The notes below the pieces were generated by a model, which worked only from the letters and a program-made list of their open reading frames with translations, was not told the DNA's origin and did not search any database. DNA of 63,996 bases, counting the filler, from Porpidia crustulata (Eukaryota), in assembly GCA_964255105.1 (NCBI GenBank). It is 16 parts of 16 records of this genome, joined end to end, with 100 filler letters (N's around TTAATTAATTAA, not from the genome) between each part and the next. Parts side by side here need not be neighbours in the genome. Positions count along the whole stretch, not along the records: positions 40,474 to 44,403 come from CAXUWE010002198.1; 15 more parts are not named here. The stretch is one strand, 5' to 3'. A program made the position numbers and the translations under genes. This document shows, in pieces, positions 1-63,996 of this stretch; position 1 is the stretch's first letter, and each line of letters begins with the position of its first letter.

Positions 1-1872
1 GAATGCTGCCGTTGGTGGCGGGCATTTCGCTGACGTATTCGGTTGGGGGAGGTGCGACGATGCGGTTTTTGCGGATGGTGCCGGCTGACTTGCTGGTTGG
101 GGTGGGTTTTTCGGGGGGATCCTCGGTTATGGTCTTGCTGGCGCTGAATCCGGAAACGGATCGATTTGCACTGGCGGCGTAGCCTGAGCTGAGGGTGTCC
201 ATGGTGTTGCTTCTACTCAGGGCTGGCAATTCAGTGACGCCTTCGGGATGGCTACCGTTGGAGTGGGGTGTGACGTTTGAGGCTGCTTGGCGTTCTGCTT
301 TTAGTTTCTTCCTGTCGTCCTTCGATTGATCTCCAGGGCATTCGGCTGGTACTTTCATTTCGCATTTGCTGTGGCAGGTGTAGCCGCAGTCTCGGCAGTC
401 AAAGCCTTTGGCCGAGAGACCCCATATTCGCTCGCCACAGAGGTCGCAGTTTGTTGGAATCTTGAATGTTTGAGATTTGAAGTTGTGGTTTTGGGCCCCT
501 AGGGATACGTCGCCGACTGCTTCTTTTATAGTCCATGCTTCGGTCTCCGCAGTGGATCGTTTCCGCTCCAGCTGGTGCAATTCTTCTGTCAGGTAGAATA
601 TGGCTCGTACTAGTTCCACCTCATCTCTGTTATCTTTACCCTCGCGGATTTTCTGTCGCACCCGCTTACAATTGTCAACTTCCTTCTGCTTCTTATCCAC
701 CTCTGGTTTCAGCTCTGTCAGCTGGCTCTTACTCCTCCCGAGAACATTTCTCAAAAAGATTTTGGCGGTCTCGTCAGTCGCCATGGCGCTATCGTCCAGC
801 CACACAGGACTGGGTTCGAAGTACATATCCAGGGGCTCTTGCCATGGCGCTACGTTGTGTCGTGCAAACATCATCGAGTCTAGTCGCGGGTCGTTACGTG
901 GGATCTCCGAGCCAAGATGCTGTAGATGTTCTATACTTCGTGAGAGAGCAGAAGTTTCTATTTGTACGGCGAGCGACCAAATCGAATTAAGCTGGGTGAC
1001 GCGGGTTTCCGAAAGGCTCTGCAGACCATCTAGTATCTCCGGAACATATTCGTGGTAATACTTTTCCTTTTGCTTGTTGGTGACATTGATGCTGATGATG
1101 TATGTATTCTTGACATTGTGCATCTCTACGACCTGCTGTTGATACGCATTCTGCGCCTTGCCCTTGCCATGGTCGAATGACGACTCAATCTTTTTCCGCC
1201 GACTCTCCACCTCTTGACATGCGCCGTCATAGCGGCCTTTAGTCTTTTTCAGCTCCCCATATGATGCATCTCGCTCTTTTTCTAGCTTTGCTGCGAATTC
1301 ACCATGGCTCTTGCGTATTTCTTCATATCGAACAGCAAGGTTCTTCAGAGGATCCGCGACGTGTTGGGTAAGCTCGGCAGAGTAACGATCATGTTCTGCA
1401 GCTCTGGACTCGAGACTGGATAATTGGGTAGTCCATGTTGTCAATGAAGCGCTAGCCGTGGACGTCAGCATAATGGAATAGCTGCCGCGTAATGTCGAGT
1501 TCACCTCTCGAGAGATCCGGGGGTCAAGGCGGGAGAGTCCCCAACACTCAAGCTACTTGACCTCTTTGCCTTCTTCTCGAAATATTTCTTTGCGAGATTG
1601 GCGAGCTTGACACTGTATTCTTTCTCAATAGCTGAGCGTTCTCGGTAGAATTGCTGAATTTCATCTAGCCAGGTAATTCCATTTGAGACCTTGGTAACAA
1701 TCAGCATTACTTTGATAAGTCGAACGTTCTCTCTCTTGGCTTACCCAAGCATTGACTGGCTTGAACGCATCCTGATAGAGCCAAAAATATCAATTGAAGT
1801 CCACATCAGCACGTAGTGGGGTCAGACCTTCAGCTCTGCGCCGAAACGAGGCGCAATGTCGACCTCGCCCAT
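1..1872 (-). CDS. BZZ1: F-BAR/FCH + C1 domain endocytic protein Bzz1 (spliced, 3' truncated at window start)
   Basis: Start MGEVDIAPRFGAELK. FCH segment WLDEIQQFYRERSAIEKEYS. A long exon running off the window encodes a C1 domain (PTNCDLCGERIWGLSAKGFDCRDCGYTCHSKC). Three short 5' introns. Confidence 0.88.
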
Positions 1873-2464
1873 AATCCTGGGCCCATAGGAATTATATATG
1901 AGCCGGTCGGGTTCTGGGGGAATTAGAACTCGCAAAGCTTTGTTGATGGTCAGGTTACTGCCCCGCTGCTTGACAAAACGAGCGAGGGGCCTCCATAGGA
2001 ATAGTGCTGCTACTGCCGACAAACGCCATCGCGTAGTGTAGTTTGTGCACGGAAATTCGGTTGAAGGTATCTCCGACCCGAGCCGCCGCTAACCAGAAGC
2101 CGACACCAGCTCGATTAATTCCAACCGCTTGATATTGCCAATTCAATGTTCATTGTCAACCTGCTATAATAGTTGCAACATTGTGGTCTACGGCGGAGAC
2201 GCTGTCGAAGTTTGGCAACAATTCTGTTCTAAAATTGAAGTGAATGGATTACAGACCGAGCCACTAAGTCACTAGTGCAACACGCGCATGGCCTATTTCT
2301 TCATTCTTCCTAGTCTTTTCATTTCTTCTTCTTACCATTTCTAGACCATCTACGGCTTGAGGGCATTCGTGAACATCTATTAGCAGCTGTCGACTGCCTG
2401 CTCTCACTTCTCCTCCTGCTTTTTCTAAAAATCAAAAATAATTAGTACAGTTCCTCTTAGAGCC

Positions 2465-3962
2465 ATGGCCACGGATGGTGAAACTACCTCTTTAGAGGCA
2501 CGCATCTCCGAACCTGACGATACAGTGTCAAAGCCAGTTGCTGAAAAGCCAGACTCGAAACATGGTTCGGCAGACGAACCAGAGTCAAAGACCCTCGACG
2601 ACCCTGAAACAAAGGAGGCTGTCACTGCTGACGGCGACGTTGCAAAACCGACTAGGGATCCAGTAATACCAGATGGCAACGCTGCACAACCAGTTGATAA
2701 GTCGAAGGAGGATGAATTGCCTAACGCCCAGACCGATGGTGCCGCAAGCCTTTTTGGCGGCACTGGTGGTATCTATGAACCAGATTATGACGTCGAAATA
2801 CGGTTGAGTAATGCTCAGGCTGATCCCAATAATCCGCTCTTTTCCATCAAAAGCTTCAATGAGCTCGGTTTGTATGTTTAGAGAAAGCTCTTGAAGCTCA
2901 GTGATGCTAACATGATCTTTAGACACGACAATGTCCTCAAAGGCATCTACCAAATGCGATTCACTAAGCCATCTAAGATACAGGAGAGGGCTTTACCGCT
3001 TTTACTGAGTAATCCACCAATGAATCTGATCGGTCAGAGCCAGTCTGGTACTGGGAAAACTGCGGCCTTTGTACTCAATATCCTGACTCGCCTGGACTGC
3101 AGTACTCCAGAGATGTGTCAAACCCCGCAGGCTTTGTGCCTCGCACCTACTCGCGAACTTGCACGTCAAATTCTCGGAGTTGTTCAGATCATGGGTCAAT
3201 TTGTTGAGAATCTAACTACAGCGGCTGCCATTCCCACCGATCAGGAGAATCGTGGTAAACGTATTGAGGCACAGGTTATTGTTGGAACTCCTGGTACCAC
3301 CACGGACCTGATCAGGAAAAAATTGATTAATCCCGCTCATATCAAGGTTCTTGTACTTGATGAGGCCGATAATATGCTAGAGCAGCAAGGTTTAGGCGAA
3401 CAATCTTTGCGTGTCAAGCAGTAAGCTTTCTCCCATACCCTTTCTTGATCATCACCGGGTTGACTGGTCCATCAGGATTCTTCCAAAGAATATCCAGGTT
3501 GTTTTATTCTCTGCTACATTCCCAGACAGAGTCGTCACGTACGCAGCAAAATTTGCTCCAAATGCCAATCAAATCACTCTGAAACATGAGGAACTCACGG
3601 TCGACGGCATCAAGCAACTCTATCTCGATTGCAAATCCACAGAGGACAAGTACGATTCGTTGGTCCGGCTATACGGGCTTATGACCATTGGATCCTCGAT
3701 TATCTTTGTCAAGGTGATTTCTCCTTACTTGGCTGCACTACATGAGATTTAACGATTACTAGACCCGCGAGACTGCTCTCCAAATTGAAACTCGTATGAA
3801 CGCTGAAGGCCACAAGGTAGCATGTCTCACCGGCCAATTCGAAGGCTTCCAACGCGACATCATCATCGACTCCTTCCGCAACGGCACGACTAAAGTCCTC
3901 ATCACCACCAACGTCCTCGCCCGCGGTATCGACGTCCAAACCGTCTCCCTAGTCATCAACTA
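2465..3962 (+). CDS. DBP5: DEAD-box RNA helicase Dbp5 (mRNA export), spliced, 3' truncated
   Basis: Motifs [52 protein letters not shown]. Introns near 2872-2922, 3421-3476 and 3714-3762. Confidence 0.95.
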
Positions 3963-4062
3963 NNNNNNNNNNNNNNNNNNNNNNNNNNNNNNNNNNNNNN
4001 NNNNNNTTAATTAATTAANNNNNNNNNNNNNNNNNNNNNNNNNNNNNNNNNNNNNNNNNNNN
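3963..4062. other. Artificial 100-bp contig spacer (N44-TTAATTAATTAA-N44; stops in all six frames); first of 15
   Basis: Same spacer at 3963-4062, 8024-8123, 12080-12179, 16136-16235, 20186-20285, 24232-24331, 28273-28372, 32313-32412, 36344-36443, 40374-40473, 44404-44503, 48429-48528, 52433-52532, 56431-56530, 60426-60525. Intervening contig lengths fall from 3961 to 3895 bp. Confidence 0.99.
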
Positions 4063-4792
4063 GAGGAGGATGTCTTGGTAGCGGAGGTTCGATTTTTGGA
4101 GGCTATGATGGATTAGATTTACGGTTGTGGGGGCTGGGGGGGAAATGGAGAGTTGCTGACCTTTCTGTGGTGAATTTGCCTTCTTTGTATGCGGCCATAA
4201 AAGGGGGGGATAGGCGGAAAGCTCGTAGACTGAGGCTACCTTGAGAACTGCGGCTCACGTCATGTATGATGGCCACTGTCCGTTCGTTCAGCTCTTTCTG
4301 GTAGTAGAACTGGTTTTCTATCATGTTCAGGTTGACAAAGTTGCCTAAGTTTGCGCTGGTGTACCATCCGACATTGTTGGCATCGACATTGACTTCTCTC
4401 AGTTTCTTAATCATTTCTGTTTGATATGTGGCATTGGTTTTGGCTCTGGGGGCTGCAGCTGCAAGATTTGAGGCAGCGTTGTTGTCATGGTGTCCGTCTG
4501 TAGGTGGTAGATCTACCGTGGGGAATGGGAAGGAGTTGGTGACTTGTAGTAATGATGAGACATCCATGCCCACAAGGAAGCCAGTCGCTGTTGTCGGGAA
4601 AGTTTGTGAGCAGTGCTTTATGATCTTCATGACCACCTGTTTCTCATTTAAGTTTCTCAATGTGGCTGCAGATGGAAATGTCCTACCAATGCCTCTGCCT
4701 GGACCGACTTCAGGGGGACTTCTTTTCTGCTAACAATTAGCTATGGTACATTGGTTTGAAAAGGCAGTCTATGCATACAATGATTCCGCCAT
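4063..4792 (-). CDS. EIF3H: Translation initiation factor eIF3 subunit H (MPN domain), spliced, 3' truncated
   Basis: VVMKIIKHC...LVGMD...[50 protein letters not shown]. Two small 5' exons, the first beginning MAES. Confidence 0.92.
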
Positions 4793-6621
4793 GGTGGGAT
4801 TTTTGGGGCAGTGATCTGATAAGAAGGATAGAATTCGCAAAGTTGAGCTGTTGTTCGCTTTCTTGAAGTTCATAAGGCTGTATAAGTTTGTGTGGGGCAA
4901 AAACTACTGAGCTAACCGAATAGAGCCTTGGCGGAAAGTACCTACAAAGCGGTGTTTTTCCGCTACCAAATATTCCCTTTACGGAAGTCCACTTCTCTAC
5001 CTGTCTGCCTATGAGCATCGTCTCTCATGCTACTCAAGACTTCGTCAGGTAGCAGTGCGTCCTTTCGTCCGTTCATACATTGCACACGCGGGGTTTTGCA
5101 GCATTGATAAATTCATTCTTACAGTGTCCGATTTGTACTCACTTCTTACGTCCTTGGTTCTTAAGTCCGGAGGACCTTCAGCGTGTCATCAGCGCGTTGA
5201 CTATGCACACCATGTCACTGCAATGCTTACCAAGCCCTCGAGATAATGATTAGATGATGCATCTTGTGATTGTGATTGGTGATATAAAATTTGTTGTCGA
5301 CATCGGACTTTACGGTACTAACAACTGCGGGTCTAATGCATTCACTTCGGCTTTTGGAGCTAAAATTGTTGAATCGTTTTGATCAGTCTGGCATTTACCT
5401 TATATATCACGGATCTCTCGGCTCTTCTCTTATTTCTATTTTCCAAAAGATACGAAAGTCCACAAAGCAAGATGTTTTCCGAAATTGTTATCCAAACCTT
5501 TGACGACCTACAGACGTCTGGAAAATCGTTGAACAAGCGCAACAAGTCCGAGAACGACAGTCATCAAAAGACCTCGCAAAGGTAGGTTAAATACATGAGC
5601 CTCGAAGGAGATGCCTGTGCTCACGCGCAATTCAGAACACGGACAGTCCAAATTCCCACTCTCGAATACGCACTTCACATTAGGCCAGCGTCTACCAGCC
5701 ACAAGAGCGAAACCCGGGAAAAGCGGTAGTCCAAGAACCGCAAAAGCTTGGTCCATAGCCTGTAGGCACCGGTTGATGCAGCTTGGGTACTTGTGACTCG
5801 CAAACCCGAGATTATAGCCGCGGTCTGCGGACAATTCCCGATTGTTAGCAAGTATATTAGATGAGCTTCGTACGCAGTCTCCAAGGAAAAAGCGGCGACC
5901 ACACACGCGACATTTAACATCATCGCCGCTCTATCAACTTGGTCTTCTTTCTTTTTCAACACATTAAACCCCGTTAGTCTCTCTACTTTCATGACCCTTC
6001 CTCCATCGCTCGCCTAGCTTACAGCTGACACCCTCTCTAGTACCGCCTCGTGACTGTGTGCGCAGGCTTGCGTCCGAAGGCATCGACGGATGCTTTAAGC
6101 TTCAGCGGCCAGGAAGAGATTTGCACTATTTCTGTCTTCGTCTACCTCTAGCTTCCGTCCTCATCACTGATATACACACTCGGATTCCCGGCGTCACTAT
6201 ATTCTCTTTGCTCTACCACCACCCCCTCGTCTTCATCTCCTGAAATCCCTACGACTCGCAGTTGCAGCGCAATACGCTTTAGCTAGCTCTATAACTCGCT
6301 ATATGTCCAGGTTCACATGCACGCCCGTTCTGTGGAGAGCTGTGGACGATTGGCTTAGGTATGATGATAGCCAAGCAGGTACAAGGCCCGGGGTCCGGCC
6401 GGAGCCGACCTTCTCGCGACAACAGCAAATCGAGTAAATGCCTCACAATTTTGGGAAGGTGTCAATTGGCCGCGCTCCAAGTCGACGTACAGCATCATGG
6501 CTCGATCCTGAGCGGTCAGGCGGTCTGCCGCCATTATCTCTATCGACTGCACCTTGATTGACCAGGTTATATTGATCGAAATCGATTACTGAATAGACTT
6601 CTGCAAGATGTCTCTCCCACC

Positions 6622-7398
6622 TCAAAGTTCGTAGGCTTTTTCGCCGAATTTGAGAACCTCTTTCGCAGACAAAAACTTTTTGGTCCAGCAACCTTTGATC
6701 ATCTCACCAAGAGGAAGCCCTTTGACGCTAGGAAAGATACCTTTCCTAAAAAATGCCTCTATCGTTTCACGGGGTTGGTCGTTGTACGGTGCTTTCCCCG
6801 TCATCAGTTCAAACAGGGTGGAACCAAGCGCAAACATATCAGACTCGACAGTACTATCATATGTGCAGTCTCTCGGCAAGAAATGACTGGCATTTTCGGG
6901 CCCAATTGCCTCACTCCCTATCAACCCTCGCTCCGCATTGCTGTCATATCCTGACGCGTTAAAGTCACAGAGCTGAACGTTTAATCTTTCATCCAGCAGC
7001 CACTGGTCCAGCCGGAAATCCGAGTGCCTGACGCCCATAGTGTGAATGTACTCGACACTCTCAATCATTTGGCGGGCCTAGCACCTGCGATGTGTATCTT
7101 TGATGTGAGGCCTATGCTTCTCCATGTACTCTTTCAAATTACCGTTGGGGTAGTACTTGAGCTCTATGTATCTTTTCGAAGGGTCGACAAATAGACATTC
7201 GGCGATGCGTGGATGGTTGTCGAGCAGAATGTATATGCTGGCCTCGTTGTGCATAGCTTTGATACTATCTTCCGTGGAGTCGTCATTGTCGGGATCTTTT
7301 CTGTACACTTTCTTAACTCGATTGCCAATCCGGTAGGTTTCGACGAAGATGCCCACCATCAAAAGCTCATGATTCGGCTGACCCAATAACGACATCAT
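6622..7398 (-). pseudogene. Protein kinase-like gene interrupted by one in-frame TAG (7078-7080)
   Basis: ORFs 7078-7398 and 6622-7068 are in the same frame: ...LKYYPNGNLKEY...RRC*ARQMIESVEYIH..GVRHSDFRLDQWLLD...LCDFN...SDMFALGSTLFELMTGKAPY. No introns. Confidence 0.8.
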
Positions 7399-10108
7399 CT
7401 ACATTTATTAGAATCGTACCAAGCTCGAGAATGCTAAGTAAGGTGACGACAGAAATGCTAGACCGAGTGTCCCCATGATGAATAGAACGCGCCACAAGAA
7501 GGTAATAAGGGCATACAGCTCGCTAAGGTCAAACGGCCCGGGTCGATCCGAAAGCTCGAATCTTAAATCCTGACCCGTAATGAATTTGAGCAATGCGAAG
7601 CATACAATTCAAAAACGATTACGCACTTTCATATTACTTCAACACACTCCAAAACTGTATTAATATTCTATTAAACATAAATTTTCATGTGCTCTATTCC
7701 CGCCTCTCGGATTCTCGACCACCAACTCGTAATCCCGAGTTTGCGGCCCCAACTTGCCGGTGATGGTCAATCAAGATCGAATACTCGATTGTATCAAAAA
7801 GCTGTCATATCTATCGTCTGGGAGCCTTTTCCGCTGCAGATGCATGCGCACGTGCACGCCGAATAGGTAATCTGATATGTGATTCGTCTTCAATGAATCA
7901 GAATTTTGAGCTTCAATGATGTCGTATTTGAACAAGCGGTGTGTACGCTAGCAAACTCAATACCCAATCTCTATACCTCTATATACACCCTTCCAACTTC
8001 TCCTTCATACCTCCATCCAACCCNNNNNNNNNNNNNNNNNNNNNNNNNNNNNNNNNNNNNNNNNNNNTTAATTAATTAANNNNNNNNNNNNNNNNNNNNN
8101 NNNNNNNNNNNNNNNNNNNNNNNACATTGTATGGTGTAGAGGTAATGCGAATGAAGAAGACTGACTGCCAACCAGCAGCCATCAAGATAGCTACAAACGT
8201 CATCAATGCTAAGCATATCTCATCAGAAAACAACGAGATTGCATGCGATTTTGTTATCAACCAAAGCAAATCTATTTCAACTCTTCGGCATCTGGAAGAA
8301 ACCAAGGAACGTTAACCGAAAGCTTAAGTGAACCTCAATCAACGTCATAAGTCGGACTTTTCGAGGCTTGTGGGTCGTCCGATGTGAACCATGACATATC
8401 TGCCTATCGTAGATCACTCACTCTCTCAGCAAAGCCCCCACCATCTTCGGATATGCTGGGAGAGCTTCAAGGTATACGATAGTGCTGAACGATGAGTGGC
8501 GATAAGGAAGTGAGGAGAAAGAGCATGTAGCACCCAGATTACCTCAGAGAGTCTCGCGGTATAGTCCACAACCTATCAATAGTCGACAACAAGCAGCACC
8601 GCTAGTCTCGGCAGGCTGCAGGCGGAGGGTGGTCCACCATTTTGGGGTACGTTGCCGCACGTTGTTACATTTTTATGTCAACCACACGGTATTCACCTAC
8701 GTATGAGGACGAGAACGAGTCAACGAATGTACAATTGGCAGGGTCTCTTGTGGCACCCATGTATCTTACGCGGCAGGACTCTGGCCTCCAGCTCTCTATA
8801 CGCCACGATAGACCCAAGGTGGATCTTCGACTGACCTGTCAATGCTGATGAGCATCATTGGTATTCCGAAGGAACCTTCTCCGTTGACGGACTCGGTAAG
8901 TGGATCGAGGCTCTATTACGAGGGGCATCGATCGCGAATGTGGACAATTAGGCTAGATTATTCGAAGAGCATTCGATATCCGCAAAACAATAGCGCTGTT
9001 CCGATCATTCCTATGGTATGATAATTGAAGGCTTGCTTGGGATCTGACCGCAACTAGGACTGCATCTTGGACGAACCAGCTCGGTTCATGCAGCAGAGAT
9101 CTCAACATGTTATGACAGACTTTGCCCTGAGAAGAACATTATCAGGTACTACTAATAACATGCAAACCAATACATAATGTAGATCACAAATATGTGGGCA
9201 ATACTAGTACTGGTTGTCCAACGGGGGAAGACGAGCTAAGGCAAGTGACCGAAGGCTTCAACTAAGTAATAGTGCCTTCCACGACGGGCGATGTTCAGGA
9301 TACGCGAGTGGTATGGACCTTGTAGCTCTTGAAATTCGTTCAATGAGCACATGACGCTTACATGTCAGGCGCATGGTCCAAATCGACCAAATCGACCCTA
9401 TTGCATGCAAGAAGCTCGTCGGTTGGTTCGCCATGACTAAACACCCAAGAAGGTTAGCGCTTAAGACAGGGATGAAGGTAACCTGAAATGTTTCAAAACG
9501 AGTTGGTCTCACTGCCATATGCTCCGCCTCGAATACGGCCGAAGACTACCTCATACAGAGTCAAGGAGATGTATTGTCATACTCGACGATGTACGTATTG
9601 AACGATCTTCTCTCGATGTGGATGGTCGTGGTGGTGGTGTATGGCACCTGGATTGAGGCGTGCGGGTGCTCGGCCTACACCAATCCTTCCCATCTGATGG
9701 TATTGTGCTAGATTATACCTTTACCATTGTTATTTCCTTTAAGCATGTTTTTGGTTACTTTTATTAGTCTGCGGAGTCTCGATATTGTGGCTAGAGAAAT
9801 GCCACCAAATACTGCAACCCACGCAGTTTAGCCTGTTATTTGGCGGCAACGCTGTTCGCCTGCTTTCTCTTATAGACAACTCCAGGGTCAGGGCTGCCGT
9901 CAACTGACGAATTAAGCATCTGATTCGGATCACCCGAATGATTTATTGGTACGACTTCGGCATTGCTGTACCTATGCAGACGGGTGGACATGAGCTCCGA
10001 TCAGTGGTGGTTCAACCCGTTCATCTGTTCTGTCATGTCTATAAAGTACAGAGCCTTGCACGCCTGTTTGAAATGCCAAAGCTTTGAAGCTATCTCGCTC
10101 TTGCCAAG

Positions 10109-12079
10109 ATGAAATTCTCCACTGGGACTGCCTTGTTGGCCTGCCTTGTTGGCCTCTCCGATGCCGTATCAACCTTCACGCCTGCCAGACCTCCAGCGAT
10201 TCCCCTCGCTGTCAGGTCGCCGTACCTGAACACGTGGCTTGACTGTGGCAGTGATGCGGGAAATGGAGGATATCTGGCCGGCCAATGGCCCCGGTTCTGG
10301 GCGTGAGCATCAAATACCAAACAATATGGCGTTCAAGACTAATAGCACAATAGCAATCAGATAACGGCATGGACTGGTATGATCCGCGTGGACGGGTATG
10401 TTTACACTTGGATGGGACAGCCGGGTCCGAGTGCGGTAAATCAGACAGCCTTCGAGTATACATCGACTCGAAGCATATTCACCATGAACGTTGGCGGTAT
10501 GGTCAGCATGAAAATTACCTTTCTCTCGCCTGTCACTCCAACCGACGTGAAAAGACAATCGCTGCCGTTTTCATACCTTGAAGTGCAGGTGGTTTCTATG
10601 GATGGCGCCGGGCATACTGTGTCGGTCTATGCAGATATCTCAGCAGGTCAGTCGGTCAAGTTTTGACCTTGCCAAACAATAGCGACTAACAATGGGATTA
10701 GAATGGGTTTCTGGAGACAGAAACACCATCGCGCAGTGGGACTACGGTATTGCCCCGGACAATTCCGGTGTGAAAGGCACGCCTACGACAATGGCCACAA
10801 TGGCTAGCACTGGTGTTGCCGCTAGTAAAAGGTCTAATTCAGGCGAAAGTTCAATGACTAAGGACCTCAAGAGCACCTCTTCCTCAACTCCCACCGACAA
10901 TGCGGGCGGCATTGCTTACCATCGAGTCTATAGGCAGACCCAGCTGGCTTTCTCGGAGACTGGGGATCAGACTGACTACGGTTACTATTATTGGGCGACA
11001 CAAAACACCGCCAACCTTACATACCAATCTGGTCAGGATACAACAGTCCGGACCAACTTCGCCAACACTGGTAAACTTCCCAACACCAAGGACACCAATT
11101 ACCGAGCTATCCAAAACGCATGGCCTGTGTTCGGTTTTGCAGTCGATTTGGGCGTTGTCGGGGCTCAGGCTACTAGTACGCTTTTTGTAATCGGTCTTGC
11201 TCAACAACAAGCGATTCAATTCGATGGAGCAAAGGGTATAGTGTCACTACCGTCTTTATGGACAAGCTACTATCCTACCGACCTGGCAGCGCTGTCATTC
11301 TTCTATGACGACTATGCTACTTCTGAGTCCAACTTCGGCAGCCAGCTCATCACGGACGCTGTTGCAGCAGGAGGTCAAGACTACCTCACGATTACTTCGC
11401 TTGCAGCTCGTCACGCTTTCGCCGCTACCCAGTTTGTCGGAACTCCCTCCAAGACATATCTCTTCCTCAAGGAAATCAGTTCCGATGGAAACGTTCAAAC
11501 CGTCGACATCATCTTCCCCTTCCACCCCATCCTTCTCTATAGTAATCCTGGTCTCCTGAAACTGCTCCTTGACCCTCTCTTTGAGAATCAAGAAGCTGGA
11601 CAGTACCCCCACAAGTACTCGATGCATGACCTTGGTAGCCACTACCCCAACGCCACCGGCCACCCTGATGGGAACGACGAACAGCAACCGCTCGAAGAAT
11701 GTGGTAATATGCTCATCATGGCTCTCGCTTACGCACAACGTAAAAAAGATACCGCCTACCTCGCTCAGCACTACAAAATTCTCCAACAGTGGACTCAATA
11801 TCTCATCCAAGAAGCCCTCTACCCAGCCAACCAAATCTCCACGGATGACTTTGCGGGACCCCTCGCCAACCAGACCAATCTCGCCCTCAAGGGTATGATC
11901 GGTATCGAAGCCATGGCCGTCATCGCCAACCTCACGGGCCACGCCGCCGACGGCGCAAACTACACCCAAATCGCCCACAGCTACATCTCCAAATGGCAGA
12001 ACCTCGGCGTCGCCCACGACGCCCCCCCCCCGCCCACGCCCCGCAACTAAGGCGCCCACACCCCCGCCGGCCGCCACTA
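10109..12079 (+). CDS. gtaA: Secreted glutaminase A (GtaA family), spliced, 3' truncated
   Basis: Signal peptide followed by STFTPARPPAIPLAVRSPYLNTW. Motifs FLKEISSDGNVQTVD, HDLGSHYPNATGH, PLEECGNM, STDDFAGPLANQTNLALKG. Introns near 10303-10358 and 10648-10701. Confidence 0.93.
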
Positions 12080-12179
12080 NNNNNNNNNNNNNNNNNNNNN
12101 NNNNNNNNNNNNNNNNNNNNNNNTTAATTAATTAANNNNNNNNNNNNNNNNNNNNNNNNNNNNNNNNNNNNNNNNNNNN

Positions 12180-12925
12180 GGCTCGTCCAACTCCTTCATG
12201 AATTCGGATTGTATGCTCGCCTTCTTCTTGTCCCACCATTCGCGGTCGGCCTGGCCTTGGGCTTGGAGCTCGCTGATGCGGGTGCGGAGGGTCTCGTTGT
12301 TGACCATTTCGTTGGCGGACTGGAAGATTGTTTGGCCCCAGTTTGGAGAGAGGGCGTTTGCCTTGTGCGAGATTAGAGATTTCGTCGTTGATCAATGTCA
12401 AATGTTGTCAAGGGAGGGGGACGTTAGGGGTAAAGGGGCAATATATACCTCTTCGACGACATCTCTCAATTCTGCTTCGATTTCTTTCTCTGCTCGTAAA
12501 AAGCGCTGCCATAGATCATCTCCTACGCTTCCGCGCTGCAGTAGTGTGCTTAACGCTGGCTTCTGGCTTCGGATGGATAGGATGCGTCGAATGTCTTCCA
12601 CGGCGCGTTGCAGGAGAGCGGCTTTGAGGATACTGTCGGGGATCTGTGGCGGTTTGTCTTTACCTTCTTCGGGCTCGATGTGGAGGAGTGAGAGGTAGAT
12701 GTTGCGCTGGAGGTGGGGGGGAAACCAAGGCTCCAAACTTGCGGATTTTGCTGGGTGGGAGAGGAATTGCATTAGTTTTTGCGGGCGATCTTGAGCTACG
12801 TTTCGATGAATGGAGCAAGACTTGCCAGCTTTTCGCTTCCGATAGAGAGATGAGAACATGGCGAGCGAGCCGACCAGTATGCCGATGTAGGCGAAGGGGA
12901 GTATTAGACCCACCCAGTGAACCAT
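12180..12925 (-). CDS. SEC66: Sec62/63 translocon subunit Sec66/Sec71, spliced, 3' truncated
   Basis: N-terminal TM segment then FSSLYRKRK. WFPPHLQRNIYLSLLH, LKAALLQRAVEDIRR, LLQRGSVGDDLWQRF. Next exon ANALSPNWGQTIFQSANEM. Confidence 0.92.
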
Positions 12926-13331
12926 TTTGGGCGGCCTGGAGTTGTAAGAAATTGAGAGATTATTCGGCGAAAATGGCCCGAGTCATGAGCGCCCAGTCTA
13001 GCCAAAGGTCCAGGGAGAAATCGATGAAGTCTTGGAGATCATTGAAATTGAGGATACTGTCAACTGTCATAACGGCTAAGGCCAGAAGTTCCATTGTCGC
13101 AAGTACGTTTCTCCGGTGCTGGGAAGGTGAACAGGGATCTACGATAGCGCCGGAAATAGATAATGTAAACACCGATGTTGAACGACCTAGGCGAGAGCTC
13201 CATCGGGTTATCGTCATGAATCCATGAAGTTCCACAACAAGCTATATCACCCGGTGCTATAATATACCTTCACGCATTCGGCCGACTACCTTCCACCTTC
13301 ATGGCCAGTCCATAAACACCTTCTCAACAAT

Positions 13332-15459
13332 ATGCCTCCTCCAACTTCCATTCTATTACGATTCGAGAGCAAAGACGGGCAGTTTCGCTTGACTGTGAAT
13401 CCCGCTGACCAGTTCACGTCACTAACATCAAAGGTGAGAGAGCATCTATTGCACGAATCATACCATGTTCATGTTGTACAGCTTCTGATATATCCGCTAT
13501 AGATCTTGGATAAGATTCCCAAAAATGCTGACTCTCGCTCTCTCACTCTCTCAAACAAACCGTTCGGCGGGGAGGACAGAAAATTGAGTCAGCTCCAGGG
13601 AGTGGCCATCGACAGAGTTGGCCTTCGGTATGTATACATACATTGAAAGTGAATAGTTTATGGGCTCACTGGAACCCTTCAGGCATGGAGATAAATTGTA
13701 CCTCAAATACTCCGAACAGCCACCGATCAATGGCCACTCGTCGATAGAACTTCCCACATCCTCACAGATTAATGGTTCCACGAACCGACTGAATGGCCTC
13801 CCCGTCTTGCCTACAGAAGACCTCCCTATTGTCCCGCCACCTCAAACCTCGCCGACAACCGCAATAAAAAACCCGTGGGAGGTAGTCCACCAATCGGCGC
13901 TTGATGATCGGCTAGATAAGCTGGATGGCAAGATCTCGAGACCAAAAGACCAAAAAATGTGCAGACATGGGCCGAAGGGGATGTGTGACTACTGTATGCC
14001 GCTGGAACCATATTCCACCGAGTATCTCGCAGACCGCAAAATTAAGCATCTATCTTTCCATTCTCATCTACGGAAGATAAATTCCACCACCAACAAACCC
14101 GAGCTGAAGTCGTCGTTCATGCCACCTCTAAGCGAGCCGTACTATAGGGTTAGGAGAGATTGCCCGTCCGGCCATCCACAGTGGCCAGAGGGTATTTGTA
14201 CAAAATGTCAGCCGAGTGCAATCACCCTCCAGGCGCAGCCGTACCGAATGGTGGATCACGTTGAATTCTCAACGCCTGCACTCATCAATTCTTTATTGGA
14301 TTTCTGGAGAGCAAACGGTACACAACGAGTCGGCTTTCTTTATGGTCACTACGAACAGTATACCGAGGTACCGCTGGGTGTCAAGGCTGTGGTCGAAGCA
14401 ATCTATGAGCCCCCTCAAGTCGATGAGGTCGATGGATGTACTTTACATGAATGGGAGAACGAGAAAGATGTGGATGAGGTAGCGAGATTATGCGGTCTTC
14501 AGAAAGTTGGAGTCATCTTCACCGACCTGATTGACGCCGGAGCGGGAGACGGTACTGTTATCTGCAAGAGACATATCGATTCTTATTACCTTTCATCACT
14601 TGAAATCGCTTTTGCTGCTCAATTACAAGCTCAGAATCCCAAGCCCACTAAGTGGAGTGACACCGGACGCTTCGGATCAAATTTCGTAACCTGCGTTCTT
14701 AGTGGAGATGAAGATGGTGGCATCGCAATCACAGCTTTCCAGGTCTCAAATTCAGCAGTGGAGATGGTAAGAGCCGATATTGTGGAGCCATCCGCGGACC
14801 CGTCAGTCATGCTCGTCCGGGGAGAAGATGATGAGAGTTCGCCCAGCCGAACGCGATATATTCCCGAAGTGTTCTACCGCCGCATCAATGAGTATGGCGC
14901 CAGCGTCCAGGAGAATGCCAAGTCAAGTTTTCCGGTTGAATATCTCCTCGTCACTCTCACCCACGGCTTTCCCACCGAATCTAATCCCATGTTCAATACT
15001 TCTAGATTCCCCATCGCGAACCGGGAAGCAACTGGCACCGTCCAAGACTTACAAACTGTAGCCTCAAAGCTTGGCGTCACATCCAACAAAATTGACGACG
15101 AGAAGAGCGTGCATTCGGTCTCTGATTTCCACCTTCTCTGCTTCCTGCATGGCATGGGGATACTCAGCAAGGTCCGTAACCCCCCGTATGCTGTCCCCGG
15201 AAGAACTCTTGATAACCCTTCCCCTTCAATACTACAGGATGAGGAATCCCTTCTCTGCCGCGTTGCGCAAAAGCATGATCCCGCGGAGAGCTTCCGGCTT
15301 CTCAGCACCCCAGGCTGGGCTACCTTGCTAGCCATCCTGCAAGAAAGCGGTGAGCGCCCCCCCAAGCGTCCTTCGTCTTTATCTTTCGATGAAGCCGCGG
15401 CCAACCTATTAGACGGCGATCAGCTTGCTAAGAGGTTCAAGGGAGCTAGTTTGAGGTGA
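13332..15459 (+). CDS. NPL4: Cdc48-Ufd1 cofactor Npl4 (zf-Npl4 + MPN-like domain), spliced
   Basis: [20 protein letters not shown] start, [69 protein letters not shown]. Introns about 13434-13502, about 13628-13683 and 15172-15237. Confidence 0.96.
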
Positions 15460-16235
15460 CATGGCGTGCATTTTGGGATTGCGGGTGCTGTTTCAAGCCA
15501 TCGAGGAATGATTCAGCGGTCTTGAGATTCATGTAGGACTGGAGAGCGAGGGAGGCGCGAAATGCATTGAATGGGCGTAGGCAAGCGAAGAAGCATTTGT
15601 TGCGCGTTTCTTACTTGGCGTATGCGACGGTGACGAGGGTATATTCAGGTATGAGGACGCTTCTAGCGTTTGGATGAACCATCAGATCTGGGATTTGCCA
15701 CAATCAACATTCCGATGCAGCGCTACTGCGTCTGCTTTTGTGACCCTCAGGCCTCTCAAACATATCCCATCCACCATACTTGCCATCCTTCGAGCCCAGC
15801 CACTTTCGCCCGAGCACTTTGCTCAGGAGGGGGTATCACATCAGCCAAACCCAGCGCGAGGCCCTGCAGATGGAGAAATCGCGATGGACAGGCAAGTGCA
15901 TAATACAAAAGCATAATGACTTCGCTTTATATGGAAATACAATATCCCGGCGTATATGCACACGCCCAAACTATCCACTTTGGTCATTTATATATGATCC
16001 TCTTATCTACGGAGATCCCACTCCAAACGCCTCGCTCAAAATCAATTCGACTGGATTGAGGGGCTCTCCTCCCTGGTCCCACACCACTCCTCCTTCTTCC
16101 CATCGGATCATCCAAAACCCTTCACCCCTTACCCCNNNNNNNNNNNNNNNNNNNNNNNNNNNNNNNNNNNNNNNNNNNNTTAATTAATTAANNNNNNNNN
16201 NNNNNNNNNNNNNNNNNNNNNNNNNNNNNNNNNNN

Positions 16236-16878
16236 GGTGGAAGACTCCGAGGACGATGCCTCGTTCTTCGTTTCCGGCGTTGGAGGCTTGGAAGCCGTTG
16301 AGTTTCCAGATGCAGCCGAGGAAGGCTATGAAGCTCAGTTCGTGGCCGGTGCCGTAGTCGAGCCGTTGGGGGCTGCCGAAGCTGCCTAGGAGATATGCTA
16401 AGATCTCGCTTTTGGCGTTGATCTCGGATGCGCTGTTAAATGATAGTACTTCGGGTGGCAAGTGTTTTTCCAGCAAAGCGGGCGCTCGCTCCTCGACGAT
16501 TTGAGACCACTTTCTAAAACTAGCATTACCGAAGCGACGAGGCCCTAGGTCTGGTAGAACTTCGTCTAAGATCTTGTTCAAGTCGTCGAGGAGATTGCGT
16601 AAATTTTGAACGGTGGCGGAGAAAGAAACAAACGGAGAATCTATATCCCAATGCTGGATATTCTCGGAGTTGTCCGCAGGACTAAGGATGGAACAAGGAA
16701 ACATTGCTTTGTTCAATTGGAAAACAAAAGTCATGATATCGCTGTGAGCTCTCGACATGAGGAAATCGGAGACATCGTGACCTTCGTTGATGTTCTTTAC
16801 CGGAACGATGAAGGTGTGTGGTGATGTGGCGCTGAGGATGCTGAGATTTGGATGGGGATTCCCGTTCGCTAAAGACAT
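16236..16878 (-). CDS. RRD1: PP2A activator (PTPA) Rrd1, 3' truncated
   Basis: GPRRFGNASFRKW and YLLGSFGSPQRLDYGTGHELSFIAFL. GTGHELSF is the Rrd1-type rather than the Rrd2-type motif. Confidence 0.9.
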
Positions 16879-16986
16879 TTCAGAGGAGAAATGGCGATGT
16901 CCTCCTTAAAGCTTCACGAGGCGAAGATATTCTGATCTGGAAGTTTGTTGATGAAGGCATTGAAGCACTCATCTCCCATCTCATGC

Positions 16987-17093
16987 TACTCGTTCCCACC
17001 CCTCATCGGACCACCTAGCCTAGGGCTAGGGTCTAAAAACAAGCAGTTATAAATTAGACCCTAACCCTAGGTAAGGTGGTCCGATGAGGAGTA
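16987..17093. mobile_element. Foldback variant of the TTAGGG-containing MITE family
   Basis: Begins TACTCGTTCCCACCCC like the 42712 copy. Arms 17001-17036 and 17054-17089 are 36-bp inverted repeats with 3 mismatches containing TAGGGCTAGGG / CCCTAACCCTA. Ends GAGTA. Confidence 0.7.
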
Positions 17094-17934
17094 AATTGTC
17101 CCAGCAAGGGTTAGGGCTACTATCTCCTACAGGGCTAGCTGTCTCGTTCAGGTCAAAAGTTACACTAGTACCAGTAATCAGCGAAGCTTTGCGGCTGCCA
17201 TACTCACATCTTGCCGCTCCTATCTCCAAGGTATTTCTTTCTGGTTTTCATTCTCGGTTTTCAACCCCTACGCCTTGCTTTACAGTGCACTCACTTCATC
17301 AAGTTCAATAATAATCTACTTTGATTTTTGGCTTTGGTACTAGGGGCGCTTCATATATAAGCGTTTGAATACTCGCAAGGATTCTTGTTCACCTGCCGCT
17401 CCCCCTCAGTCTGGTCTACTCGCTGGGTGATTTAGTCAATGGTCTGCTCACTGAAATGCTCCGTGAAGGGCGGTCGCAATACCTGATAATCTTTACAGAG
17501 CGTCAAATTCTTGCACATCTTTGGCATGGATGGCAGGCTGTGAGATGAGAGCCATTTCAGGCCTGCAATAGTATGTTCAAAAAACAAGCCAGTCAATGAC
17601 TCGACCGCTTGCCAGATCTTAGGTACAAGGCGAAGCGCAAGGCCATAATGGAGTGGTGGAGATGTCGCCTTGGTGACGCAAATGCGCATCAGATGTATTG
17701 CGGAAATACAATGACCAGTATGATCGATGTGCTTCTTGCTCTAAACCTAATCATTAAAGGACGCAGCGACTATCAGAAGATACAGAGTATAAGAAGAACC
17801 TGCCACCACGGTGTTCCGCAGAAAAAACTACGAATCACTTGCCTGTTGACTTACTTTACGAAGTGATCAATGACTGTTTACCAATCCTAGCAACGTTGCT
17901 CCCAGCAAGATTAACGATTCTCACCAGTGTCATC

Positions 17935-18941
17935 ATGCTTTGGTCACGGCTTCGATCACTGTTCGTTCTAGGGTTTGACCTATGGACGTGCCACGGAGCT
18001 GCCATCGGTCAAATTTCTCGACAAACTTCTCTCTTACGTGTGCTGATCTTCAAATAGCCAATTCGACTTCCGCAAGCAACAACTATCCTGCGATTATATG
18101 TCCGCCGATGTCTACCAGTTTCAATCGTAATGCCGTACTAAGCGCAGTTCTTGCCCATGTCCACCTGACCGAGGTCTATGAAAGACTCGGAGCATCTTCA
18201 ACGCCACAAGACATATTCAAAGCTATCTTCAAAACCCAAACGCACGAAGAATACATACGTGGCCTCTTGGTGGAAAGCAATACATTCCCGACCCTAGAAG
18301 ACGTACACTTACCCACCATTGTTTGCATCAGAACAGAAGCAGAAGCTGAGACGTATGGGCCCAATATATGGCGTACCTGTTCAGACACCCCGTCTTTAAT
18401 CGACTTGGCGCGCAGCACTCTATTCTTGTGCCCCTCTTGGATACAAATCCCGGTTGACCTTCAAGTTCGTGATCGCCGGACCTGTCCAGCTGTAATGGGA
18501 AACATATTTGTCAATAATGCGCAACACTATCGATTCCCAACCACAAGGAGCTTTGCGATCACAAGTTTTACGCTCGCTCTCTACAGTCTCAGTAATCAAA
18601 TCTGTGGTTGGCAGTGGGCATGGACCCCGGAGGTATTGAATCAGATCCTCTCAAATGATGGGGAGAAGGCGGCTTTCGGAGACAATCGAAGCTATTTTCT
18701 ATTCCTCTTCAGTAAGTTCCACAAATTGTAGTGTATTACTGTCCCTTGGTCATCTAAAACTTTTGTAGTGTTGTGGAACTATTGCGATGATATACCCAAC
18801 GTTGACAAACCGCCGTGGTCTCGAAATCTAGGCTCAAATGGGACTAGCAATGCCTTGATGGACCATGGATTACCGTTAAACTCGAGTTCTCCTGGATCGC
18901 TACTTCAAGGCACTCCTCCCAACGTAATCAGTACATCTTGA
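17935..18941 (+). CDS. Hypothetical Cys-containing, probably secreted protein (3 exons)
   Basis: Signal-like exon MLWSRLRSLFVLGFDLWTCHGAAI. Intron ending ..ctgatcttcaaatag near 18057. Long exon to 18711, intron 18712-18768 (GTAAGT..TAG), last exon LWNYCDDIPNVDKPPW..., stop 18939-18941. Confidence 0.6.
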
Positions 18942-20387
18942 AGCCAACAGAAAACTTGATTTCCTTCTGCATCGCCAAGACACAAGACTCGGATAGATTG
19001 CGAAACCCTTCTGTTGCTGTTAGAGTAAGATGCGTCCAGATTAGAGGGACATGAGAAGCTCAAACGCGTGGAGCGAATTATTGCAAACATATTCGATCTC
19101 CACTACAAGTCTGTCCGCTTCCGTCTTCAGTGACCTAGGTTGCGAGCCCGTCATCGAGTAGGTTGACCGAGACTACTAGCATTGTGCTGACACCCTTTCA
19201 GTTTGCTTCGGAATCACCCCCACGACAGGATTCACCGCCCAAATGCATAACCGCACATTTTTATGCAAGTAAGATTTCGTACATATAGCTGCTGCTTCAA
19301 ATTCCCAAAGCCTACTCACAATTCAGATCTGAATTCATGGCGAGTGTGCTACAATAGGTGCATTGTTCTGCATCTCAAGACACCCGCCACAAACTCGAAT
19401 ATCTCAATCTGCTGAACAACATCTTAGCTTTTTTCCCTACGTTTGCTTGGCATCAAGTAAAGCTTTTTCTTGCACGAAACAGATTTTTTTCCTAGCCTCG
19501 GTTGCAATACTATAGACAATCCTTAATAGTGTTCGCTATATGATAAAATTGTATTGTGCAAAAGTGCAAGGAAACAGCGCGGAAAGTTTGTCGTCTGTCG
19601 TGCTTCCTAGCCGTGCTAGCTAACAGTGGAAGTCGTTGGTAAGAATTCTATCCATAGTGTTTTGCCGGACAAACGGTTCGGATGCTAACCAATCTCGCGG
19701 TCTTTAAAACCGTCTTTTGATTTTCTTCAATAAGAGAGAAAGTAGGATGCATTCATAATAGGATCCTATATCCTCAAACCACATCCACCCCAGCCTTTCT
19801 CCCACGTTATACCTCTCCCATTTTTCATCTTCTGTGTCCTTATCTAAAAAACAGTACTTTCTCTTGTCTCCTGCTTTTCAAAATCCTACGATCCGTTTGA
19901 ATTCACTCAACATCAAGATGACCCGCTACTCTAGTCTCAGGACCAAAAAAGGTTTGAACCAAGATAACCTTTGCCATTGGTGGAAGCGAGTTTATGCCAC
20001 ATAACGAGTCCGCGATTATTTCCCACTCGCTGAATACTACCATCCGCCGGCTTGATTGGCTAGGTTTTTTTATCTTCTTGGTTTTTTGGGAAGAAAGGCA
20101 AGTGCAACCTCGGTTCTGTTGAAACGTGTTGGGGCAGGAATGGTATATTCTACCTACTAATCAAGCCGTCAAGAGAGTCTGTGATNNNNNNNNNNNNNNN
20201 NNNNNNNNNNNNNNNNNNNNNNNNNNNNNTTAATTAATTAANNNNNNNNNNNNNNNNNNNNNNNNNNNNNNNNNNNNNNNNNNNNGTTTATAGACCTTCC
20301 AACTCCGACCCCATCCCTACCCGTCCCAAATACAAGCCTCGTACAATAACATCCTTACATATCCCGCGTGAATCGATTTTTTCGCCA

Positions 20388-22113
20388 TCACTGCGTCTTC
20401 TTCCCACCCTTGTACCTCACCCCGTGACTAATGAGCAAATACTTCTTGAACAAATCCTCTGCGAAATCGTCAAACTTCTCATAATCGGCGCCCAGTCGGT
20501 AGGCGGCGGCGATGCCGGAGACGCAGGCCATTTCGTGCATGTTCTGTTTCCTCGGCGTTAGCATTTATATTATTGCGGGACCCCGGTAAGGAGACAATGG
20601 ATCTTACGACAAGAGTCCAGGAGCCTGCAAAGAGCGTATGGTTCTTCCCGTTGATGAACATCATATTCGGCACCACCCTTACATAATGCTGCCATCGATG
20701 CCCCAGCTGATGCCACCACTTGGTCTCGATGACCTTGTTCTTGTCGATCTCGTCGATGGTCCAGAGATCCCGATGCGTCTTGTCCAGGAAGATGGACTGG
20801 AAGACGTGCTGGTCGTGCGGCATGGGCGATTTGTCCGCGCCCTGGTCCATGCGGAATTGGTGCTGGTAGTTGCTGCAGTCAAAGGCCATTTCGATCTTGT
20901 GCGGATCTTCGGGGTAGGAGTGCGTATAGTACATTGGTCGAAAGCCTGAGGGCTCGCCACCCGGACCGGGCTTTTCGTTTTTGGCAAAGGCGATTTGGTC
21001 TTCTTGTTCCTTGGATTTGGGTTTGGCGCAGAGATCGTCGGAGAAGTGTGTGGTGTGGTTTTTGGAAAAGTAGGCGGAGTCGGAGTGGGTGATGGTGACG
21101 TCGTCGAAGAAGCGGGCACCGCCGAGGACGAACTTTTCTTTCCATGTGGCTGTTTTGCCAAGAAGCTTCTTCGCGTCGTCGGCGAGGATGGCCATGACGA
21201 GTTCGTCAAATGTCTCGGTTACGGAGGTGGGACCGGTGTGCTCGCCTGCACCAACGACTTGCGCCGTTTTGCGTTCGGGGTCGAACGGGCGGGTTTGGAG
21301 GACGATGCCTTTATTGCTGCGGCCGAGGATGGCGGAAACGTCAGTGTTGAGGCGAATGTCGACACCCTTGGAGCGAAGATCGTTTGCCCAATCGCCATAG
21401 AATCGCTCGAGGTGGGGAAAGGTCACCATGAGGGGGAGATTGGGCAGAAGCGTCTGTGGATCATAGTCCCAGAGTTTCATGTTTGGGTCGTCAAAGAGGC
21501 GTTCTAGAATTGCGCATGAAACGTTTGGTGTTTGGTTGCCTGTACCGAGGAAGAGAGCAATGAGAGGAAGCACCATCTTCTCGCCAAACTCTTTGTTGAA
21601 GAAAAACATGCGGAGCATTATTCTTATTGGGACGATACCAAGGACGGGCATGGTGTATTTGATTATTTTCAAGACTCTACCGAACTTCTTGATATCGGCA
21701 GAAAATTGATCAACCAAGGGACTTGGAAAGACGTTGGTCCAGAAACCATTCCTTCCTTTGCCGAATGATACCTGGAGCTTAACGTCCTGATGTGAATGGC
21801 CGTATTTCTTGAAGTAGTTCAGGGTGTGTTTGAATGCTGGCGAGCCTCCTTGTACGCCGTCGTTCATCCACGAAGTACCATATTTCTCTTGATCCAAGGA
21901 AATGGACGTCGCTTGGCCACCACAGACTGACATACGCTCGATTATGGTGACCTTGAACTTGTCCGGGTGTTCAGCGAGAGTTGCAGCGCAGGACTGAAGG
22001 GGTCAGCAAGGAGACTTTGGAAAGGGAGTATGTAGAGTCACCATTCCCGCAGCTCCAGCCCCGGTGATAACCACATGCTTTTTGCCATCTTTGAGAAGCG
22101 GTTTCTGAGACAT
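20388..22113 (-). CDS. FAD/NAD(P)-binding flavoprotein, amine oxidase-like family, spliced
   Basis: Rossmann motif HVVITGAGAAGMSCAATL and ERMSVCGGQA. C-terminal FAGSWTLV/NMHEMACVSGIAAAYRLGA. Two introns. Confidence 0.85.
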
Positions 22114-22460
22114 GATGGAGAACGAGAGCTTCTATACCGTGTCACGAGATGCTAAGGTGGAAAGACGACTCTACTCGTACGTTGTTGATCAATAGGGACA
22201 GAATATCTTGCCACAAGGAACAAACACGATACGAATTTCCAGGTGGAATTCCCATGTAGATGTAGAAAATACTGCAGAGGGCATGCCGGAACGTCAAGTT
22301 CCGTTAACATTCTCCCTCTGCCATGGGCGGCAACTCCTTGGGACGAGAGTCGTGACGTCTGTTACTCTTTTCGGCTACCTTACGCCAAATGAGGTTGGAG
22401 ATTAAGTAAGATCTGGCGCTAGAGTAGCTTAGATCAAGCCTATGCTAGCGTGAGATCTCT

Positions 22461-22526
22461 GACGCGATATCACGTGCAGACACGCTCTATCCAACTTCCG
22501 AGCGACATCACAAGGATATCCGCGTT
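22461..22526. promoter_or_regulatory. Two ACGCG (MCB/MBF-like) cores upstream of TDP1
   Basis: GACGCG at 22461-22466 and CGCGTT at 22521-22526. MCB elements are typical of DNA repair/replication genes. Motifs are short, so support is weak. Confidence 0.3.
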
Positions 22527-22817
22527 CTTGACGCTCTACATTGGTACACACAACCAATGGGTTGTGCGACTCGGTACTCAGACGAAAGTGGGATGGTGGA
22601 ATCCAAGACGAGGTTGACTCTATGTATCAGCCATCGGAATGACTGAATTGCACAGTCTGTCTGTAGAGGCAATTCTCAAAGTATCACCCTATCTTAACGT
22701 CCGAGCTGTTGACCGGTCAAAGAATCTACAATACTTCGGCCTTTGTCGTACCTCTCCTGATCTCATCTCTATCTCAGCTATTCACCTTGACTACATATGT
22801 CTGTTAGTTAATCTATC

Positions 22818-24231
22818 ATGGAGAATTCTGATGATGATGACGACCTTAAGAAGGCCATCGCACTCTCTTTGCAGGAGCAGGAACAGCAGTCAAAGCCTTC
22901 AATAAGCCAGGAAGTCATTGACCTTGATTCTGATAGTGGACATGATGTATTCCCCATGGCCAGACCTACAGTTCCGGCGCCAGTCCCAGGCTCTCTAGGT
23001 TTGCTAGGGCTTGATCGGAAACAAATGGAGGAGGAAAGACTAGCTCGAAAGTGGAAAGCCCCTATATCACCACCACCAACTCGTAAGGTCGCAAAAACTT
23101 CTGCAGCTTCTACGGTTCACTCTTCGCAATCGACTGACGCCACAGTCCGACCCGCTACTGCAAGCTCGGTACCTACATATCTTGATGGTATTGTCAAAAA
23201 AACTTGGGCACTTGGCCATGCAAGAAAGGATGATATCAAAATCGAGGAAGTCCTGCAGAAGGAGCACCTGAAGCTGGCAGTATTGAGCTCCTTCCAATGG
23301 GACGTTCAGTGGCTACTCAAGAAGCTTGATACACGGATGACCCAGCTCTACTTTGTTATGCAAGCCAAAGACGAATCCACCAGATTAGAGTACATGGAAG
23401 ATACAAAAGACATGACCAATTTACGTCTGTGTTTCCCTTCCATGGAAGGCCAAATCGCTTGTATGCACTCGAAGCTCATGCTTTTGAGCTATTCGACACA
23501 TCTTAGGATCGTCGTACCAACAGCTAATCTCATGCCTTACGATTGGGGCGAGACAGGAGTGATGGAAAATATGTTGTTCTTGATTGATTTGCCAAGGCGA
23601 CCTGACGGCGTTGAGATTTCAACAGAGCTGACGACGTTCGGTCAAGACCTTGTCTATTTCTTACGAGCTATGGGACTCGACTCCTCCGTCATCCAAAGTC
23701 TTCATTCGTTTGACTTTTCGAAAACCAAAGATCTGGCTTTTGTCCACACCATTGGCGGTGCTCACAGCGGTGACGAAGCATGGCGCCTCACAGGCTATTG
23801 CGGACTCGGCAGAGCTGTGAAAGAGCTCGGTCTCTCCACACAAGATCCTTTACATCTCGACTTTGTCACTTCTTCGATCGGAGCGCTAGACCTAGGCTTC
23901 CTGACTACACTCTACCTTTCTGCTCAAGGAGACGATGGATTGACGGAATACGGATGGCGTAACCCTGCAGACAGCAGAGCCTATTCTAAGCCCCGCGAAA
24001 AAGCAAACGCTGAAAGATATCGTAAACAAGTAGCAAGCCGCGTAGACGAGGGCTTCCACATCTACTTTCCCACCCACGACACCGTCACACAATCAGCAGG
24101 AGGACCACCTTGCGGCGGCACAATCTGCTTCCAAAAGAAATGGTTCAACTCCCCCAAATTCCCCCAACACGTCCTCCGCGATTGCAAAAGCCAAAGAAAA
24201 GGCCTTCTGATGCACAACAAGGTCCGCAACC
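22818..24231 (+). CDS. TDP1: Tyrosyl-DNA phosphodiesterase 1 family protein with N-terminal UIM, 3' truncated
   Basis: Two PLD-type HxK motifs (CMHSKLMLL, LLMHNK), LAVLSSFQWD, LRIVVPTANL, IYFPT. UIM-like DDDDLKKAIALSLQE. Confidence 0.9.
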
Positions 24232-24331
24232 NNNNNNNNNNNNNNNNNNNNNNNNNNNNNNNNNNNNNNNNNNNNTTAATTAATTAANNNNNNNNNNNNN
24301 NNNNNNNNNNNNNNNNNNNNNNNNNNNNNNN

Positions 24332-25901
24332 GTTTTCCAAAGACAGCTCCAGGATACAGGAAGTATCGTGGTAGATTTGGCGTGCCTGCATTGACAAGTA
24401 CCCGACAACCAGTACCCGCAGCCATCACACCTGTGACAATTCCCCATGGTGTGAAGTACATTGGCTGTCGGGGCATGACCCCTCGGGCTGATGGGGGCGC
24501 GATCATTTGACTTGGGGTTTCAGGTTTGGTGTCTGGGCTAACCTCTGTTCCAGAATTGGTGGGATTTGCCTGTTGGGTTGTACGAGACATTTCCTTCATC
24601 AAAGTCAGCCCTATTGCTGGATCTATAGTGTCCACAACAGGTATTTGTAGTTCCTGCATGCGGGCAATGAACAACTTAGCGGCCTCAAGGATTTCCGAAT
24701 CCCGCCCCACAGGTGCGATTAAGCCTTGCTGATCCCTGGAGCGTTGCTGCATGTTGTTATATGTCTGGCGAATGTGTCTAATATGGAACCGCAGGTTCTG
24801 AATTGGAATCTGGTGTTTGCGTTGGGAGCTTGCGTCATTTGGATAATTCCTACGATTCATATTGCGAATGTCTTCATTGCTCTGACTTAATTCATTGATG
24901 GCGCGAGGATCATCGGGATCAAGCCAGAGTGCTTTGAGGTCGTCACGGATCCCATAGTAGATACCCAATATCTTGGGCGGCACCTCGATCGCCGTTCCGG
25001 GTGGCACTGCTGAATTTAGCATGTTGATTTCCTGTTGTTTATCTTCTTCTGTTATTTCGTCCGAATCTCTTCCGTTACCGCCAAAGGCACTGCGCTCGAA
25101 GGTCGCTCCGTCATCCTCGACCGAAACGAGGGTTTCGCTGCCTTTTCCCTTTCCCTGTTTTGCGGACACAAGTTCGGCAATCTGTTCCGGAGTGAACCCT
25201 TTCTGCTCCAGATCCGCGGCGTATGCTTGAATTGATGCAGGATTTGAGTTATTCTGAGATGATTGAATGGTCTGTGACTCTCCCGGTCCCGGAGAAGCAG
25301 CTCTGGGTTGGGTACTTCGAGTGGGCTGAACATTGGACGCCATCCCTGCTCCTGCGCTACTGCCTTCACTATTTGAAGCGGGAGCCGTCTCGACACCTGC
25401 TGGGGCGTTCTGCCGTACAGTCGGAGGCGTTTCTTGTAGAGAGGGTTGCAACGGCCTTGATGGTGTTTGTGGTGGCCCTAATGCCGGTACTGTCGACATT
25501 GGGTTCGGAGGACTAGGTCGGAGAGCCCGACCTCTAGATGGAGAATTTTCTTCAGACACGACTGGACTATTCTGAGCAGTATTATCAATCGAGGCTGGTA
25601 ATGGTGGCGGTGGCATCCGTACTTGTCCTTGCGGCTGTGATGATCCGGGTTGTTGACTAGGTGGGGATCTTTGAATATTGGATCTGTCGCGAAATGGATC
25701 ATCTTCCGTTGTGGGCACCGGCGGTACTGGTTCTCCCGCAATATTTGTCTTAGACTGACTGTCATGCGGTTCAGTAGTTGGTTTCTGCGTTCTCTTTCGA
25801 GGTGATCGAGATCGTGCGGGTGGTTCAGTATAGAATTGAGGGGTTTCACTTGTTTGGGAACGAGTTTGTCTGATAGGGGAGTGCAATGGTAGTTCAGACA
25901 T
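24332..25901 (-). CDS. Hypothetical protein with long P/S/Q/T-rich disordered N-terminus, 3' truncated
   Basis: More than 520 uninterrupted codons from ATG 25901 to the contig end. No recognisable domain. Confidence 0.7.
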
Positions 25902-26440
25902 CTCTAAGAACTTTGAGAAATTGCTAGGGTACTATTTGAGATTGCTGTAAATTGAAGATATGAAGAGATTGTACGAACGCTTCTTGAATAAAATGAAGTA
26001 TCGACGACGATGAAAGGAAGATCAGATCAACTGTTCTTCTCTTGCGTATGTTTTTGATAAAGAGCATTTTGAATACTTGAAGTTGACTCCTCTTATAGGA
26101 GTTATCGTTAAGCCTCTGGGCTTATGCAAAGCACGCAAACTCATACCCAGGGACCCCCGAGGATGGAACCCGAGTGCCTTTCGCCTTCGAGAAAGAATCC
26201 CTGGGCCCCCAGTCCTTTTTCATAAATTTCCCACTCCCAAGTGGGAATTTGAATGAGAAGTCGGCTATGCTAAATATAGGTGCCAACTCGTAAGCGCCTC
26301 CACCTATACTTAAATCTTGATCCCGACGCCATTTTTTCTTGTAGGCTTCTCTCGTTCCTTTCTCCTCGATACATCCACCTTATTCCTCTCTCTTTAAATT
26401 CTTCATCTAAAATCCAGACAGTTCTAAAGAACTCAAAAGT

Positions 26441-27284
26441 ATGGGTCTGCTGGCAGTCCTGTCTTTGTACTGCCTGAGCGCTTTAGCTATTGGAGGCTTA
26501 AGGTTCGAATTTCTTATTTTTGTGTCATTTTTGATAGAGACTCACGAACAGTAGCCAAGTCCCGCCGCTCAACCTTCCACAAGCGGGTTCGGCGTCGTTG
26601 GGGGTTGATCTCAACTGGGGACCGGCAGACACCTCAGACACAGCAAGATCTACCGCTGTTACAACCACTAACACAGCCACAATTACAGTCAACACGGCAA
26701 CCGTCACAACTGATGGCGATGCTCAGGATTCCGTCCTACTAACAGTCGGAGGTATCGGTAAGACCAGCTCTTCTACGCACCCCACTTCTACCACAACAGT
26801 GAGCTGGCATCCCACGCCCTCGAGCCCGATGGGTGCAGCTTCTGGGATCAAATATATGCCGACGGGTAACATCAACATGCCTCCGAAGTATCCCAACAGC
26901 TCCGCATCGGTCGCTACTGGCATTTTCTGGTCCGGGTCCGGCACACATAGTCCGGTTGCTGGGACGGGTATGAATACTGATATCAGGTCGACGGCAAGCG
27001 GAGCGTCAATGGCCCTCTCAACCAGGACATCCCATGAGACTTGTACCTCCGCAGTCCAATCCGTGGCCCCAAGCGGTCAAATCTCTCCGACAAGTCCCAA
27101 AATCTCGAGCGGTGTCACACAATTCGCGACGACTGCCAGTGGCATATCGCCGACGCTCACCTCAAGCTCGAACAACTCGGCGGGAGCCTCGCAGATTACA
27201 TTCAAGGGCGTTGGCGAATCTCTTCATCTTTCTATGACTTCCTGCGTATTAGCTGTAATCTTGGGGCTTGTTTGTGAATTGTGA
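26441..27284 (+). CDS. Ser/Thr-rich GPI-anchored cell-surface protein (2 exons)
   Basis: Signal exon MGLLAVLSLYCLSALAIGGL, intron 26503-26551, S/T-rich body, hydrophobic tail CVLAVILGLVCEL. Confidence 0.8.
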
Positions 27285-28207
27285 ACGCCTTCCTATATTT
27301 CGATCTCGTTCTTTCGTAATGGTGTCCATTTTTATACTGCGCGTCTTTATCTAGGTAGACTGATGAGTAATCGTAACAATGGCAGTATTCTTCCATAATG
27401 CCAATGCTTTAACATACACAAGATGATCATCTGAGTTGTGCGTCTAAATAAGGTACATATTGTCGGGGTGGTACATCCCTGCTTGTATTTAGGCTATCAA
27501 CTTCACCTAGCTTCATTGGTCTCACCTGGCATGTAACCGCGCGCGAGGGTTAGCTAAACTTTCTTCTTTGAACCGTATCTCCCACCCCCGTGCCCCTTAG
27601 ATCAGAAACTCGAGGGAATGGAACTGAGAATGGCTCTCGAGGTTTGATACATAAGAAAGTAATTGCCTGCCGCTGTCACTCCGCACCACCAATTTTCGTC
27701 AATTATCAACCAAGAAATCCTATAACTTTTCAACGATATCCAACATGTGCATCATCATCATCAGGACCAAATTAAGCATTACGGCAACAGAACAAGATAG
27801 AACCGAGCAGATTCCATCTCGCATACGTCGTATCCCCTTTCAGGACCGTCCGTATCAGAAGACCAGGTGTCCTCGACGGCCAATAGCTGAGATTCGGGCC
27901 TGGCTTCGTAGGGGCCACGGTTCGAATGAACCTTCACTTGAAGGGATGGGGGGAGCCCATAGGCCGCCCATGGCGAAACTACTCACCGCAAATGATGCAA
28001 CTGGTAATCAAACCAACATCAACCATCCACTCCCTCTTTATTCCCTTAGCAACAGCAACAACAGCACTGTTAAAGTCCCAGCAGAATTTCTTTGAAGGAG
28101 CTCTTGGGACGTCACATTTTAGGCTTTTTTCCCTATAGTGTGCGGAATGTTAATTTAGATAAATGCGTCTGCTCTAATAATCTGTTTCAAGCTCAATCTA
28201 GCATCAA

Positions 28208-28272
28208 TGTAAGGTAGCGTCCCTCCATGGGTGGCGGAAAACCCACCGTGCCGGAAAATATGATGGATACTT
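28208..28272 (+). mobile_element. Repeat terminus, probable LTR 5' end (copy 1), at contig break
   Basis: TGTAAGGTAGCGTCCCT...GCGGAAAACCCACCGTGCCGGAAAATATGA. The 30-bp core matches 32278-32307 with 1 mismatch. Starts with TG. Confidence 0.6.
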
Positions 28273-28372
28273 NNNNNNNNNNNNNNNNNNNNNNNNNNNN
28301 NNNNNNNNNNNNNNNNTTAATTAATTAANNNNNNNNNNNNNNNNNNNNNNNNNNNNNNNNNNNNNNNNNNNN

Positions 28373-29325
28373 GGACGCTCAAACGCCCTTATGAGAGACA
28401 GCGCCTTGGTCCTCAGTTGCCCGTTAACGTTGATAGACTCTCGTTCTCGGCACCTCCGGTCAAGAAAAAGACCAAAGTGGAAGGGAACTCGGTTCAGAAG
28501 TGCAGTCCTTGGGGTTCGTATCATCGGTTCATGGAGTTGGAGCAGGCTGGGTCTTCAAAAATTTCTCACGATCAGGAGCATTTCCTTGTTGCGATCAAGG
28601 AGAAGAGTTACAACGGTGAAGGCACGCTTGATGGACTCAGATTAACCTCGGATCGCAACGTCATCGATCTTCTGGGGATTTTTTATCATGAGGAAGTCAT
28701 TTATATGGCCTATGAATGTGTGGAAGTATCGCTTAGAAGCCTTTCATCTACATCGAAGGGGAAATTGAAGCATTTTGAGATCGCAGCGGTGTGTAAAGAG
28801 GTATGACGTTGTTCTTGTACATCATTTACAGATGACTCACTTTCATCAGATTCTTGACGGACTTTCCTACATACACACAGAACTTCAGCTTCATTATGGC
28901 GAACTGAATTGTGGCAATATTTGGTTGAAACGAGATGGCGCCGTTAAGCTGGCCAACATTGGCGACGCCATGCTGAATGATGTAAAGATCAGCGAAGACA
29001 CTGAACGCAAGGATGTATGTACGGTGGGGTTGGTAATGAAGGAATTAATGGAACCGGAGACCAGCCTACAAGATCCTGATTCAATTGTCTTGAAATACCC
29101 AGAGCATTGGCCGGATGGTTGGGGAATCCGGACATTCCTGGAAGCGACCCAATCCTCAACCCTGGACGAGCTTAAAAAGGTATGAACTCCCTTCCATGAG
29201 TCGCCCAACTAACTCTCAACTAGCAAGCCGACTTTCTTCCGGGAGAGCCTACTTCTCGATGTCTGATTCCTCGTGTCTGCATGACTGAGCCTTCTGCCAG
29301 AAAGGAATGGGAGATTTTTGATTAA
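28373..29325 (+). CDS. Degenerate protein kinase-fold protein (pseudokinase), spliced, 5' truncated
   Basis: LVAIKE, IYMAYECVEVSL, EIAAVCKE/ILDGLSYIH. HYGELNCGNI stands in place of HRD..N and VKLANIG in place of DFG. Introns 28801-28849 and 29180-29223. Confidence 0.75.
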
Positions 29326-29411
29326 TATGCACCATACTGACATTTCGTGGCCGCCGCTGAACTTCTTGGGATATGACTTGAATTTGACGTACAGAAACTA
29401 TTTACCTAAAG

Positions 29412-31240
29412 CTAAATTTCACTCTCTCTATGATGCCCCGAGAATAGAGACTGCCTTTCTTCCCGTGGCTGAAATTCGAGTTCCAACAAGCTAACGTCCT
29501 TATGAACCTGATTCTGTATCAATTTTCGGACATCATCCCGGACGGACGTTCTCGCAGAGACTAGATTATGAAGTTATGTTTAAGTCTCATAAGCCGAGTT
29601 GAAGGCGTACCGGTAACCAACATTTTTCCTCGCATATGTTTCACGTTGTCTGCCAGAATTTCTGTCACATTTGCCCTGCCAGGCATGTACATCACACGAC
29701 CGTGTTTACCTCTTTGCTCTATCTTGTTAGATCCGTTGACGTCCTTGAAGGGATAGTTCTTAGCCACCCAGACCGTGAGTTGAAAGATCTGGGTTCTTGT
29801 CAGCACGAGTTCTCTAAAGTCAATCCCTCTGCATCTTACATAACCACTATCACGAATATCTTCATCAAGAATGTCGTTGATAACTTCTTCCCCGTAAAAG
29901 TGTTCATCTGTCAGTCCTCGTGATCAGTCAATCCGTAGAACAACTCTCGAAGGATCAAATGCTAACCCCATTCTTCCACCTGCCACAATAGATGCATTCG
30001 CCGGGTGCAAACCTGACCATTGTTGTAACCTTGAATCAACTCCTTGACATACGACAGCTGAGCAACGATACCAAAGCCAGTGGCAACCAACATAACAGAG
30101 CCGTAAATGCTGATATCTACGGTGCGTCCATGAGGCCCTGTGAACCACGCACGAACATAATCCCCTTTCTGAGCGTTTTCGACGCGAGGTTTGTGGGCGT
30201 ATGCTAGTAGTCTTCTCGTGAAGCCAGAATCCGGTTGGATCAAGCAGCAAATGGAGGGATTCCGACCTTCAGTCCATGAAGCGATCACAAAGGGGTGGCT
30301 TTGTAAGAAAGACCATGAACTGACTGATGGTATGCAAACATTGATATACTGCCCGGCTCTGACTTTCCATATTCGAGGCATAAGTAGATTTATCTTGACA
30401 ACATCGTCGACTTTAGCAGCTGATATTTGTATAGCGTCAGCTCGGACTCCCGTTTGTCCCAAAGCCATGTTGCGAAAGATAAGATTGATCGTTTCTAGCA
30501 GCATGGCGACGATTAGAAGACCAACAGCAATCAGAATGTATATGCGGCCGAAAGCTTTGCTGAGTGAGAGATGACGCCATAATGCGATAGCTGCCGTGAT
30601 CGCCAGAGCTTGGTGAAATCGAAGGAAAATTTCGTATGAGAATCTTCGCATTGGAGGTACGGCGAATAGTATCAGCGAAGCAACGGATATCACGCCCTAT
30701 ATAATGGAGTAATGTCAGCGATGCAGATTGATACATGAGAATCGATCTTACCACGAATCCGTATAAATGGACTCTATTCCTGAAGGAAAACCCTTCTCTA
30801 CCTGACGAAGCTACTACGACATGGAAAACGCTAAGAGTAAGAGCCATCAGTCCCATTGAACTGTGGAATTGTCTCCAGGTATGAAGTGAAGTCCCGAGTA
30901 GATCGGCGGCAAAGCTGAGATGACTGCCAAGCAGCAGAGGCACGAATTGAACCACGGCCAAAGTACCGGCTCTAGAGCCCGCCTGGTTCAGATTTCTAAC
31001 CCCAACCGCGCTGCATACCGCGGTTCCAGTCCAGTAAATGATCTGCACAAGAAGTTCGTGGCGGGTCCAGGGAGACAAAAATCGATGTCGTCGCAGCACA
31101 TACGGATAGACGAAATGCTTCAACAGAAAGAATAGGATACGTAGTTTCAAGAACCTCCACATCTTCGAGGTAATATTGTATAAGAGAGTAGTCGCTAAAA
31201 CACCGCCAGCGGTGATGGCATAAACCTGTGTTGGATCCAT
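29412..31240 (-). CDS. Ferric reductase-like transmembrane oxidoreductase (FRE), multi-exon
   Basis: TM His pairs (WRQFHSSMG..FHV, FLRFHQAL..WRH), RAGQYINV, QSHPFVIASW, WFTGPHG, VMLVATGFGIVAQL, C-terminal LELEFQP. Four introns. Confidence 0.9.
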
Positions 31241-31533
31241 GACAATTTGAACTGGGAATTCTCGAAGAGTTTGTACGTGGATGGTCGTTTTTCTAGTGCC
31301 GTCAGTGTTCAATTCTCAATCTTGTTAAGGGTCCTGGGGCCCTTGTTCTGCAGAACGTAAAGAGATCTAGCCAGGTGCTTAAAATAGGGCTCTGGATTCG
31401 TGACGCTTTGGTCCATCATCGGCAGTCCCGCGCGACAAACGTGGTGATGGGTGAGGTATTTTTAGCAAAGCGCTCAGGTTTCCTATATAATCTTCTGAGC
31501 CTCTACACAGCCCAACAAAGATCTAGTCACATC

Positions 31534-32073
31534 ATGAAGACAACAGAAGAAAAGAAACCGAAATGCCCGCAGAGAATAGCACGAGAAAGATTCCGTGGAA
31601 GGAAGAATTGTCTATTTAAAAAGGCATACGAAGTCGGCAAAATGTATCAAACAGACGTCTACCTTGTACTTTATCGCAATCATCGATACTACACCTACAG
31701 TTCGAGGGACGAAGCTTCTTGGCCGCCATCCGAGACACAAATCGTAGGTTATCTCAATAAATTTAGAGGAGTTCTTTGACAATGCCAGGATGAAAGTTTT
31801 CCTTTGCCGGATCGCAAAAAACCTTGCGATTTTATGGATAAGACGCAGTGCCAACATACCAATTCCAGTAGCTCCAAATCACCCACGAAAGGAGCAACAA
31901 CAATGGCGGCAGAGGCGAAGTCTTCAGAAAAGGAGGACGATTGTCCCGAGGATCGACGGAGCGATCGGCAACAGAGGAGGCTTCAGTCATATCGATGGCA
32001 TATTCCGGAAGCACCAATCTTGCAAAAATCGCCAACGGAGACTCAGCCCGCATGCACTTCCTTTCAGCTGTAA
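31534..32073 (+). CDS. Small divergent MADS-box (SRF-type)-like protein (2 exons)
   Basis: RERFRGRKNCLFKKAYEVGKMYQTDVYLVLYRNHRYYTYSS..WPPS. Intron 31744-31788, then ESFPLPDRKKP. Confidence 0.78.
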
Positions 32074-32256
32074 TCGACTTTGAGGTTGTTGTGGACCCCA
32101 ACCAGGCGTCAAGAAACATCCGATTGTGAGGTTTATGTTAGATGATTTAGTAATTGATATGCAACGATCGGTCAGCATTATCGTGTGCCACGTAGTGTCT
32201 CTCATTCTTTTCCTCAATTTTCCTAAAACTGTTCGAAATCATGCACTTATAACCTG

Positions 32257-32312
32257 TGTAACGTCCGTCCCTGTGTCGCGGAAAACCCACTGTGCCGGAA
32301 AATATGAGAGGT
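32257..32312 (+). mobile_element. Repeat terminus, probable LTR 5' end (copy 2), at contig break
   Basis: TGTAACGTCCGTCCCTGTGTCGCGGAAAACCCACTGTGCCGGAAAATATGA, homologous to 28208-28272. Confidence 0.6.
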
Positions 32313-33463
32313 NNNNNNNNNNNNNNNNNNNNNNNNNNNNNNNNNNNNNNNNNNNNTTAATTAATTAANNNNNNNNNNNNNNNNNNNNNNNNNNNNNNNN
32401 NNNNNNNNNNNNATTCTCGCTTACTACTAACGCAGCGCTTATTGTGTGGCCCGTGACCATTTGCTTCCCCTCCCCCCCCCTATCCCTCCAACCCTTTAGC
32501 TTGTCTGCGAATGAGCCACACTTCTGCAGCTGCCCACCGTCTGTCGGATGAACTTGGATACGATTTTCATGCTGTGCTCTACCGGAGTACGAGTCACATC
32601 ACGGGATGATAATTGGAGCTGTACCCAAGCCACGCAATACAAGGCTCCTTTGCTGCCAATGACCCTCTGACACACAAGGCACACACGGTGTGTGCCCATG
32701 CTTTTCAGAAGAAAATGCCAATCCATTTGATTGGACAACTCAATCTCTCATTGAGATTCGCGATGGTCGAAGACATCAAGGTTGATTTGCAGCGGATCTT
32801 GACTCTCTCTACCGAGTGTTCAAATCCTATTCCTACCAATTCCCTCACCCGGTATTGAGTTGGCCGAAAGTAGCAGCATGCAGTCCACATAGGGCATAGG
32901 AAAAAAGAGAAATGGGAAAGTGTGTTTTCCATTTGGTCAGCTGTGACTGCCATGCCATACCTCTACGTTTCACATATTTCTTCTGTCGTGCTGAAACCGC
33001 CACACTTGGTCTACAGGGATACTGGGCTATAAAAAGCCGCTGCACGAGCTCTGCAGATGGTGTCACTGATCCCCCCACACCCAGCAAAGTATTGGGAGTA
33101 TAAAACCATCAAACATCGTTGTACAGTCTTCAATTCACGACCAAACCACGGTCAGTATTGATAGTTTCCTTTGCAGAGCTTTTCAGTCCTTTTTCTCCTC
33201 CAATCGGACTCGCAACTGAGCCTATATTTGCATTTTTTGAATAATCCGATCAGATTTGTGAGCGATACAAATCTTCATCTCAACATTCTTGCTAGAATTT
33301 ATATCAATTGGATCCTGTGTGCATCCAATCAATCATACTTGAACACTCCAGACATCAAACTCGCCAACCATTAAGCCTCGGTATCGCCAAGGTTTCGAAC
33401 CCAATCAATTTCTTGCAAAGCGCCACGATAGAACATCGACAGTCCAGTCGTTGTAGTTGTCTC

Positions 33464-35404
33464 ATGGGTTCTCCAAAGAGACAGATTTGCGATCCCCTTA
33501 CTTATGAACAGCTCATAATTCAGCTTAGCAATCCTGATGCGTTTTGCATTAATTCTCCGTTTCCATTTTACAACAAATGTAATGTACGACATCCTGAATT
33601 TAAATTTCTGACACGGCAAGAAGCCTGCAGAGTACTCCTAAATAATTTAGACAACGTTGCTTCTTCTCCTTGGACCGAAACCTGGAAAATTCTGAAAGAT
33701 CTGGCAGAGACAGTCTCTTGCGAGAAACACATCAAGCAGAGCGAGGAGTTTGCCTACCATTGGTTGGCAGAGGAATCCCTACCCAACCTTTTGGAGCATA
33801 TGGGATGGAAGAAGGAACCCATCCACTGGATTTGTCTGGGATCGAGTAAGGAAAACGAATGTCCGCCTCTCGATTGCACCAAAAAGAGAGACGCTCATTC
33901 ACGCATTCACTCCGCTTTGAACAGACTTGCTATCGGCGGAGATCCTGTTGAGAAAGTTTTTGAAGGTCTCGTCAAGAAAGCTTTTGGAGCCCTTGTAGGA
34001 CATTGGCTTTGTGATGAGCACAAATCTCAGTCGAACAAATTTCTCGAGGAGCTTTTCGTAAAGTTCAGGCACTATACTCCGAACGCCGGATCCATCATCA
34101 AGACTAGACGCGCCAGCAGTAAGAATACACTGACTTCTTCCGATACTGACTCGGAATCGCCTGATACCAGCAATTCACCGACTCGGACTAAGAAACAGTC
34201 GCCGGGATGCTACCTTGCTGGCGATACCGTATCCAGAGAATCCCGTACGCGAAGATCCGAATATCATGCCTCGGAGAGGATTGAGGTCCCCAAAGCTATT
34301 GACACCACGTCACCGGACCGTCTATCCGTTCGAAAACGGGGAAGATCTAGCACATCGTATGAGCATAGCCTACTCAGGGAAGAAATACGGTCCAGTTCCT
34401 TTTCAAGTGAGGCTAAATCCCGGAACGACGCCTCCGGTACCGATGCATATCCTGACGACCAAATGTCAGGTAATTTGGCTACTAACAGTTCTGAAGCGCA
34501 TACCGTATCGCCCAATGGTACTATTCCTGAAATAAAACGACGAAGATTGCCTTCTACCACCTCATCGTCAGGCTCAGATGGTACTCAACAAGGAGGAAAA
34601 TGTGTCCCTCAGTGGAAGGAAAAGAACACCCAAGAGGAACTGCCGGCTAAAAACACCCACATTTTAAATTTGATGGCAAAGAATTCCGCGCACTGTCCTG
34701 ATGATGGATACATTTACATATTCAGAAGTCCCGATTTCCCCAGTCATGTGAAAATCGGGCGCACTACACAGGAGATTGGAGATCGAAAAAAACAGATTAC
34801 GTCCAAATGCAAGAATTACGACCTCGAAATCGTTGATTATGATGAGAGTTTTAGAAAAATAGATTATCACACTCGTCTTGAGGGGCTTATTCACGCCGAC
34901 TTGTCGAACGAACGGCGCATTTTTACCTGCACTTGTACAAGGAAGACCGTGATGCATGTCGATGATGTTGTTGACAAGCTTATCACGCATGGAGAATGGT
35001 TTGCTATCGAAGAGGATCGTGCCAAACGCGTTGTCAAAAAATGGAAGGACTGGATGCGATTCATCAAACCCTACAACTTGGAGGGAAAGTTAAATGCGGA
35101 GATGCTTCAAGAGATTAAACAGTGGCAAAGGGATCCGATAAGATTGGATAATGAATTATTACACCGCATCTACTGGTACAATCGTACCGCTGCCTCGATA
35201 CGGCAAGCAATATTCGAGTCTCGACCAGAACGGCTTAGTCGCTGGGAATCGATCGGAGAACATTGGAAAGAAAACTTCATCATCGTTGTGGCTCACTATT
35301 GGATTTCCTTCATCATTTGTGTTTGTCTAATATATTGGTCTTGGATCCCGGCGTTGGCAGTCAGCTTTGTTTTCCCTCTTCTCACGGTTTTGTATGCTGC
35401 ATGA
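33464..35404 (+). CDS. T5orf172/MUG113 (GIY-YIG-like) domain protein with C-terminal TM helices
   Basis: DGYIYIF...HVKIGRT...RLEGLIHADL...CTC...HGEWF. Hydrophobic C-terminus. Intronless. First ATG (MGSPKR) at 33464. Confidence 0.82.
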   Translation: MGSPKRQICDPLTYEQLIIQLSNPDAFCINSPFPFYNKCNVRHPEFKFLTRQEACRVLLNNLDNVASSPWTETWKILKDLAETVSCEKHIKQSEEFAYHWLAEESLPNLLEHMGWKKEPIHWICLGSSKENECPPLDCTKKRDAHSRIHSALNRLAIGGDPVEKVFEGLVKKAFGALVGHWLCDEHKSQSNKFLEELFVKFRHYTPNAGSIIKTRRASSKNTLTSSDTDSESPDTSNSPTRTKKQSPGCYLAGDTVSRESRTRRSEYHASERIEVPKAIDTTSPDRLSVRKRGRSSTSYEHSLLREEIRSSSFSSEAKSRNDASGTDAYPDDQMSGNLATNSSEAHTVSPNGTIPEIKRRRLPSTTSSSGSDGTQQGGKCVPQWKEKNTQEELPAKNTHILNLMAKNSAHCPDDGYIYIFRSPDFPSHVKIGRTTQEIGDRKKQITSKCKNYDLEIVDYDESFRKIDYHTRLEGLIHADLSNERRIFTCTCTRKTVMHVDDVVDKLITHGEWFAIEEDRAKRVVKKWKDWMRFIKPYNLEGKLNAEMLQEIKQWQRDPIRLDNELLHRIYWYNRTAASIRQAIFESRPERLSRWESIGEHWKENFIIVVAHYWISFIICVCLIYWSWIPALAVSFVFPLLTVLYAA

Positions 35405-36443
35405 ATGAATTTACGTTATTGCAAGCCTAGGCTTGAGCCTCGTCTTGGACACAGCAATGTCAATATCTACTAATATCCATCCGTCTCTCCAAGGTCACCC
35501 GTCTCTGGATTCGATAGTGGCCATGAGACACTCTTTTGCTGCTTGGAGTATTTGGAATTTTGAATACGTGCTACTGTCAATATGCCTCGGAAGAATCTGA
35601 TTTACTCCATAAATCTATGACGTCAAACTGCCACTCCTCTACTTTCGCTTTGACGCAGAACTAATAGGGAGCCTTTGCTACAATCTCGGAGCTTTGTGAC
35701 GATGAACGAAAAATTCATCTCGACCCATCTTGCTTCATTGTCAGATGCTCAATCCAAACAGTCGCTGGTCTCCCACCAACACGAACCTGTTTAGATCCTA
35801 GAGAACATGCGATCCATAGGCAGCTTTATGGTGCTATACGGTTGATACCTGCAAACCCTATCATGAAACAATAATGCACAGGCATTTTAAGAAATAGATA
35901 TTCACAACACTTAATCTCATCCAACATCCAACAGATATTTACCAAAATTTCTCCTAATCTCCCAATGCCCTCTCTATCATCAACGTATCCGTCGTTTGCT
36001 TATCCTCCTGCTTCAACTTTACCAGAAAAGAACATAAATGACTAGATCAAAGCCCAACATCCAGCTCCCAAGACATCTTTTGGGATCTCACCCCTCATTA
36101 GCAATAACAACCCGTATCCAACAGAACGCACAGGAACCAGCGACACAACGCCAGTATACAAAGTCACACCCCGACGACCTCATATGCATTCAAGTTTCCG
36201 TGATTGTGGAGGGTTGGGGTTTAGAAACGAATGAATGCATCTTTTTGGGCCTTCACTTCCCTTACACCCTTACAAACATCAGAAAGATCCGAGTCCATGA
36301 CCAAATCCGAGACCGGCAGAAAAAATACTACACGCCAACTGTTNNNNNNNNNNNNNNNNNNNNNNNNNNNNNNNNNNNNNNNNNNNNTTAATTAATTAAN
36401 NNNNNNNNNNNNNNNNNNNNNNNNNNNNNNNNNNNNNNNNNNN

Positions 36444-37575
36444 GTTGAGGATGGGGAGGGAGGCGGTGGTGATGATGAAGACGAGGTCGATGGTTGTCCA
36501 GGATACGGTGCGGGTGTAGTCCCCTGGATGGGTTCAGTGTATGATTTTTTTGCGGAGGGGTTAGGAGAGAAGAGGGAGGAGGGGGTTCGTACAGGTTACG
36601 TCGGGGTGAGGCGTCTGAGCGCTGACCTGTCTCATGATGCTGCCGATGCAGGAGGCCGAGCCGACGAAGAATAAAAGTACCAAGCGGATTCGCTTCGAGG
36701 TAGACATCGGGATTTTAAAGAGCAGGATCAACGGTACCGAGAGCAGAGCGAAGTCGGTAACGATGTGGATGGCATCGAGCGCGATGTTTAGACTGCTGAT
36801 GTTGATGCACACCGGCGGGTTCGGAGTCCTGCCGTACGCAACGAGACCGTACTGTGAAAGAGGTGGAGTGCAAGCGAGAATGTTGACGAAAAGTCCACCG
36901 ACGATGAAACTGATGAGAACCCCGAGGAAAATGGTATGGATGATCATCCACCTTGGTGAACTTAGGCTTTTCAGGCGTTTGATGAAGAGGAGGATGGATA
37001 TCTTGATCAAGCCCACGGCAATAAAGAACAGTACTTCGTCAATCGGGGAAAGCTAATCGACGACTTTATCAGCAATTAGGGCGTCTCCTATGTACTGCTT
37101 GACGTACGCGGTAGAACCAGTCGATCTCGGAGTAGGTGACCTCCCATAGGTGTATGCCGCTACCACCAACGACGGCGATGGCAATGGAGCAGCCGAACCA
37201 ACCAATGGCACCAATCTATTTAGACAGCATTAGCTCACAGATCCTCCCTCCAGAATTCCGAGCAAGACAGCATACTGCACCGGGAATGATCATCCAATCA
37301 TCCCACCCCCATTTTAGATCTCGATGGAAACACCTCAGGCAGAGACGAGCTCCAGTAATGATGGTCACCAAAGCTATGGCCACGGACATTGCAACGATGA
37401 TATCAGACCCTCGGGTCTCATGGTGATATGCTGGTGGAACTTGAAGTTTCGTCGGAAAGCCTTTGCTAGGATCAAACTCGTCATCCGGTATTGAGGCATG
37501 ACGAGCAAGTCCTCTCAGTGTCCATAAATCATCTTGATTGTTGGGCGGCTGGCCCATGATTGCAGAGTCGGGCAT
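36444..37575 (-). CDS. PTH11-like (rhodopsin-type) 7-TM integral membrane protein, spliced, 3' truncated
   Basis: GARLCLRCF..WGWDDW, GLIKISILLFIKRL, LACTP, IHIVTDFALLSVPL..LFKIPMSTSKRIRL. Introns present. Confidence 0.85.
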
Positions 37576-39390
37576 GTTTGCCTTAAGTCGAGACGCCAAT
37601 GGGGACTATTACGTAGCGACGGTTCGGTAGGAGAATTAAACAAACGATATGCAAGCTTGACGGGAGAGGAGATTTAGTCTCTTGAAGCACAGGGCAGCCA
37701 GAAGAGAACAATTGTTTCGACGTAGACATGTCGAAGGCAGACGAAACGTAAGGAGATATAGAGAATATATGATATATTCTACGCAATAACAATGTTTGTC
37801 CTAGAGGTTGATCTAGAATGGAGGGCTGATTCTAGGAGGCCGAGCGTTAGGAAGATTATTCGCTACCTTTTTTGAGACTTGTTGGCTAGGTCTTAGCGGC
37901 TTCCATAACCAGTTTCGAAGGAGTGCAAGGTGGGCTGATTCCCTGAGCTAATCTGCATGAAAATCAAGAGGATCTCTGGACATATTCCCGGCCTCTGAAA
38001 CGTCCCTGAAGTAGACAGTGGAGACTGCAATCGGTACAAGCATATTCCAACATCTTCCCAGACTTTCAACACACTGCCACGAGCCGTTGTCATCGCCGTT
38101 TATACTGCTGCCGTTCTGGTCCAAGCTCATCAGTGCAAATAGTTGCTGAAATGTGTTATTTCCGAGGAGTACTAAAGGCTAGAACACTATGCGATATTGG
38201 TAGAATTGCTGTATCTGTCAGGCTTGGTACCAAAATGCTGCGGTACTGACAATACTGGATGAGCGTGAAATCTCTAGGCGAGTTGGTGATGTTTGAAGTC
38301 TCAGATGCAAGGCCAGCAGTAGTGCACATCCTGGTCCTTCTCGGATCCTGACAACGAGAGCTATTGTAAACCTGTGCTGGAGACTAGGCCAATCACTAGA
38401 TCCGTGCCACTGCCATTTGCGCGCCTGTGCGCTTACGGGAAGAAGTCATTTCCAAATTCTCCGATTCGCCATTTCCCCACAGAAACGCTCCTTGGTCGTG
38501 CTCGGATCTCCGGGCGACACAGGATTCGTGAGGAAGAGCATAGACCATGTAGTTTGCATCTGCATGCAAAGCAGGGCCGGACGCGCTTCTGCGATGTGGT
38601 AAGACGCATCTTCAACCACCAAACCAGGCACAATCTGACCCGAGCCGTTCCACGTCATTGTGTTGGACGCCCTCCCAATCTCGAGCCTCCAATTCTGCGA
38701 TCATGTCTGCAATGCAACTGCCAGGTCGACGATGGGTCGGATCGGATGCTTTCTGGCTCACGGTTGTGAAGCCGTTGATGCCACTTTGTCATCCTCGCAA
38801 CCTCACTATCATCTATCTCTTTCACTATTATTGTTATAGCCGCATGCACCAACGGTCGCTTCAGTCCTGCGATCGTAGAATCTCTGCAAATGTTGGGTCT
38901 GAACAGTGATGACCCTTGTGTGCTTCAGGAAACATACACAAAGCACGACGTAGAGCATTTCCTGATTTATGGAGCTCCCTCGATCCACAGAGGTATGCAT
39001 CGGATTCGATGGCCATCCTGAGAATAGTCTCAATGCTCGACTGCCTGCTGAACACTGCTTTATCGTATGCAGTTTCAAAGAGTCAAAGCGAGGTTCAACA
39101 AAGGCTTGAACGAACGAAGACTGGCTAAACTTTGTGACCCTAACCCTAGGTGTGCTGGCTCATTGCTGGGTAAATTATCCAAGGAGCAACTTTGTAGAAT
39201 ACAGTCTTATCACTACATCTCTCATTACCTGCGATCCCCGAACGCCTACGAAACAAAGATCCAGCTTCACGCTAGACGGATCTTGATAAATGCAAGGAAT
39301 CGAAATCGGCTTCAAAGCGGTCACTTTGAAAGTATGAGCGGATCATCAGTCTATTACATAACACAAGATCTATCGTCCACAATAAACCAC

Positions 39391-39523
39391 TACTCGTTCT
39401 CACCCCCCAACGGTCCGCTCCACCTAGGGTTAGGGTAATACCATAGGGTTAGGGTTAGATAGACTAATTTTCACTAGCGCGGACCGCTGGGGGGTGCGGA
39501 CCGTTGGGAGGTGTGAATGAGTA
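39391..39523. mobile_element. 133-bp MITE, TA-flanked, with TTAGGG-rich core
   Basis: TACTCGTTCTCACCCCCCAACGGTCCGC ... GCGGACCGTTGGGAGGTGTGAATGAGTA (28-bp IR, 3 mismatches). An extra 17-bp subterminal repeat on the right. 60-bp core with TAGGGTTAGGG twice. Confidence 0.85.
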
Positions 39524-39901
39524 CACGCACAATGCAAATCTCATGTTTTAGAGACCCCAAGGTAATACATATCCATATGTCTAGCGTAAAGCCCCGGGTA
39601 TCTCAAGCTGAATAGGACGCGGAAACCTTTTCTGCGCATGTCGATACCATAGCGTACGGCTACGTCGCTTCAATTCGTCCGTTTTAGGTGGCCATCACTC
39701 TATCTATATGATCTTGGTAGGCCGAGGGCAAGTGGGCGAGCACGTGAGACAGAAATCTGGGATTGGTGGGGCATCAGATCTCGAACAACATGTCATCGAC
39801 ATCTGATCGATAATATATCAGATCCACAAATCCTCCTTCATACTCCAAAGGCAAATACTCCACTTCATCCCATCCCCTCCTTTTCTTTTCCTACCCGCAT
39901 C

Positions 39902-40373
39902 TCATTCCCCAACAACGCCCCAATAACTCCCGCAGAAACACGTTCGCTGCATATTGAACATCCACACACTCATCCCCGCCACCGGCGCCGTCTCTTCCAT
40001 GACTGCACAGCACCGCGTACACCTCCTCAACGTCCCCTTGCTCACCACGACCTTCCGGATCGCGTCCAGCGCGTTCTCCCGCTTCCACCTCTCGGTCCCC
40101 CTGTCATCACTGAGTCCCAACGGGCTTAGATCCAAGAAATACAGGTCCGAGACATCAGTCTCCTGCCTCACTTTCTCCAAACCCTCTGTGAGTAAATGCG
40201 TAGCCGCGGGCATCAGCACCGTAGGCACTTGTGCCGAGATCAAGAGCCCCTTCTCTACGGTGCGACGTTGGACTTCGTTGAGTGCGGCTCTTGCGTAACA
40301 GTTGCGGATGCTGGCATCGAGCAGGGAGAGTAGACGCTCAAAGAGGTCAAGTTTGACCGGGGAGGATTGGAAG
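39902..40373 (-). CDS. MED16: Mediator subunit Med16/Sin4, C-terminal fragment
   Basis: C-terminal Cys motif LDAIRK...LRRCTRCCAVME...WMFNMQRTCFCGSYW. Confidence 0.82.
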
Positions 40374-40473
40374 NNNNNNNNNNNNNNNNNNNNNNNNNNN
40401 NNNNNNNNNNNNNNNNNTTAATTAATTAANNNNNNNNNNNNNNNNNNNNNNNNNNNNNNNNNNNNNNNNNNNN

Positions 40474-40734
40474 GGAATAAAACAAACCTCGCCGCACAAA
40501 TCACCATTGACAGCATCGCGCAGCCAACGCACCCCCTCGAACCCACTCTCCCAACAACAAGCAGATGATGCACCCCCTTTTGCGCAAACACCGCCAAATG
40601 TTTTCCTCCCCTCAAATGATCGAAGCAGCGCGACTCCTGGCGTCGAGTATTCCGATTGGGTACACATCCGAGGCTTTCGCCTGGACGCGGGTACCCGAGG
40701 GCGGCCGGGATGTTTGCTCGGTTCGTTGCTGTAG
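40474..40734 (+). CDS. 3' end of an unidentified protein
   Basis: Frame open from the contig start to the stop, ending YSDWVHIRGFRLDAGTRGRPGCLLGSLL, followed by UTR-like sequence. Confidence 0.45.
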   Translation, partial: GIKQTSPHKSPLTASRSQRTPSNPLSQQQADDAPPFAQTPPNVFLPSNDRSSATPGVEYSDWVHIRGFRLDAGTRGRPGCLLGSLL

Positions 40735-41417
40735 GATCGTGGTTGGGGTGTGACAATCGACAATCGACAATCGAATTTTCGGTTTTTGGGGTACTGAGAC
40801 TTGGGAGTGAATTTCCTGGGGGGGATGCTAGTAGGAGATTTTTCTTATTTAACTTAGTGTACACGTATTGATATTGAAGGAAAGTTTGATGTCGTGGGGT
40901 TGTATGGGATATGGTGTATTTTCTCCCATGGCTTCGTTGGCTTGGAGATTGGGCATTGTGTGTAGGGGTGTTGTGGTTTTGGGGAGCGGACACTGGGCTT
41001 GGCTTTGTTATTGCGGGATGAGATGGTGAGGTGAGGTTGATGGACAGTTTGGAGTCTTCTAACTACGTCTATGTCAAGGATTGTGCTATGGTTTCGACCT
41101 GAGCCTTTGTCTTGCCTGCATACTTACGACTATCTATTTGAGGGCTTCGCTATTCGAGCCTTAGGAGAGTATCAGATCGGTTACGGGAACATGTGTGCAT
41201 TCAAGGGCAAATTGAAATGCAAACAGCAGTCCCGACCAAGCGGTCCATTGTCGAGAACTTTGTATCATCGTTGCCAGCCAGCAATGGGGTGAGAAAGACT
41301 TGGAGGCCTCAAAGATATTTTTATGAAAGGGAGTCTAGAGGAGGACCAACGCAGCATATAAAATATTCATCGAATCATGCATCAATCGTCAAGAATCCTC
41401 TTGCCCTTCTAAAGGTC

Positions 41418-42518
41418 CTACTCCATATGGCCAACAGCCCCTTTGTCGTCTTTCCCAGCTTCCGCGCCCCAACCCCACGGTATCCAACTGCTCCCCCCGC
41501 CAGCTTTGCCAGCCTTGGCACTCCGGGGTGCTTCATCCCGGTCAATGGTATCGAATTCGGACTCGCTCCCGCGCTTGCGCAAGCCCTCGCCGTACGCGAG
41601 GTCATCCCCCAACCTGCGTTCCACGTCCCTGCGGATCGCGTCTTCGCTCGCTGGTCCTCCCTGGTTGCCTAGCTCCGAGGCCTCGCGGTCCAGAGCGCTC
41701 AGCAGTACCCGCAGCTTCTCGCGCTGCGTGGCTAGGAACGTCATTTTCTCGTCGTTGCTTTCGATGCCCCTGGGGACCAGTGTCCCGCTGGAGCTCATGT
41801 GTGCGCCGTTGCCGGTCCGGGACGTTTGGCCGGTGGCGGCGCTGAGGAGGCCGTAGAAGTCCTGCACGGCGCCCATGGTTGGTGCGGCGGCCGCGCGGGC
41901 GGAGGGGACGTAGAATCGGCTCAGGAGGCTTTGGGCGTAGCTGCCGCCTTCCTTGGGGGGGAAGCTCTGCGCTTTCGGCTGCATTCCCAGCACGTTCTGT
42001 TTCACGTAGTCGATTGCGCGTTTGAGCCACTGCAGTCCAGCAGCCTTGGCGCGGTCGTGGCCTCTAGAAATCATCTCGTCGATCTCCGCTTCGTGCTGTG
42101 CCAGGAACGGGTGGACGTAGGAGGTGTAGAGGAGCCGGGCGCCTTGGGTTTGAGGGAGCACGAGATAGGAGAGGAGGGCGAGGCGGAAGAGGGAGTAGAA
42201 GGGGAGCCAGGAGAGGATGAACCAGGTCCAGGATTCGGCGAGGGTGAAGAGGGAGATGACGACCCAGTACATGAGCCATGGGGTAAGCTGGGCGGGGTCG
42301 GAGGTTTGGAGGGCTTTGTAGGAGGCGAAGATAGGGAAGAGGATTGTGATGAGGGAGCTGGAGATGATACGTTAGTTAATAATTTCCTATAAATATTAGG
42401 TTTGGTTCTGCGGAATGACAGAGATGATGTAATTTCGTGATGAGGATACGGAAGGGTTGTAAGAGAGCGGGGTGGGGCAAGCGTACGAGAGCAGGTTGGG
42501 AATGATGTCGAAGAACAT
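41418..42518 (-). CDS. HVA22/TB2-DP1 (Yop1/REEP-like) membrane protein (2 exons)
   Basis: MFFDIIPNLLS / ILFPIFASYKAL..DPAQLTPWLMYWVV...WLPFYSLFRL...LPQTQGARLLY..YVHPFL..HEAEID. Confidence 0.9.
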
Positions 42519-42711
42519 GGCTAGATAGTAGTAGCAATCGAATCTAGACTGAATCAAGAGATAGACGAAAGGATCGAATTGGTGGAGGAGAGGTGCGACG
42601 TATAATTAGACGGTGATAGCGAGAGATGTTTGTCAGACTCCCGGATGCACGTTGCTAGACGGTCACGAGGGGCTTATCGATAAAGCTCCCCGATTGGTAA
42701 GCGCGTGGGGC

Positions 42712-42844
42712 TACTCGTTCCCACCCCCAAACGGTCCGCGCTAATTAAGATTAGTCAATATAACCCTAACCCTACGCTGCAGCCCTAACCCTAGGTAGGG
42801 CGGACTGTTTGGGGGTGCGGACCGTTTGGGGGTGGGAACGAGTA
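42712..42844. mobile_element. 133-bp MITE, TA-flanked, perfect 28-bp TIR, CCCTAA-rich core
   Basis: TACTCGTTCCCACCCCCAAACGGTCCGC ... GCGGACCGTTTGGGGGTGGGAACGAGTA is a perfect IR. Extra 17-bp repeat GCGGACTGTTTGGGGGT. Core contains TAACCCTAACCCTA and CCCTAACCCTA. Confidence 0.9.
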
Positions 42845-43173
42845 ACTCAGAAGCGCGTTTGCCGCGAGGAGAATAGGAGTGTGACTGCATTGCTGAAAGA
42901 CCTTGGAATTGTGCATCTATTTTCAGCTGTAAATACAAAAGGAAGACTGGTTGTGCCTGCATTGCCTGGGCTTATGACTGACCGGAGAGCTTAGTATGCG
43001 CAGTCCTAAATTGTTTCTATGAAGGGGCTGCCTTGGAACATTCTTGAATCTCTGTGTCGTCTTTGGAGTCTAAAAATCAGAAAATAATATTACGATCGAG
43101 ATAGTCCTGCAACAGGAGGAAGTCTTCTAGTCAAAGTGATCAGACATTCTACCTGCGTCGTCTCCTGGTGGTC

Positions 43174-44204
43174 ATGTGCATAGCGCTCATATCTACAGCT
43201 CATCCCGATTACGCCTTGATCTTGATAGACAATCGTGATGTATGCTAACCAAGCTATTGCTATCCCAGCTATACTGAGAAAAACAACAGGAGTACCTCAG
43301 TCGTCCGACAGCTCCAGCAGCATGGTGGCCTCCTCCCAACAGCCAAGTAATAGCAGCCCACGACCTTCTCCGCAATGTGCGCGGCACATGGCTCGGTGTC
43401 ACCAAACAAGGTCGGGTTGCCGTTCTGACAAATTTCCATGAAGAAGGCCAAGTGGTACAAGAAGCCAGAAGTCGGGGGGCTATGGTCAATGCATTTTTGA
43501 CCCAAGATCCTGGCAGACCTGAAAACACGCATGAGTTTATCACGCATCTTATTGAAGCCGAAGGTGTGAAAGGCGTCGGCGGCTTCAGCCTCGTATGCGG
43601 AAAAGCAGGCCATCCGCTTGCGATTGTGTCGAATCGCACGCCTACCGTTGAGGGCGTATCCTGGATCGCTGGGACAAGAGGCGAAACTGTAGGCCTAAGC
43701 AACGCTGCCTTTGGAGACCGCTCCTGGCCCAAAGTCTTGATGGGCGAAGAACTCATGTATTCCGTAATCAAAAAAAGCTTCGAGCGCAAAGACTCGAAAG
43801 CCTTACTGATCGAGGAACTCCTGCGCGTCCTAAGCGTCGACACCATGCCCAGCAGACGTCGCGGCCAAACATGGACCTCCTACGTCGAAGCGCTGCGCCA
43901 CAGCATCTTCGTCCCCGCGATCGGTGGCGCGGGTATGGATGGTCTAAGTGCCGATAACATCGCCGCCGCCGCGAAGGGCAAGAACCAGCATGTCCACGTC
44001 AGCAGTAAGGATGAGATAGCGATGCATAAGGGCGGTCTCACGGGTAAATACGGGACGCAGAAGCAAACCGTCGTGATGGTGGATCACCAAGGACATGTGA
44101 CATTTGTGGAGAGAACGCTATACGATGAGGAGGGACGAGAGATTGTTGACAGTGAACGCGATAGGATTTTCGAATTCGACATCGAGGGATGGGTGAATAC
44201 ATAG
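43174..44204 (+). CDS. TANGO2: TANGO2/NRDE family protein (2 exons)
   Basis: MCIALISTAHPDYALILIDNRD|E (the NRDE motif is split by an intron), GTWLGVTKQGRVAVLTNF, SRGAMVNAFL, YGTQKQTVV. Confidence 0.9.
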
Positions 44205-44528
44205 TCGAACGCGAAAGGGAAATGAGTGTATTATAGGTTAAAGATCAGATATACAGCATCTCGGTCGATGGGATCCGATGTGTTAAAACCATCTCCGCAC
44301 CAGCTTCCTATCTTTTTTGATATCAACTTTTCTTTCTGTTTGAAAATCCTAATGAAAGAACAATATCCGGCTCCCAACCCCTCCCCTTCCCCCTGTCCTC
44401 TCCNNNNNNNNNNNNNNNNNNNNNNNNNNNNNNNNNNNNNNNNNNNNTTAATTAATTAANNNNNNNNNNNNNNNNNNNNNNNNNNNNNNNNNNNNNNNNN
44501 NNNCTCCTCTTTAAACACACTCAACCGC

Positions 44529-44574
44529 ATCCCATCCCCATTCCCATCTCCATCCCCATCCCCATCCCCGTTCC
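44529..44574. repeat. Degenerate (CCCCAT)n microsatellite
   Basis: atcccatccccattcccatctccatccccatccccatccccgttcc near the contig start. Confidence 0.6.
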
Positions 44575-44919
44575 AGCCCGTCGTCGTCATACCTCAAGTC
44601 ATCCATAATACCAAACAAAACCCTGTCATACATGCCATTGCCCGCGTTTGTTCGTCCACCATTTATTACCCTGGCGCCTGCGAAATCGATGGAAATTTGG
44701 GGTTGTGTAGAAAAGAACAAGGAATTGGATGGTGAAAAGGGGTGTGTTAAAAACATGTTTTGGGGGGAAGAAAAAGATTCGTGTCTTACGGTTTGATTTG
44801 TCGAATTGCCGTTTGGTTATGGAGTGATGAACCGTAGGCGATTGATATCCTCATATCGTAGCTTCCATGACGCGGATTTTTCCCATGACGATAGAGAGTA
44901 TGAACAAGTCTTCTGGGAT

Positions 44920-46974
44920 CTACCTTCTCTCCTTCGGCCGAGCTAGCATATTCAGCCGACTCAGACTCAAAACCCCTCGACTCTTCTCCTTCGCACCTCC
45001 CGCTTTCGGGATCCTGCTTCCAGCGGTCACAGCGCCGCGGCGTTTCGCAATTGTCTTATTCTCAGGTTTGTCCTCTTTGTGCGCAGTCTTCTGCTTCTTC
45101 ACACTTCGGCCATCATCCTCGCCATCCTGATCGGTAGGCGGGTGATTCTCGTCGTCCGAGTCTGCGCGGTGACGCTTCTTGTTCTCGATTCCGTGGGGAA
45201 TTGCGGGCAAGTCTTCAAAGGCAGAGGGTAAGGGGGTGGGAAGGCCGCTGGGACGGACTTGACGGATGGTTGAGGGGGGTTTGATGCCGGAAGTTGCGGG
45301 GCCGAAGTTGATGGTTTTGGATGAGGTGAAGGTGAAGTCGCCTGGCATGGGGCATTTGGGAATCTTGGCGCGAGTGGTTATGTTGGGGGAGTCTACCAGA
45401 GACGGATACAAAATTGGTGTAGACTCAGTAGTGTGGGTGGTGGCTTGACGTTGAGAGGGTAGAGATGGAATTTTAGAGGGAGAAGGGGAGATGGATGCTA
45501 TGTCGTACATTGGTTTTGTACTTGGGGTAAAGTCAACGCGTTTGACGGAAGGGGAGTGCTGAAGGTCTTGCAACGGAGTTCCTGGCAAGCTGGGCAATTC
45601 TTTGTCGAGATTCTTCTTTTCTGGGCTCGGGAGATGAGTACCAGCAGCTATTTTGGTGGGGTCATCAGAGAACTTTGGTTGATGGCGGTGCAGGATAGAC
45701 TTCATGTTGCCAAATCTTGCTAGGGAGGCCATATACTTATTACTACCTTCGGTCTTCGAGGTGCTTGGGCTTGTATGCGTTTTCGTTGATGCACTCCGGC
45801 TTAGAGAAGGAATCATCGACGTCTTTGATGCTTTGACACTAGCCGCTCGAGCAAGAGACGATTTCGTTGGCGTTGTAACGGCACTTGGTAAGCCAGAATG
45901 AAGCTTGATTGTTGCTTGCGGCGACTGTACGCTTGCCACTTCAGAGCTAGCGTCTTGTGAGGACGGTCGCGCTGTGGATGTATCATCGTTGTATCTCTGC
46001 TTGGCACGTTTGGCGGGAGATGTATTCTCAAGCCGGTCGCTAAGTTCTTCTGCGCGCATCGATTTGAAGGACTTTGTGCGAGAGAGGATGTCTTGACCGG
46101 CATCAAGAGCAGCTTTTGAGGGGCTTCGTTTCAGCGACGTTGACGTAGTCTCAGCTTGAAATTTGCTCTTCCAGACCGAAGCATGGCTTGCGATTGACTC
46201 CATCTTCTTAAAATCCTGCTTATGGACATCACTATATCTTCCAGACTTCCCTTTGGGCTTAGCAAGCTTTCGGCCACCAACACCGAAGAGCTGGTTGGTT
46301 TCGTTGTCTTTCTCATCTTGCTTTTTTTGCTCCACCTGTAGGGCTGCTTTGATCCTAGCTGCTTCCTCCCGTACACTCTCCATGATCCTATTAGTCTCTT
46401 CGCTAAGGTCGGCTTCTGGACGATTGAAAGTAAAGTCGAAGGTTGGGGAAGACATGAAGTTTGGTAGGCGACCTTTAGTTTTAGTAGGCGTATCCTGAGC
46501 TTTTACTGCAAGACCGGAACGTGCTACAGGAGCAGTTTTTCGAAGATCCACACCTCCGAAGCCAAGTTGTAAACCAGAGTCAGGCTGTGGTGTGGTGCTT
46601 TGGTGTACTTTGCTTGGATGCATCTCGTCAAGGGTAGGATATATTCGGGAGGCAGCTTGGGGGGTCCTGATGGTAGGTAATGGAATCTGGGTTCTCTGGG
46701 TAATAGCTGTGTTTGGGGGAGCGACCGGAGAAGAGACGAGCGCATCAATTTTGCGTGGTGTACCGTCTTGTGGAGATTCGTCACGTTCAAAGACGGAAGA
46801 GAGCTGGTTCGCGGATGGTATTGCGTTGGATTGAGCCTTTACCGTAAGGGATAGTCAGCAGGTTGCGACCAAACAGCTCGTAATGTAGCAGAGAATCGGG
46901 GCTCTCAGAGTTTATTTACTTACAGGAGTTCCGCTACCTCTGATACGTGATGAGCGCCGACGAGGCGTATGCAT
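44920..46974 (-). CDS. Basic, S/P/K-rich disordered protein (2 exons), possible microtubule-associated protein
   Basis: Exon 1 MHTPRRRSSRIRGSGTP, then an intron, then a long exon including the 567-aa ORF. Conserved-looking islands GRYSDVHKQDFKKMESIASH and GVLSLSRLNMLARPKERR. Many S/T-P sites. Confidence 0.75.
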
Positions 46975-47346
46975 TATGGCAATGGTACAGTTGTTATTTT
47001 ATAGATGTTTTCTAGATTCAAGAATTGGGAACTGTGGGAAATGATCTCGAGAGTATGTTGTGGTAGTGATGGTTTTGTGTGGTCTGTTGTATTTTGTTGT
47101 TTACATACACACCAAGTCCTCGGTTAGGCTATCGTTGCTATCTAAGCGCGTCCATCTAGTCTCAGCCTCTGACGCGCTAGCACTGCTCTATGGAGATAGC
47201 TTCATATGAAGTCATAGTCCTCCATTTTACCGGCCTCCTCTTCAGATATCTTACTATGAGGTGAATTGTAGTATAATTATAATCCTTTCATATCAAAACT
47301 TCTCAAACCACTCGAAATCATCAAGAATTGTTTCATCGCAGCAAAT

Positions 47347-47850
47347 ATGAATACATCATTCCTACCCGTCCCAAAGATGCTACGTCAGTCCTGCACCTCC
47401 CCGTTCCACTGTACAACCTGACTGACTAATCTGACAGCCGTTACCGGCACTTGGACACTCCCCTTTGCCGCCTACCTCGTCTTCCTCTCCCAACGCGTTG
47501 TCATTCGGCGATTACAGAATGAGAAATTCGTTGGCGACCGCCTCGACAAGCCTACCAACGACGGCCCCGATCCACTCACGATCGACGCGCGCTGCCAAGC
47601 CAACTTCCTCGAAGCCGTGCCGACGGCATTTATCCTCACGGCGGTCGCGGAACTCAACGGTGCGAACAGGAAGGTGCTGAACTACGCTTTGGCGGCGCTG
47701 TTCGCGCTGAGGATCGTGCATGCGGAGTTCGGGCTGAAGCTGAAGGATGGTATGGGAACGGGAAGGCCGGTGGGGTTCTTTGGTACCCAGGGGTACCTTC
47801 TGGGTATGGCGGCTTATGGCGCATACCTTGTCAAGAGCTACTGGAACTAA
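47347..47850 (+). CDS. MAPEG family membrane protein (2 exons)
   Basis: VTGTWTLPFAAYLVFLSQRV...RCQANFLEAVP...AELNG...LRIVHAEFGL. Confidence 0.85.
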
Positions 47851-48744
47851 AGAGTCCGTGGGAATCGCGAGAGGGTACGGGAACTGTTATATAAGGTGAT
47901 ATGAATGGTATATAAGGTAATGGTATAAAGGTGGAGATCGAGATTGTGCATATATTCTCAACTTATTTCAACATTATACATATTCAGCTTTGGATAATTT
48001 CAATAATCAGAGATAGCCCACTCCAAAAATTTCTCATCTCTCCATTCATGAAGTTCAAATTCTACCACTTCCTGTTTCGGAGTCGGATCATTCCTTCCTT
48101 ATTGCGAATCTCTCCCCTGTCTCGCTTCTCAAGCTTTTCTGTGTTCTCGTCTCAATTCCAATAAATGAACAATGTTCAAAAAAAAAAACAACGCTCACTA
48201 CACACTCTTATTCATTCGTTAATTCAAGTATCCCTACTTCAGGACCCACACTCGCTATCGCCTTAGGAAACCGCATTTAATATCCCTAGCCTCCGTCGAC
48301 GAAGCTGGGCAAGGCGGACTATTCCACCCTCAACAATTTGCGGACTCCTCCATCAGCCTCCTACAGAATCAGTCTCGCATAAGCCCCTCCTCCGAATCGA
48401 CAATTACCCTATACCCCCCATCTCCACCNNNNNNNNNNNNNNNNNNNNNNNNNNNNNNNNNNNNNNNNNNNNTTAATTAATTAANNNNNNNNNNNNNNNN
48501 NNNNNNNNNNNNNNNNNNNNNNNNNNNNGGTTGGATGGGGTTATGGTTATAGGAAGGAGGATGGATGGAGGGATGGAGGATGGAAGAAAGATGGGTTGTA
48601 GAGTTTGTGCTTTTTGAGGATATCCCGTCTATGTTCATACGTCCCGTTCAATCTTCATCAATGCCCCAAAATTTTCATTCTTCACCTGAAGTATATTTCC
48701 CTGATTTTCCTGATTCAATCCGTAACAAAAAGCCGTAGCATAAC

Positions 48745-49513
48745 CTATGGCTTCTCGTAGATCCAGTCGAACTGGCTCTGCTTGTACTCAATCACCTCGC
48801 CCTTGTTGAACCACAGCGCGATTTCCTTCTTGGCGTTCTCGACGCTGTCGGAGCCGTGGCAGACGTTGCGGCCGACGTCCTTTTGGAAGGATGATTAGTG
48901 GGTTGCTCGTTTCGAGGGTAGGATAGGGATGTAGAAGGTAGAGGAGGACGTACGATGGCGTAGTCACCACGGATGGTACCGGGGGCTGAGGCTAGAGGGT
49001 TGGTTGCGCCAAGGAGAGCTAGGGTATGGTCAGCCATTGGAAATCCTTGAGAGTATGACTGTCTTGAACGCATACTTCGGCCAGTCTTGACAGCATCACG
49101 ACCCTCCCAGACCATGGCGCAGATGGGACCACTCAGCATGTAGGTGACGAGTCCCTTGAAGAAGGGCTTTTCGGAAAGGTCTTCGTAGTGCTTTTCGAGG
49201 TGTTCCTTGGAGGGCGTGCACAGTTTGATAGCCGCGAGCTTGTACCTAATACATTGATTTAGGCCTGTGATTGTGGTGCAAAAGATCGTCTGAGGGGGGT
49301 TTACCCTCGCTTCTCGAAACGGGAGACGATGTCGCCTGTGAGCCCACGCTGTCACACAAATTAGGACTCCATACTCGAGGGATTCAAGGTTAAGGTCAAT
49401 TGGGTACCTGGACACCATCTGGCTTGATCGCAATGAAGCTACTCAATCTATTAATTCGCTGTCCCCATTTTGGAACGGGGCCGTACAACTCACGTCTGCT
49501 CATTGGCACTCAT
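48745..49513 (-). CDS. NDK1: Nucleoside diphosphate kinase, multi-exon (canonical start 49513; possible upstream start 49645)
   Basis: [66 protein letters not shown] (catalytic His). Confidence 0.96.
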
Positions 49514-49903
49514 TCTGGCTTTTTTCTCCTGTTCAAGTCTGGCTCTATGAGCTTGCGTAAGATAGGCTTGAGTCTTAGGACTGACGAGCTTGTATATGGG
49601 AGGATTGCGAGAAGGAGAATTGTCTTGATTGTTATTTTCCGCCATGGCTCGACTGCTTATCGTAGTGTGTGTGATTGTGGGGTTGGCGTAGTCTGTTTTG
49701 GGAGATGGCGTATCTCGCTAATGCAGGTCTATCGGGTAACTGAGTCTAGTTTCCACTAGCGGTATTAGAACGTACGGTGGGCCAGTGTGAGCTTAAGTGC
49801 AGTATCAGACGGGACAGAAATCAATATTGACTGTCTCAACGGACATTTTCTATATGTCAATCCGTTGATTCTTTGGGAATTAGCCTGGTTTTGAGGTGTC
49901 ACT

Positions 49904-52432
49904 ATGTTTCTCTATCGTGATGTTTCTTTTTTACTCTCTCTTCTTACTGCCTTCTCTTTCATTGCTCCTATAGGTAAGCCAGGAGTTCTGCCCTGATCCG
50001 TATTTATACCATTCGAGATATGAGTAGCTGGTGATACTGACTATTGGCTTCCTCTAGTCACGGTGAAACATGAGAATTTTAAGACGTGTGACCAGTCTGG
50101 ATTTTGCAAAAGGAATCGAGCATACGCCGACGAAGCGACTTCCAAAAGCTCTGCTTGGATATCTCCTTACACACTTGACCCTAGTACAGTATCCGTGAAA
50201 CAAGGTCAATTGCAGGGTATTGTATCGAAGTCTGTCGGGGATGGAGCTGGAATTGTACGGCTACCTCTCACTATCACCTTCTTGGATTCAGGGGTCGCGA
50301 GGGTGACAGTAGACGAGGAAAAGCGACAGAAAGGGGAGATTGATATTCGACATGGGAGTGTGGCACGTAAAGAGCGGTATAACGAGGTATCGAAGTGGGC
50401 CTTGGTGGGTGGGTTGAGCCCGAACCAAGGTATAAAAGGAAGTTTAGAAGAAGATGCTACAACAGTAGCATACGGGCCCGACAACACTTTCAAAGCCGTT
50501 GTACATCACTTTCCATTTGCAATCGACTTCTACCGGGGTGACCAGATTCATGTCAAGCTCAACGGAAAAGGTCTTTTGAATTACGAGCACTGGAGACCGA
50601 AGATCGAGAAGGAAACCAAAGAAGGAGAAGAGGCAGAGCAGGTAACCTCCGATGATGTAGAGGATGAAAGTACTTGGTGGGAGGAGACCTTCGGTGGAAA
50701 CACAGACTCTAAGCCAAAGGGACCCGAGAGCGTAGGCATTGATATCACCTTTCCAAATTATGAACATGTCTTTGGTATTCCAGGGCACGCTGGACCGCTG
50801 TCGTTGAAACAAACTCGGTATGTTCCATTGCCTACCTTCCTAGTCATCCGGCGTCGATTTATTGATAGTATTTAGTGGTGGCTCTGACCATTACGATCAA
50901 CCATACCGACTGTATAACAGCGATGTTTTCGAATATGAAATGAATAGCCCCATGTCGTTATATGGAGCCATTCCATTCATGCAAGCTCACCGCAAAGACT
51001 CTACTGTTGGAGTCTTTTGGCTTAATGCCGCCGAGACGTGGGTTGATATAGTCAAATCGAAGCATTCGACGAATCCATTAAGTCTCGGCATTGGAGCCAA
51101 GACGGATACTGAAACCCATTGGTTCTCGGAGAGCGGGTTATTGGATGTCTTTGTCTTCCTAGGCCCAACACCGAAGGATGTGATTCAAGATTACAGCGCT
51201 CTGACTGGCTATACCGCGCTACCTCAGCAGTTCTCGATAGCGTATCACCAGTGCCGATGGAATTACGTGTCAGATGAAGATGTGAAAGATGTTGACAGGA
51301 AGTTTGACAAGTACAAGATTCCCTACGATATCATCTGGCTCGACATTGAGTACACCGATGGAAAGAAATACTTCACCTGGGACTCTCATACTTTCCCCGA
51401 TCCAACCGCTATGCAAAAGCAGCTACAAGATCACGAGAGAAAGCTGGTTGTAATCATTGATCCTCATATCAAGAATGAAGGAGGCTACTCGGTAGTTGAT
51501 GAGATGAAATCTAAAAATCTTGCTGTCAAAAACAAAGATAACAACATTTATGAAGGCTGGTGCTGGCCTGGATCTTCCCACTGGATCGACTGCTTCAACC
51601 CGTCCGCCATCTCGTGGTGGCAATCTCTCTTCACCTACTCCTCCTTCACAGGCACCGCCCCCAATACGTTCATATGGAACGACATGAACGAACCCTCAAT
51701 CTTCAACGGACCAGAAACCACTATGCCAAAAGATAACCTACATTACGACAATTGGGAGCATCGGGATGTCCATAATTTGAACGGTCTCACCTTTGTGAAC
51801 GCCACATATCAGGCTCTGCTGCATCGTGACCCTACCTTGCCTAAACGCCCCTTCGTCCTCACCCGGTCGTTCTTTGCCGGCTCCCAACGGATGGGTGCTA
51901 TGTGGACTGGCGATAATCAAGCCTCTTGGGACCATCTCGCCGCATCCATCCCCATGATTCTCTCTCAAAACATCGCCGGCTTTCCCTTTGCCGGCGCCGA
52001 TGTCGGTGGCTTCTTCGGCAACCCCTCCAAAGAACTCCTAACTCGCTGGATCCAGGCCGGAGCGTTCTATCCATTCTTCCGTGGGCATGCTCATATCGAC
52101 ACCCGCCGCCGCGAACCCTACTTGGCAGGCGAGCCCTACACTCCCATCATCACGCAAGCGCTACGCCTTCGCTATAGTCTCCTCCCAGCATGGTACACCG
52201 CCTTTCACGAAGCTTCCACCACCGGCGCTCCCATTATCCGCCCCCACTACTACGTCCACCCCTCCGACGACCAAGCCTTTGCCCTCGACGACCAATTCTA
52301 CCTCGGATCCACTGGGCTCCTTGCAAAACCCGTCGTCACCGAAGGCGCTGAAACCGTCGACATCTACCTCCCCGCCGCAGAAACCTACTACGATTATTCC
52401 GATTACACCGCTTACACCGGCGCCGGCAAAAC
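49904..52432 (+). CDS. ROT2: ER glucosidase II alpha subunit (GH31), spliced, 3' truncated
   Basis: Signal exon, VKHENFKTCDQSGFCKRNR, YHQCRWNY, WLDIEY, WNDMNEPS nucleophile motif, WTGDN, GADVGGFF, FFRGHAH. Confidence 0.95.
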
Positions 52433-52934
52433 NNNNNNNNNNNNNNNNNNNNNNNNNNNNNNNNNNNNNNNNNNNNTTAATTAATTAANNNNNNNNNNNN
52501 NNNNNNNNNNNNNNNNNNNNNNNNNNNNNNNNGATGAGATGTGGGGAGGGAAGGTGGGGGAGGTGGAAGCAAGGTTTGGTGGTAGGATAATGAGAAGCGA
52601 TGCTGGAAGATTTCTACTTCTAGAAATCCGAATTATATTGGAAGCAAAGTGGAGTCACCAAGGTTGCGAAGGCTTCTAAAAAATGGTACATGTACAAGAA
52701 GTTTATTTTTGGGATCTGGATTGGAGCTTTTGCAAGCCAAAGAAAAATACTTAGATACAGATGAGGAAATGTAGAATCAAAGGAAACAGAGCAGAAAAAG
52801 TATCCAAGTTTCTCGTAGATAATCGTGTCCTCCAACCCAAAAACGGTTATCCAAAAAGAAGTGAAAATGTCCTGAACGCCTTCATGACAAAAGGAATCAA
52901 GAGCGAGCGGTTACGTCTGAAAATCGGTAGAATC

Positions 52935-53780
52935 TCATAGCGCGGTGCGGATCTCGTCTCCGAGCGCGGTCAAGCCGGGCGCAACGTTGCACACGTCCGC
53001 GGGTTGCGGCAGTGCAAGCGGGTACTCGCCATCGCCCTGAACAACATCTGGGCCTGGGTTGGGGTATTTGACCTCAGCGGAACCACGCGTGGTGGTGCAT
53101 CCGTTGCCAATATCCGCGAGGAGGAAAGCAGGGCGCGACATGTAGGGTACGGTAGCAGGAGCGGCAGCGCGGTCTTGCAGAGCTTTGCTGTAGCGGAGGC
53201 TATTCCTAGCGGTGAAGTTGCCACCGTGCGGAGTTTGAGCCTCGGCGGCGGTGGTGGCAGGTTTGCCGGAGCCCGCGGTGATGGAGACGGAGGCGCAGTT
53301 CATGTTGAATTCCTGCTCACGGTTGAACCAGGTCCAGCCGAAGACGACGTCGCCAGTGGGCATGTCGGCGGGGATATTGAAGTCGAAATTCTGCAACACG
53401 GTGTTCTGGCCTCCGTTACGGTGAGGGCAGTTTCCCTCCCATGAGGTGGTGACTTGCCATGTCTGACCCTTGTCGACAGAGAACCCGACTTGGCAGGATC
53501 CGCCGTAGTGGTCGCCGATGCCGGAAAGGTTGAAGTTTTGTTTGCTGCCGGCTGCCCAAGAGGCGACAGGGGCGCCCTGGGGGGTGCCGAGCTGCTTGAG
53601 GTAGCCACGGCAGTACGACGGGTTCTTTCGGCCACAGCAGTTGTAGGGGAACTGTAGGCGCTCATCAGCGGGATCGGTGCGGTGGGGGTTGTTGATCGCG
53701 CCGAAGGGAGGGGGGTAGACAATCTGCATGTGGGCTAGCGCTGAGGTGGCAAAGATCAGGGTTGAAAGAGCGAAATGCAT
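52935..53780 (-). CDS. Secreted AA11-like lytic polysaccharide monooxygenase
   Basis: Signal peptide followed by His1 (ALA|HMQ), HYGGSCQ, WTWFNREQEFNMNCA, C-terminal C..VKYPNPG. Intronless. Confidence 0.82.
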   Translation of the reverse strand: MHFALSTLIFATSALAHMQIVYPPPFGAINNPHRTDPADERLQFPYNCCGRKNPSYCRGYLKQLGTPQGAPVASWAAGSKQNFNLSGIGDHYGGSCQVGFSVDKGQTWQVTTSWEGNCPHRNGGQNTVLQNFDFNIPADMPTGDVVFGWTWFNREQEFNMNCASVSITAGSGKPATTAAEAQTPHGGNFTARNSLRYSKALQDRAAAPATVPYMSRPAFLLADIGNGCTTTRGSAEVKYPNPGPDVVQGDGEYPLALPQPADVCNVAPGLTALGDEIRTAL

Positions 53781-54463
53781 GGTTGATTTTGTTTTTTTGT
53801 TTTTTCGTGGTTTTGGTAGCGTTGAGCTCGTGCTTTGGTAGTTGAGTAAAGATTGTGGTGATGAGGATGGACCAGAACCGGCTGGACTCAGAGTATTTGT
53901 AGAAGATATGACTCGTGCCTACGCAGTGAAAGACGGTGGAAATTAGAGAAAGAAAGAAGAAGAGGATGATGATAAGAAGAGTCGAGGCTTATGGAACAAG
54001 AACATGTTCATTGTCAAGAGGTTGACAATAGCTCGTTGTTACAATCGTACTATCCGAGTCCACGTCAATAGCGACCAGTCAGCCTCAATAGCACATGATT
54101 GGTGAAACAGTACCGTCAGAAGACCTGTTCCGTGAGAGTCTTTGTCGTGAAAGACGGGGCTGGAAAGAGGCGTGAGTCGAGTACAGAACAACGATAGAAA
54201 TCCATTGCTGAATCACGACAAAGACAATAGATAGGTTGTAATTCTTCACATCATGTCTCAGGTCTTTGCTTGGATCGGTTGTGTTCTATTGAGAAGCAAC
54301 AGAAGAGTGAGTGGGAGAGTCTGGGAGGTCGTTGGAAGGTTCAGCGCGTAGCACGCGCGTTCGCCAGCAACATGCGACCACTAGAGTGAATATCTAATCT
54401 GATTGGCTTAGACGGGGCTGATGTGAAGCATCATGATCCCTGTCGCTGCGGGGTTTGGTAACT

Positions 54464-54473
54464 CCGATAACGG
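54464..54473. promoter_or_regulatory. Leu3/LeuB-type binding site (CCG-N4-CGG)
   Basis: CCGATAACGG 100 bp upstream of the LEU2 ATG, matching the known Leu3/LeuB consensus. Confidence 0.65.
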
Positions 54474-54573
54474 TCTAGAATCGCCCCACCATCAAGGTTA
54501 TTGATTGCGAGGAAGGAAGATTTCTTTGTTCACCAAGCCAGAAACTCTGAAGGCTTATCTTTGTCCTCCCACT

Positions 54574-55894
54574 ATGCCCAGCCACACGATAGTAGTCTTC
54601 GCTGGAGACCATTGCGGTCCAGAGGTGAGATGTGGAAATACCTAAGTGGTTTATGTCACACAACTGAAATTGACCTAAGCATAGGTCACCGCAGAAGCTC
54701 TCAAGGTATTGGGATACGATTCGAAAGAAACCAAAACATGTGGAATTGACTCATTCGATACCAGATATTGAAAGTCGTGGAGAAACATAGACCCGACATC
54801 AAATTCGACCTCCAAGAGCACCTACTGGGCGGCGTGAGTATGCGGCCTCACCGCCAAACCACCGCTCCATAAGTTGACAGGTATACAGGCCTCAATAGAT
54901 GCCACCGGATCGCCTCTAACAGACGAAGCTCTCACCGCAGCTAAGAACGCCGATGCCGTCATTCTCGGGGCTATCGGAGGCCCGAAATGGGGTACGGGCA
55001 AAGTTCGTCCAGAACAAGGTCTTCTCAAGCTTCGTAAAGAAATGAATACCTTTGGGAATCTCCGCCCTTGTAATTTCGCATCCGATTCCCTTGTCGAGAT
55101 CTCTCCTTTGAAAGCCGAGGTCTGCCGTGGCGTCGACTTTACCATCATCCGTGAGTTGACAGGAGGCATCTACTTTGGGGAACGCAAGGAAGATGATGGC
55201 GACGGCCATGCCTGGGACACCGAGCTTTATTCGCGCCTGGAGATTGAGAGGATCACGAGGCTAGCAGGACATCTTGCACTGCAGTCGGATCCACCAATGC
55301 CAGTGTGGAGCTTGGACAAGGCCAACGTACTGGCGACAAGCAGATTATGGAGAAAGGTGGTGACAGAGATTATGGAGAAGGAATTCCCACAATTGAAAAT
55401 AGGACATCATCTCGTTGACTCGGCGGCCATGTTGATGGTCAAAGATCCGAGGGCCCTGAACGGTATCATCGTCACCAGCAACCTATTCGGTGACATTATC
55501 AGCGACGAGGCAAGTGTCATACCCGGAAGTCTAGGCTTGTTGCCAAGTGCGAGCTTGAGTGGAATACCAGATGGCAAGAGCAGGGTGAATGGGATTTACG
55601 AGCCTATTCATGGTAAATGCCACAAGCAGACAGTGGAATACTATTACTGATTGTGATGCAGGATCGGCGCCAGATATTTCAGGAAAAGCTCTAGTGAACC
55701 CAGTGGCGGCTATGCTATCAGTCGCGATGCTTCTCCAGTATTCCCTAAACCTCCCCAAGGAAGCCAAAGCCGTCGAAGAAGCTGTAAGGATGACGATTGA
55801 CGCTGGCATACGGACAAAGGATATCGGTGGAAGCGCGAGCACCTCTGAAGTCGGAGATGCCGTAACCAAGGAATTAGCCAAAATTCTCTCGTGA
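54574..55894 (+). CDS. LEU2: 3-isopropylmalate dehydrogenase, multi-exon
   Basis: [76 protein letters not shown]. Confidence 0.97.
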
Positions 55895-56081
55895 CACTAA
55901 GATTAGCTGATTCCGGGGTACAATATCAGGAAAAGTTCCACTCACTTTTCACTATGGTATTCATGTCCACAAATCTATGCAGCTATGGTCCTAGCCTTGC
56001 ACACGTCTCATCGTCCCATACCATGGATACCGTGGAGGTATTCCAGTTCAGCACTTGAACCAAAACTCCTCAAAAGCCCCT

Positions 56082-56430
56082 CTACCTCAACTCAGGCTCC
56101 CTCATCCACTCCGGCTCCACATCCCCGATGTATTCTCTTTCCACCCGGCTTGCCCGTCCACTCCCACTGGCATTCGCCCCGATACTCGGCCCCGTGACCC
56201 TCTCATCCCTGGCAAAAATCTTCACCCCGCGCACATGCGTATCCTTGCCATTCTGATGATTCTCCAAGATTCGTATCTGCAACACAAAGCACTTCAGCAC
56301 CCAATACTCGCCATCCGTCACTCCCGTTCTGTAGTCACACCCCCAAGAATCAGTATCACTTTCCCCCAATCAGAAGGGAAAGGGACGCTGAGGGAAAAAC
56401 CCCACCCGCTCAAATCCACCTCCACCCACC
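56082..56430 (-). CDS. APC10: APC/C subunit Apc10/Doc1, C-terminal fragment
   Basis: FVLQIRILENHQNGKDTHVRGVKIFA, with an IR-like C-terminal tail (ELR). Confidence 0.88.
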
Positions 56431-57151
56431 NNNNNNNNNNNNNNNNNNNNNNNNNNNNNNNNNNNNNNNNNNNNTTAATTAATTAANNNNNNNNNNNNNN
56501 NNNNNNNNNNNNNNNNNNNNNNNNNNNNNNACGTGACGAAGTTTATCGAACGACGCGAGAAAGTTCAATGAACTACGCACAGGTTGAATGCACGCAAGTC
56601 CAATTCAGAACCGCTGAAGCGAAACAAAAGACAATCCACAACGTAGACAGGTCTCACAGGACAGTCGAGATGACAGAGACAAGAAGTGACACCGTCGAAA
56701 AATGTGACAGATCAAGAAAAGAAGAAAAGACGGAAAAGAGAAGAGAAGATTTTTATTGAAGAGTTTTCTTCTCGAAGCTAGACAGCGAATGCTCTCATTT
56801 AATTATAAAATGATTAGTTGGTGAAGTATGAATATATCAATCAATCAAGTTCGGGGTTGAGGATTAGGTAGGGTTGGTGTGGTCGTTGTGTTTGAGATGG
56901 GTTTTGAGCACACACTTCCCTGTCTATTTGAGGTCAGGTCCTGGCTAAGGCTGTGCCCTGGGCGAGGAGGATGAGACTAGTATTATGTGTGATGTATTAG
57001 ATATGAGAGCTTGGGACACTAGATTCGAGATCCAAGCCATTCTTTTTGGATTGCTATCCTGGATTGTATCGAAACTTCAGTTCATTGCAAGCCACTGGCT
57101 AGAAATCCATGGTTAGAGCGCATATTTAATTTCTTAGATTACCACAATCCC

Positions 57152-58746
57152 CTATTTCGCCATCAGGGCCTTTGCTGCCTCGATTTCCTCATCAGTAGGC
57201 ATATTCACAATCATCAAGTAATGAACATCCTAGGCCCTCCATGTTAGTCATGCTCTTCCCGTTACCAAAAACCCAGCACATTCTCCACTTACCTGCTGCA
57301 GGAATCTCCTCACTACACCTGGCTTCTTCTCTCTGCGAGGTCTCCTCCCTCGCTGCTCGCGACGCTGTCTCCGCCGTTCCTTACCGCCTGCCAACGCACC
57401 ACCTGTTACAAGCGATACAAGAGAACCGCTGGAAGCTGGGTGGTTTGGATCACTGTAGCGGGACGCGAAGCCTTTTTCCGGGGGTGGGACAGCGAGGGTG
57501 GATGTTGGGTTATCCTTGGCCTATGTTTATTAGTTGCTGTTTTCTGGGTTCGCAGGTATTGTGAGAGACTAGGGGAAGCGTACATAGCTAGCCTGGGCTC
57601 GTCGATCAAGGTAATCCGCAACAAATTTCGAGCTAGTCTTTAATTGTGACGGTTTCTTACCATCTTGGTCCTTAGACATAGCGATATTATCCAATGCCGG
57701 AAAGATGAGCGGCGCGGACTCAGGCATCTCCAACTCTCCATACGTCTTCCCACTTGAAATCTTCAAGCCTTTGAGCTGTTGACGGAGTTTTGAATCTGCC
57801 GGTGTAATTGATTTGGCGATGGCCTTGGAAATGTCGACTTGCTCGTGGCTAGCTTTCTGCTCCGGCTTGTAGCTCATAATAAGACAGTACAGGCCATGGG
57901 GCCGGAAAAGTTTGTCGTTTATTTGATCTAGGAATGAATTTGTCCTTTTGACGTATTTTGTTACCATCTGTGAAAGTAAGAAGGGTTTGTGGGAAAATAT
58001 AATTACCTCTGCAAGACCTGCACTGCCTTTGCTACGCCCACAGCTACTTGCACGACCGCTGCGGTGACCTGTGCGGCGACCTCCGGCACAAAACCTACGC
58101 CAATGGCCGCGATGTTTATCACGGTATAGATAGGTGACGCCTAAAGGACGTCCGTAAATAACTAAGATTTCAAGCAAGCCAGAGCAGACGCATCAAGATT
58201 TACCTTGCTCGCCTTATGAAAAGACTTCAAAAAATCCAAGAACGTAGCTTGATCGATGCCACAATCCATCAGCACTGGAGCATAGGCACGGACAAAGCCA
58301 CGACTCTTGTCCTTTGGCCTTCGCTGAGGGAGAATAACAGGACAAGGTAAGCGGCCTTTGAGCGGAGAGTATGCTGGCGGATGTTCCTCGATAAAGGACT
58401 GCACAATCTCTCCAACACTGGCCTGTCGCTCGCCAGAGACGTCCTCAGAGTCGCCATAGCCTTCTCCAGCCTCGTCAAGTTCCCAGTCTTCCTCATCAGC
58501 TTCGCCAGAGTCTGAGTCTGAGCCCTCGTCTTCGGAACGATCGGTCTTATGGTCCACCGGAACAGCTTGACCTTTTGCTATAAGCTCATCGGCTCGTTGA
58601 TCTGGCAAATCACAGTATCGAGGCGGGTCGTCTCCAACCGTGCTACGACTGCCCGATGCGCCGGATGGTGATGGTGATCTTCGAACTGCGATTGCTTCTG
58701 CCGCGAGGCCAATGCCTGAACCAATGAGTTTGACGAGTTTGCCCAT
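57152..58746 (-). CDS. Conserved fungal hypothetical protein, multi-exon
   Basis: MGKLVKLIGSGIGLAAEAI, LPCPVILPQRRP..KSRGFVRAYAPVL..CGIDQATFLDFL, NSFLDQINDKLFRPHGLYCL, DYLDRRAQA, last exon DVHYLMIVNMPT. Confidence 0.82.
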
Positions 58747-60668
58747 GGTAGTGAAGGATATCACACTTGTGAAACAATCACTCTTCTTATTGATATTTGT
58801 AGATGAAGGCGCTGGAAGTCAATATATAGAGTGGATTAGCAAATAGCAAAGTGCATTCGCGTTTTATATAGAAGGGAGCCTTGAGGATGTATCATCGCTA
58901 GAATCAGCAGAATCTTTTTTGCAGTTGGGTTCTATTTATGTCTGTATACATGCTATCTACATTTTGGTACTTAGGCTTGTGTCGGGATGTGGGTGATATC
59001 GCTGTAGGCTGCTGACTCCTACTCACTTACTCCACATCGATCGCGATGGGCACCGGATTGGGACTAGTGTCGTCGGCCCATATTGCACTCAGAATTATGA
59101 GAACAAAGATACTGGACGAGGAGAATCTTGAGAAATCCTCTTGACCATCCCCGACATATCTAAGTTCTAAAGCTACTAAAGAAATTAAGATTTAACTATT
59201 CTAACCATCCTTGAAGCTTTTTCTAGGTTCTTTTAAGCGTAAGCCAATTCCTTAATGAACCACTCGCAACAACTTCCATATACGCAACACTTCACCCATA
59301 CCCAAGTGCACAAGGTAATTTCATTACGACTTGCAATCAAACATACATGAATCAAACGTTTTCGCTTAAGCCGTTAGGTCCTCTAGAGCTGGAGCATTCT
59401 CCACTTTGCCAGCCACCATATAGGTTTGTGGAGTAAGGGTTCCCAACTTCATTCGGTCTCCGACCTCTTCTATCAAAGAACTCCATGTGGGTGCGCTCGC
59501 GGGTTGTGGCAACGAAAAGTGGCATAGCCTGGGGTGAATCTGGATACCAATTTCCTTGGTCTTGTTACCCTAACTAACGACCATGGTTGAAGTCGCCAGT
59601 ATATTTCCCGGTCCAAGCAATATTTACTGGATGAGAACAACACAAATCATTAATAGCAAAACTTGGAAATTGGTATCAACAGTCTATGGCATCCATTATC
59701 ACTTTCTTCGCGTACTTCTTGACCTCTGTAACGTTAAAATACGACGGCTCGTTTTTTCAACATGGATATGATAACGCTTTTCCGAACTATGAAGAATAGT
59801 CGAGAGTCATGAGCAATAGGATGAAATAAACAACGTGCAAGACCGAGACAGAAGGTAGTGCTTGAAATTCTCGCGAAACCAGGCTCAGGTTTAGTCTGAG
59901 GACACGCATGTGTCTTTCACATGACAAGGCTTGTCGTGGGGCTTGAATGAAGGATACAAATCTTCCCAAACACAGTCCAAGCCACCAAGGACTCCATTAA
60001 ATTTACATCGAGTGCTATCAGACTCGGATGTTGCTGTTCTGGCAAAATCCCGATTGGAATCTGTCGACACAACAATACTCTCTGCAAGCTTCTTTGATAT
60101 TTTCTGGCCGAGTGATACTTTGAAAGTGGGAATTATCCTGTCTGAACAGATTTTCAAGTTGCCATCCGACCACTCGAATGGGAAAATGTTCACCATTACC
60201 ACACAACCATCCACCGATGATATTAGAATCAAGATAAACAGATCCGAAAAACTAAAGTCTTTGATTTTTCGAATATAGCTTCAAGTCCTCGTGATAATGT
60301 GACACATTGATCTTTACATTAATCACCCTCGCAGTCTCCCCATCTACTTACGACTAATTCCATGATCCCCCTATCCGCCACCACTTCCCGTCGTACCGTC
60401 CAAATACTCCTATCCGCCCCTCCACNNNNNNNNNNNNNNNNNNNNNNNNNNNNNNNNNNNNNNNNNNNNTTAATTAATTAANNNNNNNNNNNNNNNNNNN
60501 NNNNNNNNNNNNNNNNNNNNNNNNNGGATGAGCGGTGTCGACCTGAAGAAGAACAACTCTAAGTCGTTCACAGCGATATAGATATAGACTTGCTCAATAT
60601 TCAAGAAGGCGGTTGGTATCTAGACACAGCACGCTGGAACTACGGAGTCGTCTCTCGGTCCATCCACA

Positions 60669-62542
60669 TCACCTATTCATCACACACACCCCCTCCACCG
60701 TCCCATTGACCCGCAACTTATTCCCATACACCGTCCAAAAATGACTGCTGAACGGCGGCATCATCGTGAACTTTTCCTTTGCCTTCTTCGCTTTCTTCTT
60801 TCCAGACACTTTGGCCGTGCGAAGACTTACGGGCAGCGGGCCCTCTTCGGCGGGGGCGTCGGCCAAGAGATCGAATGCGTTCGGGTGAGAAACTGCTGTC
60901 CTGGGGGCGACTCCGGGGCCGGCCTTGGTCTTAATGTTGCCAGGTCCGGCTGTGGAAAGAGTCGCCTTGTCCAGGGCTGCGACCGCAAGGGAGATATCCT
61001 GATTGCCAGAGTCGTCTTCGTCACCTGGCGAAGCGGCGTCAGCATCTTCGGACGCGGTGGTATATTCGTCGTCTTCTGAGGTTGGAAATCCATTTTCATC
61101 GACATAATGGCCTGCCGCCTCGAGCTTAGCTGATAATCGAATCAGCACCTTGGCGGTAAGGAAACTGTCGAATCCGGCTTCATGGGCTCGAGCATCGTTG
61201 GCGTATTTGTCATGTTCAGGATTTGTTTCGATGACGGGCACTGGAAGCCTGGAGAATTCACCGTCAAGATCTTCAAGGGCCGATCTAGATAGCCCAGGGT
61301 TCACGCTATTGTGGGTAGCAAGGTATTTTGTGTCGATGATGGCAGGGAAGAGCTGGTGCATGAGCTCCTGGAACTCTTCCACCCGAGCTGGGAGTGGACC
61401 AAAGAAGCACTTGTAGAAATAAATCAAGTCTAAGAAGACGTTATGGCCCACGAGAATGGTTTGATTTTTCTTGAGCTCGTCCCGAAGTTTGTTGAATTCT
61501 TGCACAACGATCTCCTGCTGACCTTCTACAAAGTATTCCAATGTTTTAGGATCAATCGGTGACAAATCCCCACCCACCATGCCCTCTATTATCCATCGTA
61601 ATCCAATCTGTCGATTGAGCTTCTCTTGGAAGTATCTAGTTCGATCTTCCTGCATAGTATCTTCCCGCTCCTTGTTGAATGCTGTTATCTGGATAAAGCC
61701 AGGTCGACTGTTGGCTACAAGATCAGGGTGTTCGGCACGAACAAGCTGATGCACGAGACGCTTCTGAAAACTGTTGAGTCCCTGGACATTAACGCTTGGC
61801 GCAGAATGGCCGATGGGAGAAATGTTCAAGAAGTCCGGGCGAAGCTATATCTATGTCAGCTATACGTCCGCCCGCATACAACATGTTCTTTATTAACCTC
61901 CGTTTGATTCTTCCAAACATCAATCTCCTCGCGTACCCGGTGTACGAAGTCCAAAGCCTCATGGTCGTCTTTCTTAATCGTTAGATCTGGGATTTTATTC
62001 CTGTTCTGTCGTGCCAAATGCAAGTCGGCGGCAGAAGCTGCCTCTTGTCTTGAGTAGTAAGGTACGCCCTCGAGAAAGGGAGCTTCCATACGAAAATCGT
62101 GCTGCAGAAGAAAGTGAACAGCTCCGCTTTGATATGAGAAAATACGCTCAATGTTCAATCTTTCATCCGGCACGGGATTCAACCAACAGTTGAATGGTGA
62201 GACGCTATAGACACCCCGGTTTCTATCTTCTTCGACACATGTCATCCCAAGCTGCAATACTTGATACACTTCCGCGGCCTTCTTCGTTTCTTCATATCTC
62301 TCTTGCAAAGTAGCCTTACCACCAGCGTGGTGTTTACCACTTTTAGGATTATTGACCTGGTGGCTTGGGATACCCGATAGTTCGAGATCTATAGCAATGA
62401 AGTGTGCATCGGAGACTGCTCGAAGTAAAGAGGGGAGCATAGAATGAAAGTTATTTTTGTTGATGTCCATTCTTCCTGTGCTTCCGTTCAAAATAGAGGA
62501 CGCAAGCTTGGTAATCCTATGTAGCACTTTACTGAATGGCAT
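60669..62542 (-). CDS. CAF1-family (PARN-like) DEDD ribonuclease with R3H motif (2 exons)
   Basis: FIAIDLELSG, QVLQLGMT, NSFQKRLVHQLV, LVGHNVFLDL, IIDTKY, HEAGFDSFLT. Conserved start probably MDIN at 62470. Confidence 0.9.
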
Positions 62543-62908
62543 CGAAAGATAGAATGCTAGCGTTGTAAGAGATGTTTGCGCAAATCACCTGGGTGAGAAG
62601 GAGCTGCCCGTCGCTTGCGGGCATGAATCAGAGAGGTAGAGTTGCGCAGCACGCAAAGCTCGCCGCCGGTATTGTATGCGAGTTGATGATTGTTACGACC
62701 CCGATCATTGAGCCATCTGAACTGTGAAGCCATGGTTGGCAGTAAGCTTGGTAAACATGAGGCCGGTCAGTGGAGATGGCAATAGTCGTACAAACGAAGC
62801 CGCAAAGAGTGCGGAATTTCCCGCAACTGCCTCGGCTCGTTACTCACATTGACATGATTTGTTTGCCCGCGGTGTCGTTGCCATTTTCAAGAAGTCTGTA
62901 TACACACA

Positions 62909-63996
62909 ATGGCTAGTACAATGACAGACACTGCTTCAATTGACGTAGCAGAAGGGTTACTGTCTTCTTCCCGTCTACTTGGCTCTTCATTTGAGTCATT
63001 GTCCTCACCACGGCAAACAAGCTCTTTGATATCAAAGACCTACAAACAAGCTTCAAATTTTTACCTTACTCGCCGACTTGTGGAAGCTCTCTCTACCATT
63101 GAGCCTATTGTTACAGGTCCAAAGGTTCCAGATGAAGATAATATCGAAGATGAACCGCCCGCACAAGCACCGGTTGCCAGTGCAAGCCACGGCTCACGAA
63201 TCAAAGTCTGGAGCTTCTATCTTACCCTTGTCAATGCTATCATTGAGCTGGGTTCCGAGGAAGGCAAAGCGATCTTTGGAAACAAAGAATGGAAATCTCT
63301 GTCTGCGAAAGTACAGGACGGCTCAATATGGGAGGAAGTAGTGCAGACTGGATATAGTGGTATTGAGGGAAACGTTGACTCAGAAGTGGTTGTTAGCTTG
63401 TAAGAACGGTGATACCACTTAGAGCATAATCAATCGCTGATATAGGCCGGTCCTCAGAGCAACGCTTCTTCTGTCACAATCTCCTTCACAAAATACTAAC
63501 CAGCAACGCCTCGAATCCTATCTTTCGACATCAAAGCAACCAAACCTGGATCTTTCGGTACATACCAAGTCTTCAGATCACAGTAACGGACATAGTGACG
63601 GTCATGTCTCGCATGACCACAGCACAAGCAACCCACGCAGCCTAGCCGCTCGAGTCAAAATTCTCGAGCTGTTCACTCTACATGTCCTGCCCCGCAACGA
63701 AGAATGGACATACGCTAGGGATTTCATCACTATGAGCGAGGTCCTAAATGAGGAAATCCGAGACGAATTCCTGCAAACACTACAAGCTCTCGAAGATGAG
63801 AAGTCAAGAACTGCCGAATACGACCCGAACGAAGCGGGCCGACAAGAATGGGAACTACGGCATCAGCGAGAGCGAGATGAAAAAAGGAAAATTGACGAAG
63901 CGCAAGCGGCCGAAAAGTATATCCGAAGCCAGCAGCAGAACTCCAACCACCGGAGAATTGATAGCGAAAAAGACTACGGCATCGACTCCTCCCACC
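62909..63996 (+). CDS. PEX26: Peroxin Pex26-like protein, spliced, truncated at window end
   Basis: SKTYKQASNFYLTRRLVEALS, RIKVWSFYLTL, intron about 63400-63458, ATLLLSQS..NQQRLESYL, LELFTLHVLPRNEEW. Confidence 0.8.

Follow-up and report, generated by a model that had tools for sequence, protein, structure and literature searches.

The three short elements found in a window of Porpidia crustulata DNA are, with near certainty, members of a large and diversified family of non-autonomous MITEs of the pogo/Fot1 type. As a type of element they are not unusual, but they carry a remarkable conserved site of the kind recognised by telomere-binding proteins, which is held in phase with the TIR. The window, i.e. 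the whole stretch of 63,996 nucleotides that was analysed, consists of 16 contigs of about 4 kb each with N-spacers between them, and the assembly that was searched comprises 22.9 Mb in 2447 contigs. Fungal-type families are present among the genes of the window, and of the named matches to its NPL4 protein the best are from lichen-forming Lecanoromycetes (76-79% identity), so that the host is probably a lichen fungus. The 15 spacers of the form N44-12mer-N44 (window 3963-60525), which head the output of the repeat finder, are contig joins and not biology.

The three copies lie at 42712-42844 (copy A), 39391-39523 (copy B) and 16987-17093 (copy C) on the separate contigs C2198, C2197 and C2191. 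Their positions, their lengths (133, 133 and 107 bp), the TA at both termini of every copy and the location on three unlinked contigs agree with what an earlier note on this DNA had reported. The figure of 133 bp counts both TA duplications, the element proper being 129 bp long with 26-bp TIRs. Copy A belongs to a young subfamily and has counterparts with 100% identity over 123 bp at four other loci of the assembly. The layout of 28+60+17+28 bp described previously holds: the left TA and 26-bp TIR (42712-42739, plus strand) match the right end, once that is reverse-complemented, at 28 of 28 positions and include a 17-bp sub-repeat (42723-42739, plus strand), the presumed transposase site. An extra 17-bp TIR sub-repeat is at 42800-42816 and the right 26-bp TIR with its TA at 42817-42844, both on the minus strand. 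Two telomere-like blocks are found in the core, each reading TAGGGTTAGGG on the minus strand. Block 1 (42783-42793), a candidate site of the Tbf1/Tay1 type, is joined to the inner sub-repeat by a 6-nt linker, and block 2 (42764-42774) is likely its tandem duplicate at a distance of 19 bp. At the far end, the position with the same 23-nt offset (42746-42756, plus strand) may hold a further block that has decayed by G-to-A changes. Canonical RIP acts in a CpA/TpG context, and we do not claim it as the cause of this decay since the altered G's lie outside that context.

Copy B is an older relative of copy A whose core has the opposite orientation, with blocks on the plus strand at 39425-39435 and 39444-39454. 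The previously noted match of 47 out of 60 core positions is reproduced when the core of copy B is reverse-complemented, but in the same orientation the two cores agree at 19 out of 60 positions. Because the cores match only after this reversal, the extra 17-mer is on opposite sides of the core in the two copies, and the common length of 133 bp is the product of two different 2+1 configurations. The foldback character of copy C is evident from its opposed blocks (17021-17031 on the plus and 17059-17069 on the minus strand), which define a subfamily; its right TIR is short by about 10 nt. A further block-like remnant abuts copy C on the right (17094-17135). The window also contains a fourth, decayed half-copy of another subfamily (39138-39177, minus strand), made up of a block, a 6-nt linker and a 17-nt sub-repeat, which resembles locus L103 by eye.

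With respect to genes, copy A is flanked by the start codons of an HVA22/Yop1-family gene (41418-42518, minus strand) and a TANGO2 gene (43174-44204, plus strand), at distances of about 193 bp and 330 bp respectively, and it therefore lies in a divergent promoter. Copy C is upstream of a PTPA-family ORF that starts about 108 bp downstream of it; all three start codons were judged by eye. Copy B sits 3' of a Med16-type gene.

The family is by no means limited to the window. With copy A as the query, the 133-bp element gave 103 matches across dozens of contigs of the assembly; the copies have unrelated flanks and lengths of 97, 116, 133 and 150 bp, with steps of 17 among the latter three. A strict TIR pattern detected 132 ends in the assembly as opposed to none with a reversed control, and 100 of the 132 are among the matches listed. 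The retrieved loci contain 115 distinct ends that yield 81 distinct element sequences after identical sequences are collapsed. Of these 81, 54 are two-ended, 14 have a single end and the other 13 are truncated where a contig or locus stops; copies in this catalogue are not independent of each other. Two of the 54 two-ended sequences were mis-calls and were dropped, leaving 52 elements in the later counts of blocks, G-quadruplex patterns and decay. The two-ended copies are non-coding, bounded by TIRs and span 86-150 bp. The earlier note had expected a high copy number: there are many copies indeed, but the number is moderate, i.e. about 90 elements with strict ends and, by extrapolation, perhaps 200-250 in total in the 22.9 Mb. 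Single strands of the elements give hairpin z-scores of -8 to -11. Structured RNA was considered and dropped, as an Rfam scan of the element gave just two matches, both below threshold.

The subfamilies are distinguished by the core of the sub-repeat, and the most common unit is a 97-bp element with a single block. Locus L020 represents subfamily A in this 97-bp form, and subfamily A has been amplified recently. Evidence for the TA duplication comes from one site, where an older MITE in L009 is split by a nested copy of 116 bp: the paralogues of the interrupted element in L053 and L081 are ungapped at this point and have a single TA, so the empty counterparts are paralogous rather than orthologous. 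Among sequencing runs screened for empty sites in other strains, a single one contains the locus, and it is probably the source. A 3-bp target duplication is ruled out by the variable bases outside the TA. The TA duplication, the 17-bp sub-repeats of the TIRs and the clade of the partner transposase support the proposed assignment to non-autonomous DNA transposons of the pogo/Fot1 type.

Several individual loci deserve mention. A 150-bp copy (L005:1489-1662) is centred in a perfect 12-bp flanking palindrome, and in L057 (~400-520) two different subfamilies adjoin with one TA common to both, which suggests insertion into the target duplication of another element. Loci L089 (C107), L145 (C1491) and L137 (at the end of C2291) represent a non-coding foldback subfamily of about 450-490 bp with TIRs of the family A type and inverted arms of about 180 bp. 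Finally, L140 (region of C343:5203) is an element of about 300 bp with a block at each end and two to three sub-repeats per TIR, probably a derivative by internal deletion.

A partner transposase is encoded by a relative of these elements. A search for DDE transposase ORFs between copies of the same TIR had been suggested earlier, and locus L034 does carry the same kind of end, namely a family-type left end (recognised by a looser TIR pattern, not by the strict one) and a block with one mismatch, with an ATG at nt 122. The single ORF of L034 contains HTH_psq, HTH_Tnp_Tc5 and DDE_1 domains, in which the invariant D292 and D328 have a spacing of 35 (DD35D-type). This copy is defective in comparison to the proteins P0002 and P0044: it is internally deleted, most of the C-terminus is gone, and the first catalytic Asp, present in P0002, is replaced. 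No recognisable right TIR was seen in L034. In L143 and L138 the same N-terminus begins after a block, and in all three loci the block precedes the ATG of the transposase by about 55-80 nt. The offset of the block is 26 in the long elements versus 23 in the MITEs. Since the long, coding members have the block in their ends as well, we consider it a part of the transposon end and not a captured cargo.

One long-element end is common to five contig ends, as expected of a collapsed repeat. An intact autonomous copy with the exact TIR of subfamily A was not found among 7 DDE_1, 6 DDE_3, 4 HTH_Tnp_Tc5 and 10 protein matches, in a fragmented assembly in which long ends break at contig edges. A loose end beyond L137 matches the non-coding foldback type of about 470 bp that has no transposase, and no joints were seen (one sequencing run). 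Other transposases were rejected as partners: six of the seven DDE_1 loci (all but L034), all six DDE_3 loci and the HTH_Tnp_Tc5 matches L146 and L147 are without a family-type end. Among the DDE_3 elements, L048:1285-2753, L049:607-1894 and L051:1266-2752 are unrelated Tc1-type elements, 1.3-1.5 kb long, whose TIRs measure 22-35 bp and which lack the block. A segment of about 170 bp, with TG...CA where both ends are visible and solo-LTR-like by eye, is nested repeatedly in AT-rich relics of long elements (L135, L141, L144 and L139) and in the flank of L048.

Of the 54 two-ended elements, found by the TIR pattern alone, 45 contain the exact sequence TAGGGYTAGGG, and 52 contain it within one mismatch. 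Relative to the TIR sub-repeat, 46 out of 102 anchored ends have the block at an offset of 23 nt, which amounts to about one per element, and an exact block at this offset occurs in 43 out of 52 elements. The 11-14-nt TAGGGTTAGGGYT block stands at a fixed distance of 6 nt from the inner sub-repeat, while the sequences of the linker and the spacer turn over. When 33 non-redundant elements are compared pairwise, the mean identity is the same in the sub-repeat and in the block (0.73 each), as against 0.37 in the 6-nt linker and 0.35 in the next 24 nt of spacer; 7 of the 33 rows of this TIR-anchored comparison are mis-anchored, which lowers the score of the block. A linker that is free in sequence and fixed in length suggests that a protein site is held in phase with that of the transposase, and we hold it probable that the block is a site under selection for protein binding. 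The two-block form seen in copies A and B, with a spacing of 19 bp in 15 cases, has the look of a single block duplicated in tandem.

The earlier description of the core as two (CCCTAA)-repeat blocks at fixed spacing is correct in that the blocks are conserved far above the rest of the core, but they are not (TTAGGG)n arrays. The longest perfect run in telomere phase is 14 nt in 34 of the 52 elements and 15 nt at most, TTAGGGTTAGGG and CCCTAACCCTAA are absent from the window, and no triple TTAGGG exists in the assembly. The idea of a telomeric-repeat cargo is thus not upheld, as a block contains about two units of TTAGGG, itself no more than the presumed telomere repeat of this host given the lack of triple repeats. 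A role as G-quadruplex former is not supported either: the strict pattern (four G3 runs, loops of 1-7 nt) occurs in none of the 52 elements, and a long-loop pattern (loops up to 12) in 14 of them.

We put the chance at about even that the conserved block is a site for a host factor, Tbf1 or Tay1, that has a role in cis in transposition or in transposase expression. The block can be read as two overlapping TAGGGYT sites and fits aRCCCTaa, the Tbf1 site consensus as quoted in a paper (PMC3919577) that cites the primary work. Among 72 copies of the block, which are not independent, 52 have T at position 12 and 20 have C, and none has a purine there; position 6 is T in 69 out of 72. This is the pattern predicted by two overlapping aRCCCTaa sites. 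The host has a Tbf1 orthologue with TRFH and Myb domains (L260), whose TRF and Myb domains match solved Tbf1 chains. Several TTAGGG binders, including homologues of Tbf1, Tbf2 and Tay1, are described for Neurospora in the relevant part of PMC4650311. According to the section on these factors in PMC12449055, Teb1 of S. pombe requires two repeat units, and Tbf1 is active at promoters; we therefore count Tay1 as a second candidate. A paper on a promoter insert in Zymoseptoria has a figure legend in which TTAGGG is labelled a Tbf1 element, and its accessible text draws no link to MITE ends (PMC5656749). Taken as a prediction from sequence, the binder would be a Myb-type TTAGGG-binding factor of the host, of which Tbf1 fits best and Tay1 is possible.

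A mechanism along these lines can be outlined. The transposase, judging from what is known of the family, would bind the 17-bp sub-repeats and move the element by cut-and-paste into TA. A Myb-type TTAGGG-binding factor of the host would occupy the two overlapping sites of the block and might help in cis, either by opening the chromatin or by aiding the assembly of the transpososome beside the TIR. In coding members the block, about 55-80 nt upstream of the ATG, probably serves the transposase promoter too. The spreading of such sites into host promoters would be a by-product.

The relatives of the partner transposase in other assemblies bear on this proposal. From 80 metagenome loci of the transposase clade, 36 with clear TIRs were compared. 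Among the 15 full-length relatives with an identity of at least 39.8%, 12 have an ARCCCTA/TAGGGYT site 26-80 nt from an end, and none of 21 more distant relatives does; the background is 45 out of 3125 windows. The full TAGGGYTAGGG occurs five times in 304 kb of relative loci, and all five occurrences adjoin a TIR. However, the ARCCCTA site is absent from L164/L215, which are the closest full-length relatives (50% identity, same TACTCGT end), and from L186, so that members of the clade can do without it. The 12 positive relatives represent about seven families and require two changes on a quick tree, hence they are not independent. Their half-sites are arranged in tandem in either direction, including the one opposite to the host elements, or as palindromes. 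This variable arrangement speaks for a protein site that tolerates either orientation rather than for a telomere seed. The latter role had been suggested for the elements, and we do not support it, as relatives differ in how the site is oriented towards the element end. Several points count against the proposal, namely the missing site in the closest relatives, the interdependence of the positives, the defects of L034, the failure to find an intact master of subfamily A, and the offset of 26 in long elements as opposed to 23 in MITEs.

The abundance of the motif in the genome was estimated as well. The assembly contains 346 occurrences of TAGGGTTAGGG against 38 of a control, and the first 62 of the 346 matches were sampled. 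Of these, 14 were already in catalogued elements, and 30 of the other 48 are element-borne according to a classifier (28 out of 46 after merging two duplicates) whose null rate is 3 out of 300. At least 44 of the 62 sampled blocks are thus within elements, and about 9 more are remnant-like by eye, so that the excess of TAGGGTTAGGG over the control is largely element-borne. In line with the proposal that these elements spread such sites through intergenic DNA, most of the interstitial TAGGGTTAGGG sites lie in them. The small sample of genes beside 'free' blocks (11 ORFs) has no common class and no link to ribosomal proteins or histones. As a more tentative extension, which we would rate as possible but not as our expectation, the clade may have co-opted Tbf1 (or Tay1) as a transposition cofactor in cis that is phased to the transposase site; the MITEs would then supply about 70-85% of the interstitial double TTAGGG sites, and some of these might be retained by the host once inserted, so that the set of targets of the factor would be rewired.

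Four other explanations were considered. According to the first one, these are ordinary MITEs, and the block was inherited from the ends of the parent, where it was a host-factor site in the promoter of the transposase gene, and is idle in the MITEs. Such an origin would agree with the place of the block upstream of the ATG in L034, L143 and L138 and with the decay of the far-end position in the MITEs; however, the block has remained at 0.73 with the linker and spacer down to 0.35-0.37, and the MITE subfamilies have core features in common, with an offset of 23, as opposed to 26 in the long ends. The relatives point both ways, as the L161/L163/L212 family has the site at its 5' end only, whereas L162, L170, L179 and L182 have it at the 3' end too. 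On balance we find an idle, inherited block unlikely, if still worth serious attention.

Secondly, the block could be an additional binding site of the transposase itself, one of whose HTH domains would read half-sites of the form ACCC(C)T; the likeness to telomeres would then be a coincidence. The transposase is a conceivable binder because the sub-repeat opens with ACCCC(T), a C-run followed by T like the half-site of the block, and both the fixed distance between block and sub-repeat and the confinement of the site to one transposase clade are in line with this. We still think it rather unlikely, given that the block is constant though the sub-repeat cores vary by subfamily, that the half-sites of relatives are in tandem in either direction or palindromic, and that the closest transposases, L164/L215, do without the site. 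The T/C freedom at position 12, moreover, fits the known consensus of the host factor.

Thirdly, the host might select blocks after insertion and use the MITE-borne Tbf1-type sites as promoter or boundary elements. The G sites of the block deviate in 9 out of 294 cases, and comparable C sites of the unselected TIR arm, outside CpG and CpA, in 21 out of 260 (p=0.013 by Fisher's test), but A:T sites are alike in the two (8 out of 196 versus 10 out of 260, p=1.0), and the test favours the block, which was taken as the best of several candidates, with 3 elements unanchored and TIR differences that may predate insertion. An earlier and cruder comparison of decay gave 12 out of 572 against about 5% per arm. 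Even together with the position of copies A and C at 100-330 bp from predicted start codons and the large share of genomic blocks in elements, these figures amount to a hint only of post-insertion selection on the block, and we regard host selection as the source of its conservation as improbable.

A cargo role of the blocks, be it as telomere seeds or as G-quadruplex formers, is very improbable, since their identity to TTAGGG, given as the telomere repeat of Neurospora in the pertinent passage of PMC4650311, and the long-loop pattern in 14 of 52 elements are outweighed by perfect repeats of no more than 15 nt, the complete lack of the strict pattern and of a triple repeat in the whole assembly, and an orientation to the element end that differs between the host elements and relatives.

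The proposed host-factor site next to a transposase site can be compared to what is known of other systems. The present family shares with the Fot1/pogo elements Tan1, Aft1 and Trem the TA duplication and the TIRs with 17-bp direct repeats, of which there are two per TIR in the descriptions given in PMC2836289, and a partner transposase with HTH_psq, a CENP-B-type HTH and a catalytic domain of DD35D spacing, 35 being the D-D spacing listed for pogo groups including Fot1 in the relevant section of PMC7325037. The differences are as follows. The Porpidia partner is in a clade separate from the Tan1-like proteins (about 36% identity; SH-aLRT 95 on a quick tree), and the full-length members of its clade have about 600-700 aa, unlike Fot1/pogo. 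The ends start with CTCG/GAAG and not with ACGT, and a TAGGGYT site adjoins the TIR. A host protein near a transposase site is known from the prokaryotic Tn10/IS10, where an IHF site beside the outside end is biochemically proven. The arrangement proposed here is similar in as much as the putative host-protein site is at a fixed spacing from the transposase site, and in our case it is deduced from conservation.

Among fungal MITEs, EFT of Epichloe festucae (PMC3227409) and the TA-MITEs of Zymoseptoria (PMC4522978) are likewise described, in the parts of these papers that deal with the elements, as short, non-coding, TA-flanked and multi-copy, with degenerate subfamilies and relic parents. They are set apart here by description and not by sequence: the accessible text on EFT does not mention TTAGGG or CCCTAA (PMC3227409), and the sole mention of TTAGGG in that of the Zymoseptoria paper refers to a retroelement (PMC4522978). 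Plant MITEs that amplify E2F, bZIP60, PIF3 and TCP15/23 motifs resemble the present family in that one family supplies a large share of the motif of one host factor, as summarised in PMC5950925. Unlike in those plant elements, the motif here is fungal, of Myb/Tbf1 type, phased to the TIR and common to coding members, subfamilies and relatives in other assemblies. The ciliate TBE elements are also of the Tc1/mariner superfamily with telomere-like sequence at their ends, but in the account of PMC7325037 their repeats are at the TIR tips, and they have three ORFs and are of the DD34E type, whereas the motif described here is internal to the TIR, has about two units and goes with a single-ORF, pogo-type DD35D partner. 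In the literature searched, mostly open-access texts and with Dfam/Repbase outside its scope, neither this family nor any TTAGGG block beside the TIR of a fungal pogo element is described.

If a host factor does bind the block, the family would make it possible to test how a cut-and-paste transposon of a eukaryote uses a chromatin or telomere factor of the host at its ends, and this would help to explain why some MITEs out-amplify their parents. In a genome of this kind most of the short interstitial TTAGGG motifs are carried by transposons, and studies of motifs, telomeres or ChIP data in lichen fungi need to take this into account.
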